Of a stretch of DNA of 64,000 nt, positions 1 through 64,000 are shown one piece after another. The DNA comes from Candidatus Yanofskybacteria bacterium RIFCSPHIGHO2_01_FULL_41_21 (GTDB taxonomy: Bacteria; Patescibacteriota; Minisyncoccia; 2-02-FULL-40-12; GWA2-44-9), in NCBI GenBank assembly GCA_001794025.1, contig MGJA01000003.1:12909-76908 (forward strand), read 5' to 3'. Within the stretch, counting starts at the first letter, position 1; every line of letters starts with the position of its first letter. The position numbers were made by a program, and so were the translations under genes. The notes beneath the pieces were generated by a model. It saw nothing but the letters and a program-made list of their open reading frames with translations, did no database searches and was not told the DNA's origin.

Positions 1-284
1 AATCAGCCGAGTTTATTCACGCTTTTGTTTTGAGTGAACTTCCGCGGATTATCAAAGACAATCTCTACCGCGATGCTAAAAGTTTGTTTCAAGAAAAAGC
101 CCAAGAACAAGTGGGTATCACACCGAATTACGAAGTCATTCAAGAATGGGGTCCCGACCATGCTCGTCAATTTAAAGTTGGTGTCTATTTAGGCAAAGAT
201 CTTGTTGCCGATGGTGAAGGTCCTTCCAAACAAGAAGCCCAACAAAAAGCAGCCGAGATGGCGTTGAAAGCCAAAGGTTGGTAG
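1..284 (+). CDS. rnc: Ribonuclease III, C-terminal dsRNA-binding domain portion (5' end outside window)
   Basis: Translation ends ...GPDHARQFKVGVYLGKDLVADGEGPSKQEAQQKAAEMALKA, a typical RNase III dsRBD C-terminus. The ORF is open to the window edge. Confidence 0.6.
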   Translation, partial: SAEFIHAFVLSELPRIIKDNLYRDAKSLFQEKAQEQVGITPNYEVIQEWGPDHARQFKVGVYLGKDLVADGEGPSKQEAQQKAAEMALKAKGW

Positions 285-325
285 GTCTTGATTAATATAG
301 GATAATCTGATAAAATAACGAAACA

Positions 326-742
326 ATGTTAACTATGCGACTACAACGAATCGGGAAGAAAGGTCAGGCCTATTTCCGTATTATTGTTACTGAACACACC
401 AAGAAACCTCAAGGGGAGTACTTGGAGCTTTTGGGTTCGTATGACCCGCACAAGAAAGACCTCAAAGTAAAGAAAGAACGGATTGAACACTGGATGTCTA
501 AGGGGGTTCAGCTTTCACCAACCGTTAATAATCTTCTTGTGAATAATAAAATTATTGTTGCGACTAAAAAACTAAGCTGGAAACCAAAAGTTGTTGCCAA
601 ACCCGCCGTTGCCCCGACTGCTCCAAAGGCGAAAGAAGAAACCAAAGATGAATCTGTTGTTGAACCCGAACCCGAAACTCCAGTAGAAGCACCAGTTGAA
701 GAACCAAAAGAAGAAGTCCCCGCGGAAACTCCGGCAGAATAA
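326..742 (+). CDS. rpsP: 30S ribosomal protein S16 with K/E/P-rich C-terminal extension
   Basis: MRLQRIGKKGQAYFRIIV...LGSYDP matches the S16 N-terminus. Alternative start at 335. The low-complexity tail (PEPETPVEAPVEEPKEE) is an extension. Confidence 0.8.
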   Translation: MLTMRLQRIGKKGQAYFRIIVTEHTKKPQGEYLELLGSYDPHKKDLKVKKERIEHWMSKGVQLSPTVNNLLVNNKIIVATKKLSWKPKVVAKPAVAPTAPKAKEETKDESVVEPEPETPVEAPVEEPKEEVPAETPAE

Positions 743-757
743 ACCGATCACCGTAAG

Positions 758-1408
758 GTGGTCGTTTTCACTATGCGCATTATTAAGATTGATCTCAATA
801 AGGATTACTCTGAAGCAATCCGCGAAGCCATTGATATTTTAAAGATGGGCGGGACGATTGTGTATCCGACGGACACGGTTTATGGATTGGGTTGTAATGC
901 TTTAGACGAAATTGCTGTTCGGCATATTTTTGATATTAAAAACAGAAGCTCAAAACCGTTACCCATTTTAGCTCGGGACATGAAATGGGTTGAAGAGTTG
1001 GTTTTTCTCAATGACCAACAGCGAAAATTAGCCAATAAATTTTGGCCCGGAAAGTTTACACTTGTTTTGCCTAAAAAAGACATCGTTCCACCAATCGTTA
1101 CGACCGGCCTACCGACCGTTGGTATTCGTATCGCTGACCATGCCTTTACTGATAAATTGTTGGGGGCGTTTGGCTATCCGCTTGTTTCCACATCGGCTAA
1201 TGTTTCTGGTGAACCGGCGACAGGGGATATTGATAGTATTATTGCTTCACTTAGTACTCAACCCCGTCGGCCCGATTTAGTTATTGATGCCGGTGTTTTA
1301 CCGCCGTCTAATTCTTCGGTCGTAATTGATTGCTCAACCGATAAACCCAAAGTCCTTCGGGTCGGTCCATCCAAGCCCGAAGATCTTTTGAAGTTGTTGG
1401 ATATATAA
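758..1408 (+). CDS. tsaC: L-threonylcarbamoyladenylate synthase (YrdC/Sua5 family)
   Basis: YPTDTVYGLGCNA motif and YrdC-like fold signature STSANVSGEP. Alternative start at 773. Confidence 0.8.
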   Translation: MVVFTMRIIKIDLNKDYSEAIREAIDILKMGGTIVYPTDTVYGLGCNALDEIAVRHIFDIKNRSSKPLPILARDMKWVEELVFLNDQQRKLANKFWPGKFTLVLPKKDIVPPIVTTGLPTVGIRIADHAFTDKLLGAFGYPLVSTSANVSGEPATGDIDSIIASLSTQPRRPDLVIDAGVLPPSNSSVVIDCSTDKPKVLRVGPSKPEDLLKLLDI

Positions 1409-1422
1409 TGTAATCTTATAGG

Positions 1423-2178
1423 ATGACTATATTTCATGCTCTTGTTTTGGGTATTGTAGAAGGCATTACCGAATTTTTACCGATTTCTTCAACTGCTCAT
1501 CTTATTATTGCTTCTCGTCTGATGGGCCTCGCTTCGTCGGACTTTTTAAAGACGTTTGAGATTGTCGTGCAAAGCGGTGCGATACTGGCCGTACTCCTGG
1601 TCTATTACAAAAGAATTATAGGTTCGTTTAGTTTAATAAAAAATATAGCCATTGCTTTTATTCCGACGGCAATTATCGGCTTATTGTTTTATCCTTTTGT
1701 CCGTTCATTTCTTGATAATTACATACTGACAATTTGGGTAATTATTTTAGGTGGTGTTGCGATTATATTTTTTGAACGAAACAGTTCGGTTGATGGTGGA
1801 GGGGAAGTGACCCCAAAAAAGAGTTTTTTGGTTGGTTTTGCTCAAACACTCGCATTTATTCCCGGTGTTTCTCGTTCGGCAGCAACAATTATTGCCGGCC
1901 GAGCGATGGGAATTTCCAGAAAAGATATTGTTGATTTCTCATTTCTTCTGGCTATCCCGACAATGTTTGCCGCGACCGGTTACGATTTATTTAAAAATAA
2001 AGAGGCGATTTTTGTTTCCGGACACCTGGATCTTTTAATGGTTGGTCTTGTTTTCGCTTTTCTTTCCTCATTTATTGTAATTCATTGGTTTTTAAAATTC
2101 GCTCAAACAAATAAACTGACCGTTTTTGGTTGGTACCGTATTATTTTTGGTCTCGCACTGCTGATTTTTTTCAGATGA
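1423..2178 (+). CDS. uppP: Undecaprenyl-diphosphatase
   Basis: GITEFLPISSTAHL and PGVSRSAATII motifs of BacA/UppP. Multi-TM protein. Confidence 0.85.
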   Translation: MTIFHALVLGIVEGITEFLPISSTAHLIIASRLMGLASSDFLKTFEIVVQSGAILAVLLVYYKRIIGSFSLIKNIAIAFIPTAIIGLLFYPFVRSFLDNYILTIWVIILGGVAIIFFERNSSVDGGGEVTPKKSFLVGFAQTLAFIPGVSRSAATIIAGRAMGISRKDIVDFSFLLAIPTMFAATGYDLFKNKEAIFVSGHLDLLMVGLVFAFLSSFIVIHWFLKFAQTNKLTVFGWYRIIFGLALLIFFR

Positions 2179-2218
2179 TAAATCTGGTTTAGATGATGGT
2201 GCCCGAGGTGGGACTTAG

Positions 2219-2827
2219 TTAGCTTTTATTTGGTTTAACTAAATCTAAAAATTTTTGGACGTCTTTAGAGAGGCGAATATGATATTTTACCTTTTGATTC
2301 CATTTAGAATTTATCGGTGGCTTAATTGTATAAAGTTTTGGAGTAAAACCAAGGGAAGTAATAAGTTGTTTGACCTCATTAGCTAGTTGTAAATTAATAG
2401 TGCTAAAAATAACCATTTTATAACCACGATCTAAATATATTGAACCATCGGTTTCAATGAGTCCTTTCAAATAATTTATTCGGTGATCTTTATTATCAAA
2501 AATCCATTTCGGCGTAGAGACATTCTGTGTATATTTTGAACCTAACCCAACTTTCCATCCGAGGATATTTTCTAATTGATTTGAGTATACCATGACATCA
2601 GCACATGTTTTTCTATCATAAACACCGATTCTGTTTTTAGGGAGGAGAAGTTGAAGTGATCGCGATATTCTTTTTATCAGATCTGGATATTTTTTATCAC
2701 AGGTTATTCTTAGTCGGGTAGCTCGTCCATTTGGGTTAGAAAGATTACCATCACCTATAGCTAGACCGATGATATAGGCCCGAAGATTTTTATCGTCACT
2801 AATAGGTAGTGTTCGATAATAAGACAT
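2219..2827 (-). CDS. LAGLIDADG family homing endonuclease (double-motif), free-standing next to tRNA-Leu
   Basis: LAIGDGNL and LIETDGSIY motifs. The track ORF extends to 2950 only by reading through the tRNA; the ATG at 2827 (MSYYRTLP...) sits 1 nt after the tRNA 3' end. Confidence 0.7.
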   Translation of the reverse strand: MSYYRTLPISDDKNLRAYIIGLAIGDGNLSNPNGRATRLRITCDKKYPDLIKRISRSLQLLLPKNRIGVYDRKTCADVMVYSNQLENILGWKVGLGSKYTQNVSTPKWIFDNKDHRINYLKGLIETDGSIYLDRGYKMVIFSTINLQLANEVKQLITSLGFTPKLYTIKPPINSKWNQKVKYHIRLSKDVQKFLDLVKPNKS

Positions 2828-2828
2828 G

Positions 2829-2914
2829 TGCCGCTGGTGGGAGTCGAACCCACATGGCCGTGAGGCCGAACGATTTTGAGTCGTTTGCGTAAAACCAGTT
2901 CCGCCACAGCGGCA
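2829..2914 (-). tRNA. tRNA-Leu (anticodon CAA) with long variable arm
   Basis: Reverse complement gives acceptor GCCGCTG/CAGCGGC, anticodon loop CTCAAAA, variable arm CGGCCTCACGGCCATGT and T-arm GGGTTCGACTCCCAC. Confidence 0.8.
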
Positions 2915-2998
2915 ATGCTTTACTTTACCATTTTTGAGGTAAGTTTTCAACCTTTTTGAGGGTTGTTTTTAGACGAATAAATGATATGCTTTTTGTAT

Positions 2999-3763
2999 AT
3001 GGCGCGCGTAATTACAATTTGTAATGCCAAGGGTGGGGTTGGTAAGACCACTACGGCTATAAATTTGAGTGGGTATCTTGCCGCTATGGGGAAGTACGTT
3101 TTGTTGGTGGATATGGATTCACAAGCCAACGCGACAGCGGGGATAGGTATTACCACGAGCGAGCAAGATGGAAGTATTTATCATGCTCTGGTGAATGATT
3201 ACAATCCCCATCATCTCATTAAAAAGACATCCCTGTTTGGTTTTGATGTTTTGCCTGCTGCTCAAGAACTTGCGGGAGCCACGGTGGAGCTGGTAAATAT
3301 GGAGCAACGAGAATTCCGTTTAAAGAAATCCCTCAATTCAATAAGGACTAATTATGATTATATTATTATTGACTGTCCTCCGTCTTTGGGGTTACTTACA
3401 GTTAACGCTCTTGCTGCAAGCGAAAGGATAATTATACCCGTACAGTGTGAGTATTATGCCTTAGAAGGACTTACTCAGCTATTGAAAACAATTGAATTGG
3501 TTCGCCAAGGATTGAATCCGGATTTGCAGGTCTTGGGAGTATTGCTTACAATGTATGATAGACGGAACCAGTTAGCGAATCAGGTGATGAACGAAGTTCA
3601 TCGCAATTTCCCCGGCCGAGTATTTGATGCGGTGATTCCCCGAACGGTTTCCTTAGCTGAAGCGCCAAGCTTCGGAAAAACAATTCTGCAATTTGACCCG
3701 AATTCCAAAGCAGCAAGAGCATATCGCCAGTTAGCCGAAGAAGTGATTCGCTACAGTAATTAG
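2999..3763 (+). CDS. parA: Chromosome partitioning ATPase ParA/Soj
   Basis: Deviant Walker A NAKGGVGKTTTAINLS, and 'DCPPSLG'. Confidence 0.9.
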   Translation: MARVITICNAKGGVGKTTTAINLSGYLAAMGKYVLLVDMDSQANATAGIGITTSEQDGSIYHALVNDYNPHHLIKKTSLFGFDVLPAAQELAGATVELVNMEQREFRLKKSLNSIRTNYDYIIIDCPPSLGLLTVNALAASERIIIPVQCEYYALEGLTQLLKTIELVRQGLNPDLQVLGVLLTMYDRRNQLANQVMNEVHRNFPGRVFDAVIPRTVSLAEAPSFGKTILQFDPNSKAARAYRQLAEEVIRYSN

Positions 3764-3824
3764 AAATTAGCGATTAGGACTTAGAAAACAGAAACTAAAC
3801 ACTATTAACAGAAATGAGAACTAA

Positions 3825-3917
3825 CCCTTAAGCCCCAGTAGCGGAAGGGGACCCGCGTAGCGGGGGAACCGCCGGGACTGGTTCCCCGGGTCTGGGGCGA
3901 AAGGGTTAGTTCTCAAG
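3825..3917. ncRNA. GC-rich nested-hairpin element between parA and parB; function unknown. Outer 14-bp stem GAGAACTAACCCTT/AAGGGTTAGTTCTC.
   Basis: Perfect 14-bp inverted repeat enclosing CCCCAG/CTGGGG and GGGGAACC/GGTTCCCC helices. Locally ~65% GC in an AT-rich genome. The 3' arm recurs at 11297-11310 just upstream of topA. Confidence 0.4.
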
Positions 3918-3928
3918 ATCAACAAGTT

Positions 3929-4819
3929 ATGTCTATGAATAAAAAATTCTTTGGTCTAGGTAAGGGCTTAGGTTCTTTAATTCCTGAAGGGGCAAAGGCG
4001 ATGTCGCCGACTTCTCAAAAGGAGAATGTTTTTTATGTTGAGGTCTCCAAAATTGATGCCAACCCCGACCAACCCCGCCGGGACTTTGATAATGATGCGC
4101 TTAAAGAATTATCCGGCTCTATTCGTAAATATGGCGTTCTTCAACCTTTGCTGGTTTCCAAAGTAGAGACCTTGTCCGTGAAGGGGATAGATGTTTCATA
4201 TAATTTAATTGCCGGTGAACGTCGTTTGCGGGCGGCCAAGATGGCGGGTTTGCCTCATGTGCCCGTAATTATTCGCGATGATTTTAAACAGGATAAAGAA
4301 CGTCTGGAAGTGGCTTTGATTGAAAACGTTCAACGCGAAGATTTAAATCCGCTTGAAGAAGCCGAAGCGTACATGAAACTTTCCAAGGATTTTGGTCTGA
4401 CTCAAAAAGAAATCGCCGAAAAGGTTGGTAAGTCCCGCGAAGTTGTAGCCAATACGATTCGTTTGATGAATCTTCCCCAAGATATTAAGGACTCACTTCG
4501 GGCCGGAAAAATCGCTCGCGCCAGCGCTCGCGCTTTGCTCGCTTTCAGTGATCCCGCCAAGCAACGTCAGGTCTACGAAAGTATTTTGGCTGGCGGTGTC
4601 TCTTCTCGTGATGTGGAAACGGCGGCTTCGGTTAATAAGCCCGCTACAAAAAAGCCCCGTCTGACTGAAGGCAAGTTTATTGAACTGGAAAAAAATCTCG
4701 CCGACACTCTCGGTACTCATGTCTCCATTCAGGGCGCCGTCGCCTCCGGCGGAAAAATCGTCATCAAATTCGCCGATCTTCAACACCTCAACAAAATCGC
4801 AAAGAGTATTATCGATTAA
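3929..4819 (+). CDS. parB: Chromosome partitioning protein ParB/Spo0J
   Basis: IAGERRLRAAKMAGL ParB box and HTH region LTQKEIAEKVGKSREVVANTIRL. Confidence 0.9.
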   Translation: MSMNKKFFGLGKGLGSLIPEGAKAMSPTSQKENVFYVEVSKIDANPDQPRRDFDNDALKELSGSIRKYGVLQPLLVSKVETLSVKGIDVSYNLIAGERRLRAAKMAGLPHVPVIIRDDFKQDKERLEVALIENVQREDLNPLEEAEAYMKLSKDFGLTQKEIAEKVGKSREVVANTIRLMNLPQDIKDSLRAGKIARASARALLAFSDPAKQRQVYESILAGGVSSRDVETAASVNKPATKKPRLTEGKFIELEKNLADTLGTHVSIQGAVASGGKIVIKFADLQHLNKIAKSIID

Positions 4820-4826
4820 AAATAGT

Positions 4827-4998
4827 CGCTCCCTCCACCCCAACCCCCGACTCGACCGATAATAAACCTGCTCCAGCGGCAGGTTTTTATCTAGACCGCT
4901 CGGTTCCTCACCAAGCACCTCGGATTATGTCTTCCGCACCCATCGACATAATCCTAGCTTCGGAACCTCCGCGACTTCTCGCTGGGGGTTAGGGTGTT
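4827..4998 (+). repeat. MITE-like repeat copy A (172 bp), perfect inverted copy of 7072-7243. Contains an intrinsic terminator hairpin (4865-4888 + T-tract).
   Basis: Every base of 4827-4998 matches the reverse complement of 7072-7243. Element ends CCAACCCCCGAC / CTGGGGGTTAGG form short imperfect TIRs. Internal hairpins AACCTGCTCCAGCGGCAGGTTTTT and GGATTATGTC...GACATAATCC. Confidence 0.9.
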
Positions 4999-5136
4999 AG
5001 CCGCTTTTATTTGTTTCTAACCAATCATGCAGATTGAGAAAAATTCCAACAACCCCGCTTAGTTTTTACTCAACAACTCAATGGATTGAGCCGTTAGGAC
5101 GGTGTTTAATTAGTTGATTTGAATCAAAAATAATGA

Positions 5137-5970
5137 TTGACTGATTCTATGACTGGCAAACTCTTGTCTAAAATAAAAGATAAACCATATTTTACAGCAA
5201 AAGATTTTGCTTTATATCATAGCGATTCTCTTAAAATTTTAGAACAACTACCCGATAATTCGGTTGACATGATTTTTGCAGATCCCCCCTACAATCTTTC
5301 CAATGGAGGATTCACGGTTCATGCAGGGAAAATGGTGAGTGTAAATAAGGGTAGTTGGGACAAGAGTAAGGGATTTGAAGATGATTTTGCTTTCCATTTG
5401 AAATGGTTGTCGGCTTGTAGACGAGTTTTAAAACCTGAAGGCACCCTTTGGGTTAGTGGAACTTATCATTCAATTTATCAATGTGGCTATGCACTACAGT
5501 CCTTAGGATATCACATACTCAATGATATATCATGGTTTAAGCCAAATGCATCCCCAAATCTAAGTGGTAGATATTTTACAGCAAGTCACGAAACTTTAAT
5601 TTGGGCTAGAAAGGACAGGAAAGCAAAGCATACTTTTAATTATCAACTTACAAAAACAGCCGACTGGAACGGGGATTTTTTAAAAAAACCAGGTCTCCAA
5701 ATGAGATCCGTTTGGGCTATTGGAACACCAAAGCCAGATGAAAAAATTTTTGGGAAACATCCTACCCAAAAACCATTATCATTATTAAAAAGAGTGGTTT
5801 TGTCCAGTACTCAAAAGGGAGATATTATTCTTGACCCATTCACAGGTAGTTCAACAACTGGAATTGCCACAACATTGACTGGTCGCAAGTTTATTGGTAT
5901 TGATCTAGAGAAACAATACTTGGACTTATCTATTAAAAGATTTAATAAATCAAATAAACAAAATGATTAA
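5137..5970 (+). CDS. DNA methyltransferase, beta-class N6-adenine/N4-cytosine (N6_N4_Mtase family)
   Basis: Motif IV FADPPYNL precedes motif I ILDPFTGSSTTGIA, the beta permutation. Overlaps the downstream REase ORF by 8 nt. Confidence 0.85.
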   Translation: MTDSMTGKLLSKIKDKPYFTAKDFALYHSDSLKILEQLPDNSVDMIFADPPYNLSNGGFTVHAGKMVSVNKGSWDKSKGFEDDFAFHLKWLSACRRVLKPEGTLWVSGTYHSIYQCGYALQSLGYHILNDISWFKPNASPNLSGRYFTASHETLIWARKDRKAKHTFNYQLTKTADWNGDFLKKPGLQMRSVWAIGTPKPDEKIFGKHPTQKPLSLLKRVVLSSTQKGDIILDPFTGSSTTGIATTLTGRKFIGIDLEKQYLDLSIKRFNKSNKQND

Positions 5971-6493
5971 CAAAGGTATCGGTGGAGGCAATACGATTAC
6001 AGGATTAAACTTTGAAAGAGAGGGTGATATTTTAGAGCTTCTTAAAAAACAAAAAGGATATACAGTAAAAGGACATATTATTTTTTATAAAGACAAAGAA
6101 GTTGCACAAAGTTATCGGAAAAATGCCCTTTATAAATATCTAGAATCAAAAAAGGTAGATTATAAAAAATATTTATCTAAGAAGCTTCTTCCAGATGAAG
6201 CACTTTATGTAATAGTAAATAATACACTCTTTATTATTGAAATGAAATTTCAGAAAGTTGCTGGATCAGTTGATGAAAAATTGCAGACGTGCGATTTCAA
6301 GAGAAAACAGTATGCTAAATTAATGGCACCTTTGAATATAGAGGTAGAATATATTTATATTTTGAGCGAGTGGTTCAGATCTCCTGTCTACAAAGATGTT
6401 TTGGATTATATTATTTCTGTTGGGTGTCAGTACTATTTTAAATATCTGCCATTACAAAAATTAGGGCTACCGTTACCAAGTGGTCAAGGTTGA
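5963..6493 (+). CDS. Putative type II restriction endonuclease (PD-(D/E)XK)
   Basis: LLPDEALYVIVNNTLFIIEMKFQK matches a PD...ExK catalytic core. Translationally coupled to the MTase. The stop codon sits at the centre of a 15-bp-arm palindrome (6476-6508). Confidence 0.55.
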   Translation: MINKGIGGGNTITGLNFEREGDILELLKKQKGYTVKGHIIFYKDKEVAQSYRKNALYKYLESKKVDYKKYLSKKLLPDEALYVIVNNTLFIIEMKFQKVAGSVDEKLQTCDFKRKQYAKLMAPLNIEVEYIYILSEWFRSPVYKDVLDYIISVGCQYYFKYLPLQKLGLPLPSGQG

Positions 6494-6521
6494 ACCTTGA
6501 CCACTTGGTAATAATTAATTT

Positions 6522-6543
6522 AAAAGCCCCAATAGGGGCTTTT
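6522..6543. terminator. Bidirectional intrinsic terminator hairpin between the convergent REase and small ORF
   Basis: AAAAGCCCC AATA GGGGCTTTT. Confidence 0.6.
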
Positions 6544-6556
6544 AAAGAATAGAGTC

Positions 6557-6811
6557 CTAAGCCCTATTTGATGTATGCTGATTGGTGGGAAGTGGAGGCA
6601 TACGTTCAATATCGTTTGCTGTAGCTTCTAATGCTTCATCCATTGCTTTAGAAATCTCCTCTTTGGAGACGATACCCTTTGAAATAAGGATACTTTCTAA
6701 TGCTCTAAATTTAGCATCTCGGAGCATATCAAATGCCCCATTTATACCAACCTTTTTTGCCATTTTGTTAATGGCAAGCATGACATTATCAGGTTTTTGA
6801 TCTGTTATCAT
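6557..6811 (-). CDS. Hypothetical small protein (84 aa) inside the R-M unit
   Basis: ORF with a ~260-bp AT-rich upstream region (6812-7071). No motif recognised. Confidence 0.4.
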   Translation of the reverse strand: MITDQKPDNVMLAINKMAKKVGINGAFDMLRDAKFRALESILISKGIVSKEEISKAMDEALEATANDIERMPPLPTNQHTSNRA

Positions 6812-7071
6812 GAGTTATGGTCAGCTTAAGATAAATGGAATAATTTTCGACAATAACACGCGGCCACATTCAGCAAGTTCTAAATTGACTGATTTCAGGG
6901 AATGTTGTTTCAGTTATTGTTTCTCGACGTTTTATTCTAAGTATCGAAGTTTGGTTATTTAGATTTTCTGAGGCGACCAAATTCAGTAGTCCGATTACAT
7001 TATACAAAACCATAAAATTTGACGAAATAGCAATAAAATTGTCTCTGTGGATAAATCTGTTGATAACAAAC

Positions 7072-7243
7072 CACAGCGACCAACACCCTAACCCCCAGCG
7101 AGAAGTCGCGGAGGTTCCGAAGCTAGGATTATGTCGATGGGTGCGGAAGACATAATCCGAGGTGCTTGGTGAGGAACCGAGCGGTCTAGATAAAAACCTG
7201 CCGCTGGAGCAGGTTTATTATCGGTCGAGTCGGGGGTTGGGGT
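7072..7243 (-). repeat. MITE-like repeat copy B (172 bp), inverted relative to copy A
   Basis: Reverse complement is identical to 4827-4998. Confidence 0.9.
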
Positions 7244-7253
7244 GGAGGGAGCG

Positions 7254-8756
7254 CTAGGACTTTCTATTGGCTCGGGTCAAGGCCAGGTGGCTTTTGATAT
7301 GATGGCGGGCTTGGGCGGTGCGGACTATTTTTAGCCAATCAAGGGAGGGTTTTAAATCCTTGCCTTTGCCTTTGATAATTTCTACGACATCACCGTTTTT
7401 AAGATTGGTATCGATGGTCGCCATTTTGCCGTTAACTTTGGCACCGCGGATGGCGTGGCCCAGATCGCTGTGAATAGCATAAGCGAAATCAATCGGGGTG
7501 GCGCCTTCGGGTAAGTCCTCAACGTCGCCTTTGGGAGTGAAAACAAAGATGCGATTTTTAAAAAAATCTATTTTTAAAGCGGAAAAACTTTCTTCGGTTC
7601 CAACATCAGCCAGAAATTCTTTTAAGCGATTAATCCAACCGAGTTCTTGAGTATCGGCTTTGATATTTTTTTTGTCGCCCTCGCTGTAAGCCCAGTGGGA
7701 GGCGATACCATTTTCGTTATGGTTTTGCATTTCCGGCGTCCTAATTTGTATTTCCATAATTTTTCCTTTTTCGCAGAAGATTGTGGTATGGAGCGATTGA
7801 TAGCCGTTGGGTTTGGGGAGGGCAATGTAATCCTTAATTAGCCCTGGGAGAGGCGTGTAGTGGGCGTGGATGACACCCAGGGCTTCGTAGCAAGATTTTA
7901 TATCCGGAACGATAATGCGCATAGCTACGATGTCGTAGATTTTGTTCAAGTTCATGTCCTTGTGGAGCAATTTTTGATACAAACTGTACAAATGTTTGGC
8001 TCGGGAATGGATGCTTATAATCGGGATATCGGCATCGGTTAAATGTCGTTCTACAACCGGTTTGGTCCGTTCAAGATAACGCGCGAGATCTTTGTGTTTT
8101 TCTTTTATTTTTCTTTTTAGCCAAGTGTATTCTGTCGGGTAAGCATATTGAAAAGCTAAATCCTCAAGTTGACCCTTCAGATCGCCCATACCTAGCCGAG
8201 CGGCGATAGGGGCGTAGATTTCCAAGGTCTCAAAAGCTATTCGTTGACGATCAATCGGCGGAAGATATTGAACCGTTTGCATATTGTGTAACCGATCAGC
8301 CAATTTAATAAGAATTACCCGCACATCTTCGGCCATGGCAAAAAACATTTTTTTGAGTGTCTGGATGTATTCATTCTTGGATTTATCGGAAATATTAGAT
8401 TGGTAATTTATTTTTTTAAGTTTTGTGAGACCTTCAACAAGAAAAGCAATATCAGCCCCGAAATTTTTGGTTATTGTCTCATTTGTTATATCCGCATCTT
8501 CTAAGGTGTCGTGAAGCAGTGCCGTAATGATACTAGCCGAGTCAAAATTAAGATTGTACAGATACTCCGCGACGGCGATAGGGTGGGTGATAAATTCTTC
8601 CCCCGATAATCTTTTTTGCCCGGCGTGAGCTTTTTCAGCCATAACCAAAGCCCGCTTAACAAGTTCGCGTTCCGAATCCGAATATCTATTGTTATTTATA
8701 AAACTCAAATCAGCCATAAGTAATATTAGGGTACGCCTTCTCGTCAGTTGTCGCAA
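7254..8756 (-). CDS. relA/spoT: Short-form bifunctional (p)ppGpp synthetase/hydrolase (HD + RelA/SpoT synthetase + TGS; no ACT domain)
   Basis: HD motif ALLHDTLED, synthetase domain (RAKHLYSLYQKL...DIVAMRIIV) and TGS-like C-terminus. Alternative start at 8717. Confidence 0.8.
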   Translation of the reverse strand: MRQLTRRRTLILLMADLSFINNNRYSDSERELVKRALVMAEKAHAGQKRLSGEEFITHPIAVAEYLYNLNFDSASIITALLHDTLEDADITNETITKNFGADIAFLVEGLTKLKKINYQSNISDKSKNEYIQTLKKMFFAMAEDVRVILIKLADRLHNMQTVQYLPPIDRQRIAFETLEIYAPIAARLGMGDLKGQLEDLAFQYAYPTEYTWLKRKIKEKHKDLARYLERTKPVVERHLTDADIPIISIHSRAKHLYSLYQKLLHKDMNLNKIYDIVAMRIIVPDIKSCYEALGVIHAHYTPLPGLIKDYIALPKPNGYQSLHTTIFCEKGKIMEIQIRTPEMQNHNENGIASHWAYSEGDKKNIKADTQELGWINRLKEFLADVGTEESFSALKIDFFKNRIFVFTPKGDVEDLPEGATPIDFAYAIHSDLGHAIRGAKVNGKMATIDTNLKNGDVVEIIKGKGKDLKPSLDWLKIVRTAQARHHIKSHLALTRANRKS

Positions 8757-8765
8757 CCGATTCTT

Positions 8766-9014
8766 CTATACTTTCTTAGTGTTTTTGCACTGCGGGAAAC
8801 CCGAACAGGCGAGGAAGGGTCCGAATTGGCCGTTTCGTTTTAGAAGGGGCTTACCGCACTTGTCGCATAGTTGGTCTGTTTTCTCGGCGACTTGTGGCGT
8901 TTTCTTTTCTATATATTTACAGTTGGGATAATTTGAACAAGCCGTGAAGTTGCCAAATCGGCCGGTTTTTACAACCAGGTTACCACTGTGACATTCGGGA
9001 CAGGTTTTATTCAT
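8766..9014 (-). CDS. Stand-alone topoisomerase-type C4 zinc-ribbon protein (two zf-C4_Topoisom-like repeats)
   Basis: CPECHSGNLVVKTGRFGNFTACSNYPNC and CDKCGKPLLKRNGQFGPFLACSGFPQC repeats. Confidence 0.65.
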   Translation of the reverse strand: MNKTCPECHSGNLVVKTGRFGNFTACSNYPNCKYIEKKTPQVAEKTDQLCDKCGKPLLKRNGQFGPFLACSGFPQCKNTKKV

Positions 9015-9028
9015 AGGGGGTTAGCTTA

Positions 9029-11290
9029 TTAGCTTACTGGCTTATTATCTTCATCTTTCTTAGGTTTACCATATTTTTTTACCGGTTTTTGTGGTTTTTC
9101 CTTCCAAGTTTTCAGTGCCTCTTGTAGTTCGGCTTCGCTTTCGGGTTTTTTACCCATCAGGAAAGTACAATCGGGCCAACGAGAACAGGCGTAAAAAAGT
9201 TTACCTCGGCCTCGAGATTTTTTCTCAACTACTTCACCCGTAAGACAATTTGGGCATTTAAAACCGGTTTTGGTAAAGATTTTAGAAATGCCCTTACAGG
9301 TCGGGTAATCAACACAACCCAAAAAATATCCAAAACGTCCGCGTTTTACTTCCATTGGTTTACTGCAGATAGGACAGAGCTCGCCTTGGGTTTTCTCTTG
9401 AAGTTCTTTAATCTTAGCTGCTTCTTCGGGGAGGGGAAGGGAGACCTTACTTCCTGGTTCGGGACAAGCGAGGAATTTACCCATTCGGCCAAATTTCACC
9501 AGCATCATTTTACCACAATGAGGACAGGGGGTAGTGGATTCAACGATAAGCTTTTCAACACTTTCCGTTTTTTCTTTTAGGTTTTTACTGAACGGGGCAT
9601 AGAATTCTTCAACGACCGGAATCCACTTTATTTTGCCTTCGGCAATGTCGTCAAATTCTTCTTCAATGTGAGAAGTAAAGTTAATATCAATAACTTCGGG
9701 AAAATTTTCAACGAGCATGTCATTAACCGAAAAACCAATTTCGGTGGGTTTATATTTTTTATCTTCTTTTTCCACATAACCTCGGTCTTGAATAGTGGTG
9801 AGAGTGGGGGCATAAGTGGAGGGGCGACCGACACCGGCGGATTCAAGGGTTTTAATGAGGGAAGCGTCGGTATATCGGGGAGGCGGTTCGGTGAAGTGTT
9901 GGTCTTTGGCGAGGTTAATCAGATTCAGTAATTCTTTTTCAGATAATTCCGGAAGTTGACCCTCTTCGTAAGAGTCCTCTTCACTTTTTTCATCTTCTTC
10001 TTTGGTTTCGGTATAAGCCCGAATAAAGCCATCAAATTTAACGGCTTGGCCGTTGGCGCGGAAAGTATATTTTGAACCAGCTTGCCCTGAGCTTGTCGAA
10101 TAGGCACTGATATCGGCGGCGGTTTGATCAAGAATAGCGACTTGCATTTGGCAGGCGATAGTTCTTTTCCATATTAAATCATAAAGACGGAGTTGACCCG
10201 AGTCCAAATTTTTATCTAGTTGGTCAGGTAGGCGAGATAGGTCAGTCGGCCGAACGGCTTCGTGGGCTTCTTGAGCGCCTTTGGACTTATTTAAAAACGA
10301 ACGGGGTGCATCAAGACAATACTTGGCACCGAATTCTTTTTTTATAACTTCTTGGGCTTGGGCAAGGGCGATTTCGGAGATATGTAAACTGTCGGTACGC
10401 ATGTAAGTAATCATGCCCGTTTCATATAATCGCTGGGCGAGAGTCATAGTTTGTTTGGCCGAGAACCCCAGTTTTTTAGCGGCTTCTTGTTGAAGGGTGG
10501 AAGTTGTAAATGGTGCCGGCGGAGTTCGGCGGACTTCTTTTTTAACTACTTCAATAACTTTATATTCGGCGCCAGTGAGTTCATCAGTTATTTTCTGGGC
10601 GTCGGCGGAGTTTTTAATACCTAAGCGGTCAATTGATTCTTCTCCTATTTTAACAAGTCGAGCTTTAAAAGTTTTGTCCTCGTCTTTTTTGGAAAGATCA
10701 GCTTCAACGGACCAATATTCTTGGGGTGTGAATTTTTGGATTTCTCGTTCGCGTTCAACAATAAGACGGACGGCGACGCTTTGGACACGACCGGCAGAAA
10801 GTCCGGCTCGGATTTTTTTCCACAAAAATGGAGAGAGTTTGTAACCGACGAGTCGATCAATAATACGTCGGGCTTGTTGAGCGTCAACAAGATTTTGATC
10901 AAGTTCTCGTGGATTAGCGATGGCTTTTTCAATTGCCGGTTTAGTGATTTCATGAAAAACGACTCGTTCTGTTTTGTGGGCAGTTGTTTTCTTATCTAAA
11001 CCAAGAGCGTGGGCTAAATGCCAAGCGATGGCCTCGCCCTCACGGTCAGGGTCGGTTGCCAGAATAACCATATCGGCTTTTTCCGCATCTTTTTTAAGTT
11101 CGCTGACAATTTTTTTGGCTTTAGTCGGAATTATATATTCGGGCTTAAAATTGTGGGCGATATCAATACCAATGCCTTTTTTAGGTAAGTCACGGATATG
11201 ACCAAAAGACGATTTAACAATAAAATCTCCGCCGAGGAAGCGGGAAATTGTTTTAGCTTTAGTTGGCGACTCAACTATTATTAGTTGCAT
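9029..11290 (-). CDS. topA: DNA topoisomerase I
   Basis: Toprim N-terminus MQLIIVESPTKAKTI, catalytic region 'YMRTDS', and three C-terminal Zn ribbons. Confidence 0.9.
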   Translation of the reverse strand: MQLIIVESPTKAKTISRFLGGDFIVKSSFGHIRDLPKKGIGIDIAHNFKPEYIIPTKAKKIVSELKKDAEKADMVILATDPDREGEAIAWHLAHALGLDKKTTAHKTERVVFHEITKPAIEKAIANPRELDQNLVDAQQARRIIDRLVGYKLSPFLWKKIRAGLSAGRVQSVAVRLIVEREREIQKFTPQEYWSVEADLSKKDEDKTFKARLVKIGEESIDRLGIKNSADAQKITDELTGAEYKVIEVVKKEVRRTPPAPFTTSTLQQEAAKKLGFSAKQTMTLAQRLYETGMITYMRTDSLHISEIALAQAQEVIKKEFGAKYCLDAPRSFLNKSKGAQEAHEAVRPTDLSRLPDQLDKNLDSGQLRLYDLIWKRTIACQMQVAILDQTAADISAYSTSSGQAGSKYTFRANGQAVKFDGFIRAYTETKEEDEKSEEDSYEEGQLPELSEKELLNLINLAKDQHFTEPPPRYTDASLIKTLESAGVGRPSTYAPTLTTIQDRGYVEKEDKKYKPTEIGFSVNDMLVENFPEVIDINFTSHIEEEFDDIAEGKIKWIPVVEEFYAPFSKNLKEKTESVEKLIVESTTPCPHCGKMMLVKFGRMGKFLACPEPGSKVSLPLPEEAAKIKELQEKTQGELCPICSKPMEVKRGRFGYFLGCVDYPTCKGISKIFTKTGFKCPNCLTGEVVEKKSRGRGKLFYACSRWPDCTFLMGKKPESEAELQEALKTWKEKPQKPVKKYGKPKKDEDNKPVS

Positions 11291-11312
11291 ATAAAAGGGT
11301 TAGTTCTCAATT

Positions 11313-12179
11313 TTAATTTGATTTCCGGAATATTCCACCTGCCATTTGTTTGATGTGGCCTTGGATCTCCATAAGAGCCAAAGCGCCTATGATTTCCGAT
11401 GCGCCTAGATCCGCGTATTCTATAATGCTATCTATATTCAACGGTCCGTGCGCTTCCAGTATAGCAAGAATCATAGCATGGGTCGGATCTATTGTGGACA
11501 GATGGGGAGATTTTGCAAGAGGAAGCTTTGAGTAATCATCCAGTATATCATGTGATGAAGCGACGAGTTTGGCGCCGGTCCGAATGAGTTTGTGTGGGCC
11601 CATTGATTTTGATGAAAAAATATTTCCCGGAACCGAAAAGACGTCACGGTTCTGTTCGCCAGCGAGGCGGGCGGTGATGAGTGATCCGCTTTTTTCATCC
11701 GCTTCAACAACGAGAACACCTTTTGATAGTCCGCTAATAATGCGATTGCGTTCCGGGAACGAATCTTTGTAGGCGGGGTTCTTTCCGGGATGTTCGGAAA
11801 CAATGAGCCCATCATTTTTTAAGATGTCTTGTCCCAAGCGGAGATTTGTTTCGGGAGTTATCAAATTGATTCCCGAACCAAGAACGGCAATTGTCTTACC
11901 ACCACAATCAAGGGTGGCGCGGTGGGCGACTGCATCAATCCCCAAGGCCAGACCGCTTACAATCGTGAAGTGGCGGGCTAAGCCAGGAACAATTTGCTGA
12001 GTGGCTTCTCGGCCATAGGGTGTCATTGAACGGGTACCCACGACGGCGAAGCATTCGGTATTTAACAAAGATATATTGCCCCGACAATACAGCATCGCCG
12101 GCGGATCGGTAATATGTCGCAGTAGCTTGGGATAGGCCTTTAGTTTTGGGTGTAACTCAACAATCGGGTACTCTGTCAT
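11313..12179 (-). CDS. dprA: DNA processing protein DprA/Smf
   Basis: GLALGIDAVAHRATLDCGGKTIAVLGSGI Rossmann-like DprA core. Conserved dprA-topA synteny. Confidence 0.8.
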   Translation of the reverse strand: MTEYPIVELHPKLKAYPKLLRHITDPPAMLYCRGNISLLNTECFAVVGTRSMTPYGREATQQIVPGLARHFTIVSGLALGIDAVAHRATLDCGGKTIAVLGSGINLITPETNLRLGQDILKNDGLIVSEHPGKNPAYKDSFPERNRIISGLSKGVLVVEADEKSGSLITARLAGEQNRDVFSVPGNIFSSKSMGPHKLIRTGAKLVASSHDILDDYSKLPLAKSPHLSTIDPTHAMILAILEAHGPLNIDSIIEYADLGASEIIGALALMEIQGHIKQMAGGIFRKSN

Positions 12180-12221
12180 TGTTTTATATTACCTTGATAA
12201 ACTGGAAAGGCGCAAGTTAAT

Positions 12222-12974
12222 GTGCTAATGTTACACCTATATAACATGTATTTATCTGTTATTATCCCTGCTAAAAACGAAGAGAAGCATATTGGAAAAA
12301 CTGTCCAGTCGGTTTTTGATTATTTGACATCTCGCAATATTGAACATGAGATCATTGTTGTTTCTAATGGTAGTACCGATAAGACCGATGATATAACGCG
12401 TCGGTTGATGGCAACCGTGCCGACGTTGAAACTTATTGATTATAGTCATATGGCGGGTAAGGGTTATGCGGTTAAGCAAGGAATGCTGAAGGCCAGCGGG
12501 CAATTTAGAATGTTTATGGATGCCGATAATTCCACCACGATTAATCATATTGAAAAGATGATGCCGTATTTTAATCAGGGTTACGACGTAGTTATCGGGT
12601 CCATCGCTGTAAAAGGAAAAAAAGTGGCCGAGGGAAGCGAGCCATTCTGGAGAATTTTATTCGGTAAGATGGGTAATATTTTTATTCAGATAATGGCGGT
12701 ACCCGGTATTCATGATACTCAAAGGGGATTTAAAATAGTAACCGCTCAAGCGGCGGAAGATATTTTTCCGAGAATTACAATTATGCACTGGGGGTTTGAT
12801 GTTGAGATGCTGGCCCTGGCCCGTAAATTTGGTCATAAAACAAAAGAAGTGCCGGTTGATTGGCATAATGATCCAAATTCTCGGGTTGGGCTCAAGGCGT
12901 ATTTTGAGGTATTATTAGAAACGATGAAAGTGCGCTGGAATCTCATTACCGGCGTATATAACAAAAGTGCTTAA
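12222..12974 (+). CDS. Family 2 glycosyltransferase (dolichol-P-mannose synthase-like)
   Basis: LSVIIPAKNEE ... DADNST GT-A/DXD signature. Alternative start at 12246. Confidence 0.7.
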   Translation: MLMLHLYNMYLSVIIPAKNEEKHIGKTVQSVFDYLTSRNIEHEIIVVSNGSTDKTDDITRRLMATVPTLKLIDYSHMAGKGYAVKQGMLKASGQFRMFMDADNSTTINHIEKMMPYFNQGYDVVIGSIAVKGKKVAEGSEPFWRILFGKMGNIFIQIMAVPGIHDTQRGFKIVTAQAAEDIFPRITIMHWGFDVEMLALARKFGHKTKEVPVDWHNDPNSRVGLKAYFEVLLETMKVRWNLITGVYNKSA

Positions 12975-13977
12975 CGAATTTAGACAAGATCCTGTTTCCG
13001 GCGAGTGGGTTTTGTTTTCAACTGCTCGTGCCAAAAAACCCCACCCTAAAGACGGGGTTAGATTTTATCAATCAAAGGAAGAATGTTTTTTTGAGCCCGA
13101 AAAAATGGCCCAACAAGAGACCCCTGTGGCCATATACAGTCATGGGAAACTTGTAAATGACCTTTCGGCCGATTGGACGACAATAGTGGTTCCTAATAAA
13201 TATCCATCTTTGAAAAAGGGTATTTGTAACCCAGTTCATCAGGAGGGTCCATTTACGGTTGCCGACGGAACTGGTTTTCATGAACTCGTTATTACTCGTG
13301 ATCACGAAAAAAGTTTTGCTCAATTCAGTGAAGCTGAGACATCTGAAGTCATTCGGGTTTACAGGGATCGTTATACGTCTATTTCTAAAGATGGCTGTGG
13401 AGATTATATTTCTGTATTCCATAATCATGGCCGGTTGGCGGGAGCTTCCGTTTATCATAATCATTCCCAGATTGTTTCAATGCCGATGGTGCCGACGGCG
13501 ATTGCCAATCACATGGATGGAGCCCGCCGGTATTTTGAGAAGACCGGCAAAAGGATTCATGACGTTTTGGTTGAATGGGAATTGGTCGAGAATAAACGAA
13601 TTATTTATCAAAACGAACATTTTATTGCCTTATGTCCTTATGTAAGTCGGGCGCCCTACGAAGTTAAAATATTTCCCAAAAAGCCAAGTTCTGATTTTGG
13701 TGATATCTCCGATGTAGAAATTCCATTTCTCGCCGACGCGCTTAATATTATTTTAAAAAAGCTTTTTGTTGCCCTTGATGATGTTGACTATGTTTTTTTT
13801 ATGCACACGGCTCCGCCAAAAAATGAAAATCCGGCTGATTTCAGTTTTTATCAATGGCACTTGGAAATAATGCCCCGAATTTCTATTGACGCCGGCCTTG
13901 AACTGGAAACAAGCGTTCTTGTAAATAGCGTTGATCCGAATAGTGCCGCTGAACTCCTAATAAAAACCAATGTTTAG
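12967..13977 (+). CDS. GalT-like HIT-superfamily nucleotidyltransferase (galactose-1-P uridylyltransferase / ADP-glucose phosphorylase family)
   Basis: FHNHGRLAGASVYHNHSQ H-x-H-x-Q active-site pattern, and N-terminus FRQDPVSGEWVLFSTARAKKP. Confidence 0.6.
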   Translation: MLNEFRQDPVSGEWVLFSTARAKKPHPKDGVRFYQSKEECFFEPEKMAQQETPVAIYSHGKLVNDLSADWTTIVVPNKYPSLKKGICNPVHQEGPFTVADGTGFHELVITRDHEKSFAQFSEAETSEVIRVYRDRYTSISKDGCGDYISVFHNHGRLAGASVYHNHSQIVSMPMVPTAIANHMDGARRYFEKTGKRIHDVLVEWELVENKRIIYQNEHFIALCPYVSRAPYEVKIFPKKPSSDFGDISDVEIPFLADALNIILKKLFVALDDVDYVFFMHTAPPKNENPADFSFYQWHLEIMPRISIDAGLELETSVLVNSVDPNSAAELLIKTNV

Positions 13978-14599
13978 TTTTCTTTTTTCTTATGCCGAAA
14001 GTGCTATTGGTTTTTTAGATAATTTTGGATATTTTGGCGTTTTTTTATTGTCTCTTTTGGATCGTCTGACAGTATTTCTTATTCCTGCTGAGATCGTATT
14101 ACCCGCTTTTGGAATATTAATCAGTCAGGGTGATTTTTCATTTTGGTCCGTATTTATTTGGGTTACGGTCGGTAATTTTTTGGGAAATATTGCTTTATAC
14201 TGGATTTTCTCAAGTGGCGGGCGGCCGTTTTTGGAAAAATACGGAAAATATTTACTTATTTCCCATCACGATTTACATCACTTGGATAATTTATTTATAA
14301 AATATGGTGACAAATTGTTGCTTTTTGGTTATTTAATACCGACAGCGGTCAGAAGTTTAGTTCCTATACCGGCGGGACTTGCCAGAGTGAACTTAAAAAA
14401 GTTTTCCATATATACGCTTATTGGATCGTTGCCTCTTAATATTTTGTATATAATCGCCGGTATGAAGATTGGGGATAATCTCGGTCAGATTTTAAGTTAT
14501 TTTGATTCGTTGAATTATATTGTCATCACCGTCTTGGTCATTCTTATTGTTTTGTATATTTACCGACATAAGATACACAAACACCTTACTCATGACTAA
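13970..14599 (+). CDS. DedA family membrane protein
   Basis: Multi-TM; VFLIPAEIVLPAFGILISQG DedA/SNARE-associated signature. Confidence 0.6.
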   Translation: MFSFLFSYAESAIGFLDNFGYFGVFLLSLLDRLTVFLIPAEIVLPAFGILISQGDFSFWSVFIWVTVGNFLGNIALYWIFSSGGRPFLEKYGKYLLISHHDLHHLDNLFIKYGDKLLLFGYLIPTAVRSLVPIPAGLARVNLKKFSIYTLIGSLPLNILYIIAGMKIGDNLGQILSYFDSLNYIVITVLVILIVLYIYRHKIHKHLTHD

Positions 14600-15359
14600 A
14601 AAATATGTAGTCGCCAATTGGAAAATGTCGCCCACCTCTACAGCCGAAGCCGAGGATATTTTGGCTTATATTGATGAGTATTTAAAAAACAAGACAAACA
14701 ACAAAGAACATTCTTTAATTATTTGTCCGCCTTTTGTTTTTCTTGATGACGTCAGTAGAGTGTTAAATACTTCTCGTCTATCTCAACAAGCCGAACTTGG
14801 GGCTCAAGACATTGCCTTGGCTGATTCGGGTGCTTGGACGGGTGAGGTCTCCGGGCCGATGCTTAAGCGTTTAGGAGTGGAGTATGTGATTGTCGGTCAC
14901 TCTGAACGTCGCTGGAAAATAAACGAATCAAACGAAGTAGTTAATAAGAAGTTAAAAACAATTCTGGCAAACGATCTTACACCGATTGTTTGTGTTGGGG
15001 AAAAAGTAAGAGATGAAAATTTTAAAGAATTTTTAAAAAAACAAATTGAAGCCACTTTTACCGGTTTATCAGCCGATGAGATAGGGAAGTGTCTTATTGC
15101 TTATGAACCTGTCTGGGCGATTTCATCCAACCCAGACGCCCGTCCTGATACTCCTGAATCTGCTCTAGAATCTATTTCTATTATTCAGGATTGTCTGACT
15201 AAGTCCTATTCGCTAATGGCTAATCGCTATCTTTATGGCGGTTCCATCACTGCTTCTAATGTCCAGTCCTTTCTTTCCCTTGAGCAAATCGCCGGTGTTC
15301 TTGTTGGTGGTGCGAGCGTTAAAAAAGAAGAATTTGTACAAATTCTCAAAAATTTATGA
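14592..15359 (+). CDS. tpiA: Triosephosphate isomerase
   Basis: VVANWKM, IVGHSERR, AYEPVWAI(S)S motifs. The track ORF start at 14520 is an upstream extension. Confidence 0.9.
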   Translation: MTKKYVVANWKMSPTSTAEAEDILAYIDEYLKNKTNNKEHSLIICPPFVFLDDVSRVLNTSRLSQQAELGAQDIALADSGAWTGEVSGPMLKRLGVEYVIVGHSERRWKINESNEVVNKKLKTILANDLTPIVCVGEKVRDENFKEFLKKQIEATFTGLSADEIGKCLIAYEPVWAISSNPDARPDTPESALESISIIQDCLTKSYSLMANRYLYGGSITASNVQSFLSLEQIAGVLVGGASVKKEEFVQILKNL

Positions 15360-16456
15360 AGATTATCCGAGAAGTTACTGATTTAAAAGATAAAAAAGTT
15401 CTCTTGCGGGTTGATTTTGATGTGCCCCTTCGACGTGGCTCAGGGCAAGCCAGTGAGATTGAAGAACCGTTTCGAATTAAGAAACAAAAAGAAACAATTG
15501 ATTGGCTACTTGAGCGAGAAGCGAGAGTGGTGATGGTGGGACACATCTCAGATTTAAAATCTTTTTCAGATTTAGTTCCTCAGTTGCATATTCTTATCGG
15601 CCAGGAATTTGATTTTATAAAATCGGTGGCTGATATTTCAGCTTGGTTAGATGGTTTGGGTAAGATTGCATTACTGGAAAACGTTCGTCATCCGTCAGTT
15701 GCCGGAGATGGTAAGGAAGAGAAAAATGATCCGGAATTTGCGAAACAGTTGGCAGAAGGATTTGATATATATGTAAATAATGCTTTTGCGGTTTGTCATA
15801 GAGACCACGCTTCAGTATCGGCGATTACAAAAGTGTTGCCGAGTTATGCCGGCCTGTTGGTTGAACAAGAGGTGACTCAATTAAATAAAGTTATTGAAGC
15901 GCCAAAAGAGGGGAAGGTTGTCATTATGGGTGGGGCGAAAGCATCCACCAAAGTGCCGGTTATTAAAAATCTGATTGATAAAGCGGAAACAATATTGTTG
16001 GGCGGAGTCGTCGCCAACGATTTTTTGAAAGAAAAAGGTCAAGATATGGGTAGTTCGGTTGTAGATGAGAATGCCCATGATTTGTTGATGGGGTTAGATT
16101 TAAATGATTCACGATTGGTCATCCCAAAGGACTTTGTCGTGTTTGATAATAAGATTCTTGATGTTGGCGATGAAACCATGCGTCAATACATAGACATTAT
16201 TAGTAAAGCCGAGATGGTTATTTGGAACGGTCCGATAGGATTATTTGAAAATCCGATTTTTACCAAAGGTACTGACGAAATTGCCAATGCCATAATTTCT
16301 TCAAAAGCAATTTCGGTAATCGGAGGCGGGGATACTATCTCGGCGGTCGGTAAACTTGGAATTTTAGATAAATTCAACTTTGTTTCTACCGGTGGCGGAG
16401 CTATGCTCACTTTTTTGGCAGGAGATAAATTGCCGGGATTAGAGGCGTTAAAATAA
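15356..16456 (+). CDS. pgk: Phosphoglycerate kinase (short form)
   Basis: LLRVDFDVPL N-terminus and GGGA(M)L C-terminal hinge motif. Overlaps the tpiA stop. Confidence 0.85.
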   Translation: MKIIREVTDLKDKKVLLRVDFDVPLRRGSGQASEIEEPFRIKKQKETIDWLLEREARVVMVGHISDLKSFSDLVPQLHILIGQEFDFIKSVADISAWLDGLGKIALLENVRHPSVAGDGKEEKNDPEFAKQLAEGFDIYVNNAFAVCHRDHASVSAITKVLPSYAGLLVEQEVTQLNKVIEAPKEGKVVIMGGAKASTKVPVIKNLIDKAETILLGGVVANDFLKEKGQDMGSSVVDENAHDLLMGLDLNDSRLVIPKDFVVFDNKILDVGDETMRQYIDIISKAEMVIWNGPIGLFENPIFTKGTDEIANAIISSKAISVIGGGDTISAVGKLGILDKFNFVSTGGGAMLTFLAGDKLPGLEALK

Positions 16457-16464
16457 TATGTAAT

Positions 16465-17346
16465 ATGGCAGAACCGATTACAAAAAATAAAGATATCGTG
16501 GTTATGTATCATGGTAATTGCCCTGATGGATTTACGGCCGCTTGGGCAGCTTGGAAAAAATTTGGGGATGACGTTGAATATATTCCACTCCACCGTTATC
16601 TAGAAATTCCTCAAATTAAAAATAGAATCATCTATATGCTTGATTATTGTCCAAATAATAAAGCGGACTTAGACCGTCTTCAGGCCGAAAACAAAAAATT
16701 AATTGTTATAGACCACCATATTTCTGAAGCAGAATCAATTAAATCAGTACCCGAACATGTTTTTGACGTTAACCATTCCGGGGCTGTTCTCTCTTGGAAA
16801 TATTTCTGTCCAGATCAACCGATTCCAACCCTGGCTTTATATATCGAAGATCGAGATCTGTGGAATTGGAAACTCTCAAACACCAAAGAGATTTTGAACA
16901 TTACCGACCTACATGATCTAAAAGCAACAGATTTTAGTGTGTGGGATTCTATAGCTGTCGACTTGGATAATGATCTTAAAAAACAGGAATACATAAAGAA
17001 AGGTTCAGCGATTCAACAATTTAGAGAAATAGTTGTGCAGAATATTGTTGATAATCAGACCCAGTTAGTTTTGTTTGAAGGACATGAAGTATATGCCGCA
17101 AATGCTCCCAGGTATTTTGTTTCAGAGGTTGGTAACGCCCTTGCCACAAAAAAGCCGCCATTTGCGGTTGTTTGGAGTTCTACGGCAGAAAAGATTGTTA
17201 TTTCTATGAGAGCGTCTGGAGATGCTTTTGATGTCACAACAATTGCCAAAAAATATGGTGGGGGTGGTCATAAGGCCGCTGGATCATATTCAATTCCCAT
17301 TGGGACGCCGTTGCCGTGGAAAGTAATTAAAGAAGATGAAAAATAA
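16465..17346 (+). CDS. DHH/DHHA1 phosphoesterase (NrnA-like nanoRNase / pAp phosphatase)
   Basis: HGNCPDG, IDHH and GGGGHKAAG motifs. Confidence 0.75.
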   Translation: MAEPITKNKDIVVMYHGNCPDGFTAAWAAWKKFGDDVEYIPLHRYLEIPQIKNRIIYMLDYCPNNKADLDRLQAENKKLIVIDHHISEAESIKSVPEHVFDVNHSGAVLSWKYFCPDQPIPTLALYIEDRDLWNWKLSNTKEILNITDLHDLKATDFSVWDSIAVDLDNDLKKQEYIKKGSAIQQFREIVVQNIVDNQTQLVLFEGHEVYAANAPRYFVSEVGNALATKKPPFAVVWSSTAEKIVISMRASGDAFDVTTIAKKYGGGGHKAAGSYSIPIGTPLPWKVIKEDEK

Positions 17347-17770
17347 GATTAAAATTCATACTGACGGGGGAGCGAGAGGAAACCCGGGCCCGGCGGGGAT
17401 TGGGATTGTAGTTGAGGGGTTAAAAAGTGGAAAGAAGACATTCGGCGAATGTATCGGGGAGACGACTAATAACGAGGCCGAATATCGGGCTTTGATTGTG
17501 GCATTGCAAAAATTAAAAAAACTCGGCGGAAAAGAAAAATTGGAACAAGTTGATTGTTATGCCGATAGCGAATTGATGGTCAAACAATTAAACGGCGAAT
17601 ATAAAGTTAAAGACACCAATCTCCGGGGACTTTTTATGGAAGTTTTAAAACTTAAATCAGAACTCAAGGTGCCGATATTTTTCCATCACATTAAAAGGGC
17701 AAAGAATTCCGAAGCGGATGCTCTAATGAATCAAGCGTTGGATAGGGAGGCCGGCAAACTCAATCTTTAA
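17336..17770 (+). CDS. rnhA: Ribonuclease HI
   Basis: TDGGARGNPGPAG...NNEAEYRALI...DSELMVKQLNGEYKVK RNase H fold motifs. Confidence 0.8.
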   Translation: MKNKIKIHTDGGARGNPGPAGIGIVVEGLKSGKKTFGECIGETTNNEAEYRALIVALQKLKKLGGKEKLEQVDCYADSELMVKQLNGEYKVKDTNLRGLFMEVLKLKSELKVPIFFHHIKRAKNSEADALMNQALDREAGKLNL

Positions 17771-17773
17771 TCC

Positions 17774-17798
17774 AAAAGCTCCCTTGCGGGAGCTTTTG
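17774..17798. terminator. Intrinsic terminator hairpin (rnhA 3' end, abutting the rnpB 3' end)
   Basis: AAAAGCTCCCTTGCGGGAGCTTTT. Confidence 0.6.
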
Positions 17799-17800
17799 GT

Positions 17801-18171
17801 CTTGTAAACAATAAGCCGAGTTCTGTTCCGCTAGTTAGCGGAGGGTAACCATTTATCTGGTCTCGGCATTACTGCCGGACTCAAGCGATCTACTTATAAC
17901 TCACAGCCGAAGCTGTAAGCTTTGATCTTGCACCCCGATAAGTGTTTAGCCGTTTCACTCCCGATCTTTTAACCCTGATCGGAACTAAGCTGTAACCTTT
18001 GATAAATCAATGGTCTGGGTTTAGCTCGCCCTTACTTTCGCTTAGGCCGTCTCTGCTCGCAACTCTCGCGTCACCGCGGACGGGAATTACCCGCTATCGT
18101 TTCCGCCTCATCGGCAGATGGTGCTCGGACTTTCCTCTCCTTAATCCATAAGGACTAAGGAGCGATTACCT
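17801..18171 (-). ncRNA. rnpB: RNase P RNA (bacterial type)
   Basis: On the minus strand, the P4 halves GGAGAGGAAAGTCCGAGC and ACAGAACTCGGCTTAT are present. P1 is CTTGTAAAC pairing with GTTTACAAG at the termini. Length ~370 nt. Confidence 0.8.
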
Positions 18172-18275
18172 AGTTTACAAGATAATACAATTATACTCTT
18201 TTTTGATATCAAAAGCAAACTCAACAGATTGAAAAATAACATAGGACATGATAAAGTTAAATACGTCAAATGAAT

Positions 18276-18348
18276 CCCGTACGAAGTCACGCTCGTCGAG
18301 CTTAGCTCGACGAGTCCGAAGGACCTTGGCGGGGATACTTTGTACGGG
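18276..18348 (+). ncRNA. Palindrome-ended structured element (family CCCGTTAGAAGT) copy 1, abutting the ATG of the sugar-transferase gene
   Basis: Outer stem CCCGTACGAAGT/ACTTTGTACGGG, inner hairpin CGCTCGTCGAGC-TTA-GCTCGACGAG, and conserved GAGTCCGAAGGACCTTGGCGGGG. Shares architecture with covarying bases with 54417-54484. Confidence 0.5.
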
Positions 18349-19743
18349 ATGAAAAAAGCTGATTTATTTTTTAATGTTATTCGTCTCCCTATTGATTTTG
18401 GGATGCTTCTCCTTGCCGGTTTAACCGCCTATCTTTTACGTACTCAAATTTTGGCTAGTTTACGGCCTGTATATTTTGAACTCAATCTACCGCTGATTAA
18501 TTATATGTCGCTGGTGTTATTGGTGGCGCTGGTCTTTATCTGTGCTTATGCCGTATCCGGTTTATATTCAATGAAGGTTCGTATCGGTAAGGCCGAAGAA
18601 TTATTAAAAATTATTGTGGCTTCTTCGGCCGGAGTCATGTTGGTTATTATATTTATCTTTTTACGACAAGCGTTGTTTAATTCCAGATTCTTGGTTTTAG
18701 GTGCTTGGTTTTTAGCAATTATTTTTGTTGCAATCGGTCGGTTGTTAATTAGATATTTTCAACATGTAGCCGTGACTCGCTATAATTTCGGTATTCAGCG
18801 TGTAGTATTAATTGGTAACGACATAGTTGCTCAAGGATTGAAGGATCAACTTACTAAACATCCCGATACGGGTTATCGAATCATTGCCCATTGGGAAACA
18901 CCTCAACTTGAGTCCTTGGCTGAATTTGGGGATACGGTAGACGAGGTCCTATTGATTACACCCAGTTATGCCGATGTAACGGTTATTGATTTAGTTGATT
19001 TCTGTCACGAACATCATATTGTTTTTAAATTTGTTCCTAATTTGTATCAAACCCTGACTAAACATTTGGACGTTGATACAATCGGTGCGGTGCCGGTAAT
19101 TGAACTCAAACGCACCCCGCTTGATGGTTGGGGGAGAGTTTTTAAACGGGTGATTGATATTATCAGTGCCAGTGTGGGGTTAATAATTTTCTCACCCATA
19201 TTTCTTATTGTTGCGATTTTGATTAAGAGCGAAACGTCTGGGCCGGTTTTAATTAGACAGGAAAGGGTAAGTGGTAAGAATAAATTCTTTCTCCTTAAAT
19301 TTAGAAGTATGATCGCCGTGGATCCGGACGGATCGGCTGATTCATTAAAGGAAGGATTATTGGAACTCAATGAACGACAAGCCGGCCCTCTTTTTAAAAT
19401 AAAAAATGATCCAAGAGTAACAAAAATAGGAAGGTTTATCCGGCGGACGAGAATTGATGAATTACCTCAATTTTGGAATGTGTTGAAGGGCGATATTTCT
19501 CTTGTGGGGCCACGACCGCATCTTCCGAATGAAATAAATAAATACGAAAAACATCACAAAAAAGTTCTGGCCATTAAAGCCGGTGCGACGGGTCTGGCCC
19601 AGATTTCCGGCAGTTCTGACCTGGATTTTGATGAGGAAGTGACACTGGACAGCTTTTATATTGAGAACTGGTCTATGAGTATGGATTTAAAAATTATCTT
19701 TTGCACTATCTTTAAGATGTTGCATGACCACTCGGCAGTGTAG
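18349..19743 (+). CDS. Polyprenyl-phosphate sugar phosphotransferase (bacterial sugar transferase, WbaP/EpsL-like)
   Basis: C-terminal catalytic domain KFRSM...GPLFKIKNDPRVTKIGRFIRRTRIDELPQFWNVLKGDISLVGPRP with N-terminal TM helices. Confidence 0.85.
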   Translation: MKKADLFFNVIRLPIDFGMLLLAGLTAYLLRTQILASLRPVYFELNLPLINYMSLVLLVALVFICAYAVSGLYSMKVRIGKAEELLKIIVASSAGVMLVIIFIFLRQALFNSRFLVLGAWFLAIIFVAIGRLLIRYFQHVAVTRYNFGIQRVVLIGNDIVAQGLKDQLTKHPDTGYRIIAHWETPQLESLAEFGDTVDEVLLITPSYADVTVIDLVDFCHEHHIVFKFVPNLYQTLTKHLDVDTIGAVPVIELKRTPLDGWGRVFKRVIDIISASVGLIIFSPIFLIVAILIKSETSGPVLIRQERVSGKNKFFLLKFRSMIAVDPDGSADSLKEGLLELNERQAGPLFKIKNDPRVTKIGRFIRRTRIDELPQFWNVLKGDISLVGPRPHLPNEINKYEKHHKKVLAIKAGATGLAQISGSSDLDFDEEVTLDSFYIENWSMSMDLKIIFCTIFKMLHDHSAV

Positions 19744-19755
19744 TAGTGTAAGGGG

Positions 19756-20859
19756 ATGCGTATTGCCTTTGTTCATGAATATCTCAATCAATTCGGCGGG
19801 GCCGAGCGGATGCTTGCTGTTCTTGCGGAAATGTTCCCGACGGCGCCAATTTATACTCTACTTTACGACGAAAAAGCCACACGGGGATTATTTAAAGGCC
19901 GAGATATTAAGACCTCATTCCTTCAGAAATTCCCGGGGGCCGTCAGACATCACGAATGGTATCCACTTCTGATGCCTCTGGCCATTGAACAGTTTGATTT
20001 TTCTGCTTTTGATGTAGTTATTTCTATTTCTGCTTCATTTGCAAAAGGCATTATTACAAAACCAACCACTCGCCATATTTGTTATTGTCTTACACCTCCT
20101 CGGTTCCTTTGGGATAACAGCCAGAAGTTTAATAAGGATTTTGGTTTTCCTTTTTTAATTAGATTTGCCAGTCAGCCCCTCATCTCATACTTACGAATGT
20201 GGGATCGTTCGGCCTCCGATAGAATTGATGAATTTTGGCGAATATCGGATTTTGTGGGAAAAAGAATTCAAAAATATTATCATCAAACCTCCCGATTGAT
20301 ATATCCACCAGTGGATATATCAAAATTTACAATTTCTCTCCCTTCGGGAGATCTTTACGACAATTTACAGTTTGAGCCGTATTTTTTAATGGCTGGCCGG
20401 CTGGTTTCTTATAAAAAATTTGATGTGGCGATTAAAGCGTTCAATGAATTAAAATTGCCATTGAAAATTATTGGCATCGGGCCGGAGATTGCAAATTTAA
20501 AACGTTTAGCCAATAAAAATATAGAATTCCTTGGCCAAGTAGATGATAAAGAACTAGCCCGTCGTTATCGTGAAGCCAAAGCGTTAATATTTCCCCAAGA
20601 AGAGGACTTCGGTATCGTGCCGTTAGAAGCGATGGCTTCAGGGCGACCCGTGATTGCTTATCGTGGTGGTGGCGCCGGAGAAACTGTTATTGAAAACGAG
20701 ACGGGAATATTTTTTGATACTCAAACTCCCCAAGCCATTATTGAGGCGGTTAAAAAATTTGATAGTAATAAATTTTCGCCCGCCCGCTGTCGAGCACGGG
20801 CTGAAGAATTCAGCACAGAAGTTTTCCGAAAAAACATATTTAAATATTTAAATATTTAA
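19756..20859 (+). CDS. GT4 family glycosyltransferase
   Basis: EDFGIVPLEAMASGRPVIA E-x7-E motif. Confidence 0.75.
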   Translation: MRIAFVHEYLNQFGGAERMLAVLAEMFPTAPIYTLLYDEKATRGLFKGRDIKTSFLQKFPGAVRHHEWYPLLMPLAIEQFDFSAFDVVISISASFAKGIITKPTTRHICYCLTPPRFLWDNSQKFNKDFGFPFLIRFASQPLISYLRMWDRSASDRIDEFWRISDFVGKRIQKYYHQTSRLIYPPVDISKFTISLPSGDLYDNLQFEPYFLMAGRLVSYKKFDVAIKAFNELKLPLKIIGIGPEIANLKRLANKNIEFLGQVDDKELARRYREAKALIFPQEEDFGIVPLEAMASGRPVIAYRGGGAGETVIENETGIFFDTQTPQAIIEAVKKFDSNKFSPARCRARAEEFSTEVFRKNIFKYLNI

Positions 20860-20870
20860 ACTTTTATTCT

Positions 20871-21998
20871 ATGATTATCGGCGTTGATATTCGTCCCATG
20901 GTTGGCCTAAAGACCGGTATTCAAGAATATACCGAGCAGATTTTGGCTCACATGATTCATCTTGCGCCGGAACATCAATTTAAATTATTTTATTCTTCTT
21001 TTCGCGGTTCAATACCGGAACGATCTTGGATGCATGCGCCAAATGTTCAATTAATTAAATATCGGATTCCTAATAATTTACTATTCTTTACGGGAAGTGT
21101 TTTTGGATATCCGTTTCTGGATAATCTTATCGGCGGAGCGGATGTATTTTTTTCTCCCCATTTTTTTCAGGCACCATTGTCAAAAAAATGTCGGCGGGTA
21201 ACAACATTTCATGATCTTTCCTATCTTCGTTTTCCCGAATTTTTTACTTGGCGTAAATATTGGTGGCACACCGTTGAAATGAATCCGGCCTATCAAGCCC
21301 ATTTTTCAAATCAAATCATTGCCGTTTCCGAGTCAACCAAAAATGACTTGGTTGATTATTATCACATTGACCCTGCTAATATTTTTACAATTCATTCCGG
21401 GACTACTATGTCTCGGCCAACAAAAGAGATGCTTTCTCAATTCAAAAAAGACCATAATCTTCCGGATCGTTTTATATTACATGTCGGTACGCTTGAGCCA
21501 AGAAAAAATATCATCGGGTTAATTAGGGCTTTTAATATTTTAAAAGACCAAAATAAATATGAAGATGTTGAGTTGATACTTATCGGGAAAGAGGGTTGGC
21601 AATTTCAGGATATTTTAAAAGAAATTAAAAATTCTTCTCATAAGTCGCAAATTCGACATCTCGGTCATTTAACTGATGATTTGGCTTCTTATTATGGTCT
21701 AGCAACGATGTGCATTTGCCCTTCTTTTTTTGAAGGTTTTGGATTTCCGGCTCTTGAAGCTATGGCTTGTGGCACTCCGGTCATCGCTTCAGCCAACTCC
21801 TCGTTACCGGAAGTTGTGGGTGATGCCGGTCTTTTCATAAACCCATACAATATTTCTGAAATTTCTGAAGCGATGGAGATTGTGTTGTCCGAACCGATGG
21901 TTCGTAACCGAATGATTAAAAATGGTCTTGTGCGGGCTACAAAATTTACATGGGAAGATACCGCTCGTCAAACACTTGGTATTCTTACTCGGGAGTAG
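20871..21998 (+). CDS. GT4 family glycosyltransferase
   Basis: EGFGFPALEAMACGTPVIAS motif. Confidence 0.75.
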   Translation: MIIGVDIRPMVGLKTGIQEYTEQILAHMIHLAPEHQFKLFYSSFRGSIPERSWMHAPNVQLIKYRIPNNLLFFTGSVFGYPFLDNLIGGADVFFSPHFFQAPLSKKCRRVTTFHDLSYLRFPEFFTWRKYWWHTVEMNPAYQAHFSNQIIAVSESTKNDLVDYYHIDPANIFTIHSGTTMSRPTKEMLSQFKKDHNLPDRFILHVGTLEPRKNIIGLIRAFNILKDQNKYEDVELILIGKEGWQFQDILKEIKNSSHKSQIRHLGHLTDDLASYYGLATMCICPSFFEGFGFPALEAMACGTPVIASANSSLPEVVGDAGLFINPYNISEISEAMEIVLSEPMVRNRMIKNGLVRATKFTWEDTARQTLGILTRE

Positions 21999-22046
21999 AT
22001 AATTCATCCACAGATACTCACGGGTCTTTTGGGGTATAATTAAGTT

Positions 22047-24686
22047 ATGTCAGGTAGTGAAAATAAAGGGGTTGGGCAAGCAATGTTTGATGTGAAACCG
22101 GTCAATGAATCCGGTTCTCTTGATGTTCAGAAAATTGACGCCGTTCAACCAGTTGTTAACCTGACTTCTTTTAGGCCCAAAAAACCAAAATTTGGCCAAG
22201 GGAATCAGTCCAAACGACAAAATATTGAAGCTCCGGCCAAAGCGTTAGATGAAAGAAAATTAATTCCACCGCCCACACCATTAGAGGAAATATTGCCACC
22301 GGTGATTGGTTTGCCGTCTCATCAAGAGATTAAAGAACAGTTTGATGAGCTTATGAACCATGATTTGGATCTTAATATTGAGCTGACACAAGCGGGTATA
22401 ATAAAATTATCTGAATCTTCTGGAGAAAAACTTAGGCAGGCGAGACCTCGTTATAGGGTTATCAAAAATCGTAATTTGTCAGCTGTTGAGTCAGAACCCG
22501 ATTCGTATGCTCCTCTCATTTCCGCTATTCATGCATCTGCGACGGCGATTGCCCATGAGGAATATGTTCCACAAGTGCAGACGGAAAATTTTGATACTGA
22601 ATTTGAACCCGGGTCTGTTTTTGGATCAAATGAACTTTCTCAATCGGCCGAGATTGATGTGCGATCACTTTTTTCCGGTTCATCTATTCAACTTGCTTCA
22701 AAAAAATCTTATCCGAAAACGCCACGAGTTTGGAAATGGCCAAGATTTAGAATTAATAAAATCTATGTTTTTATTGCCGTCGTCGTTATCGTTGGGATTA
22801 TAATTATCGTGAGATATGGTATTAGTGTTAAGCGCCAAGTGGTTGAGCAAAGTTCGGCGGCGGTGACCAACCTTCAAACGGCCCAAGACGATTTAAAGAC
22901 CCTGAATTTTAAAAATGCTTCGCAAGATTTTTTTTCAGCTTATGCTAATTTTTCCAAAGCCGGGAATAGTTTGAATTTTTTGGGGGCAGGTGTGGCTGAC
23001 ATTCTTTCAGCTCTCCCCGGTGGCAGTACTCTTAAGTCGGCCAAAAACCTTGTTCAAGTCGGGCAGTTGCTTTCCGGCGCCGGAACTTCAATGACCACTG
23101 CTCTGGATACGGTTTCTAAAACAGGAGCACTTACAGACCCAATGAATTCCCAAGTACCGATTGGCCCAATAGTCAGTGCTTTAAAAAAGGCCTTACTCGC
23201 TTCTCAACAACAAGTTACCAAAGCCAGCGCCCTTATGGTTGATATTGATAGCAGTATCATTCCAGATGATAAACAGGAGAGTTTTAACGATTTAAAATCA
23301 AAACTGCCCGAACTTGAGGCGGGGATGAATATGAGCGTTGATTATGCTAAGTTTTTTGAAAACCTTATCAATAATGGTAAAGCCAAATATCTTGTGATGT
23401 TTCAGAATGCTTCCGAGTTACGACCGACGGGTGGATTCCCCGGGACATATGGCGTTGTATCGTTTGTGAATGGAAAGATGGAGAATCTTTTTGTTGATGA
23501 TGTTTATAATCTTGACGGTCAAATCAAAGAAAATATTATTCCACCGCTTCAAATGCAACACATTACTCCGACGTGGGGGATGCGTGATGCCAATTGGTAT
23601 GTTGATTTTCCGACTTCAGCCCGCAATATTGAAAAGTTTTACAAAAAGGAATCGGGACAAAGCGTTGATGGCGTGATTGTTATCAATCCGGAAATAATTC
23701 AGAAAATTCTTGAGATTGTCGGACCAATTGATATGCCGGATTATAAACTTACCCTTGATTCTAAAAATATTTTAACGACCGTCCAGAGCCAAGTTGAATA
23801 TGGGCCAAATCGGACTCAACCGAAGCAGATTCTCAAGGATTTCGCGCCATTGTTAATGAACAAGATTTATAATGCCGATTCGGATAAATGGCTCGCAATT
23901 TTTAATACTTTGGTTTTAAGCATGAACCAAAAAGATGTATTGATGAGTTTTGATAATTTATCGCTTGAAAGTTTTGTAACTGAGAAAGGTTTTGGTGGTC
24001 AAGTCCATCAGGGTGATACGGATTATCTAATGGCGACGATTACTAATATTAAGGGTTCCAAGACCGATGCGGTGACGGATACTTCAATGGTAGTAAATAC
24101 TAAATTTGAAAATGATGATGCCGTTCATACGCTAACCATTACGCGTAAACATAATGGTGGGGGAGAAAAATATGGATTTTATAATAAACAAAACCCCGCC
24201 TATGTCCGTGTCCTCGTGCCTGATGGCGCAGAGCTGATTTCTATTATTGGTAATGATAAACCAAATTTCACCCCACTTATAAATTATTCCAAAGATAAAA
24301 GTTTCGTTCGCGATGATAATTTGGTTAAGTTTGAAACCCCGCCCCAATCAGGGGCGGGGCAAGCGAGCTTGGCAAAATCTCAAGGCGTTGATTTGTACTC
24401 TGAATCAGGCAAGACCGAATTTGGTTTTTGGCTTATTACCGATGCCGGTAAATCAAAGACGGTCACGGTTCAGTATCGTGTACCAAAAGCTTTAACCGGC
24501 AAAAACTACTCGCTCTATATTCAGAAACAGCCCGCCTTGAAAATAAAGAACTTTAGTTTTTCAATGCAGAAACCCGCCAATCTTACTCCCGAGGCCTCGG
24601 CTCCGCTTCTAACCCAAGATGACTCCACTTACAGTTATTCGGCTCCGCTTGAGAATGATTTACCGATAAAAGTTAATTTTAAATAG
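22047..24686 (+). CDS. Large membrane-anchored extracellular protein (879 aa), possibly DUF4012-like, downstream of the EPS genes
   Basis: Single TM (IYVFIAVVVIVGIIIIV) after a ~230-aa cytoplasmic region. Motif NASELRPTGGFPGTYG. Family assignment is tentative. Confidence 0.5.
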   Translation: MSGSENKGVGQAMFDVKPVNESGSLDVQKIDAVQPVVNLTSFRPKKPKFGQGNQSKRQNIEAPAKALDERKLIPPPTPLEEILPPVIGLPSHQEIKEQFDELMNHDLDLNIELTQAGIIKLSESSGEKLRQARPRYRVIKNRNLSAVESEPDSYAPLISAIHASATAIAHEEYVPQVQTENFDTEFEPGSVFGSNELSQSAEIDVRSLFSGSSIQLASKKSYPKTPRVWKWPRFRINKIYVFIAVVVIVGIIIIVRYGISVKRQVVEQSSAAVTNLQTAQDDLKTLNFKNASQDFFSAYANFSKAGNSLNFLGAGVADILSALPGGSTLKSAKNLVQVGQLLSGAGTSMTTALDTVSKTGALTDPMNSQVPIGPIVSALKKALLASQQQVTKASALMVDIDSSIIPDDKQESFNDLKSKLPELEAGMNMSVDYAKFFENLINNGKAKYLVMFQNASELRPTGGFPGTYGVVSFVNGKMENLFVDDVYNLDGQIKENIIPPLQMQHITPTWGMRDANWYVDFPTSARNIEKFYKKESGQSVDGVIVINPEIIQKILEIVGPIDMPDYKLTLDSKNILTTVQSQVEYGPNRTQPKQILKDFAPLLMNKIYNADSDKWLAIFNTLVLSMNQKDVLMSFDNLSLESFVTEKGFGGQVHQGDTDYLMATITNIKGSKTDAVTDTSMVVNTKFENDDAVHTLTITRKHNGGGEKYGFYNKQNPAYVRVLVPDGAELISIIGNDKPNFTPLINYSKDKSFVRDDNLVKFETPPQSGAGQASLAKSQGVDLYSESGKTEFGFWLITDAGKSKTVTVQYRVPKALTGKNYSLYIQKQPALKIKNFSFSMQKPANLTPEASAPLLTQDDSTYSYSAPLENDLPIKVNFK

Positions 24687-24689
24687 GTC

Positions 24690-25582
24690 GCTCGACTCTG
24701 ACATTTCCCTTGCTGTTCTCTCCGCCTGTCTCGCAACCTCGACCTCGTCACTGATGCCGAACAAAAAGGCCACCTGATTTACGCTTCGCTACAAACATCC
24801 TTTTTGTTACCGGCATAGTTTCCTCGGTCTTTGGGCGAGAAGACGGCGTCGTTCAACGCTCGGAAATGCCCGAGCCGAGCTTATTTTTGTGGTTTTTGGC
24901 CCCTATTTTCAATCTTGACTTTTATATGAAATAAGAGTATAATTAAAATATGATTCAATGAGCAGTTCCTTTCAAGGAGGTTGGTAGTGCCGACAGCAAC
25001 AGCAGTTGAAATCCCTTCTCGTGGTTACGCCGACGTTTTCGATCTTCGGATCGAGGGCGACGGAAAGACTCACGGCGTCGGTGCTGGTTCTCAGTACATC
25101 GGCGGTTACTCCGGCATGGGCTGGTACGAGTACTTCATCGACAGGAATACCGGCGAGAAGTACAAGGTCCACTGCTCGGATGGAGTGAACGGTGGCAAGG
25201 ACGCCCACACCGACAAGGATTGCAAGTGGCGACACGATTGCTACTTGGCAATCATCGAGCGAACTCACGCCGAGACCAAGACCGGCCAGACGGTCGTCTA
25301 CATCTCGCGCAACGAATGGGTCATCATGCAGGGGTTCGACCACGGTAAGTGGTTGGAGACCGCCGAGGGCCTGCGCGACGGCGAGCAGAGCAAGGAGAAC
25401 GTTATCGAAGGTGGATTCATTGGCATGTGCCGAGGCATCCCCGTCGTCTGCGATCTCAAGCGTGTGGACAAACTCCCGCCTCGGGAGTAGCCGAAGCACC
25501 ACAGCATAGGCGGAGGGTTGATCCCTCCGCCGAGCCCGACCAACCCTCGGGTTTTTTCATACAAAAAATTGAGGAGCGAAGC
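24690..25582. other. GC-rich (~60%) foreign island in an otherwise AT-rich chromosome
   Basis: Abrupt composition shift. Both strands are open because of the GC bias. Bounded downstream by MITE-like copy C. Confidence 0.7.
24987..25490 (+). CDS. Hypothetical protein encoded in the GC-rich island
   Basis: AAGGAGG RBS at 24974-24980, 6 nt before a GTG (TTG at 24981 also possible). 168-aa ORF; no motif recognised. The antisense ORF 24972-25502 is regarded as a GC artefact. Confidence 0.45.
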   Translation: MPTATAVEIPSRGYADVFDLRIEGDGKTHGVGAGSQYIGGYSGMGWYEYFIDRNTGEKYKVHCSDGVNGGKDAHTDKDCKWRHDCYLAIIERTHAETKTGQTVVYISRNEWVIMQGFDHGKWLETAEGLRDGEQSKENVIEGGFIGMCRGIPVVCDLKRVDKLPPRE

Positions 25583-25738
25583 CCCTAACCCCCAGCGAGA
25601 AGTTGCGCAGGTCAATTTGCTTTAGCCAATTGACGAACCCCCGAAGCTTGGTGCTTGGTGAGGGGGCGAGCGTCTAGATAGCGCCGAGTCGCTGGAACGA
25701 GGTGACTATCGGTCGAGTCGGGGGTTGGGGGCGGAGCT
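25583..25738 (-). repeat. MITE-like repeat copy C (diverged; same family as 4827-4998 / 7072-7243)
   Basis: Shares ends CCCTAACCCCCAGCGAGAAGT... and ...TATCGGTCGAGTCGGGGGTTGGGG with copy B. The centre is diverged. Confidence 0.7.
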
Positions 25739-25767
25739 TTTGAAAACGAATAAATCAAGATATACTG

Positions 25768-27096
25768 ATGATAATGTTTAAATCCAAAATATTTAGGGCG
25801 AGTGTATTGTTGGGGTTTTTTACTATTGTCGGCAAATTGATTGGTCTCTTGCGAGATCGGATTTTGGTCGGACAATTTGGCGCTTCAACTGAATTGGACG
25901 TGTATTATGCCGCGTTCCGGATTCCGGATCTTGTTTTTAATCTTTTGATTCTTGGTGCGACCTCGTCGGCGATTGTGCCGATTTTTATTGAATACTATCA
26001 GCGGGATAAGGCGGGAGCTTGGCGTGTTGCCCAGAATTTCTTGAACGTCATGGTGGCGGGAGTGGCAGTCCTGTCAATATTAGTTTTTGTCTTTGCTGAA
26101 CCGATAGCGTATTTGATTGGGCCTGGTTTTGGTCCGGCAGAAATAAAAATTCTTGCCAATTTGATGCGTATCATGCTTTTAAGTACCCTGATATTTGCGG
26201 TCAGCACTATTTTAGGATCAATTCTCCATGCTCTTCAGCGATTTTTGGTCTATGCTCTGGCACCGGTGTTTTATAATCTCGGTATTATCGCGGGTGTGGT
26301 GTTTTTTGTCCCGTTGTTTGAACGATGGGGATATAACGGGATTTATGGTCTTGGATTTGGTGTCGTGTTGGGCGCTTTGCTCCACTTGCTTATTCAATTA
26401 CCCGTAGCGTTGCGTGAAGGATTCCGTTTCGGGAAATTATTTGATATATCCGATCATACATTTAGACGAATGATTACGCTTATGATTCCTCGGACATTGG
26501 CGTTGGGTGCTTACAATATTGGTTTAACAATTATCACAAGCATTGCTTCGTTATTAGGGAGCGGGAGTATTACTATTATCAATCTGGCGACCAATCTTCA
26601 GTTTGTTCCGGTTTCCGTTATTGGCATTTCGTTGGCTACGGCGGTGTTTCCACAATTATCTTCTCATGCCGTTACCCAAGATATACCTGAATTCAAGAGA
26701 AAACTTAATCATGCTCTAAGAGTGACGTTTATATTGACCGGCATCATTGCGGTATTCATGTTTGTTTTTAGGCAATTGATTATTGATATTATTTTTCAGG
26801 TTGGAACTTTCAAAGAAACCGATCGGGCGTTAACAGCATCGGTACTTGGTATTTTTATGTTTAGCGTTATAGCCCAGAGTTTAATGCACGTTATTACGCG
26901 GGCCTATTATGCTTTTCAAAACACAAAAACCCCGTTTCTGGTAGCGATATCGTCTATTGTGCTTAATGTTCTGTTGAGTTATATATTGGGATTACAATTA
27001 GGGATGGGTGTTAAAGGAATTGCCATCGCTACTGTTATTGCTTACAACATTAATTTTATGTTTCTCTATATTCTATTCAGGCGTCGGTATTTTTAA
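25768..27096 (+). CDS. murJ: Lipid II flippase MurJ/MviN
   Basis: N-terminus SVLLGFFTIVGKLIGLLRDRILVGQFGASTELDVYYAAFRIPD typical of MurJ. ~12 TM helices. Confidence 0.8.
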   Translation: MIMFKSKIFRASVLLGFFTIVGKLIGLLRDRILVGQFGASTELDVYYAAFRIPDLVFNLLILGATSSAIVPIFIEYYQRDKAGAWRVAQNFLNVMVAGVAVLSILVFVFAEPIAYLIGPGFGPAEIKILANLMRIMLLSTLIFAVSTILGSILHALQRFLVYALAPVFYNLGIIAGVVFFVPLFERWGYNGIYGLGFGVVLGALLHLLIQLPVALREGFRFGKLFDISDHTFRRMITLMIPRTLALGAYNIGLTIITSIASLLGSGSITIINLATNLQFVPVSVIGISLATAVFPQLSSHAVTQDIPEFKRKLNHALRVTFILTGIIAVFMFVFRQLIIDIIFQVGTFKETDRALTASVLGIFMFSVIAQSLMHVITRAYYAFQNTKTPFLVAISSIVLNVLLSYILGLQLGMGVKGIAIATVIAYNINFMFLYILFRRRYF

Positions 27097-27156
27097 TTGT
27101 GTCTTTTAAAAGGTTATTTTCTGTGTTAGGATAAAGCCATTAAGGAGTCAAAATAT

Positions 27157-27411
27157 ATGGCAAGAGCCGAACATTTACCCGAAGAATTAATAGAAAATGA
27201 ACTTTTTGATGGGCTTCACCTTAACCCTGCTACTTTAGATCGTGAGTGGGTCCATGGTCGGCTTCAGCTTGAAGATTCTAAACGTTCTCGGTTGGTCAGG
27301 AGTCATCTAGGGATGTGCAAGACCTGTCGGGAGTGTGAGCAGAAAATTCTCCAAAAAGATCGTGATGAGGACTGGAAGCTGGCCCAGCTTCCTGAAAGCG
27401 ACCGCGACTAA
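27157..27411 (+). CDS. Hypothetical small protein (84 aa) with CxxC pair
   Basis: ORF with upstream GGAG. CKTCRECEQ motif. Followed by hairpin 27431-27448. Confidence 0.4.
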   Translation: MARAEHLPEELIENELFDGLHLNPATLDREWVHGRLQLEDSKRSRLVRSHLGMCKTCRECEQKILQKDRDEDWKLAQLPESDRD

Positions 27412-27453
27412 TCACTCGGGGCCCCGCCGGTGCGGGGCTCATTATTATTAAGA

Positions 27454-29406
27454 ATGAATATTAGAAATTTTTGTATCATCGCTCACGTGGATCATGGAAA
27501 ATCGACCCTCGCGGATCGGTTTTTAGAATTGACGGGAACCGTGGAAAAAAGAAAGATGCACGAACAATATTTGGATACGATGGATTTGGAACGCGAACGA
27601 GGTATTACCATTAAACTTCAACCGGTGCGCATGCGTTACCGCATGCCAAATCCTAAGCACGAAATCCTAAATTCTAAAAAAAATAAAAGTTCAGAAATTC
27701 AAAATAGTTTAGAAATTAGAAATTCGGATTTAGAAATTTCAAGTTCAGTTGAATACCAACTGAACTTGATAGACACTCCCGGGCATGTGGATTTTACCTA
27801 TGAAGTATCACGTTCATTGGCAGCTGTTGAGGGCGCTGTTTTGCTCGTTGATGCATCCAAAGGTGTTCAAGCCCAAACGTTGGCAAATTTGCATCTCGCC
27901 CAACAACAGAAATTGGTTATTATTCCGGTTTTAAATAAAATTGACTTGCCGAATGCCCGTACGGCGCAAATCAAAGAAGAACTTTCGTATTTACTTGGTA
28001 TTGAACCAGAAGAGATTTTGGAAATATCCGCCAAGAACGGTTTGGGAGTGGAAGAAGTTCTTCAGAGGATAATTGAAAAAGTACCCAGTCCGAAATCAGG
28101 AATTAGGAATCAGGAATTAGGGCAAGCGGAAACACTGAAGGCCCTTATTTTTGATTCCTCATTTGATACATATAAAGGAGTTATCGCCTATGTTCGTGTT
28201 TTTAGTGGCTCCCTGAAACAGACAATGCCGATTGTGGCTTATGCTTCCAGGGCTAAGGCAGATGTCTTGGAAGTTGGTTATTTTTCTCCTGGATTGGTTG
28301 AGTCAAAGTTTTTAGAATCGGGTGAGATTGGCTATATCGCGACTGGATTGAAAGACCCTGGTCTTATTCGGGTCGGTGATACCATAACTAATTATCCAAT
28401 TACGAATTACGAATTACGAATTAAAACAGAAAATCCGCAATCCGCAATCCGCAATTCAAAATTTGTCCCGCTTGAAGGTTACAAAGAACCCCGACCGATG
28501 GTGTTTGCTAGTTTTTTTCCGGTTGAAGGGGAGGATTACGATATGCTTAAAGATGCATTATCCAAACTCAAACTCACTGATGCTTCGCTTATTTATGAGC
28601 CGGAGTCATCAGCTGGATTAGGTCGGGGATTTAGGGTTGGATTTTTGGGGATGCTTCATGTGGAAATTATTTCTGAACGATTACATCGGGAATTCAATCT
28701 TGATTTGATTATTTCAACACCATCGGTGGAGTATTCAGTCAAACTTAAAAATGGCGAGGAAATGTTGATTCGTTCAGCGGCGATGTTGCCCGACCCATCA
28801 CGCGTGGAAGCGGTTTCCGAACCGATTGTTTCCCTAGAAATTTTGACGCCAATTTCGTATTTGGGCGGAGTGATGGAGTTAATCGCGACTTATCGCAACA
28901 CTTATCAGGCAACAGAATATATTGGTAAAGAAACGGCCTTACTTAGATATGATATTCCACTTTCCGAAATCGTGACTGATTTCTATGACCGTCTAAAGAG
29001 TGTTTCTTCGGGTTATGCTTCAATGAGTTACGAACCGAAGGGCTTAGTCAAAAATGATTTGATTCGGTTGGATATTCTTATTGCGGGTGATTTGGTGGAA
29101 CCGTTTTCGCGGATTGTCCCGCGGGAGAAGGCCTATCTGGAAGGTCGGGCTATGGTCACGAAGCTTAAAGAAGTTGTGCCGACACAAATGTTTGATGTCT
29201 CGCTCCAAGCTGCCATCGGCGGGAAAATTATCGCCAGCGAATCAATTCGCGGTCACCGCAAAGACGTTACCCAACATATGTATGGTGGCGACATTACCCG
29301 ACGTCAAAAACTCTGGAAAAAACAAAAAGAAGGCAAAGCCCGCATGAAAGAAACCGGCCGAGTGAACCTTCCTCAAGAGGTTTTCCTGAAGATGTTAAAA
29401 AGGTAG
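27454..29406 (+). CDS. lepA: Elongation factor 4 (LepA) with two in-frame low-complexity insertions
   Basis: NFCIIAHVDHGKSTL, DTPGHVDF, NKIDL and the C-terminal LepA domain. Inserts lie at ~27660-27765 and ~28385-28450. The track ORF start at 27430 is an upstream extension. Confidence 0.9.
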   Translation: MNIRNFCIIAHVDHGKSTLADRFLELTGTVEKRKMHEQYLDTMDLERERGITIKLQPVRMRYRMPNPKHEILNSKKNKSSEIQNSLEIRNSDLEISSSVEYQLNLIDTPGHVDFTYEVSRSLAAVEGAVLLVDASKGVQAQTLANLHLAQQQKLVIIPVLNKIDLPNARTAQIKEELSYLLGIEPEEILEISAKNGLGVEEVLQRIIEKVPSPKSGIRNQELGQAETLKALIFDSSFDTYKGVIAYVRVFSGSLKQTMPIVAYASRAKADVLEVGYFSPGLVESKFLESGEIGYIATGLKDPGLIRVGDTITNYPITNYELRIKTENPQSAIRNSKFVPLEGYKEPRPMVFASFFPVEGEDYDMLKDALSKLKLTDASLIYEPESSAGLGRGFRVGFLGMLHVEIISERLHREFNLDLIISTPSVEYSVKLKNGEEMLIRSAAMLPDPSRVEAVSEPIVSLEILTPISYLGGVMELIATYRNTYQATEYIGKETALLRYDIPLSEIVTDFYDRLKSVSSGYASMSYEPKGLVKNDLIRLDILIAGDLVEPFSRIVPREKAYLEGRAMVTKLKEVVPTQMFDVSLQAAIGGKIIASESIRGHRKDVTQHMYGGDITRRQKLWKKQKEGKARMKETGRVNLPQEVFLKMLKR

Positions 29407-29408
29407 AA

Positions 29409-29498
29409 TTAAAATAGGGGAGCGGCGAGCATGCCCATCATGCCGAGAATAACAATGACGGCGACGGCCATCCAGAAGTATTTAATGAAACGATGATT
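29409..29498 (-). CDS. Possible small hydrophobic peptide (MWMNHRFIKYFWMAVAVIVILGMMGMLAAPLF)
   Basis: Unannotated 31-codon ORF with one predicted TM helix. Confidence 0.25.
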   Translation of the reverse strand, partial: NHRFIKYFWMAVAVIVILGMMGMLAAPLF

Positions 29499-29543
29499 CA
29501 TCCACATATGGTTATATTATAGCAGATTTAATCCTTAATTTCT

Positions 29544-29915
29544 ATGGCCGTTCTGCAACGTAAAATTCTCACCGTCGGTCTCCTGATGCTTTTGGTGTGG
29601 TTGGGCTATAAGAGTTGGCAGATTAGAATTCAGCGTCTAGATATGAAGGTTCAATTAACCGACTTGGAATCCCGAACGGATGATCTTGAACGTAATAATC
29701 AATTTTTGGCGAGCTCGTCGGCCTATTTTGCCAGCGACGCTTATCTTGAAAGACAAGCCCGACTTAAGTTAAACTACAAACTATCGGATGAACAGGTGGC
29801 CTTTGTTTATAAAGACACGAGCGTTAAAATTGCTTCGCCATCTGAAGAATTTGAAGCCAAACTTGCCGAGATGCCGAATTGGGAAAAGTGGTGGTATTAT
29901 CTAAGAGGTTATTAA
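29544..29915 (+). CDS. Septum formation initiator (FtsB/DivIC/FtsL-like)
   Basis: N-terminal TM plus coiled-coil (QLTDLESRTDDLERNNQFL) and 'septum formation initiator'-like C-terminus. Confidence 0.55.
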   Translation: MAVLQRKILTVGLLMLLVWLGYKSWQIRIQRLDMKVQLTDLESRTDDLERNNQFLASSSAYFASDAYLERQARLKLNYKLSDEQVAFVYKDTSVKIASPSEEFEAKLAEMPNWEKWWYYLRGY

Positions 29916-29957
29916 AATGCGGAATTCGTATAGTGGTAATACGCGACCTTCCCAAGG

Positions 29958-30338
29958 TTGAGACACGAGTCCGATTCTCGTATTCCGCTCATGAGAAAAT
30001 TTGCCGTACAATTCGTGGTGGTAATTCACACCTTGTTCTTCTTGGCAATTTTGGCATGTTTGCCGATTGCTATTATTTACCCATCATCTCATAAGGCAAT
30101 TCTTTGGTTTGTCGGTATCGTGCTGGTTTCACAGATTCCATATCGGGCATGTGTTCTAACGAGGGTTGAACAGGCACTACGTGGCGACCATGCTTATCAC
30201 GGCACATTTCTTTCCCATTATTTGGAGCACTTATTTAATGTTGAAGTATCGGATCGGGTTGTTAATATTTTTACCGCCATTTATTTTATTACTACCATTC
30301 TCATTGCCGTTTTTTATCGGCTCAATCAGGCCTTCTAG
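29958..30338 (+). CDS. Hypothetical membrane protein
   Basis: 3-4 TM helices. Alternative start MRKFAVQF at 29991. Confidence 0.45.
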   Translation: MRHESDSRIPLMRKFAVQFVVVIHTLFFLAILACLPIAIIYPSSHKAILWFVGIVLVSQIPYRACVLTRVEQALRGDHAYHGTFLSHYLEHLFNVEVSDRVVNIFTAIYFITTILIAVFYRLNQAF

Positions 30339-30403
30339 GTTTTTTATTTATTTAAAAATTAATTTACTAATCATCAAAATCTGGTAGAATAAAGCCCAGT
30401 CCT

Positions 30404-30477
30404 GCCACCTTAGCTCAGCTAGCCAGAGCAGCGCATTCGTAATGCGAAGGTCCCCAGTGCAAATCTGGGAGGTGGCT
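30404..30477 (+). tRNA. tRNA-Thr (anticodon CGU)
   Basis: Acceptor GCCACCT/AGGTGGC, D-stem GCTC/GAGC, anticodon loop TTCGTAA, T-stem CCCAG/CTGGG. Confidence 0.75.
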
Positions 30478-30589
30478 CATTGAAACTAATCTTAGAATTA
30501 GGTAAACTTAATGGGCCAGGTAGTAGAACCTCTATCTGCAACCTGGCGGTTGCACAGACCAAATTAATAGAGGTTCACATACCTGGTAA

Positions 30590-31327
30590 ATGTTGGAATA
30601 CGAGAACAATAAGGCTCTTTTATATATCTATTCTGGGGCCGGTGGCGTGGATGCTCAGGACTGGGCGTCCATGTTGCTTACAATGTATCGCAAATACTCG
30701 GCCGATAAAGGTTGGGGTTTTGTGATATTGAGTCAGACATTTGGCGAACAGGAAGGTACCAAGAATGCCGTTATAGAAATAACGGGACCGAATTGTTATG
30801 AAATGCTTCGTCGGGAATCCGGTGTTCATCGTCTAGTTCGTATCTCGCCGTATTCTTCAAAGGATTTGCGTCATACTTCGTTCGCGTTGGTGGAATTTAT
30901 GCCCGAGATTATTGCGAAGAATTTTCAAATCAATCCTAACGATTTGCGGATTGATACGTATCGGTCATCAGGGCCTGGCGGGCAGAATGTTAATAAACTG
31001 GAAACGGCAGTCCGGGTTACTCACGTGCCGACGGGCTTAGCAGTCGCGGTTCAGTCCGAACGGTCTCAAGCCCAAAATAAAGAAAAAGCGATGCAGGTAT
31101 TGAATTCACGTCTTGCCGCAAAAATGGAAGCCGAGAAGACACAAGAACTTTCCCAGTTAAAGCCCCAAGTCGCAATTGAGTGGGGCAGTCAAATCAGGTC
31201 CTATGTCTTGAATCCGTATCAGATGGTGAAAGATCATCGGACAGGCGTAAAATCAAGCCAGCCGGACAAAGTACTCAATGGCGATTTAGATAAATTTATA
31301 GAAGCAGAACAATCTCTAGCTTATTAA
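30590..31327 (+). CDS. prfB: Peptide chain release factor 2 homolog lacking N-terminal domain 1 (245 aa)
   Basis: YSGAGGVDAQDWASMLLTMYRKY (RF2-specific), SPY(F)...RHTSF, and GGQ (SSGPGGQNVNK). An in-frame TAA lies immediately upstream of the ATG. No CTT TGA C frameshift site is present. Confidence 0.75.
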   Translation: MLEYENNKALLYIYSGAGGVDAQDWASMLLTMYRKYSADKGWGFVILSQTFGEQEGTKNAVIEITGPNCYEMLRRESGVHRLVRISPYSSKDLRHTSFALVEFMPEIIAKNFQINPNDLRIDTYRSSGPGGQNVNKLETAVRVTHVPTGLAVAVQSERSQAQNKEKAMQVLNSRLAAKMEAEKTQELSQLKPQVAIEWGSQIRSYVLNPYQMVKDHRTGVKSSQPDKVLNGDLDKFIEAEQSLAY

Positions 31328-31387
31328 CTTATTAGCTTATTAGGAAAAACCTAAAAAGCTAGAAAGCTGATAAGCTAGTAAGCTAAA

Positions 31388-32068
31388 GTGATTGAATTAA
31401 AAGATGTTTCTACAATTTATGAGGATTTTTTAGCGCTGGATGGCGTTAATTTAGAAATTAAAGATGGCGAATTTGTTTCGCTTGTCGGCCCGTCGGGCGC
31501 CGGTAAGTCCACACTCTTACGTCTGATGACCCGCGAATTGAAACCCAGTCAAGGTGAGATATCCATTGACGGTATCAATATCGCCGAACTTACCAATAAA
31601 GAAATACCGTTGCTTCGTCGTAAGATTGGAACGATATTTCAGGATTTTAAATTATTGTCCCGCAAAAATTCTTTTGAAAATGTTGCCTTTGCCCTTGAGG
31701 TCTCCGGCGCCGAAGCCGAAGAAATTAACGAAGATGTCCCTAAGGTTTTAAATATTGTCGGTCTAACCGATAAAGCCAAGAATTTTCCTCATCAGATGTC
31801 GGGTGGCGAAAGACAACGCTTGGCTATTGCTCGGGCTTTAATTCATCGTCCCCGCATTCTTTTGGCCGATGAACCGACCGGTAATCTGGATATGCTCAAT
31901 GGTTATGATGTGGTAAAATTATTAATGAAAATCAACGAATTCGGCACGACCGTTATTCTGGCGACGCATAACCGCGAAATTGTAAATATTGTCGGTCGAC
32001 GTGTTATCAGTATGGAAAAAGGCAAAGTGGTTCGCGACCAAATTGAGCAAGGGAAATATATAATATGA
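31388..32068 (+). CDS. ftsE: Cell division ATP-binding protein FtsE (GTG start)
   Basis: Walker A GPSGAGKST, ABC signature LSGGERQR, Walker B ILLADEPT. Confidence 0.85.
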   Translation: MIELKDVSTIYEDFLALDGVNLEIKDGEFVSLVGPSGAGKSTLLRLMTRELKPSQGEISIDGINIAELTNKEIPLLRRKIGTIFQDFKLLSRKNSFENVAFALEVSGAEAEEINEDVPKVLNIVGLTDKAKNFPHQMSGGERQRLAIARALIHRPRILLADEPTGNLDMLNGYDVVKLLMKINEFGTTVILATHNREIVNIVGRRVISMEKGKVVRDQIEQGKYII

Positions 32069-32973
32069 AGAAAGCATTTAAAAGAATTTTTAGAACCGGG
32101 TGGCTTAATTTTAAACGTAATAGTTATCTTTCTTTTGGCACGACCGGCGTGATGGCTTTGGTTTTGCTTTTATTTTCCGGTTTGATGGTTTTAAATTATA
32201 TTTCGGGACAAATCGTAACCGGCCTGGAAGACAAAGTTGACGTTAGTGTTTATTTTAAAAATGATGCCTCGGAAGATCAGGTGATATCGGTAAAGCAAGA
32301 TCTTGAATCCCAACCGGCCGTGGCTCGAGTAACCTATATTTCCAAAGACCAGGCCTTGACTGATTTCAAAGCCAAACATGCCGGTGATGCTTTAATTCAA
32401 CAATCACTGGCCGAATTAACCGATAACCCCTTACAATCGTCGCTCAACATTAAAGCCAAGGAGTCCACTCAATACGCTTCTATCGTTACTTTTCTGGAAG
32501 GCAACAAATTGCGGCCCGTCATTGATAAGATTAATTTTTATGAAAACGAAGCCATCATTAATCGCGTCCAGGGTATTTCTCGCGGGGTCGGCAATTGGGG
32601 TCTGGTGGCGACACTTATTCTGGCTTTCATTGCCGTTCTAGTAACCTTTAACACGATTCGTTTGACCATCTACAATCAAAAAAATGAGATTGAAATTATG
32701 CGTTTGGTCGGCGGTTCCAATTGGCACATCAAAGCCCCGTATCTTATTGAAGGGGGATTGTATGGCGTCTTTGCATCTTTAATAACTATCGCCGTCTTTT
32801 ATCCAACCCTCTGGTTTATATCTTCAAAAATTGGCATTCTTATTCCCGATGTTTCCCTTATCGGTTATTTTGTGGCCAATGTTTTTCAATTTATTCCCAT
32901 TATTTTTGCACTGGGGATTGCGTTGGGGGTTTTGTCCAGCTATATAGCGATAAGAAGGTTTTTGAGAGTGTGA
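32065..32973 (+). CDS. ftsX: Cell division permease FtsX
   Basis: 4-TM FtsX topology. Overlaps the ftsE stop. Confidence 0.8.
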   Translation: MKKAFKRIFRTGWLNFKRNSYLSFGTTGVMALVLLLFSGLMVLNYISGQIVTGLEDKVDVSVYFKNDASEDQVISVKQDLESQPAVARVTYISKDQALTDFKAKHAGDALIQQSLAELTDNPLQSSLNIKAKESTQYASIVTFLEGNKLRPVIDKINFYENEAIINRVQGISRGVGNWGLVATLILAFIAVLVTFNTIRLTIYNQKNEIEIMRLVGGSNWHIKAPYLIEGGLYGVFASLITIAVFYPTLWFISSKIGILIPDVSLIGYFVANVFQFIPIIFALGIALGVLSSYIAIRRFLRV

Positions 32974-33062
32974 GATAGTGATTAGCGAGTAGCCAATAGC
33001 GAATAGTGTCATCAAAAAAGCCATTGTAAAAATGGCTTTTTTGATGTATAGTAATTTTAATT

Positions 33063-33133
33063 TGCGGGATAGTGTAATGGTAGCACGCATGACTCTGAAT
33101 CATGAAATCCAGGTCCGACCCCTGGTCCCGCAG
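33063..33133 (+). tRNA. tRNA-Gln (anticodon CUG)
   Basis: Acceptor TGCGGGA/TCCCGCA, U8, D-stem GTGT/GCAC, anticodon loop CTCTGAA, T-stem CCAGG/CCTGG. Confidence 0.75.
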
Positions 33134-33137
33134 CTAC

Positions 33138-33150
33138 GTTGAGATAGGTT
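33138..33150 (+). repeat. 13-bp direct repeat GTTGAGATAGGTT (copy 1), 4 nt after tRNA-Gln
   Basis: Identical copy at 35197-35209; related CCAGCCAAGGTTGGAG at 33976-33992. Confidence 0.7.
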
Positions 33151-33187
33151 CGGCTTCCGAGGTGCCTTATAAACTAATTAATAATTT

Positions 33188-33529
33188 ATGGAGAATATAA
33201 ATGTATGGCTAGTTATTTTGGGAGTCAGTTTAGCTTGGGGATTATTACATCATAAGGCAGGATATTATGCAGATATGAATAAACATAATGAGGCCTTTAA
33301 ATTTTTGGAATTTTGGCGTTGTTGTCTTAACTACTTTATAGCATTAGTTGTCGCATATTACTTTGTTTCAATAAGATGGGGGTATATTAATCAGGGGGGT
33401 AATCTTTATATAGGAGATTTTATCTTGGGAACCATTTTTCTTATTGGTATTTTCGGTTGGCTACCTTATTTTATTAAAAATATTACTGAGGGGATAAGTG
33501 CAATTTTCACTAAATTATTTACTAAATAG
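33188..33529 (+). CDS. Hypothetical small membrane protein
   Basis: 3 TM helices; first gene of the accessory array. Confidence 0.5.
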   Translation: MENINVWLVILGVSLAWGLLHHKAGYYADMNKHNEAFKFLEFWRCCLNYFIALVVAYYFVSIRWGYINQGGNLYIGDFILGTIFLIGIFGWLPYFIKNITEGISAIFTKLFTK

Positions 33530-33543
33530 ACCCACTACAAACC

Positions 33544-33960
33544 ATGATGACACCAAATGAAGCAGAAAAAATTATAAACAATTACGGAGCGGCATTAGGC
33601 GTCGGCACAAATGGTACTGCTCGTCTGATCTCTTTGCTCCCAGCTTCCAAAGCAAAGATTAGGTATGCTTTTTATGTTTACATTGCTGAGCTGGTAAAAA
33701 ACAGTCAACTTACTAAGGAGATAGGTAATAATCTAGTTGGTGCTTATATAGGATTAAGATCATTTATTGATGACAAAAAGGCTGATAAGTTTAATAAAAT
33801 TCACAGACAAATAGAAGAAGAAGTAAAGACAAAAAATAATTCAGATATCGACACAGAGGAAAAGAAAGAATATATGGATTTTATTAAAGAAGTGTATGGA
33901 ATCATGGCCGATATGGCCGAAATTAATGACTATATACGAGAGTGCCAGGAAGATATATAA
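33544..33960 (+). CDS. Hypothetical protein (138 aa)
   Basis: ORF 14 nt after the previous gene. No motif recognised. Confidence 0.45.
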   Translation: MMTPNEAEKIINNYGAALGVGTNGTARLISLLPASKAKIRYAFYVYIAELVKNSQLTKEIGNNLVGAYIGLRSFIDDKKADKFNKIHRQIEEEVKTKNNSDIDTEEKKEYMDFIKEVYGIMADMAEINDYIRECQEDI

Positions 33961-34098
33961 ATAACTAGTCCAAGGTGTCCAGCCAAGGTTGGAGGTATCG
34001 TGGATGACCAGAAAGCGAGATTTTGCTACAATTTTTACAACGAGTATAATGACCTAATCTAATTGATAAAGAACTTGATGGTTTATTGAAATAAAACT

Positions 34099-35166
34099 AT
34101 GGCACTAATAATTTCACAAAAAGGTAAAAGAACTCAAAAGATAGACAAGTCTGATTTTGAAAAGGAAGGAAACCTTCAGAGCTATATCCATGAAAATCCG
34201 GAATCTATTCCGGTGTATGAGATAGAAGAAAGCAAGCGGCTTTTTGTCGTAGCAAGGGAGTTTAAAACCGAATCAGGTCCGATTGATGCTTTAGCTATAG
34301 ATAAAGATGGCGATATTTATGTCGTTGAAACCAAGCTATATAAGAATCCGGATAAGCGAACCGTAGTGGCGCAGGCACTTGATTATGGTGCATCTCTTTG
34401 GCGTCATAGCGATTATAGTGAATTTATAAAGCTAATTAACGAAGAGATAAATAAAAGATTTAAAATCAGTTTTGAGGAAAAAGTTAGAAATTTCTTTGAT
34501 ATAGATGAAGAACAGACAGGGGCATTATTAGAAGCGATCAGAACGAACCTTCAACAAGGAAATATTAAATTTGTAATTTTAATGGATGACGTTAGCGACC
34601 GGCTAAAAGATCTGATTGTCTATATCAATCAAAACAGCCAGTTTGATATTTATGCAGTTCAGATGGAATATTACAAGTTTGAAAGTTATGAAATAATGAT
34701 CCCCAAATTATTCGGTGTTGAAGTTAAAAAAAGCATGACGAGCAACTCCGCTGGCAGTCCGAGGAGAAAGTGGGATGAGCAAGGTTTTTTTGAAGAAGTA
34801 AAGAAAGTGTTTTCAAAATCCGATTTTGAGTTAATTTTAAAGTTCTACACTTTTTCCAAAGAGTCAGCCGATGAAATTCATTGGGGTACTGGTGTTAACC
34901 AAAGTTCTTTTTCTGCTGGGTTTAATAAGTTAGGGAATAGGCCCTTGTTCGTTCTCCTTTCTGACGGAAGAATGAAAATTTCAACCGAATACCCAAAACG
35001 AGGAGCAACTAAAGAGCAAATTTCCAATCTAGATCATCTTAATTTAGAGCTTAAGAAAATAGGATTGGAAGTGAACCCAAAATCCGAGAGAACTGTTTTT
35101 ACTCTACCTGAGTGGTCATCTAAACTAGATGTTATGATAAAAACTATTAAGAAATCAATAGATTGA
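34099..35166 (+). CDS. NucS/DUF4263-superfamily PD-(D/E)XK nuclease-domain protein (nuclease domain N-terminal)
   Basis: GPIDALAIDKDGDIYVVETK...VVAQALDYGASLW matches the G-x-ID-x-LA-x-D...VV-E-x-K...Q-L-x-Y core of NucS-like nucleases. Confidence 0.55.
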   Translation: MALIISQKGKRTQKIDKSDFEKEGNLQSYIHENPESIPVYEIEESKRLFVVAREFKTESGPIDALAIDKDGDIYVVETKLYKNPDKRTVVAQALDYGASLWRHSDYSEFIKLINEEINKRFKISFEEKVRNFFDIDEEQTGALLEAIRTNLQQGNIKFVILMDDVSDRLKDLIVYINQNSQFDIYAVQMEYYKFESYEIMIPKLFGVEVKKSMTSNSAGSPRRKWDEQGFFEEVKKVFSKSDFELILKFYTFSKESADEIHWGTGVNQSSFSAGFNKLGNRPLFVLLSDGRMKISTEYPKRGATKEQISNLDHLNLELKKIGLEVNPKSERTVFTLPEWSSKLDVMIKTIKKSID

Positions 35167-35196
35167 ATTCTAACATCGAACCAAATTACCAGCCAA

Positions 35197-35209
35197 GTTG
35201 AGATAGGTT
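35197..35209 (+). repeat. 13-bp direct repeat GTTGAGATAGGTT (copy 2)
   Basis: Identical to 33138-33150. Downstream CCCGAGACGCATCGTGGCCTT resembles 33151-33170. Confidence 0.7.
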
Positions 35210-35285
35210 ATTTTGCCCGAGACGCATCGTGGCCTTACTTCTATTCCTATCCCGTAAAAGCATATCGACTGAGTGCCGTATTCAA

Positions 35286-35320
35286 GAACATAAAACCGCC
35301 AATATAGCGGTTTTATGTTC
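35286..35320. terminator. Strong palindromic hairpin (14-bp arms) in a long AT-rich leader
   Basis: GAACATAAAACCGC CAATATA GCGGTTTTATGTTC. Confidence 0.5.
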
Positions 35321-35580
35321 TTTCGCGGATGAGTGAAACAGTCCTTGTGGATAAGTTTGATCAAGGGGCAAAAGTTAGTAGTATATAGTTACTATTTTAA
35401 AAATATTTTTTGTAAAAATTATGAAAGAAAACTCTTATAAAATAAGGGTTACTTCAATTAGGATGTAATACATCTTTACATAAAAACCGATAATTACCGA
35501 TATAAACAGATGAAACTCTTGATATTATATACCATTAAGTTATAATTGTTTTTATGAGTATAGATTATTAACTAAAAATT

Positions 35581-35964
35581 ATGAGCAACACCGACCCACT
35601 TCAAAAATTAGTTGTCAGTGAATCGCAGGCAGTTGATAGACAGGCCCTTGCAGATCTATTGTCACCATATCTATCAATAAATAAAGAAACTCAGTCTTTT
35701 GATTTTTCGGGAGCCTTCCTGGAATTGACAAGTGCGGATAGGATTCTAATTCTTCTTTCTGCCGCGAAAGCCAGGAATCTGATCCTTGGTTTAGATGAAA
35801 AAATTAGACCATTGGAAATAATAAAGATGGAGATTGCGCCTGAGGGGACTATTAAAAATACGCTGAAGAAGCTTCTCGCATCTAAAGACATCAAGGCAGA
35901 CGAGGGTAAATATTACCTGCCGAACTATAAGCTCTCCCAAGTTATAGCCCGATTCAAAAAATAA
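35581..35964 (+). CDS. Hypothetical protein A (127 aa) of a tightly linked three-gene unit
   Basis: Preceded by a 414-bp AT-rich leader. 10-nt gap to the next gene. Confidence 0.5.
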   Translation: MSNTDPLQKLVVSESQAVDRQALADLLSPYLSINKETQSFDFSGAFLELTSADRILILLSAAKARNLILGLDEKIRPLEIIKMEIAPEGTIKNTLKKLLASKDIKADEGKYYLPNYKLSQVIARFKK

Positions 35965-35974
35965 TTAAAATAAT

Positions 35975-36388
35975 ATGGACAACACTAATTTTGAGCAGAA
36001 AATATTGGAGCGTATGTCGGCACTTGAACAGAGGGTTGATAAACTTGAGAATGGCGGAAGTAAAACCGTTAATGCTCATGGTGTCGCAAAAAAGTTATCA
36101 ATCAAAGAGTTTATTATGACTAAAAAACTTGATGACGATGTTAAACGTACTTTGGCGATCGCGTACTTTATTGAACACATGGAAAATACAAAGCCATTTA
36201 ATACCGAAGATCTTAAAAAGGCCTTTCGTCTCGCAAAGATTTCGTTGCCATTGAATATTAATGACAAGATTAACATGAATATTCGTGTCGGCAGGATAAT
36301 GGAAGCAGAAGAAAAAAAGGATTCCAAGAAGGCCTGGGAACTTACAGCAACTGGGGAGACTTTCGTGGAGAACGAACTTAATAAATAG
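35975..36388 (+). CDS. Hypothetical protein B (137 aa; coiled-coil N-terminus)
   Basis: ILERMSALEQRVDKLENG heptad pattern. Confidence 0.5.
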   Translation: MDNTNFEQKILERMSALEQRVDKLENGGSKTVNAHGVAKKLSIKEFIMTKKLDDDVKRTLAIAYFIEHMENTKPFNTEDLKKAFRLAKISLPLNINDKINMNIRVGRIMEAEEKKDSKKAWELTATGETFVENELNK

Positions 36389-36400
36389 TTGATATTCCAA

Positions 36401-37069
36401 ATGAAAGAAAAAAGGTCTGCAAAAAATTCTACTGATGCCCTAATTATTCTTTGGGAAGAAGGATTCTTTAAGAAATATCAGAACTTTAAAAGTGTCTGTG
36501 AAAATCTATCGAGCCGAGGTAATAATTTTCCCTACTCAAGTTTAGCTATAGCTCTTAGGCAAGCTAAATTTTTAACGCGGAGAGGTAAACGGGGATTTTT
36601 TGAGTATATTCAAAAACACAAAGCTGATTCGGAAGTAATAAAAGCCATTGCTCCAGGTTTATTCTCTGATGAGTTATTAAAATCGCTTCAAAAAGATTTC
36701 AAGATAGAGCTAGAAGATCTCAAATACAATTATGGTAAGAGTGGCAACTGCACAGCATTTTTATTACGGAAGATTTTAGAAAAATTAATTTATATTACTT
36801 TTGCAAAGCACAATCTCATTTCAAAACTAGAAGATAAATCTCAAACTGGTCGGTTTGTTGGACTTGAAGCGATGATTAGATTAGCTTCTTCAGAAAAAAT
36901 AGAGGGAGTTCCTTTTCTCATATCAAAAACTGCAAATGAAATTCAGAGCATTAAATTTTTAGGGGACACATCTGCCCACAATCATTTGGTGGAGGTCGAT
37001 ATGAAAACTATAGTCCCACAAATGCCCTACATAATTACTGCGTATAAGGAATTAGTTAAAAAATTATAA
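36401..37069 (+). CDS. Hypothetical protein C (~222 aa)
   Basis: ATG 12 nt after the gene B stop (TTG at 36389 also in frame). No motif recognised. Confidence 0.5.
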   Translation: MKEKRSAKNSTDALIILWEEGFFKKYQNFKSVCENLSSRGNNFPYSSLAIALRQAKFLTRRGKRGFFEYIQKHKADSEVIKAIAPGLFSDELLKSLQKDFKIELEDLKYNYGKSGNCTAFLLRKILEKLIYITFAKHNLISKLEDKSQTGRFVGLEAMIRLASSEKIEGVPFLISKTANEIQSIKFLGDTSAHNHLVEVDMKTIVPQMPYIITAYKELVKKL

Positions 37070-37298
37070 TATGAACAAACCACAAAAATTGTTTGTAGAA
37101 CGCTTATTTAGATGGTAGGTATGGTGTGAAAAAATCACATACTACGAAACCACTCGTGACGACTGGTACTCAGGCAAATGCGATTAAGAAAGCAGAGAAT
37201 GTGGATCCTAATGAGTTGTTAGTTGAGTGTGTTAGAGATACAAAAGTTGGAGGGCGAGATGGGTGGTGTAAACCCTAATAAACTGCTAATATTTCATT

Positions 37299-38483
37299 AT
37301 GGAAAAAGAAAAAATACTCCGACAGTTCCAAGACTTCTTGGTTAGCTATAATGCCGTCCAAAAAGACGAGATCTGGCAAAAGCAGTCCAATATCTTTAGG
37401 ACTTTTTGGAACCAAAGAGTCCTAAATGATCAGGTCAAAGAACTTGATGATTTTGAAATCGATAACGTAATTCGACTGATCGACTATAATTCTAAGGGCA
37501 AAAAAGCTGGCGATGAGGCGGTTGCCAAGGTTATGATCCCGCAAGGTGTTTGGCGAAAAATGTTCAATCAGTTTAAAACGGATAAGAAACTCGCCCAACT
37601 TGTCGATCAAATAATGGGAACATTTGAGCAAGATAAACGCATAAAGCTAATTGACGAACTTTATAAATATAACGAACCGTACCGCAACAGTTTAACTGGC
37701 CAAAGTGGTAATGCTGTTAATTCTTTTATATTTTTATGGGCACCATTAAAAAACATCAGTATCATTTCTTTAAAAGATAGGCAGAAATTAATTCAATTCC
37801 TAGATGTCCAGAATGGACCAAACTTCGAGAATGATTCTACTGCCAAGAAGATTGTTGAATCTAACGATTCTCTGGCCTCAAGCTTTGCTAAAATATTTGG
37901 CAGTCAATATTCTCCTAGAACAATATGCTCCTTCTTTTACAGCCCTCTGATTAAGAATGAATGGCGGTCTGAGGATATTGGAGAAGAAACTGTCCCTTGG
38001 GGTGGTTGGAAAAAATCACCAGAAGAAGATTTTGCACCAATTATAGCCGAATCATCTATGCTGGGCGACCCAGCCCTTTTCTATATGGAAAGTCAGCTCG
38101 AAGATTTTCTGATAGAAAATTGGGACAAAACAGAACTTGGTCAGAAGTACGATTTAATTGAAGAAGAAGGCGAAGTAGTTAGCCAACAATATAGAACAGG
38201 AGTGGGTCTAATAGATATTCTCGCCCGAGACAAGAAAACCAAACAACTTGTTGTTATTGAATTAAAAAAGAATCAAACAAGTGATGATACTGTGGGTCAA
38301 CTCGCTAGATATATGGGATGGCTCGAAGAAAATAAAACTAATGGTAAGCTAACCAAGGGTATTATCATAGCCGCCCAATATGATCAAAGATTGTACTATG
38401 CTCTAAAGAAAATGCAGGACGCAGAGGTTTATTTATATCGAGTGGATTTTAAACTTACAGAGTTCAAAGATGGCTCAAAATAA
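37299..38483 (+). CDS. NucS/Shedu(DUF4263)-like protein with C-terminal PD-(D/E)XK nuclease domain
   Basis: C-terminus GVGLIDILARDKKTKQLVVIELKKNQTSDDTVGQLARYMGWL matches the NucS-like/DUF4263 catalytic core. The N-terminal ~300 aa are unassigned. Confidence 0.55.
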   Translation: MEKEKILRQFQDFLVSYNAVQKDEIWQKQSNIFRTFWNQRVLNDQVKELDDFEIDNVIRLIDYNSKGKKAGDEAVAKVMIPQGVWRKMFNQFKTDKKLAQLVDQIMGTFEQDKRIKLIDELYKYNEPYRNSLTGQSGNAVNSFIFLWAPLKNISIISLKDRQKLIQFLDVQNGPNFENDSTAKKIVESNDSLASSFAKIFGSQYSPRTICSFFYSPLIKNEWRSEDIGEETVPWGGWKKSPEEDFAPIIAESSMLGDPALFYMESQLEDFLIENWDKTELGQKYDLIEEEGEVVSQQYRTGVGLIDILARDKKTKQLVVIELKKNQTSDDTVGQLARYMGWLEENKTNGKLTKGIIIAAQYDQRLYYALKKMQDAEVYLYRVDFKLTEFKDGSK

Positions 38484-38600
38484 GCGGATTAGCTAAAAAA
38501 GTGACACTCTCAAGTAGTGTCCATTTTATCCCTTTTTAGCCTGCCTGAGACGCTTCGTTTGTGATAAGATTTGGATAATTAACCTTTCAATAAAAACTCA

Positions 38601-38963
38601 ATGAAAAAGATTTACTACAATAAACTTATACGCGATAAGATACCCGAAAAGATTAAACGGAACGGCGGGGACTACAAGATAAATAAGCTTAATCAGAAGC
38701 TTTTTGAGGTAGAACTCTTAAAAAAAGTCGGAGAAGAGGCGAGTGGGCTTTTATCTTCTAAGACAAAAGAAGAAGTTACCTCTGAACTTGCCGATATTAT
38801 TGCTGTGATAGAGGAGATAAAAAAATTAAAACATATTACATCAAAACAAATTTCAGAAGCATTGAAAATAAATTTTGATAAAAAGGGAGGATTCAATAAG
38901 AAACTATTTTTAGTATGGTCTTCCGATACCGGATATAAGACCAATGAAAAGAGGAACAAATAG
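38601..38963 (+). CDS. MazG-like / PRA-PH-like nucleoside triphosphate pyrophosphohydrolase
   Basis: YNKLIRDKIPEKI...EEASGLL...ELADIIAVIEEI pattern typical of small all-alpha NTP-PPase proteins. Confidence 0.5.
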   Translation: MKKIYYNKLIRDKIPEKIKRNGGDYKINKLNQKLFEVELLKKVGEEASGLLSSKTKEEVTSELADIIAVIEEIKKLKHITSKQISEALKINFDKKGGFNKKLFLVWSSDTGYKTNEKRNK

Positions 38964-39066
38964 TTTAGAGATTTTAACCGAATCAAGGAGAGAGAAAAAG
39001 GGGTCAGGTCCCTTTTCTTCTGCTCGAGGCCCATCGTTATGATAAGATAAATAATAAGTTAATTTT

Positions 39067-39462
39067 ATGAGTGAACAAATATCAACGCCGGAAAAAGTAT
39101 CTAGAGAGCAAGCTCTCGCTATGTATAGAAAATTTGTAGAGCGTGGAATTACCAGTCCCGATGCTTTAGATTTGAATGATCCCGAAGTTATTGAAGCGAA
39201 TAAACTATTTGAAAAATGGGACGCGCAAGAGAGTGTAAAAGGAGATTTTGAAAGGCATAATTTTGAAAAGACCAAGTTTTATGTTGATGCTGGATTTACC
39301 GACTCTAATTATCTTGGGGATGTTCTAGGATGGCTCTTTCAAGATGCGGGAGATATAGAAAAGCAACCAGATAATCCCACTCGAGTTCAATTGCGAAGCG
39401 ACTACGCAAAAGAGATAAAAAAGATCAGGGACTTATTGGGCTTGGCCACCGGTGGGAATTGA
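39067..39462 (+). CDS. Hypothetical protein (131 aa)
   Basis: ORF preceded by intergenic modules M1/M2. No motif recognised. Confidence 0.45.
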   Translation: MSEQISTPEKVSREQALAMYRKFVERGITSPDALDLNDPEVIEANKLFEKWDAQESVKGDFERHNFEKTKFYVDAGFTDSNYLGDVLGWLFQDAGDIEKQPDNPTRVQLRSDYAKEIKKIRDLLGLATGGN

Positions 39463-39492
39463 GCCGACAGTCGGCTCAATTCCCACCATTTG
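39455..39492. repeat. 38-bp perfect palindrome GGTGGGAATTGAGCCGACAGTCGGCTCAATTCCCACC (copy 1); identical copy at 42567-42603
   Basis: Exact duplicate 3.1 kb away. Followed in both cases by TTTGAGCCGAT... and CCGAGACACGTTGCTA modules. Confidence 0.8.
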
Positions 39493-39577
39493 AGCCGATG
39501 CTGTTATTGATCAAGGTGGTGTTCAGCTAAGGTTAGACGGGTTATTCCGCCTGAGACACGTTGCTAGTTTAAAATTT

Positions 39578-40798
39578 ATGAAAAATATTCCATTTACAGA
39601 AAAACAAATTAGAGATTTTGTAAAAGATCATCCAACGCCATTTTATGTTTATGATGAAGATGGAATTCGCCATTCTGCCCGGAAACTTATCGATAGTTTT
39701 TCGTGGAATTCTAGTTTTAAAGAATTTTTTGCGGTTAAGGCAACTCCAAATCCAAGTATCTTAACTATTCTAAAAGAAGAAGGTTGTGGCGCTGATTGTA
39801 GCTCGTTTCCAGAATTGCTTCTTGCTGAACGTGTAGGAATACGAGGAGAAGATATTATGTTTACCTCAAATGATACGCCAGCTGAAGAATTCAGAAAAGC
39901 TAGTGAACTTGGTGCGATCATTAATCTAGATGATCTTTCCCATCTTGATTATTTGGAAAAAGAAGTTGGCTTACCAGAATTAATCAGTTTTCGCTATAAT
40001 CCCGGATCTTTAACGGGTAATGTTATTATCGGGACACCAAAAGAGGCAAAATTTGGGATTACAAAGGAACAATTACTTGAAGCATACCGGATCGCAAAAG
40101 AAAAAGGAGTGAAACGTTTTGGTCTCCATACGATGATTGCTTCCAATGAGCTTAATCCACAACATTTTATAAATACAGCGGAGATGATTTTCGATATTGC
40201 CTTAGAACTGAAAGAAAAAATTGGAATCAAAGTGGAGTTTATTAACCTGGGTGGTGGGTTTGGAATTCCTTACAAACCTGAGCAAGAAGAGCTTGATCTT
40301 TCCGTTGTGTCGGAGGGAGTCCAGAAACTCTATGAAAAAATGGATATGGCACCAATAAGGTTATTTTTTGAGAGTGGTCGATACATTACTGGTCCGCATG
40401 GTTATCTTATTTCCCGTGTACGCCATATAAAGAACACCTACAAAAAATACATTGGCCTTGATGCTTCAATGGCAGATCTTATGAGACCTGGAATGTACGG
40501 TGCATATCATCACATCACCGTTCTCGGTAAAGAAAAAATGCCATACGATGTAACCTGTGATGTGACAGGTTCATTGTGTGAAAATAATGACAAGTTTGCT
40601 GTCGACCGCAAGTTACCTGAAATAAACACTGGAGACATAGTCATCATTTATGATGTCGGGGCCCATGGCCACTCGATGGGGTTTAATTATAACGGTAAAC
40701 TTAGATCTTCAGAATTTCTACTCGGATCAAATGGTAAAATGAAAATAATACGTAGAGCAGAAACTATAAATGATTATTTTGCAACCTTAAATTTTTAG
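39578..40798 (+). CDS. Fold-type III PLP-dependent decarboxylase (DAP / ornithine / carboxynorspermidine decarboxylase family)
   Basis: TPFYVYDE ... FFAVKATPNPSILTIL ... GGGFGIPY motifs of the Orn/DAP/Arg decarboxylase family. Confidence 0.65.
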   Translation: MKNIPFTEKQIRDFVKDHPTPFYVYDEDGIRHSARKLIDSFSWNSSFKEFFAVKATPNPSILTILKEEGCGADCSSFPELLLAERVGIRGEDIMFTSNDTPAEEFRKASELGAIINLDDLSHLDYLEKEVGLPELISFRYNPGSLTGNVIIGTPKEAKFGITKEQLLEAYRIAKEKGVKRFGLHTMIASNELNPQHFINTAEMIFDIALELKEKIGIKVEFINLGGGFGIPYKPEQEELDLSVVSEGVQKLYEKMDMAPIRLFFESGRYITGPHGYLISRVRHIKNTYKKYIGLDASMADLMRPGMYGAYHHITVLGKEKMPYDVTCDVTGSLCENNDKFAVDRKLPEINTGDIVIIYDVGAHGHSMGFNYNGKLRSSEFLLGSNGKMKIIRRAETINDYFATLNF

Positions 40799-40902
40799 CT
40801 CCGTCCGAAACGTGTAGTTTATGATAAGATTTGGATAGCTACTAATTGCCTTGCGGGGCTTGACCGTTTGACGGTTCCAGCTCGAAGTGATTCAGTATAA
40901 TT

Positions 40903-41463
40903 GTGTCATCCATGAATTCTTCTATTTATCAGATTAAAATTACTCTCAAAGACTCAAAACCACTAATTTGGCGAAGATTTTTAGTTTTTTCAGATATTTC
41001 TTTATATAAGTTGCACAAAGCCATCCAAATTATTATGGGATGGGAGGATTATCATCTGCATCATTTTGAAGTAGGAAGAAATTTTTATGGAATTCCAGAC
41101 CCAGATTTTGATGATGGTACTATAAATGGAAAAGGGATCCTATTGAAAGATATTGTTCCGAAAATTCCGTCTCAGTTTTTGTATGAGTATGATTTCGGAG
41201 ATAGTTGGGACCATATTATATTGGTAGAGAAAGTTATGAATTCAGAGTTGAAAATGAAGCATCCAATTTGTATTGACGGTAAAAGAGCTTGCCCTCCAGA
41301 GGATGTTGGAGGTATTTGGGGGTACCAGCATTTTTTAAAGGTTCTTGGAAACCCTAAACACAAAGAATATCGGGATTTAAAAGAGTGGATAGGTGGCAAA
41401 TTTAACCCAGAACACTTTAATAAAGAATTAGTTAATGAAATTTTAAAAAAGATTAAGTATTAG
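40903..41463 (+). CDS. pRiA4b ORF-3-like family protein (PF07929-like)
   Basis: LYEYDFGDSWDHIILVEK and 'IKITLKDSKPLIWRRFLV' motifs. Confidence 0.55.
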   Translation: MSSMNSSIYQIKITLKDSKPLIWRRFLVFSDISLYKLHKAIQIIMGWEDYHLHHFEVGRNFYGIPDPDFDDGTINGKGILLKDIVPKIPSQFLYEYDFGDSWDHIILVEKVMNSELKMKHPICIDGKRACPPEDVGGIWGYQHFLKVLGNPKHKEYRDLKEWIGGKFNPEHFNKELVNEILKKIKY

Positions 41464-41477
41464 TGTTAAAATATAGT

Positions 41478-41521
41478 CATAACCGTGAAAATACAACAAT
41501 TATCAGCGTTTTTCACGGTTA
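41478..41521. promoter_or_regulatory. 15-bp-arm inverted repeat (CATAACCGTGAAAAA ... TTTTTCACGGTTATG) followed by a TTGACA -35-like hexamer upstream of fic
   Basis: Perfect inverted repeat with an ~18-nt spacer. TTGACA at 41524-41529. Confidence 0.4.
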
Positions 41522-41560
41522 TGTTGACAGAGTCGTGAAAAAAGAGTAAGATTACAGTAT

Positions 41561-42448
41561 ATGGTAAAAGTACTCAACGCCTTCAATAAAGTGAGTTTTC
41601 TTCGTGAGAGATACTATAAAGCATCAATAGGTAAGGATGCGCTTATTACGCTTATATCTGAAACTGAAGTTGTCGACCAGGTTTACAACTCTAATGCTAT
41701 TGAGAATAGCACTCTCACTCTTGAAGAAACCGAAAAGATACTTCTTCAAATTGATTTAGATAGATTCATCTCCGAACGAGAAATTTTTGAAGCAAAAAAT
41801 TTGGCGCGAGTTGTATCGTACATAGACAAAAAAGCTAAGGAACAAGAACTTACTCTTGAGGTGATTTTATCACTTCATAAAATGTTGATTTCAAATATTC
41901 GCGACGATGTTGCGGGGAGGTTTAGAAAGGATGATGAACATGTTCGTGTGGGGAATCATATTGCTCCTAATCCAAAAGAAGTAATGAGTCGTCTTGAAAA
42001 AATGCTGACTGAGTACAATGCAACGAGTCATGAAAACATAATTAAACGTATTGCCAGATTACATCTCGCTTTTGAACACACCCATCCATTTGTCGATGGT
42101 AATGGACGTATTGGACGTGTTATTAATAACTATTTACTGATTAGAGAAGGATTTGTGCCAATAAACATAAAATTTATTGATAGAAAAAAATATTATGAAG
42201 CTTTTAAAGAATTTGATGAAAAGGGCGTCGTTACTATTATGGAAGAAATAGTAGGCAGGGCGCTTACCAATAGCTATCATAAAAGATTGGCCTATTTAGA
42301 AGGTAAAAAAATTATCACTCTCATTGATTATGCAAAAAATAACAAACTTTCTCATTCTAATTTGATCAATAAAGCTAATCGACAAACCATCGAAGCTTTT
42401 TTAGAAAAGAATATTTGGAAAATCGGAGTGGATGATGTAATTAAATAA
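41561..42448 (+). CDS. Fic/Doc family protein (adenylyltransferase-like)
   Basis: Canonical Fic motif HPFVDGNGRIGR. Confidence 0.85.
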   Translation: MVKVLNAFNKVSFLRERYYKASIGKDALITLISETEVVDQVYNSNAIENSTLTLEETEKILLQIDLDRFISEREIFEAKNLARVVSYIDKKAKEQELTLEVILSLHKMLISNIRDDVAGRFRKDDEHVRVGNHIAPNPKEVMSRLEKMLTEYNATSHENIIKRIARLHLAFEHTHPFVDGNGRIGRVINNYLLIREGFVPINIKFIDRKKYYEAFKEFDEKGVVTIMEEIVGRALTNSYHKRLAYLEGKKIITLIDYAKNNKLSHSNLINKANRQTIEAFLEKNIWKIGVDDVIK

Positions 42449-42566
42449 TAAATAAAAATAACTTATAAATTCTGCTCGAGGCCTGTCATTTATGATAAGA
42501 TTTGAATAGTTAACCCTTCGATAAAAACTCAGGGTAATAAACACTCTGTAGGGCCTGTCGCTGGTG

Positions 42567-42603
42567 GGAATTGAGCCGACAGTCGGCTCAATTCCCACCA
42601 TTT
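42567..42603. repeat. 38-bp perfect palindrome (copy 2)
   Basis: Identical to 39455-39492. Confidence 0.8.
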
Positions 42604-42646
42604 GAGCCGATACCGTTCTGGTCTGGTCCGAGACACGTTGCTAAAT

Positions 42647-43255
42647 ATGGATTTAAAATCAACATATAATTATATAGCTGAAGATTGGACCAAAGACCAT
42701 GAGAACGATACTTGGTGGATTGCTGGTACAGACAAATTTGCTTCGTATTTAAAGCAAGGCAGGAGTGTCTTAGATGTTGGTTGTGCCAGTGGAATGAAAT
42801 CGGAATATCTTGCTAAGAAAGGTTTTGTTGTAACGGGAGTTGATTTCTCAGGCAAGATGATTGAGTTAGCACAAAAAAGAATGCCCTCCCGATTCTTTTT
42901 TGTGAGAGATATAAACGAACCCTTAAATTTAAAATCAAAATTTGATGGAATATTTGCTCAAGCTGTTTTACTTCATGTTCCAAAAAATAATATCAAAAAA
43001 GTTCTAGGCAATTTGCTTGAACTATTAAAATCGAATGGGTATATTTACATCGCTGTTAAGAAAGTAAACGAGGGACAGATTGAAGAACAAGTTATAAAAG
43101 AAAACGATTATGGCTATGAGTATGAGAGGTTTTTCAGCTTTTATACTTTAGATGAGATGAGAGGATATCTTGAAGAATTTGGATTAAAGATTGTATATAG
43201 CGACGTCATTTCAACTGGTAAAACTGAGTGGATCCAAGTTATTGCTCAAAAATAA
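42647..43255 (+). CDS. Class I SAM-dependent methyltransferase
   Basis: Motif I LDVGCASGMKSEYLAKKG. The ATG follows the CCGAGACACGTTGCTAAAT module, as at 39578. Confidence 0.7.
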   Translation: MDLKSTYNYIAEDWTKDHENDTWWIAGTDKFASYLKQGRSVLDVGCASGMKSEYLAKKGFVVTGVDFSGKMIELAQKRMPSRFFFVRDINEPLNLKSKFDGIFAQAVLLHVPKNNIKKVLGNLLELLKSNGYIYIAVKKVNEGQIEEQVIKENDYGYEYERFFSFYTLDEMRGYLEEFGLKIVYSDVISTGKTEWIQVIAQK

Positions 43256-43316
43256 CTCTACTTGAGCCGACACTGTTCTTGTTCGAGGTGGTCAACAAAA
43301 AACTTTAAATAATTTT

Positions 43317-43604
43317 ATGAAGTCGTTAATAAAAAAACCCAGCGCTTGGATTCCAATAATAATTCCACTTATCTTTTTTGCGTATCTGGTTATTTATATT
43401 TCTATCTTTGGTATTGTCCGAGAGGAGGATGAAGGGACGGGCGCGCATCTTTTTCAGTTATGGTTGGCCCTGGAACCGCTGATGGTCGGATTTTTCGCCA
43501 TCAAATGGCTACCGCGTGCACCAAAACAGGCAATATTCATTCTGGCGCTCCAAATTGTTGCCGCCCTCTTGCCGATATCCGTTGTCTTCTATTTTAGATT
43601 ATAA
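43317..43604 (+). CDS. Hypothetical membrane protein (95 aa)
   Basis: 3 TM helices. Confidence 0.45.
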   Translation: MKSLIKKPSAWIPIIIPLIFFAYLVIYISIFGIVREEDEGTGAHLFQLWLALEPLMVGFFAIKWLPRAPKQAIFILALQIVAALLPISVVFYFRL

Positions 43605-43607
43605 TTT

Positions 43608-44246
43608 ATGGAAAACATTAAGGAGCAAAAAGAACGTCAAGAGCGAATTCGGGAATTAACCCAGGTTTTGATTGATTTTCTTAGTGAAAGCATTGTGGAC
43701 GAAGAATTGCCTGTTGTGGATGCTATTTTTGTTTTTGGACATTATGATTCTCGGCCAGCGATACAGGCAGCAAAACTTTGGAAGATGGGGAAAGCACCAA
43801 AAGTTATCATATCAGGTAAAGGACGCGATAAAATTCCAAGCGGGTTTGAGACCGAGGCAGATTTCTACGCATCCTTGATTCAAAAAGAAGGCGTTCCAAT
43901 GTCGGCTCTCATTTTAGAAAAACAATCTACAAACACACTTGAGAATGTGCGCTTTGGCGTTAGTGAAGCTAGTGATTTGCATCCTACATCTTTTATTCTC
44001 TGTGCTTTACCACCCCTCCTTCGACGTTCAATTGCAACATTTAAAAAACAGTTTCCCCATGTTTCGGTTTGTGGTAGTGCATTTGAGATGTCCACTGATG
44101 AGTTTCTCGCGCCTGTTCGTCTCCAGCGTATTATCAGTGAATTTGAACGTCTGCATGATTACGCCCAAAAAGGTGATATCGTATCTGTAGAAATTACCGA
44201 TTCAGTACAGAATGCTCTGGAAGAATTAAAAAAACTGCTTTCCTAA
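43608..44246 (+). CDS. DUF218/YdcF-ElyC family protein
   Basis: DAIFVFGHYDSRPAIQAAKLWKMGKAPKVIISGKG matches the DUF218 core. Confidence 0.55.
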   Translation: MENIKEQKERQERIRELTQVLIDFLSESIVDEELPVVDAIFVFGHYDSRPAIQAAKLWKMGKAPKVIISGKGRDKIPSGFETEADFYASLIQKEGVPMSALILEKQSTNTLENVRFGVSEASDLHPTSFILCALPPLLRRSIATFKKQFPHVSVCGSAFEMSTDEFLAPVRLQRIISEFERLHDYAQKGDIVSVEITDSVQNALEELKKLLS

Positions 44247-44378
44247 TTATTTAAACCAAGGTGCTTCAGTTAACTGCTGGCTAAAGCTCTCAAAAACCCT
44301 TAGAATACCCCTAATGGTCTCGTACTAGACATACGAGTCCAGCCAAATAGTGATACCAAATACGGTAAGATTAACAAT

Positions 44379-45419
44379 ATGTTTTTAACGTCAAATTCAC
44401 AATATAAAGTATATTTGTTACTTGCTTCAAGTATAGTTTTTATTATCGGTATATTTGTATATTACAACTTCATTGATAAAAATGATGGAGGTGAGGATAT
44501 TAACAAAGAAGATGGTATTGTTTTTAACGAGGGTGGTCCGGAATTTGATTTAGTATCATTGCCGGCATTGATGGAAAAAGAATTTAATGGGAGAGATTTA
44601 AAGCTTGGTCAGATTCAAGATGGTAATTCTGATTATACTAGGTATCATATTACTTACAAAAGCGGGGACTTAACTATATCCGGGATAATGAATATTCCTA
44701 AAGGAATTCCGCCTGAAGATGGTTGGCCGGTTTTATTCTTAAATCATGGCCATATTGATACTTCTGTCTACACCAATGGCCGTGGCTTGCGTCGCGAACA
44801 GGATTATCTGGCTCGGCAGGGTTTTGCGGTTCTTCATTCGGACTACCGCAATCATACTCAATCGGACAAGGACCCAAACACTGAAACAGATGTTCGTTTG
44901 GGGTATGTAGAAGATGTAATTAATGCCGTGATGGCAGTTAAAAATTCAGATATCTCATCATTAAGCAAAGAAAGGTTTGGTATGCTCGGCCATTCTATGG
45001 GCGGGGGTATTTCTCAAGCAGTGATGGTTGTTAGGCCTGATCTAGTTGATGCAATTGTTCTTTATGCTCCTGTTTCAAGTGATGTTGTTGATAGTTATAA
45101 TCGATGGACTTTGCGTAATTCTTCCAATGCCGAAAAAATAAGATCAGCTCATGGTTCACCGGAAGAAAATCCTGAATTTTGGAAGAATATGTCTCCAAGA
45201 ACTTTTTTTGACCGAGTTAAGACACCGATTATAATATTTCACGGTACTGCCGATGAAAGTTGTGATATTGAATGGTCGCGTGAAACAAGAGAACTGCTTC
45301 TCGCTGCCGGAAAACGGGTTGAGCTAGTAGAGTATCCGGGACAGTATCATGAATTTGGTGCTACCTTTGATGATTTTATGAAGCGGTCTTCTGATTTTTT
45401 CAAAAACAATTTAAAATAA
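44379..45419 (+). CDS. Alpha/beta hydrolase (dienelactone hydrolase / S9 peptidase-like) with N-terminal TM anchor
   Basis: Nucleophile elbow GHSMGGG; candidate His in YHEF. Confidence 0.6.
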   Translation: MFLTSNSQYKVYLLLASSIVFIIGIFVYYNFIDKNDGGEDINKEDGIVFNEGGPEFDLVSLPALMEKEFNGRDLKLGQIQDGNSDYTRYHITYKSGDLTISGIMNIPKGIPPEDGWPVLFLNHGHIDTSVYTNGRGLRREQDYLARQGFAVLHSDYRNHTQSDKDPNTETDVRLGYVEDVINAVMAVKNSDISSLSKERFGMLGHSMGGGISQAVMVVRPDLVDAIVLYAPVSSDVVDSYNRWTLRNSSNAEKIRSAHGSPEENPEFWKNMSPRTFFDRVKTPIIIFHGTADESCDIEWSRETRELLLAAGKRVELVEYPGQYHEFGATFDDFMKRSSDFFKNNLK

Positions 45420-45495
45420 ATCCATTGCTAGTATTCAGGAAAGGTTTGTGTAAGCTTTTTGTTTATTATTCCATAAAATGAGGTAATATAGGGAT

Positions 45496-46053
45496 ATGGA
45501 TGACCATAAGAAGAATTTCTTATTGCAGGACTTTGCCATAATTGTCCTAAGCGTTTTAGTGGCGGTTACTTTAGTTAGGACCGAGGTTTTGGTCAAATTA
45601 TTAACATCCACGAAAGAATTGGAGATATTGGGCAGTTTTATAGCTGGGATGTTTTTTACCTCTATTTTTACCACCGCGCCGGCAATCATTACTCTTGGGG
45701 AGATTGCTAATGCAAATTCGGTCTTGCTAGTGGCCTTTTTTGGAGGTCTAGGTGCGATTGTCGGTGATCTTATTATTTTCCGTTTTGTCCGTGACAGATT
45801 GGCGGAGCATCTTCTGGAATTGGTTAAACACCAAGGAACTGGAAAACGATTCAGGGTTTTATTAAGAATGAAATATTTTAGATGGTTTACGTTTTTATTA
45901 GGAGGCCTGATAATCGCCTCACCATTTCCCGACGAATTGGGGATCGGCTTGATGGGTTTTACTAAACTTCGCTTGTCATGGTTTATTCCTCTATCATTCA
46001 CCTTCAATTTCATCGGCATCTTAATAATCGGACTGGTCGCCAAGGCCTTCTAA
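45496..46053 (+). CDS. Hypothetical membrane protein (185 aa)
   Basis: Multi-TM. Preferred over the K/R-rich antisense ORF 45435-46043. Confidence 0.45.
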   Translation: MDDHKKNFLLQDFAIIVLSVLVAVTLVRTEVLVKLLTSTKELEILGSFIAGMFFTSIFTTAPAIITLGEIANANSVLLVAFFGGLGAIVGDLIIFRFVRDRLAEHLLELVKHQGTGKRFRVLLRMKYFRWFTFLLGGLIIASPFPDELGIGLMGFTKLRLSWFIPLSFTFNFIGILIIGLVAKAF

Positions 46054-46071
46054 TCTAAACAATCTAATCCA

Positions 46072-46860
46072 ATGAATAACTTACTGATTGGGGTTTTTGA
46101 TTCTGGGGTGGGGGGATTGAGTATTTTGAAAGAACTTCAAAATCGTTTGTCTGATGAGAGTTTTTTGTTTTTTGCGGACCAGAAAAATGTGCCTTATGGC
46201 GGAAAGAGCAAAGAAGAATTGGTGACTTTAACTTCAAAAATAATGGAATTTTTGACGGCCCGTAAAATAAAAATGGTGGTTATTGCCTGTAACACCGCCA
46301 CCTGTTATGCACTTGAAGAATTACGAAATAATTTTCCTTTGCCTATCGTCGGTGTTGTGCCAGCCATAAAGCCGGCTGTTGAACAGACCAAGGTCGGCAA
46401 GATTGCCCTTATATCCACGCCAGCAACGGCCCAAAGCCAATACGTGACAGATTTAATAAATAAATACGCAAACAACGTAGAGGTTTTAAGAATTGGTTGC
46501 GCGGGTTTGGAAGATGTTGTGGAGACGGGTAAATTGCACGGACCAAAGACATCCGAATTGCTCAATAAATATGTCGCCCCGCTAAAAAAAGAGGGAATAG
46601 ATCAACTTGTATTGGGATGCACCCATTATCCTTTTCTTAAAGAAGAAATCGTCAGTATTCTTGGGCCGACGGTTACTCTTGTTGATTCCGGTCGGGCTGT
46701 GGCTAATCGGGTGGAGCATCTGTTAGATGAGAACAACCTTAGAAACACCTCCGGAAAACAAACAAACAGGTTCTTTACAAACAAAGATGCCGATGATTTT
46801 TCCAGAGTGGCCTCTGAATTACTTGGCTATAAAGTTGAGGCACAATACGCCTCGGTCTAG
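46072..46860 (+). CDS. murI: Glutamate racemase
   Basis: VFDSGVGGLSIL, IACNTA, LGCTHYP motifs. Confidence 0.9.
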   Translation: MNNLLIGVFDSGVGGLSILKELQNRLSDESFLFFADQKNVPYGGKSKEELVTLTSKIMEFLTARKIKMVVIACNTATCYALEELRNNFPLPIVGVVPAIKPAVEQTKVGKIALISTPATAQSQYVTDLINKYANNVEVLRIGCAGLEDVVETGKLHGPKTSELLNKYVAPLKKEGIDQLVLGCTHYPFLKEEIVSILGPTVTLVDSGRAVANRVEHLLDENNLRNTSGKQTNRFFTNKDADDFSRVASELLGYKVEAQYASV

Positions 46861-46872
46861 TGGCGAATTTGG

Positions 46873-47562
46873 TTATTGATAGTCAGGCGAGTTGCGATAG
46901 ACGAATTTTTTAAATTTAGACCAAGTGGTCTTTGGTTTTTTGATGACTTGAATAACCTTGCCGTTGACGAGGTAGTTATCCATGTCATCGCGGTGAATGA
47001 AGATGGGGGAGAAACTGGCGCTGGATTCGGAAAGAAGGATAATACGTTTATTGTCGGTGTCTTTAAAATAGCGTTTAATGTTGGCCATGCCATCAATGAT
47101 AGACAGAACATAGTCGCCATTTTTTATAACCGTACAGGTCGGGTCTACAAGAACATAGTCGCCATCTTCAACCGAAAGACCGTTAATGTTGGCCTTATTC
47201 ATGGAATGGCCGGAGGCCTTGATGGCGAAGATGCCTTTTTTCTTGCTTAGTAGTTTACCTGAAACTCGGAGATAACCTTCGGCTTCTTGGTCGGCATACG
47301 CTGTGGCCGGGCCGCAATTGGCGGTGCCCAAGATTGGTATGGCGAGGAGGGAGCTTTTGGCGGTGAGGCCGGGGCGGGTCTTGACCATGACTTTGGTGAG
47401 GCGATCCAATTGAATGAGACCATTTTTCTCAAGCTGAAGGATGTGGTGTTTGATTTTCTGGGGTGATGTTTCATTGATGTATTTTCCTATTTCCCGCAAA
47501 CTCATGTCGGCGATATTTTCCTTTCCGGCTAACGCTAATATTTTTTCTTGTAAGATGTGCAT
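46873..47562 (-). CDS. lexA: LexA repressor (wHTH + S24 peptidase)
   Basis: N-terminal wHTH, cleavage-site region AIPILGTANCGPA, and catalytic S/K (GHSM...K). Confidence 0.8.
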   Translation of the reverse strand: MHILQEKILALAGKENIADMSLREIGKYINETSPQKIKHHILQLEKNGLIQLDRLTKVMVKTRPGLTAKSSLLAIPILGTANCGPATAYADQEAEGYLRVSGKLLSKKKGIFAIKASGHSMNKANINGLSVEDGDYVLVDPTCTVIKNGDYVLSIIDGMANIKRYFKDTDNKRIILLSESSASFSPIFIHRDDMDNYLVNGKVIQVIKKPKTTWSKFKKFVYRNSPDYQ

Positions 47563-47581
47563 CAGGTAGTAGAGATTCGAC

Positions 47582-47794
47582 TTACCGCAATAGGTAATCC
47601 CGTAACCTCCGTTTAATCAATCTCGAACCTTGATTTGTTTTTAAATACTCTTCTCTGCGCTGTGCATCATTAAATTTTAGACACGCTTCACAATAAATAA
47701 TGTGCCACGGTCTACCAGATTTAGTTGACCTATTGCGGCCTTGATTATGTTCCGATAATCTTCTCTCTAGATTAACAGTGTATCCGATATACAA
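47582..47794 (-). CDS. GIY-YIG nuclease-family small protein (YhbQ-like); likely extends upstream to ~47839 with a non-canonical start
   Basis: Annotated from TTG. The in-frame upstream sequence encodes FHYVYILENKDRELYIGYT (complete GIY-YIG motif) back to a TGA, with no ATG/GTG/TTG; only ATT/ATA are available. Confidence 0.55.
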   Translation of the reverse strand: MYIGYTVNLERRLSEHNQGRNRSTKSGRPWHIIYCEACLKFNDAQRREEYLKTNQGSRLIKRRLRDYLLR

Positions 47795-48033
47795 TTCTCT
47801 ATCTTTGTTTTCTAAGATATAAACGTAGTGGAATATAATCTTGTCGAATCTTCACTACCTGACTATGTGTCAAGTATATCATTTTGAGTTGTCCACAGTC
47901 AAATGGACACTCTTGACAGGTTGTTCACTTTGATAAAATTAAGATCCTTCCCTGTAACAATTTCTGAGGTCTTGCGTCTTAACTGTAAAGCAATTTAATT
48001 AAGACGAGGTCTGTACTTGTCCCTATAATATAT

Positions 48034-48186
48034 ATGGGAGACGGTAACAACGATGGTGGGACGAACACAATATTGATAGTGATAGTAATTTTAGCAGTAG
48101 TTGGTTTTGGTGTTTGGTGGATTACTACTAATAATGCTAAGCCAAGTGGAGCTGATATCAATATAACTCTACCAACCAGTAATTAA
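48034..48186 (+). CDS. Possible small TM peptide (50 aa: MGDGNNDGGTNTILIVIVILAVVGFGVWW...)
   Basis: Unannotated ORF with TATAAT directly upstream (leaderless?); one hydrophobic helix. Confidence 0.25.
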   Translation: MGDGNNDGGTNTILIVIVILAVVGFGVWWITTNNAKPSGADINITLPTSN

Positions 48187-48276
48187 AGTAGACAGATAAA
48201 CAAGACCCCGGAATATATATTCCGGGGTCTTGTTTTAGTTAGGTCTTCTTTTGAAAAGGCGGTATAATGAGGAGGT

Positions 48277-50622
48277 ATGGCTGACGTGGAAAATATTAAA
48301 AAATATGTGCGGGCGGCGAATTATATTTCGGCCGTTCAGATTTATTTGCGAGACAATTTTTTGTTGGAAAATAAACTTTCGTCGGATGATATAAAACCCC
48401 GACTGCTTGGTCACTGGGGGACTTGTCCCGGGATTAATTTTTTATACGCTAATCTTAATTATTTAATCAAGAAGCATGGCATTGATATGATGTTTGTGTT
48501 GGGTCCCGGTCATGGTTTTCCTGCTTTACAAGCCAATTTGTATTTGGAGGGTACGTTGCAGAAATTTTATCCTAATGCGACGTCAAGCCAAGACGGTCTG
48601 GGATATTTGGCGAGTAATTTCAGTTGGCCTTATGGTTTTCCTAGTCATTCCAATCCCGGCGCGCCGGGGGTGATTCTGGAAGGCGGGGAACTGGGATATT
48701 CGCTTTCAACTTCATATGGTGCGGTGCTTGATAACCCCGACCTGATTGTGACTTGTCTGATTGGCGACGGCGAAGCCGAAACGGGTCCGACGGGGACGGC
48801 TTGGCATTTAAATAAATTTGTTGACTCGGCCGGAAATGGCGCGGTTTTGCCGGTGTTGCATTTGAATGGCTACAAAATTTCCGGACCGACGGTATTTGGT
48901 CGGATGTCCAACCGTGAGTTAAAATCGTTATTCTACGGTTATGGTTACGAACCATTCATTGTTGAAGGCACCGACAAGGTTATTTATGAAAAGATGGTTG
49001 CGACTTTAGAAACGGCCTATCAAAAAATACGGTCCATCCAAACCCAAGCTCGAAGCGGTCAGGCAGTGGTATCGCCTCGTTTGCCGATGATTATTCTGCG
49101 AACGCCCAAGGGCTGGACGGGAATTAAAAAATTAAAAGGCGAAAAAATAGAAGGCAACGCCTTGTCGCATCAGGTGGTGGCGCCTTTGGCTAAAACCGAT
49201 AAATCCGAATTAAAGGCCGTAGAAAAATGGCTTCGTTCATACAAATTTGAAGAATTATTCAGTTCCGGTGATGGTTTCAATGATGAAATTAAATCCCTTA
49301 TTCCCGATGAAGGATTTAAAATGGGTTCAAACAAGCACGCTTTCGGGGGAGAGGTTACGAAGGACTTGATTCTGCCGAAAGTTGAAGAATTTATGGAAGA
49401 CGCTTCTGTTCCCGGAACAATTGGTTCAAGTAGTATGGTTCGGACGGGATTGTATCTAAATGAAGTTTTTAAACTCAATAAAGACCAGGCAAACTTTCGG
49501 TTGTTTTCACCAGACGAAACGTATTCCAATAAGCTCCACACCGTTTTTCAGACCACGGCACGGGCCTTTACTTGGCCGATAAAAGAATGGGACAAAGATA
49601 TGACGCCATCGGGACGGGTGATTGAAATGTTGAGCGAACATTCCTTGCAAGGATTGATGCAGGGCTACGCCCTGACGGGCCGATACGGCATCTTTGCGAC
49701 CTATGAGGCCTTCGTCCAAATTGTCTCAAGTATGATAGACCAGTACGCGAAATTTTTAAAACAAGCCCGAGAGTTCCCGTGGCGAGGGGATGTGCCATCC
49801 GTTAATTATATTTTGACGGCTTCCGGTTGGCGTCAAGAACATAATGGTTTTTCTCATCAGAATCCGGGATTTATTGACGATGTTCTCCAAAAAAATGGTT
49901 GTTACACCCATGTTTACTTTCCGCCCGATGGGAATACGACCTTAGCCGTGCTGGAGCGATGTCTAACTTCAAAAAACGGAATCAATGTCATCGTGGCTGG
50001 TAAGACGCTTGAGCCCCGCTGGTTAACGCCCGAGTTGGCTCAACGACAATTGGAACAGGGAATGATGATTTGGGATTTCGCTAGCGAGGATAATCCCGAT
50101 ATCGTCTTTAGCTCTGCTGGCGAATATTTAACCAAGGAAGCCCTAGCGGCGATTGATGATATTAAATTACATACTCCGGAAGTGCGGATTCGTTTTGTAA
50201 GTATTCTTGAACTGACCTCAATCGGCATAGGCAATGCTGAATGCAGAATTCCATTGAATTTTGACGAATTCTTTACTCATGATAAACCCGTGATATTTAA
50301 TTTTCACGGTTACCCGCAAACATTAAAACAAATCCTTTTTGACACAGGAGAAAAAAGTGAACGTTTTTCGGTGCATGGCTACATTGAAAATGGTTCAACG
50401 ACGACACCGTTTGACATGCATATCCGCAATGAGACGAGTCGCTATCATTTAGTAATTGACGCCTATGAAAAATTAGCGAAAAATGGTGTTGTAGAACAAA
50501 GTAAGGCCGACGATATTATTGCCCAATACAAAACAAAAATTAAACAACACGGCGAGTTTATCCGCCAGAACGGTGTTGACCCCGAAGAAATAGAACAATG
50601 GCAATGGACAAAAAAATCTTAG
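48277..50622 (+). CDS. xfp: Xylulose-5-P/fructose-6-P phosphoketolase
   Basis: GHWGTCPG and EGGELGY signatures of XFP. Confidence 0.9.
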   Translation: MADVENIKKYVRAANYISAVQIYLRDNFLLENKLSSDDIKPRLLGHWGTCPGINFLYANLNYLIKKHGIDMMFVLGPGHGFPALQANLYLEGTLQKFYPNATSSQDGLGYLASNFSWPYGFPSHSNPGAPGVILEGGELGYSLSTSYGAVLDNPDLIVTCLIGDGEAETGPTGTAWHLNKFVDSAGNGAVLPVLHLNGYKISGPTVFGRMSNRELKSLFYGYGYEPFIVEGTDKVIYEKMVATLETAYQKIRSIQTQARSGQAVVSPRLPMIILRTPKGWTGIKKLKGEKIEGNALSHQVVAPLAKTDKSELKAVEKWLRSYKFEELFSSGDGFNDEIKSLIPDEGFKMGSNKHAFGGEVTKDLILPKVEEFMEDASVPGTIGSSSMVRTGLYLNEVFKLNKDQANFRLFSPDETYSNKLHTVFQTTARAFTWPIKEWDKDMTPSGRVIEMLSEHSLQGLMQGYALTGRYGIFATYEAFVQIVSSMIDQYAKFLKQAREFPWRGDVPSVNYILTASGWRQEHNGFSHQNPGFIDDVLQKNGCYTHVYFPPDGNTTLAVLERCLTSKNGINVIVAGKTLEPRWLTPELAQRQLEQGMMIWDFASEDNPDIVFSSAGEYLTKEALAAIDDIKLHTPEVRIRFVSILELTSIGIGNAECRIPLNFDEFFTHDKPVIFNFHGYPQTLKQILFDTGEKSERFSVHGYIENGSTTTPFDMHIRNETSRYHLVIDAYEKLAKNGVVEQSKADDIIAQYKTKIKQHGEFIRQNGVDPEEIEQWQWTKKS

Positions 50623-51722
50623 TTATTAATATCGGGAGTGCTTCCAAGAAATGCGGGCTCTATAGCGAGTCCGAACTTTGTAGTGTTCATATGGAAAAAA
50701 CCAGCGATGGTTATATCGGGACAATTAAAGTAGGTGACAATAAAGAGGATGTCCAGATTATCCAAACCGATTATGATGATGTGGGCGCTTATTTAATGCG
50801 GGTAGCTGGAGAAAAAAATATCGCCCAAATAAGTGACGTCAATAAAATTGGTCTGCGAGTTGTCGCGCCGGGTGCATTTTTCCAGGAAGATAAAATTATT
50901 GATGATAATTATATTCAAGCTCTAACTCTCGCCCAAGAGATGGCCCCATTGCATATTACGCCGGTTCTTGAAGAATTAAATAAAATAAAGATGTGGTCCG
51001 ATGATATTTCGCTCCTAGGAATCTCCGATAGTGTTTTTTATAAAGATATGCCGACCGAAGCCAAACTTTATGGTTTACCAAAAGAGTTGGCCGAAGAACA
51101 TGGAATTTATCGTTATGGTTATCACGGTATTTCCATGAGTTCGGTTTTGGACAAGATCAAAGAATTAAAAGGGGATGTTCCTGAAAAAATTATTATCTGT
51201 CATCTTGGAAGCGGTTCAACTGTTACGGCTTTGAAAAATGGTCAGCCCGTTGATACTTCCATGGGCTTTACGCCTCTGGAAGGTGTGCCCATGGGTTCGC
51301 GGGTGGGCAATATTGATGCCGGAGCGGTGTTATATCTTTTAAAAAAAGGTGGCCTGGACGCGAGCACGCTTGAAGAAATGTTATACAAAAAATCGGGCTT
51401 ACTGGGCTTGAGTGGTAAGACGCCATTCGTTAAAGAACTTATTGATTTAGAAAAAGCGGGGGATATTGGCGCCGGGGAAGCCCTGACTGTCTTTACACGA
51501 GCTGTCAAAAAATATATCGGCGCCTATTCCGCTATTCTTGGCGGTCTTGATTTGCTTGTTTTTACGGCCACCATTGGTGAACGTTCCGAATATATCCGTG
51601 CCAAGATTTGTTCCGGTCTAGAACATCTTAATATCTCTTTGGATAGTCCCAAGGTAGTCGTCATCCCCACTAACGAAATGGCTGAGATGGCTAAACGGGC
51701 TATATACACTTCGGGGAATTAG
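50598..51722 (+). CDS. ackA: Acetate kinase
   Basis: ILVINIGSAS (N-terminal ATP site), YGYHGIS, VICHLGSG(S) motifs. Overlaps the xfp end. Confidence 0.85.
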   Translation: MAMDKKILVINIGSASKKCGLYSESELCSVHMEKTSDGYIGTIKVGDNKEDVQIIQTDYDDVGAYLMRVAGEKNIAQISDVNKIGLRVVAPGAFFQEDKIIDDNYIQALTLAQEMAPLHITPVLEELNKIKMWSDDISLLGISDSVFYKDMPTEAKLYGLPKELAEEHGIYRYGYHGISMSSVLDKIKELKGDVPEKIIICHLGSGSTVTALKNGQPVDTSMGFTPLEGVPMGSRVGNIDAGAVLYLLKKGGLDASTLEEMLYKKSGLLGLSGKTPFVKELIDLEKAGDIGAGEALTVFTRAVKKYIGAYSAILGGLDLLVFTATIGERSEYIRAKICSGLEHLNISLDSPKVVVIPTNEMAEMAKRAIYTSGN

Positions 51723-51821
51723 TGTTATACTTAATTCAAGCAAAATACTTATTTCTAAAGAAGAATAGTCGAACTTCCTCAATAGTTAAATTTGCGAATT
51801 CAACTATTAACGTACACATCT

Positions 51822-52049
51822 ATGCAAAATGGAACTATCAAGCGACTTGTCATGGAAAAGGGATTTGGTTTCATCACCCCTGATGACAAATCAATCTTGC
51901 CAGCAGGTAAAGAAGATTTGTTCTTCCACAACTCAGGAGTTGTTGAAGGCACCATCGATGCTCTCAAAGAAGGCCAGCGCGTATCTTTTGAGGTCGATAA
52001 TTCAGACCCGGTCAAAGGCATAAAAGCCGTCAGCGTAAAGGGCGAGTAA
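51822..52049 (+). CDS. csp: Cold-shock domain protein
   Basis: KGFGFITPDD RNP1-like motif, FFH (RNP2), EGQRVSFEV. The track ORF start at 51792 is an upstream extension. Confidence 0.7.
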   Translation: MQNGTIKRLVMEKGFGFITPDDKSILPAGKEDLFFHNSGVVEGTIDALKEGQRVSFEVDNSDPVKGIKAVSVKGE

Positions 52050-52059
52050 GAAAAATTAA

Positions 52060-52089
52060 AAACCGTCCGCCTCTGGTGGGCGGTTTTTA
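52060..52089. terminator. Intrinsic terminator after csp
   Basis: AAACCGTCCGCC TCTGGTG GGCGGTTTTT. Confidence 0.55.
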
Positions 52090-52157
52090 GTTTTTGTTGA
52101 TAACAATAGTTGCGCCAATTTGTTGAAGTTATATTATTAAAGTAATAAGTATCCACC

Positions 52158-52853
52158 ATGGTTCAACATGGAATCAATCAACGTAAAAATTTGGCTATGT
52201 CCCTGCGGAGGGGCGGATATTCTTATTCAGAAATTCAAAAATTTGTCTCTGTGCCCAAGGCGACATTGTCTTATTGGTTTAAAGACATAAAATTATCGGA
52301 GGCGCAGTTAGTTCGGCTTCAAAAAAAACGAAATGATGCCATTCAGGAGGGAGCCCAAATTCGTTCTAAACGGGTCAACGAAGCCATTGAAAAAATTGAG
52401 AGGACTTCAGCCAAAGATATCAAAGATATTTCCAAAAGAGAGTTATGGTTGATGGGCGTCATGCTTTATTGGCGGGAAAGGGTTAGTGATAGAGATGTCA
52501 AAAAGGGTGTTAAATTTACTAGCTCGGACCCGCATCTGATTAGATTATTTTTGAAGTGGCTGATGGAGGTTGGTCAGCTCGGGGAGGCCGATGTTTTGTG
52601 TGATATTTTAATTGAGGGTGACAAAGACCTGCCTGCCGGCAGGCAGGAAAAAGCCATCAGTTATTGGTCGGAGGTGACGAGTTTTCCACAGACAGTATTT
52701 ACCCGAGTATACGTCCAAAAGACCAAGAAAAAAAGGAAAAAACGAGAGACAAAAAAGGCCGAGTTTGGTCTCTTGAGAATTAGGGTAAAAGCCAGTTCAA
52801 TGTTGGCTCGGCAATTATCCGGTTGGATCATGGCTATCCAGAATAAAATTTAG
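52158..52853 (+). CDS. Hypothetical HTH-domain protein (231 aa) carrying an in-frame 20-bp palindrome insertion (LPAGRQ)
   Basis: HTH-like GYSYSEIQKFVSVPKATLSYWF. K/R-rich C-terminus. Palindrome CCTGCCTGCCGGCAGGCAGG at 52628-52647. Confidence 0.5.
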   Translation: MVQHGINQRKNLAMSLRRGGYSYSEIQKFVSVPKATLSYWFKDIKLSEAQLVRLQKKRNDAIQEGAQIRSKRVNEAIEKIERTSAKDIKDISKRELWLMGVMLYWRERVSDRDVKKGVKFTSSDPHLIRLFLKWLMEVGQLGEADVLCDILIEGDKDLPAGRQEKAISYWSEVTSFPQTVFTRVYVQKTKKKRKKRETKKAEFGLLRIRVKASSMLARQLSGWIMAIQNKI

Positions 52854-53088
52854 TAAACATTACTAAGATTATATTAACCATTAGTAATGTTTATAAAGAA
52901 GCGTTGTGTTGCCTTGATTCATTAACTTAAGAAGAATATAATCTATTTATACATGAGAAAAACACTTATCTTTTTAGTCGTTGTAGTCATAGTCATTGTG
53001 ACTGTGGTTTTGGTTATGACTAGGTATGCTACGGCGCCAGGGAATACACCCGTTTTAACGTCACCATCAGTCCAACAATAACAATAAT

Positions 53089-53193
53089 CCCGTTAGAAAT
53101 TAACCCTATGGGAATACCACATAAATCTTTAATCAAACTACTTGCCAGTTCCACAGTGCAAAGTGGTGGATGGTTTGTAGAATTTCTAACGGG
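53089..53193 (+). repeat. Palindrome-ended element copy 2 (CCCGTTAGAAATT...AATTTCTAACGGG), abutting the ATG at 53194
   Basis: 13-bp terminal inverted repeats. Interior differs from copies 1 and 3. Confidence 0.6.
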
Positions 53194-53778
53194 ATGAAAT
53201 TATCCATGCCCCACATTCCTAAACTTTTTATTCCGCTCGCTTTTGTTATGGCCATGTCTATGGGATTGGTTTATGTTGTTGTCCAGCAAAATTTTAGAGC
53301 GAATGCGAATGACCCCCAGATTCAATTGGTTGAAGATTTAGTGGAACAACTATCAGCCGGTCGAACCGTGGAGTCCATTAATACAAGCGCTGGGGTTGAT
53401 ATGGCCCAGAGCTTGTCCCTCTTTCTTTTTATTTATGATGAGACCGGTAAAATGGTTGTCGGTACAGGTAAGCTTGATGGTCAGTATCCAACCTTACCGG
53501 ATGGTGTTTTGGAACGTGCCAAAGAGGTCGGTGAGAACAGAATTACCTGGGAACCTCAATCCGGTTTACGATTTGCGTTGGTTATTATTCCGTTTAGTGG
53601 GGATCAATCAGGATTCGTTGCTATTGGACGTTCCCTTCGAGAAGTTGAACAACGGATAGACATGCTTGGTCTCCAAGTGTTGGTTGTCTGGCTTATCGGT
53701 CTTCTCGGGTTATTTATTCTGATGGTTGGTGGAAAAATTATTTTTTCCAGATACTTTTCCAGTAAACAAATCGTATAA
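53170..53778 (+). CDS. Hypothetical membrane/secreted protein
   Basis: N-terminal TM and C-terminal TM. Alternative start ATG 53194 immediately after the element 3' arm, as for the other copies. Confidence 0.5.
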   Translation: MVCRISNGMKLSMPHIPKLFIPLAFVMAMSMGLVYVVVQQNFRANANDPQIQLVEDLVEQLSAGRTVESINTSAGVDMAQSLSLFLFIYDETGKMVVGTGKLDGQYPTLPDGVLERAKEVGENRITWEPQSGLRFALVIIPFSGDQSGFVAIGRSLREVEQRIDMLGLQVLVVWLIGLLGLFILMVGGKIIFSRYFSSKQIV

Positions 53779-53933
53779 TTCTCCCCATGATCAGGTAGTG
53801 AAAATCCGACAGGGTTACATCTAGCGCCTGTCGTATAATTTACTATTCTGGTAATGTTTGACCTATTTAAATTAATTCGTACTCTGCGTATTCAGGTGCA
53901 ACCTGAGGCGCATGTCGGATTTCTACTACCTGG

Positions 53934-54368
53934 ATGATTACCATTGATGATTTTAAAAAGATAGAACTTAAAGTTGGTCGTGTTTTAAACGCTGAACCAA
54001 TTGAAGGTTCGGAAAAATTGTTAAAGTTGCAAGTTGATTTAGGAGAGCCAAACCTGCCTGCCGGCAGGCAGGTTTTAGCGGGCATTGCTAAACATTATCA
54101 ACCGAGTGAACTTGTCGGTCGCCAAATTGTGATTATCGCTAATCTTGAACCTCGGATTTTCAATATTAATATAAAGAATGATGGTCCCGTTAGAAGTAAG
54201 ACGCCAGAGGCGTCTGCCGACCATGCCTCCGATGCAGGTCGGACTTCTAACGGGATGGAATCTAACGGTATGGTTTTGGCAGCATCGGGTCCGGCAACTG
54301 CCGGAGGTGAGCTCGTTTCCATACTTATGCCCGACAAAGAGTTACCTCCCGGATCAAGTGTTCGATAG
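53934..54368 (+). CDS. CsaA/Trbp111-like tRNA-binding domain protein, interrupted in frame by two palindromic insertions
   Basis: IDDFKKIELKVGRVLNAEPIEGSEKLLKLQVDLGE...VIIANLEPR...MESNGMVLAAS tRNA-binding fold. 26-bp palindrome at 54050-54075. Element copy at 54186-54254 adds PVRSKTPEASADHASDAGRTSNG. Confidence 0.65.
   Translation: MITIDDFKKIELKVGRVLNAEPIEGSEKLLKLQVDLGEPNLPAGRQVLAGIAKHYQPSELVGRQIVIIANLEPRIFNINIKNDGPVRSKTPEASADHASDAGRTSNGMESNGMVLAASGPATAGGELVSILMPDKELPPGSSVR
54186..54254 (+). repeat. Palindrome-ended element copy 4 (CCCGTTAGAAGT...ACTTCTAACGGG) inserted in frame inside a CDS
   Basis: 12-bp perfect TIRs. 69 nt = 23 codons; the reading frame is maintained. Confidence 0.7.
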
Positions 54369-54416
54369 TGGTTGTTTTTATTTAAATTTGTTATATTAGG
54401 ACTAAGATTTACGTAT

Positions 54417-54484
54417 CCCGTTAGAAGTCCCGCTCGCGACCTAGTCGCGAGTCCGGAGGACCTTGGCGGGGCTACTTCTAACGG
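54417..54484 (+). ncRNA. Palindrome-ended structured element copy 3, abutting the ATG at 54486
   Basis: CCCGTTAGAAGT/ACTTCTAACGG outer stem, CGCTCGCGAC-CTA-GTCGCGAG hairpin, and GAGTCCGGAGGACCTTGGCGGGG. Covaries with copy 1. Confidence 0.5.
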
Positions 54485-54485
54485 T

Positions 54486-55433
54486 ATGGATACTAATTCA
54501 CAAATAAGTCGTTCTACGCCAAGAGATGTGTTTCTATATTTGTTGGGTTTGATTACACTTGTGATGAGTGCCGGCAGTTTTGGAATGCTTATTTATCAGT
54601 ATATTGATATTATATTTCCCGATGTTCTGCAGTACAACTATAGCACTCCAAGCGCAAACTATAGTTTAATTAGAACTGCGTTGGCAGTTCTCGTGGTTGT
54701 CTTCCCTGTATTTTTCTGGGTCAGTAGAACTTTACACAAAGATGTTGTATCCGAACCATCCAAACGTGATCTTCGTGTTCGTCGCTGGTTATTATCTTTT
54801 ACAATTTTAGTCGCCGGTCTAGTTATCATAGGTGATTTAATCACTTTGATCCAAAACTACTTGAATGGTGATTTAACCACAGCATTTATTTTGAAAGTTA
54901 TCACAGTGTTCTTTATCGCCGGTTCAACATTATTCTATTACCTCTCGGAATTACGTGATAGAACCTACCCTCGCAAGGCCTTTCAAATAGTTATTGTTGG
55001 TGTCGTTGTTTTATCCCTTGGCTACGGATTTTATCTTGCGGGTTCTCCAAAAAGTCAGCGTCTGGTTAGATTTGACGAGCAAAAAGTAAACGATCTCCAA
55101 ATGATCCAGAGTTACTTGGTTTCTAATTGGTGGCAAGTAAAGGGGTCACTTCCCAAAACACTTGACCTATTGAATGATCCAATATCCGGTTTCAGTGTCC
55201 CTGTTGATCCACAAAGCCAAGAATCATACGAATATATTTTGATTGGCGCTCGTGAATTTAAATTATGTGCAACGTTTAATCTTGATACGGTTAATCCCAA
55301 AGAGTCCGTTCCGGCGATATATCCGTACTATAATTGGCAACATGGCGCCGGCCGAGTTTGTTTTGATAGAACCATTGACCCGACGTTATATCCGGTAAAC
55401 CCAAAAGGTGAGCCAGTTCCGTTAAAATATTAA
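54486..55433 (+). CDS. Hypothetical membrane protein (4-5 TM)
   Basis: ATG right after the element. The track ORF start at 54372 is a TTG-initiated upstream extension that would include the element. Confidence 0.55.
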   Translation: MDTNSQISRSTPRDVFLYLLGLITLVMSAGSFGMLIYQYIDIIFPDVLQYNYSTPSANYSLIRTALAVLVVVFPVFFWVSRTLHKDVVSEPSKRDLRVRRWLLSFTILVAGLVIIGDLITLIQNYLNGDLTTAFILKVITVFFIAGSTLFYYLSELRDRTYPRKAFQIVIVGVVVLSLGYGFYLAGSPKSQRLVRFDEQKVNDLQMIQSYLVSNWWQVKGSLPKTLDLLNDPISGFSVPVDPQSQESYEYILIGAREFKLCATFNLDTVNPKESVPAIYPYYNWQHGAGRVCFDRTIDPTLYPVNPKGEPVPLKY

Positions 55434-55451
55434 AAAATAATATAAACAAAC

Positions 55452-55979
55452 ATGAAAAATATTCTTATGTACATTATAGTGATAGCAATTGTGGCGGTTG
55501 GAGTGTGGTTGTTTATGCGCAAGGGGAGTGACGGTGGCGGTTATGATATTGCTTTATTGCCTTCAGGTTCAGCAATTGTAGATTCTTCGGCGAGTGTTTC
55601 ACCGGTAGTTTCTGCGACACCTGCCGGCGAAGTCATTAAGACAGCCAGTGGTCTTCAGTATCAAGATCAAGTAATTGGAACCGGAGCCGTTGCTAAAGCT
55701 GGTCAGACCGTATCCGTCCAATATACGGGCACTCTTGCTGATGGTAAGAAATTTGATAGTTCATATGATCACGGTACCGAACCGTTTAGTTTTCAACTTG
55801 GCGCCGGTCAAGTTATTAAGGGTTGGGATGAAGGTGTCGCCGGTATGAAAGTCGGCGGTAAGCGCGTTCTTGTTATTCCTCCATCTCTTGGATATGGTTC
55901 CCAAGATGTTGGCAACGGTCTTATCCCGCCAAATTCAACTCTTATCTTTGAAGTGGAATTGGTTGGAGTAAAGAAGTAG
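55452..55979 (+). CDS. FKBP-type peptidyl-prolyl cis-trans isomerase with N-terminal TM anchor
   Basis: [38 protein letters not shown]...[17 protein letters not shown] signature. Confidence 0.85.
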
Positions 55980-56006
55980 GACACTACTATCAAATATCAA
56001 GAAATA

Positions 56007-56035
56007 AAAACCCGCCTTACCGGCGGGTTTTTATT
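56007..56035. terminator. Intrinsic terminator after the FKBP gene
   Basis: AAAACCCGCC TTAC CGGCGGGTTTTTATTT. Confidence 0.65.
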
Positions 56036-56130
56036 TCAAATTATATTCCGTATCTGTCTGTATTTACACGAGCATTAATAAACCTTAATAGGGCTGTGGA
56101 TAACTTTTTTTTGGGATGGGGCAGGGGAGT

Positions 56131-56163
56131 CACAAGTTTAACTGGCTACCAGTTAAACTTGTG
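56131..56163. promoter_or_regulatory. Perfect 15-bp-arm palindrome (CACAAGTTTAACTGG-CTA-CCAGTTAAACTTGTG), a candidate operator upstream of the 56309 regulator
   Basis: Exact inverted repeat in an AT-rich promoter region ~150 nt upstream of a wHTH protein gene. Confidence 0.45.
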
Positions 56164-56308
56164 AATTTCTAAGTACCCTAAGTACTAATTTCTAAAATTT
56201 TTGATTTTATTAGTGTTTAGTAATTAGATAATTAGAAATTTTTAAATCCCCCACTCCCCCATTGTTATTTTTTTATTTTTTAGGTACAAAGAACTCATTC
56301 ATATCTAA

Positions 56309-56926
56309 ATGACCAAAGAATACCAAAAGCTATTTATCCGAATGATGACTTCCCTATTTCAGACCCAACAATCTGTGATTGATTTGTTTTTTAAAAATCG
56401 GCTAAATGAGGATACTGAACATTTAATAAGTGGACACATTCAATACCAGGTTGATCTATCAGAAGAATCCCGTCGGGATTTTATCAGAACCTTGAAGGAC
56501 TTGAATAAAACCTTACAGGAAATTATTTATCTAGAAAAAGGTGATATTATTCAACTTTCTATTACCCAAGAACAAGTTCTTAGATATTTATTGAGTTTTA
56601 TTCAAGGGATTCAAATTAAAAAAGAAATTTCAAATAAAGTTGAAGTTGTGACTGAACCAACTGAACCAACTGAACCAACCCCTTTAATTACTGCTTCATC
56701 ACCAGTAGTTTGGAAAACCAAACAAGGCAAAGGAAAATTAACCAAAACCCAAGAGCAGATTTTAGAATTCGTTCGGAAAGAACCGGATTGCAGAACCAAA
56801 GATGTTATGAACCAATTTAGTGTTCTATCCCAACGAACTGTAAAACGTGGCCTGAAGGAATTAAACGAAGAAGGAAAGATTGCAAAAAGAATTGAACGTG
56901 GGGCGGTTTACTATTCAGCCAAATAA
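56309..56926 (+). CDS. Hypothetical regulator with C-terminal winged-HTH and TEPTEPTEP repeat linker
   Basis: C-terminus ILEFVRKEPDCRTKDVMNQFSVLSQRTVKRGLKELNEEGKI is wHTH-like. (ACTGAACCA)x3 tandem repeat at 56654-56680. Confidence 0.45.
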   Translation: MTKEYQKLFIRMMTSLFQTQQSVIDLFFKNRLNEDTEHLISGHIQYQVDLSEESRRDFIRTLKDLNKTLQEIIYLEKGDIIQLSITQEQVLRYLLSFIQGIQIKKEISNKVEVVTEPTEPTEPTPLITASSPVVWKTKQGKGKLTKTQEQILEFVRKEPDCRTKDVMNQFSVLSQRTVKRGLKELNEEGKIAKRIERGAVYYSAK

Positions 56927-57060
56927 TAAAGTTTGAGATTTGAGGCCTGTCATGAATTGGGTTGCGTGATCATTATCCCTTCTTGATTAACATATCCTAT
57001 TTAATAAAAGTATAAAATCTTTTATTATGAATCATGGCAGGCCTGAAACCTTAACTCATC

Positions 57061-58047
57061 ATGAACGATTTTCGGAACAGGTTGATATTTGTGGGGTCTT
57101 TGGGGGTAGTTTTTATTTTTACTCTTATCTTTAGTTATGGCCCAGGATATGGCGGTCGCCTCTCGGCATTTTTAGGTAATAATGTCACCAATTCTCCAAA
57201 AATGTCACCTAGTGACATGGTGACACCGATGGTGACACAAAAAAAGATGGTGACATTACAAAATGTCACCAATGTCACCACCGTGTCACCAACTCTGTCA
57301 CCATCCCTTTATAATGACAGCCAGTATTACTCTGTGTCACCATCGGTGACACCATTGTCATCTGATGTCACCACCGTGTCACCAACTTTGTCACCACAGA
57401 CAAGTGTGTCACCATCTCTTTCTACTACTCCACGTTCGACAACATCAACACCTCAACCATCGGAAACACCGAGTCCGACTCCATCGCCTACCCAAACACC
57501 GACACCAACTTCTGTGACAATTGATGTCGGTTCAGTGGTTATTAATGAAATTGCCTGGATGGGGACAGGAGGGACAGCAAAATTATCAAATGATGAATGG
57601 ATAGAGCTTTATAATACGACTAGCCGAACAATTGATTTGACCGGCTGGATTCTGAAATCACTTACTGGTACTTCTCCAGATCCTCAAATTGCTTTATCTA
57701 ATTCAATTCAACCTTTCGGGTTCTACCTTCTTGAAAGAACTGATGATACAACTGTGTCTAATATTTTAGCCGGCCAGGTTTATACTGGTTCGCTGTTGGA
57801 TACCGGCGAAAATTTAGAACTTGTAGCTCCATCAGGTTTATTGATTGATGCGGTTCGTAGTGAAGGGTTATGGTATGCAGGCAATAAAGAAGGCAGATTT
57901 TCAATGGAACGCATAGATTCTAGTAAATTTGGGGATATTAGTAATAATTGGGGTACGAACAACGGCTTAATAGTAAATGGTTTAAATAGTGATGATGGCC
58001 CGATTAACGGCACACCGGGTGCGCCCAATAGTGTTACTACTCCATAA
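57061..58047 (+). CDS. Membrane-anchored lamin-tail-domain (LTD) protein with S/T/P-rich linker
   Basis: VVINEIAWMGT...NDEWIELYNTTSRTIDLTGWIL LTD signature; N-terminal TM. The linker DNA is full of GTGACA/TGTCAC repeats. Confidence 0.6.
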   Translation: MNDFRNRLIFVGSLGVVFIFTLIFSYGPGYGGRLSAFLGNNVTNSPKMSPSDMVTPMVTQKKMVTLQNVTNVTTVSPTLSPSLYNDSQYYSVSPSVTPLSSDVTTVSPTLSPQTSVSPSLSTTPRSTTSTPQPSETPSPTPSPTQTPTPTSVTIDVGSVVINEIAWMGTGGTAKLSNDEWIELYNTTSRTIDLTGWILKSLTGTSPDPQIALSNSIQPFGFYLLERTDDTTVSNILAGQVYTGSLLDTGENLELVAPSGLLIDAVRSEGLWYAGNKEGRFSMERIDSSKFGDISNNWGTNNGLIVNGLNSDDGPINGTPGAPNSVTTP

Positions 58048-58666
58048 TGCTTTATCCACAATTCAGCTCTTGCTTGCTTTTTTAAACAAGATACAATTAG
58101 TTTCAAGAGTTATATTGGGACGGGTCCCAGCTGGGGTTAGAACCAGCAAATATCCAGAGATATATTGACTTCTATAGTTGGTTACGCTAGTATTAACAGG
58201 CATCGGATAAGGCAATAATAAGCAAGCAAAACAGCCAAAATCTATGTAACATTTCCCATAAATTTACTGTATATAACCATTGTCGGTTATTTTTGGGTTG
58301 AATGAGCTTCCTACCCCTGTAAACTAGAAACTGTAAACTAGTTCCCAGAGGTAGAAAGCCCAGGAGAGGACATTGAAAATCAGGTCAAAAGAAATGATTG
58401 TTCTAGAATAGAAAGTTGTTAAATTTCCACTTTAAGATTGTGTTTAGTTTTAGATTGAGTTGGGAGTGAGAATTTCTTGGTTGCTTGGTCGAGCAAAAGC
58501 ATAAGAAGTTTTTACGACAAGAATAGTGACGGTTGTTTTCGTATAGTAATTAAAATTCTGTTCTACGTTTCATAAGGTACCCTCGTATTAACCTTCCGAA
58601 GCTTTATGCGGAGGAGGTCGCGATCGGCACTGGAACCGTAAAATAGAAATAAATAGTAAAAATAAA

Positions 58667-61600
58667 ATGTCTAATCCTTTAAACGGAACTCGTCCGGTTT
58701 TTGTAAAAACCGTGTCAGTTCTCACTTCGGTAGCGACCATGTTGTCGTTATCGGGAGCGGCCTACCTTGCGCCTTTAACAGCGGTGGCGGCTGTTCCGTC
58801 CGATTATGGCCTTACAGAAGGCAACACGATTAGCGCTTCAGGAACAAATGATCCTGATGTCTATATCGTAAACGAACTTGGATACAAGAGATTGTTCTTG
58901 AATCCAGTTATCTTTGGTTTCTATGGTCACCTTGGCGGTTTCGCTAATGTGAAGAGTGTTACTGCAGCTGCCCGCGACGCTTTCCCGACTTCTGGTTTGT
59001 TCCGCAATTGCGAAACGAATGCTCAACAGGTCTGGGCCGTTGAAGTAACTGCTGAAGATACCGGTGTCTTCCATAAAGTTGTAATGTCAGGCGACCAAGC
59101 TGTTGCCGAAGATGCCAACTTTTTCAAGAAGGTGTTCTGTATCAATAACAACGAACAGAATTGGTATCCAAAAAGTTCAGTTGATTACACTTCATTAAGT
59201 CAGGTTCCGGTTTACGCTCGTGTCCCGGGTGCAACCCCAACCCCAAGCTATGGAGCGTTGTCAGTCGGTTTAGCATCATCTAATCCTGCTTCCGGCACGA
59301 TTGTTGATGGTCAAGCCAGATATAACTTGGCCGAGTTTACATTTACTGGTGGCGGAACCGTTAATTCTGTTAAATTAAAAAGAATTGGTGTTTCTGCTGA
59401 TGCTTCATTAACAAATGTTTATTTGTATGATGGCACCAGGAGATTAACTGATTCAGCCACTGTTTCCAGTAGTGAAATATACTTCAACGATGCTGGTGGT
59501 TTATTCACTGTAGCCGGCGCCAAGACCATATCAGTTATGGCTGATGTTGACGGCTCTTCAGGTGAAACAATCGGTGTCCAGCTTATTGCTTGGAACGGAA
59601 ACACTGTAAGTATTTCCGGCAACTTGCATAATATTGCTACCGCCACATTGGCGACAGTTGCTTTAGCTGCGCTTACTGCCCCAGCCGATGCTACCAACGA
59701 TGGTGTTGATGAAACCGGTGTTGCTCAAGAACCGGCAAATGATGTTGTCGTTTGGAATGATACCGTTACTGTTGGTCAGAGGTATGTTTGGTTGAAATCG
59801 GTTCAACTCAGAGTTGTTGGTTCAGCAGGAGTTGATGATGTTCAAAACTTCCGACTTATGGTTGATGGTGTCTATGTTGGCTCTGCTATCGCTCGACGTG
59901 ATGCTGTTAGTGGATACATAGTATTTGACTTGACCGGCGCCCCAGTTAAATTAGAAACCGGCGGTCGTATTATAAAAGTGGTCGCAGATGTTGTCGGTGG
60001 TTCCAGTAAGGATTTCCATCTCTCCTTGAGACAGAAGTCCGATATTTGGGCCGTTGATTCCCAGTACTCTGCTGCCGTATTGGCAACAGGTACATTCCCA
60101 ATTGGAGATGTTGACAACGAATTAGAAATTTCAGCCGGTACTTTGACCGTTACCAAGACGACTGATTCGCCTTCCGGTGATGTTGTTAAAGATGCTTCCG
60201 GTGTTGTCTTAGCTCGATTTGAGCTCAAGGCCGCCGGTGAAAGGATGAAGATTGAAAACCTTCGCATCAACAATACCAGCGATGTTGCATCATTATCATT
60301 TAGAAATGCTGCCTTATTCGCTAATGATGGTATGGGTGGTGGTATGGTTCAGGTTGGTTCAACCACAACTCTTTGGGACGATGAGACCGTAACCGCGTCA
60401 AACAGTACCAAGTATGCGGAAGTTTCCTTGGGATCTTCATTGATTGTTGATCCGGGCAAACCACGTCTATTGGAAATTAGAGCAGATATCTTTGATTCTA
60501 CTGGTACCAACAACGTTGCGGCTAACCAAACATTTGCCGCGCAAATCGCAGTCGGTTCGTCCAACGTCCAACGCTTGACGACACTGGACTACGTTAATGG
60601 TCCAAGTTCTGTTAAGACCGGTACGACATTGACGATTAAGACAGGTTCATTATCAGCCGGTAAATACACCGGTTATGCTAACCAGTCGGTTGTTGATCCG
60701 AAGAATAATGTCAAAGTTGGTCACTTCACAATAACGGCTGCTTCTTCTGAAGACGTTAATATCAGCTCAGTTGATATAATGCCTCAGTTGGTAAGTGGTA
60801 CCAGTTTTGATGGTGGCGAACTTGATGATTCGTATGTCGTAATCAAGAATGATCTTGGTGCGACGATTTACACTTCACCGATCAAGGCCGCTATGTCCGA
60901 GAGTGCCAGTTCAAGCTTCTCAACGAACTTCACATTGCCCAAGAACAAGACCTATCAAGTTGAGGTTTGGGCAAATGTTGATTCCGGTATTACCGCGACT
61001 GACGCAGTCCGACTCGTATTCAGCGCCACTGGAACAACGGCTGGTTCAAGTACATCCAGCACTTCAGATGTCGTAGTTGGTCAGACGATAACTTCTCAAA
61101 CAGGTTCATTGTCTAAAGCCAATGGTTCCTTGCCGGCTGCCCGCTTGATAAATGGTGGTACTACAGTAACTGGTTACCAATTCACTTTGACACCAACCTA
61201 TGATGACTTCTATCTTGACGAGGTCTATGTTGACCTTTCAAGTACAACAGCATCATCTACAGGTGCAGTGTCAAATCTTATCTTGAAGAATGGTGGTACA
61301 ACCCTTGCTTCAGCGACAGTAAGTTCAACCACCGGCTCGGCTTCATTCACTGGTCTTAATTTGTTGATGAGCCAAGCAGGCGGAACTCAGACCTTTACTG
61401 TTGATGTAGTGTTGGCTAATGTCGGTGTCGGAGCAAACGATACCGCCGGTGTTGTCACCGTCCGCTTGGATGGCTTGAAATACCGAGATAGTGCCGGATC
61501 AATCACCACTGAAAATGGTTTTGCTCCTGGAACTTATGGCGGTAATGCTAACAACGTGGTCAAAGGTTATCCGACCTTTACTAATGCCTCGTTACCTACA

Positions 61601-62110
61601 ACCACTTTAAGCGCCGGTTCAATGGTCTTGTTTAAGACCGTCGTCAGTGCCACGGGTGGCCAAGTAGCATGGAATAACATTACCTTCACGGTGGCATCAA
61701 ATTCTGGTCTTATCACCATCGCCACCAGTTCTTATCAGATTTGGGAGAATGGTGTTGATATCACTGCCGATTCCGTCGGTGCTACGGCCAGCGACAGTTA
61801 CAGTGGTAGTAACGACCGAATAGAGTTCAGCTTCGCTACAGAGCGTGCTATCTCTGTTGGTAGTCCGTCTACCATTGAATTGAGAGCGACCGTTGGTGGC
61901 ACTATTTCAGCCGGTAACTCGGTTAGTGTCCAGGTTGCCAATCCAAAAGGAACAACTGTATCCGTTGATGATTCTACAAATCAACAGGATTCCGGTGCTT
62001 CCTTCGTCTGGTCTGATCAATCATCTCCATCTCATGCCACTACTACGGATGACTGGTTCACTGATGGTCTAGTCAAGACATTGGCCGCTACTCAAACGGT
62101 TACGAAGTAA
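58667..62110 (+). CDS. Large secreted cell-surface protein (1147 aa; beta-rich repeats) with N-terminal conserved ~150-aa domain
   Basis: Signal/TM at the N-terminus. S/T/G/V-rich repetitive beta-strand composition. The N-terminal domain is shared with the C-terminus of the next protein. Confidence 0.6.
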   Translation: MSNPLNGTRPVFVKTVSVLTSVATMLSLSGAAYLAPLTAVAAVPSDYGLTEGNTISASGTNDPDVYIVNELGYKRLFLNPVIFGFYGHLGGFANVKSVTAAARDAFPTSGLFRNCETNAQQVWAVEVTAEDTGVFHKVVMSGDQAVAEDANFFKKVFCINNNEQNWYPKSSVDYTSLSQVPVYARVPGATPTPSYGALSVGLASSNPASGTIVDGQARYNLAEFTFTGGGTVNSVKLKRIGVSADASLTNVYLYDGTRRLTDSATVSSSEIYFNDAGGLFTVAGAKTISVMADVDGSSGETIGVQLIAWNGNTVSISGNLHNIATATLATVALAALTAPADATNDGVDETGVAQEPANDVVVWNDTVTVGQRYVWLKSVQLRVVGSAGVDDVQNFRLMVDGVYVGSAIARRDAVSGYIVFDLTGAPVKLETGGRIIKVVADVVGGSSKDFHLSLRQKSDIWAVDSQYSAAVLATGTFPIGDVDNELEISAGTLTVTKTTDSPSGDVVKDASGVVLARFELKAAGERMKIENLRINNTSDVASLSFRNAALFANDGMGGGMVQVGSTTTLWDDETVTASNSTKYAEVSLGSSLIVDPGKPRLLEIRADIFDSTGTNNVAANQTFAAQIAVGSSNVQRLTTLDYVNGPSSVKTGTTLTIKTGSLSAGKYTGYANQSVVDPKNNVKVGHFTITAASSEDVNISSVDIMPQLVSGTSFDGGELDDSYVVIKNDLGATIYTSPIKAAMSESASSSFSTNFTLPKNKTYQVEVWANVDSGITATDAVRLVFSATGTTAGSSTSSTSDVVVGQTITSQTGSLSKANGSLPAARLINGGTTVTGYQFTLTPTYDDFYLDEVYVDLSSTTASSTGAVSNLILKNGGTTLASATVSSTTGSASFTGLNLLMSQAGGTQTFTVDVVLANVGVGANDTAGVVTVRLDGLKYRDSAGSITTENGFAPGTYGGNANNVVKGYPTFTNASLPTTTLSAGSMVLFKTVVSATGGQVAWNNITFTVASNSGLITIATSSYQIWENGVDITADSVGATASDSYSGSNDRIEFSFATERAISVGSPSTIELRATVGGTISAGNSVSVQVANPKGTTVSVDDSTNQQDSGASFVWSDQSSPSHATTTDDWFTDGLVKTLAATQTVTK

Positions 62111-62233
62111 CCTAGTTAACATCGGGATTCGTGCGATGACGTTTCTCGTAACCAACCCCTCCGAGCTTAGCTCGGCGGGGTTTTGGTTTGGGTTGTGCAC
62201 AGTCACTACATATTTTTTTGATACAATTAATAC

Positions 62234-63310
62234 ATGTATAAATACACGATTATAGTTATATTGTTGATCAGCTCTCTATCTGGATTGTTTTGGCGTGCAT
62301 CTGCCGAAGAAGGACCAACACTAACGGCTACTTTGGATGGTCAAACACCAATAACGAAAAGTATACCAGCCGATTCCCAATATGTTGATGTGGCCCGAAT
62401 CACTTTAACCGCCTCCGTCGGCGACGTGTATCTGAAAGGTATTTATTTAGGGACAGATATAGCAGGTGGTTTGAGTAATTTTACCAACATTTATATATAC
62501 GACACGTACGATTCTGCTTTGGTTGGCACTTATCCTAATCTAAGTGAAAATCCTAATTTGGTAGAGTTTGGATCAGCAATTGTTATAGGAAATGGTAATA
62601 CTCCTAAGACGTATTTAGTGAAGGCGAGCTTATCATCTTCGGCTACCGGCAATGTGCGGGTTGGTTTCAGTGGATTCACTTTTTCAACTCTGGCTACACC
62701 AACTTTGGTTGGTGTTCCAATCTATGGCAATGTAATGACTTTACCGGGAACCGTGGTTACCCCAACACCCACGCCTTCACCAGATACTCCGGTGAGCACG
62801 GCAACCCCAACACCAACTACTACACCCCAACCAACAGCTAGTCCATCTTTGATGGTCACTCCGACCTCACTTGGTTTTACTAGCTTATCTGCTCTGGGTT
62901 TAAGTGAAGGTAATACTATTAGTGCTATTAATTCAGATGACCCTGATATTTATATTGTTAATGATTGGGGATACAAGAGATTATTTCTAAATCCCGCTAT
63001 TTTCAATTTCTACGGTCATTTAGGTGGGTTTGCCAAAGTTAAAAATATCCCATCATCAACAAAGGCCGTCTTAGTAACTTCGGGTTTATTCAGAAATTGT
63101 GAGACAGATGATTCTAAGGTTTATGGTCTAGAGACAACCGGTGAAGATACAGGCATGTTGCATTGGATCAATACTTCGGGTACTCAAGCCGTGGCTGATA
63201 ATCCCGATTTCTTTAAAAAGGTATTCTGTGTCAACACTAAAGAATTTAACTGGTATTCCAAAGGTTCGGATTATACTTCAGTTAGTCAGGTGCCGGACTA
63301 TTCTCGGTAG
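62234..63310 (+). CDS. Secreted surface protein (358 aa) ending in the same ~150-aa conserved domain
   Basis: Signal peptide, T/P-rich linker TPTPTPSPDTPVSTATPTPTTTPQPT, and C-terminal EGNTISA...YKRLFLNP...GLFRNCET...FFKKVFC domain. Confidence 0.6.
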   Translation: MYKYTIIVILLISSLSGLFWRASAEEGPTLTATLDGQTPITKSIPADSQYVDVARITLTASVGDVYLKGIYLGTDIAGGLSNFTNIYIYDTYDSALVGTYPNLSENPNLVEFGSAIVIGNGNTPKTYLVKASLSSSATGNVRVGFSGFTFSTLATPTLVGVPIYGNVMTLPGTVVTPTPTPSPDTPVSTATPTPTTTPQPTASPSLMVTPTSLGFTSLSALGLSEGNTISAINSDDPDIYIVNDWGYKRLFLNPAIFNFYGHLGGFAKVKNIPSSTKAVLVTSGLFRNCETDDSKVYGLETTGEDTGMLHWINTSGTQAVADNPDFFKKVFCVNTKEFNWYSKGSDYTSVSQVPDYSR

Positions 63311-63413
63311 AGGAATGATGGCCAAAAAGGTTATTTGCCCTTGACAACGTAGTATTTAGTTATCAACAGTATTAATTATTGACGGTTAGTAGGGTGGTGT
63401 ATAATTGTTTTAT

Positions 63414-64000
63414 ATGAAAAACTACATAAAAACTATCTCTTCGGGGTTGGTTTTCGGTTTAGTGGTCGTTCTCGCTTTGGTTATTTATCCCAATAACGCA
63501 AAAGCAGCTGACGATGGTGAGTTTGTATATTTCAGGATTGATACGGAACTAGATGTTTTAAATGACAAGGGGGTAACTGTGGAATGGTCTTGTAGTGGTA
63601 CGGCTTCTGGTTCTATCACTGAGACCGCCGGTGGCATTGCTTCTGAAAGCACCCAGTTGATAGACGGTATTGTTAAAGTTGCTTCTGCTTCCAAGGAAAT
63701 GACGGATGCAACCTGTATTTTTGGTACTAGTGACACTATACAGGCAAAAGTTTCTATTGATGGCTGGGTGACCAGGAGATGGTCTATAGCTCTTCCGGCT
63801 TCAACTAGTTCAGTTTTTAGTACATATGCTAGTCAGGATTATAATCTTATAGTGGGGCTTATTAAAGATGAACTTGGAGGAGCACTGGTGGTGGACGGCA
63901 CAACTGCTTCGGCTTCTTACGGTGGCACAACGGCTTCGTCGTCATATAGTGGTGGTTACAAATATATCGCTGCTACTGCCGATGGTACTTTAACCGGTGG
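63414..64000 (+). CDS. Secreted protein, 5' portion (runs off the window end)
   Basis: ATG at 63414, signal peptide SSGLVFGLVVVLALVIYPNNAKA, open to the window end. Confidence 0.5.
   Translation, partial: MKNYIKTISSGLVFGLVVVLALVIYPNNAKAADDGEFVYFRIDTELDVLNDKGVTVEWSCSGTASGSITETAGGIASESTQLIDGIVKVASASKEMTDATCIFGTSDTIQAKVSIDGWVTRRWSIALPASTSSVFSTYASQDYNLIVGLIKDELGGALVVDGTTASASYGGTTASSSYSGGYKYIAATADGTLTG

Follow-up and report, generated by a model that had tools for sequence, protein, structure and literature searches.

A family of small hairpin-ended mobile elements in Patescibacteria, Planctomycetota and other bacterial phyla

What are the short, hairpin-ended repeats that abut start codons, and in one case lie inside a protein-coding gene, in a 64,000-nucleotide stretch of a Candidatus Yanofskybacteria contig (here called the window, meaning that whole stretch)? 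They belong to a family of small mobile DNA that is previously undescribed and is spread over several bacterial phyla. The copies in the window are probably non-autonomous DNA transposons of the MITE type, all of one family.

Copies in the window and element anatomy

A sequence-only reading of the window had placed copies with variable interiors at 18276-18348, 53089-53193, 54186-54254 and 54417-54484. All four were located and their interiors do vary; the start of the last copy (54417) was right, but its true end is 54485 rather than 54484. Copy 1 occupies 18275-18349 (no strand assigned), with its core at 18276-18348, a terminal T at 18275 and a terminal A at 18349 that is also the A of a sugar-transferase start codon. 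Its arms are the variant CCCGTACGAAGT / ACTTTGTACGGG, which, set against the canonical arms, shows two compensatory pair changes and one G:T pair, and its interior forms a three-way junction ("type A"). Copy 2 (53088-53194, no strand assigned; 105-nt core at 53089-53193; arms CCCGTTAGAAATT / AATTTCTAACGGG) has an AT-rich interior and lies between a 42-codon ORF and the ATG at 53194 of a membrane-protein gene. Copy 3 (54185-54255, + strand; 69-nt core at 54186-54254; arms CCCGTTAGAAGT / ACTTCTAACGGG) has a two-hairpin interior ("type B"). Copy 4 (54416-54486, no strand assigned; core 54417-54485; 3' arm ACTTCTAACGGT) shares the type A interior of copy 1 and stands immediately 5' of the ATG at 54486 of a DUF5671 membrane-protein gene.

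The 12-mer arm alone is not significantly enriched in the window (8 matches at up to two mismatches versus 4.4 expected). For TTCTAACGGKATG there are 9 matches versus 2.7 expected, a number reached in none of 100 shuffles. Copies 1 and 4 have a 21-nt interior stretch in common, where 0 are expected, and all four copies fold far better than shuffled sequences (z = -3.8 to -6.2). Rfam 15 matched no family when run on the whole window at gathering thresholds, and its permissive mode on 53000-54550 returned chance-level matches only (E above 4).

Across the family, the terminal inverted repeats are 13 bp long (YCCCGTTAGAAR ... YTTCTAACGGGR) and enclose interiors that are optional, unrelated or modular, and may shrink to almost nothing. 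Elements measure ~30-105 nt and lack coding capacity; the minimal form, of ~30 nt, is little beyond a hairpin (locus L040). Of 118 copies, 106 have arm position 11 paired and 99 position 12, against 32 for position 13, which is about chance level; in 107, the bases that flank CCCG and CGGG on the outside complement each other. Arm pairing ends at position 12 inside the element and reaches 1-2 bp outside CCCG/CGGG. At its outer edge the left arm has C or T and the right arm has G (115/117); the true element ends are Y...R. For instance, flanks that read ATGAAC/.../GTGAAC fix the ends as C...G and the duplication as TGAA. The type A junction is kept, with compensatory changes in 7 of 23 pairs (12 copies), and occurs on either strand with respect to host genes.

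Insertion duplicates 4 bp of the target, mostly TNNA and less often CNNG, in the usual context R/TNNA/Y. Upstream and downstream hexamers agree, position by position, at.54,.80,.70,.74,.77 and.41. The two central bases of the duplication are identical in 76 of 115 copies versus 1/16 by chance, and match only when inverted in 2. About one third of the copies, including the one within the CsaA-like gene (copy 3), have no intact duplication.

Mobility, spread and the missing parent

Outside the window, more than 118 further loci with the same arms were found in species-representative genomes, mainly of Patescibacteria and Planctomycetota. The search pattern comprised 19 bases over 596 Gb, for which our own arithmetic gives ~67 chance matches. 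Among the 80 loci listed by title, 39 are from Patescibacteria, 25 from Planctomycetota and the rest from Desulfobacterota-type bacteria, Nitrospirota, WOR-3, KSB1 and others. Up to three paired elements occur in one 8-kb locus (L032), compared with four copies in the 64-kb window, and nested copies exist. Carriage by phages was considered and set aside, as only 7 viral contigs were found. A metagenome scan for a near-identical CsaA element elsewhere retrieved only the orthologous CsaA locus; the same scan also missed one known pattern-bearing contig, which makes its result weak evidence.

Empty and filled orthologous sites document the insertions. The sugar-transferase site is empty in L146 and L147, where it reads ...TATTGTGAAAAAAGCC, and filled in the window and L144, where AATGAAT is followed by the element and then ATGAAAAAAGC. 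This comparison identifies the TGAA at 18271-18274 (no strand assigned) as the upstream target duplicate, which belongs to the original start ATGAA; the downstream duplicate lies at 18350-18353. Copy 2 and the CsaA copy are missing from the syntenic relative L129, and empty orthologous sites are known altogether from L129, L146, L147, L134 and L135. Copy 4 is present in L129 and L131 with 97-99% identity, and in L131 its flanks are a perfect ATGGAT/.../ATGGAT.

The inverted repeats and the target duplication point to a DDE-type transposase, which would move the elements in trans. A search for an autonomous element with a transposase, through distant arm pairs, ORFs next to copies and the annotated stretches of the window, found none; the paired-arm search of public collections covered spacings of up to 600 nt. 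The distant arm pairs proved to be chance matches inside NusA and pyrophosphatase genes. An all-against-all clustering of 1019 ORFs near copies returned only housekeeping families and no recurring neighbour protein. This negative result, the third or so of copies without an intact duplication and two further observations speak against the MITE reading. Typical recently amplified MITE families are near-identical throughout, whereas copies within one genome here share only their arms and differ in their interiors, and identical 13-bp arms in several phyla are unusual for a transposon end.

Start codons and reading frames

Three of the window copies had been said to abut the start codon of the downstream gene, and they do: the ATGs at 18349, 53194 and 54486 each open a long ORF. 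In the wider set, ATG directly follows 28 of 116 copies, and 25 of these ATGs open ORFs of at least 60 codons. Copies abut start codons because TGAA and TGGA are favoured targets, and insertion at A/TGAA or A/TGGA, together with the terminal A/G and the duplicated TGAA, rebuilds ATG or GTG. Insertion after the fifth base of ATGAA or ATGGA leaves the old start upstream and creates a new one immediately 3' of the arm. We called copies start-adjacent when ATG or GTG comes directly after them and begins an ORF 100 codons long or more (n=28). Of these 28, 10 have a -10-like box 5-9 nt before the upstream duplicate, and the same signal occurs at 16 of 69 gene starts in the window versus 3.8 expected; a -10 box at this distance from the start suggests a leaderless mRNA. 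The genes next to start-adjacent copies look intact, although most of these copies hold stops or are not in frame.

Copy 3 lies within a Trbp111/CsaA-like tRNA-binding protein gene (53934-54368, + strand; 144 aa; Pfam tRNA_bind), whose homologues typically have 106-110 aa. It was described from the sequence as a 69-nt, 23-codon in-frame insertion, and this description holds: it is read as PVRSKTPEASADHASDAGRTSNG, and these residues are missing from more than 100 homologues, the closest one included. They are common to two close relatives only, which dates the insertion and does not refute it. In a structure model the insert falls between two beta-strands, in a loop left unstructured; its residues have low model confidence, and its position corresponds to that between F78 and G79 of Trbp111. 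Compared with its orthologues, the protein is longer by 29-31 residues rather than 23. Immediately before copy 3 is an additional AT-rich stretch (ATTTTCAATATTAATATAAAG, 54156-54176, + strand) that is missing from the uninterrupted orthologue. Orthologue comparison puts this extra at 13-19 nt, and the stretch and the 68-nt net gain from the element together keep the frame open. A similar KIKIKNGD loop extension occurs without an element in P0109. The claim of a second partial 3' arm, TCTAACGGTATGG at 54260-54272 (+ strand), has to be dropped: the stretch is native to the gene, where it encodes the conserved SNGM of an ESNGM motif, and it reads TCTAATGGTATGG in an insertion-less relative. For searches of metaproteomes, the peptide stretch NDGPVRSKTPEASADHASDAGRTSNGMES offers a target for the translated insert.

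The same pattern extends to other genes, in line with the proposal that the elements colonise both intergenic DNA and ORFs without breaking the frame. About 20% of copies (24/116) are read through in an ORF, and 23 of the 24 are divisible by three. Where at least 80 open codons lie on both sides, which we took as the definition of a secure intragenic copy (n=16), all 16 are multiples of three and stop-free, versus 60/116 overall. Their hosts include SecA, DnaE, GatB, RsmH and PepA. The frame is CCC GTT AGA ... AAC GGG, read as PVR...SNG in all but one or two cases, and such copies would be translated as a surface loop. We do not regard this frame bias as a special sign, since it is largely explained by stops: of the two alternative frames, one meets a TAG within the arm, and in the other the commonest duplications give rise to TGA, TAA or TAG. 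Pfam had no match for the inserted peptides.

In compact genomes such as these, copies may persist only where they do little harm. Tolerated places would be just after a start codon, often that of a gene with a -10 box 5-9 nt upstream; intergenic DNA; and gene interiors, provided that the copy has a length divisible by three and no stop in the frame.

Alternative explanations and known systems

The elements could instead be primarily structured RNA signals, in which a fixed 12-14-bp stem is recognised by a conserved host protein or RNase and, at the 5' end of or inside an mRNA, controls stability, processing or translation initiation, mobility being secondary. All copies fold strongly, the type A junction carries the compensatory changes given above, the perfect inverted-repeat arms give the same stem from either transcribed strand, and many copies directly follow the promoter of a seemingly leaderless gene. 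Two resident copies also outconserve their flanks among relatives: the CsaA copy is 94-97% identical versus 66-79% for its flanks, and the DUF5671-start copy 97-99% versus 77-86%, with few changes that are non-synonymous or G:U-compatible. In one intragenic copy, all four substitutions are amino-acid changes. This excess conservation counts against the MITE reading because neutral decay of a dead transposon does not predict it, and individual old copies appear to be under selection on nucleic-acid structure. However, target duplications, empty sites and nested copies indicate insertion and not evolution in place. The sense strand shows no excess of folding stability or G:U use (48 oriented copies), type A elements point either way with respect to their host genes, the 18276 copy has changed at least as fast as its flanks (identical at 55/69 versus 89/112 positions), and no Rfam family matches. 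We consider a primary role as RNA signals unlikely. Slightly less improbable, though still doubtful, is the idea that the hairpins are more than tolerated junk and are selected at the nucleotide level through a conserved host factor that recognises the 12-14-bp stem; after a leaderless start, a copy would then yield a hairpin-led mRNA that initiates at the rebuilt ATG. If true, the hairpins would be a mobile cross-phylum module that rewires translation initiation or mRNA stability.

The remaining explanations fare worse. Removal or skipping of the elements at expression, by RNA excision or by ribosomal bypass between the flanking repeats, would leave the protein unaffected. A stable hairpin between identical 4-6-nt repeats is the geometry that such mechanisms use, and it would fit the intact look of genes whose start-adjacent copies are out of frame or hold stops. 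Yet it predicts unconstrained lengths and stops, contrary to what the secure intragenic copies show; no interrupted ORF was found that removal of its copy restores; and at start-adjacent copies, where ATG or GTG follows the element, it is needless. We judge it very improbable, and hold REP/REPIN-type palindromes moved by a RAYT (Y1 HUH) transposase, or palindromes derived from IS200/IS605, to be just as improbable. Those resemble the family in being small palindromic repeats without coding capacity, and the ~30-nt minimal form is hardly more than a hairpin, but they insert without target duplication and outside genes, whereas here a 4-bp duplication is the rule and the read-through copies lie in ORFs. 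Moreover, no RAYT-like neighbour recurs, and the arms begin with CCCG and lack the tag at one end of REP/REPIN sequences, GTAG or CGTC (PMC3733652). Chance matching or an assembly or adapter artefact has some basis in the number of chance matches calculated for the search pattern, but can be practically dismissed: the palindrome extends past the searched bases, flanking duplications are present, matches are confined to a few phyla, and copies are kept at orthologous sites in independent assemblies from different studies. Identification as attC, dif, parS or an uptake sequence was also rejected, as the GTT...AAC core order, variable spacing and insertion polymorphism do not fit.

Non-autonomous transposons of the MITE type remain our preferred reading. 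Mobile palindromes that form part of the genes for essential proteins are known mainly from Rickettsia; the family extends the phenomenon to Patescibacteria and Planctomycetota, and its hosts include very small genomes, in which mobile DNA is usually thought to be almost absent. For annotators it offers a rule: where a hairpin ends in ...TTCTAACGGG and ATG comes next, the start codon has been duplicated. Gene callers at present run ORFs on into the elements or right through them, as in the 353-aa and 202-aa calls in the window and the 489-aa P0133. The family also explains lineage-specific PVR...SNG loop insertions in conserved proteins, and the excess conservation and leaderless-start position provide a lead on how genes tolerate or use a 5' hairpin.

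Literature searches by arm sequence and by topic found no description of the family. Bypass elements (T4 gene 60; the "byp" inserts of Magnusiomyces mitochondria) are likewise small mobile hairpin inserts with short matching flanking repeats. They interrupt the frame and carry stops, whereas every secure intragenic copy here keeps the frame open. IS1380 duplicates 4 bp of target and is classed as piggyBac's relative in prokaryotes. The T...A form of the duplication (TTAA for piggyBac) and inverted repeats that start with CC(C) recall both, as a lead only, although the two central target bases are free here, and we know of no IS1380 or piggyBac end that matches the arm sequence. With classical MITEs (Correia/NEMIS, ERIC, RUP and others) the family has in common terminal inverted repeats, a short target duplication, small size, lack of coding capacity and a strong tendency to form hairpins; in both, relatives differ in which sites are occupied, and a copy is occasionally fused in frame to a host ORF. 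Classical MITEs, however, are lineage-restricted, with conserved interiors and a known or suspected parent IS, while in the family described here the arms are identical from phylum to phylum, the interiors are modular or unrelated, and no parent IS was found. A 2024 review of prokaryotic MITEs names neither Patescibacteria nor Planctomycetes (PMC10969869).

The closest likeness is the one that the sequence-only reading had proposed, to Rickettsia palindromic elements (RPEs), and it is borne out: in both cases short palindromes lie between genes and, with unusual frequency, in frame within unrelated housekeeping genes. In such genes RPEs add translated peptide segments that the protein fold accommodates (PMC10969869), and in-frame translated copies occur here in CsaA, SecA, DnaE, GatB, RsmH and PepA. 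The hosts (Patescibacteria, Planctomycetota and others) are unrelated to Rickettsia, and the two are compared by description, with no claim of membership. The elements described here are ~30-105 nt long versus ~150 bp for RPEs, conserve only their 13-bp arms without a family-specific peptide, and are further set apart by their strong link to start codons and by a clear 4-bp duplication of the target. The family is a new one, of a known kind of element.

Four copies and a wider family

Sequence searches of the window located all four palindrome-ended elements that the sequence-only reading had placed there, with cores at 18276-18348, 53089-53193, 54186-54254 and 54417-54485. We name them by start coordinate, except for the third, which lies in a Trbp111/CsaA-like tRNA-binding-protein gene (53934-54368, plus strand) and is referred to as the CsaA copy. 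In three copies the arms are CCCGTTAGAA(A/G)T and A(A/C)TTCTAACGG(G/T); those of the 18276 copy, CCCGTACGAAGT and ACTTTGTACGGG, form the same stem, altered by two compensatory pair changes and a single G:T pair. Every copy has a long perfect stem around a variable interior, with folding z-scores of -3.8 to -6.2. The interiors do differ, as had been noted, but the 18276 and 54417 copies have 21 interior bases in common. An Rfam search returned no family matching the elements. The window also encodes four tRNAs and, 95 nt upstream of the 18276 copy, a class A bacterial RNase P RNA (17797-18181, minus strand, 134 bits). The tRNA-binding protein is an exact match to one that NCBI assigns to Candidatus Yanofskybacteria bacterium RIFCSPHIGHO2_01, which makes the host genome a member of the Patescibacteria (CPR) of groundwater origin; the locus of this gene was found on at least 20 public contigs.

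We scanned one genome per species with the pattern CCCGTTAGAA-N35-65-TTCTAACGG and obtained at least 118 loci; by our own arithmetic, ~67 matches are expected by chance in 596 Gb. Chance clearly does not explain the matches. Among those listed, a G follows CGG in 115 of 117, the arms pair at position 11 in 106 of 118 and at position 12 in 99 of 118 (position 13 is at chance level), and the bases immediately outside the arms are complementary in 107 of 118. Among the 80 titled loci of the matches listed, 39 belong to Patescibacteria lineages and 25 to Planctomycetota, the remainder being Desulfobacterota-type, Nitrospirota, WOR-3, KSB1, one gammaproteobacterium and unclassified bacteria. The pattern occurs in only seven viral contigs. 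Interiors elsewhere vary between AT-rich and GC-rich and for the most part are unrelated, nested copies are common, and the smallest copies barely exceed two arms (for instance, ~30 nt at locus L040, translated PVRNSSISNG, in a gene that we take to be IF-2). We conclude that these MITE-like elements form a genuine family that had not been described before.

Target duplications and start codons

When the six bases before CCCG were compared with the six after CGGG, per-position agreement among the matches listed was.54,.80,.70,.74,.77 and.41. The two central duplication bases match in 76 of 115 copies (expected, 1 in 16) and inverted-only in 2, again among the matches listed. The outermost element base is C or T at the left and its complement at the right. 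Some family members are flanked by ATGAAC on the left and GTGAAC on the right, which sets the element proper from that pyrimidine to that purine and the duplication as the 4 bp TGAA. The commonest duplications among the matches listed are TAAA/TTTA (22), TGAA/TTCA (16) and TCAA/TTGA (11), with CNNG as a minority class. The CsaA copy has no recognisable target duplication.

Related genomes show sites with and without an element. Before the sugar-transferase gene, the empty site in two relatives reads ...TATTGTGAAAAAAGCC, and the filled site in the window (18276 copy) and at locus L144 reads AATGAAT[element]ATGAAAAAAGC. The syntenic relative L129 has the 54417 copy and lacks both the 53089 and CsaA copies. 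The 54417 copy is missing from more distant relatives, and at L131, a further related locus, it has perfect ATGGAT flanks on both sides.

The reported abutment to start codons was borne out: an ATG opening a long ORF directly follows the 18276 copy, the 53089 copy (ATG 53194, membrane protein) and the 54417 copy (ATG 54486, DUF5671 membrane protein). Among the matches listed, an ATG follows 28 of 116 copies in one orientation, and an ORF of at least 60 codons begins at 25 of these ATGs. Insertion between A and TGAA, or A and TGGA, leaves the old start upstream of the element, and the terminal A (or G) of the element together with the duplicated TGAA creates a new ATG (or GTG) just past the 3' arm, which accounts for the abutment. 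The original initiation signals are located upstream of the upstream duplicate. For start-adjacent copies (ATG or GTG directly after, opening an ORF of at least 100 codons), a -10-like box lies 5-9 nt from the upstream duplicate in 10 of 28 among the matches listed, against baselines at the same loci of 20% for all gene starts and 8% for random positions; others have a Shine-Dalgarno-like run upstream instead. Window-wide, such a run is found in only 10 of 48 long ORFs, and -10-like hexamers peak 5-8 nt before the ATG (16 of 69 starts versus 3.8 expected), which suggests that many window genes are leaderless.

The upstream duplicate is prone to decay. It reads ACG at 54411, and at 53089 a 6-nt deletion may have removed it, according to our reconstruction against L129. 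At 18270 it is intact and is followed by a stop within the element, and in L144 and L131 the upstream ATG is in frame through the element, giving N-terminal extensions such as MNPVRSHARAKDASPKDLGGATSYGMKK. Public gene calls run ORFs into or through elements: a 353-aa DUF5671 call starts at a TTG at 54372 (54372-55433), a 202-aa call starts at 53170 (53170-53778), and sugar-transferase calls of 476-489 aa (P0133, P0130) are likewise extended. These calls probably misplace the N-termini, which are uncertain at best.

A second inverted-repeat family (arms CAGGTAGT...), unrelated to the first, is also placed at start codons. Its 141-nt member at 53792-53932 (arms CAGGTAGTGAAAATCCGACA / TGTCGGATTTCTACTACCTG) is bounded by TATAAT-N7-ATGAT and by GATGAT, the latter being the CsaA gene start; L129 carries it, and L131, with an intact TATAAT-N6-ATG, and the locus L133 lack it. 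A second copy (30516-30586) is separated by 3 nt from the ATG at 30590, and a decayed copy (~47573-47668, minus strand) has a 3' arm, CTACTACCTG, that adjoins an ATG, with ATGCACA on both flanks. The start-codon position is thus not peculiar to one element family. We infer that it mirrors the sites where insertions survive in a compact genome, possibly with a preference for promoter-proximal DNA as an added cause.

Other structures were seen in the window. At 3815-3915, a 24-bp inverted repeat (TGAGAACTAACCCTTAAGCCCCAG...) with a GC-rich interior stops 13 nt short of the ATG at 3929 and is possibly a further structured insertion. Motifs GGTGACAC / GTGTCACC, in direct and inverted orientation, are densely clustered at 57212-57396 and might represent iterons or an array of binding sites. 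One perfect palindrome of 18-19 bp, (T)GGTGGGAATTGAGCCGAC / GTCGGCTCAATTCCCACC(A), is present both at 39451-39487 and at 42562-42600, ~3.1 kb apart, and the ORFs starting at 39578 and 42647 have the upstream motif GAGACACGTTGCTA in common.

Copies within genes

The window tRNA-binding protein has 144 aa, whereas its homologues typically have 106-110 aa. Alignments with 24 and 112 homologues agree with the proposed in-frame insertion: IFNINIKNDGPVRSKTPEASADHASDAGRTSN stands where homologues have two or three residues between NLEPR and GMES. The closest homologue (P0004) lacks the insert, and the relatives P0002 and P0003 carry it. The insert maps between F78 and G79 of Aquifex Trbp111, and a structure model places it in a loop between two beta-strands, with confidence <50 for residues 82-105. 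Uninterrupted gene DNA reads TCAATGATGGGCATGGAATCTAATGGTATGG and interrupted DNA ...AAGAATGATGGT[69 nt]ATGGAATCTAACGGTATGG, plus 13-19 extra AT-rich bases upstream. The upstream flank is in a different reading frame from the uninterrupted gene, so that the extra bases restore the frame. What had been taken for a second partial arm proved to be native ESNGM codons. The same loop holds other inserts in other lineages, one of them a different palindrome, and seems to be a recurrent insertion site. In L135 (1501-1902, P0022) the palindrome is GC-rich and translated SIRQAQGRPEELEGRLSSGQ; L136 (1501-1887, P0109) has an AT-rich KIKIKNGD-type extension.

Read-through copies, flanked on either side by 40 or more open codons, account for 24 of 116 among the matches listed; length is divisible by three in 23 of these 24 and in 60 of the 116 overall. 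With at least 80 codons required on each side, 16 of 16 among the matches listed are open and divisible by three, and in the whole listed set we found no ORF interrupted by a copy and restored on its removal. Together, these results argue that intragenic copies are translated, not removed. All but one or two intragenic copies are read in the frame CCC GTT AGA ... AAC GGG. We consider this bias largely accounted for: a TAG in the arm blocks one alternative frame, and the other makes the commonest duplications stop codons. Pfam-confirmed hosts include SecA, DNA polymerase III alpha, GatB, the MraW/RsmH methylase, leucyl aminopeptidase and a class II aminoacyl-tRNA synthetase.

Conservation, mobility and related systems

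Identity between the CsaA copy and its orthologues is 94% and 97%, against 79% and 66% over the remainder of the gene (Fisher p = 0.002 and 1e-8). For the 54417 copy, identity is 99% and 97%, with flanks at 86% and 77% (p = 0.003 and 8e-5). Unlike these two, the 18276 copy evolves like its flanks. All four substitutions in the L131 CsaA copy are amino-acid-changing, and one gives a G:T pair in a stem, which points to a constraint on the nucleic acid and not on the peptide. The three-way junction of the type A interior (the type of the 18276 and 54417 copies) is kept across 12 copies, 7 of its 23 pairs showing compensatory changes. No sense-strand folding bias was found in oriented copies. A 21-nt hairpin of the CsaA copy has an identical match in a Phycisphaerae genome; an incomplete metagenome scan, which missed a locus containing the exact 33-mer query (L004, Ga0209542_10001480), found no CsaA-type sequence outside CsaA, so that a lack of matches there counts for little. 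The conservation of some resident copies misfits a simple dead transposon and may reflect function, repeated replacement or another cause.

We found no transposase between long-range arm pairs or in the annotated parts of the window, and no protein family recurring beside copies. The end features described here, a CCC start and a 4-bp T..A duplication, recall piggyBac and its prokaryotic relative IS1380, which we offer as a lead only. In behaviour, this MITE-like family resembles the Rickettsia palindromic elements, the likeness that the sequence-only reading had proposed.
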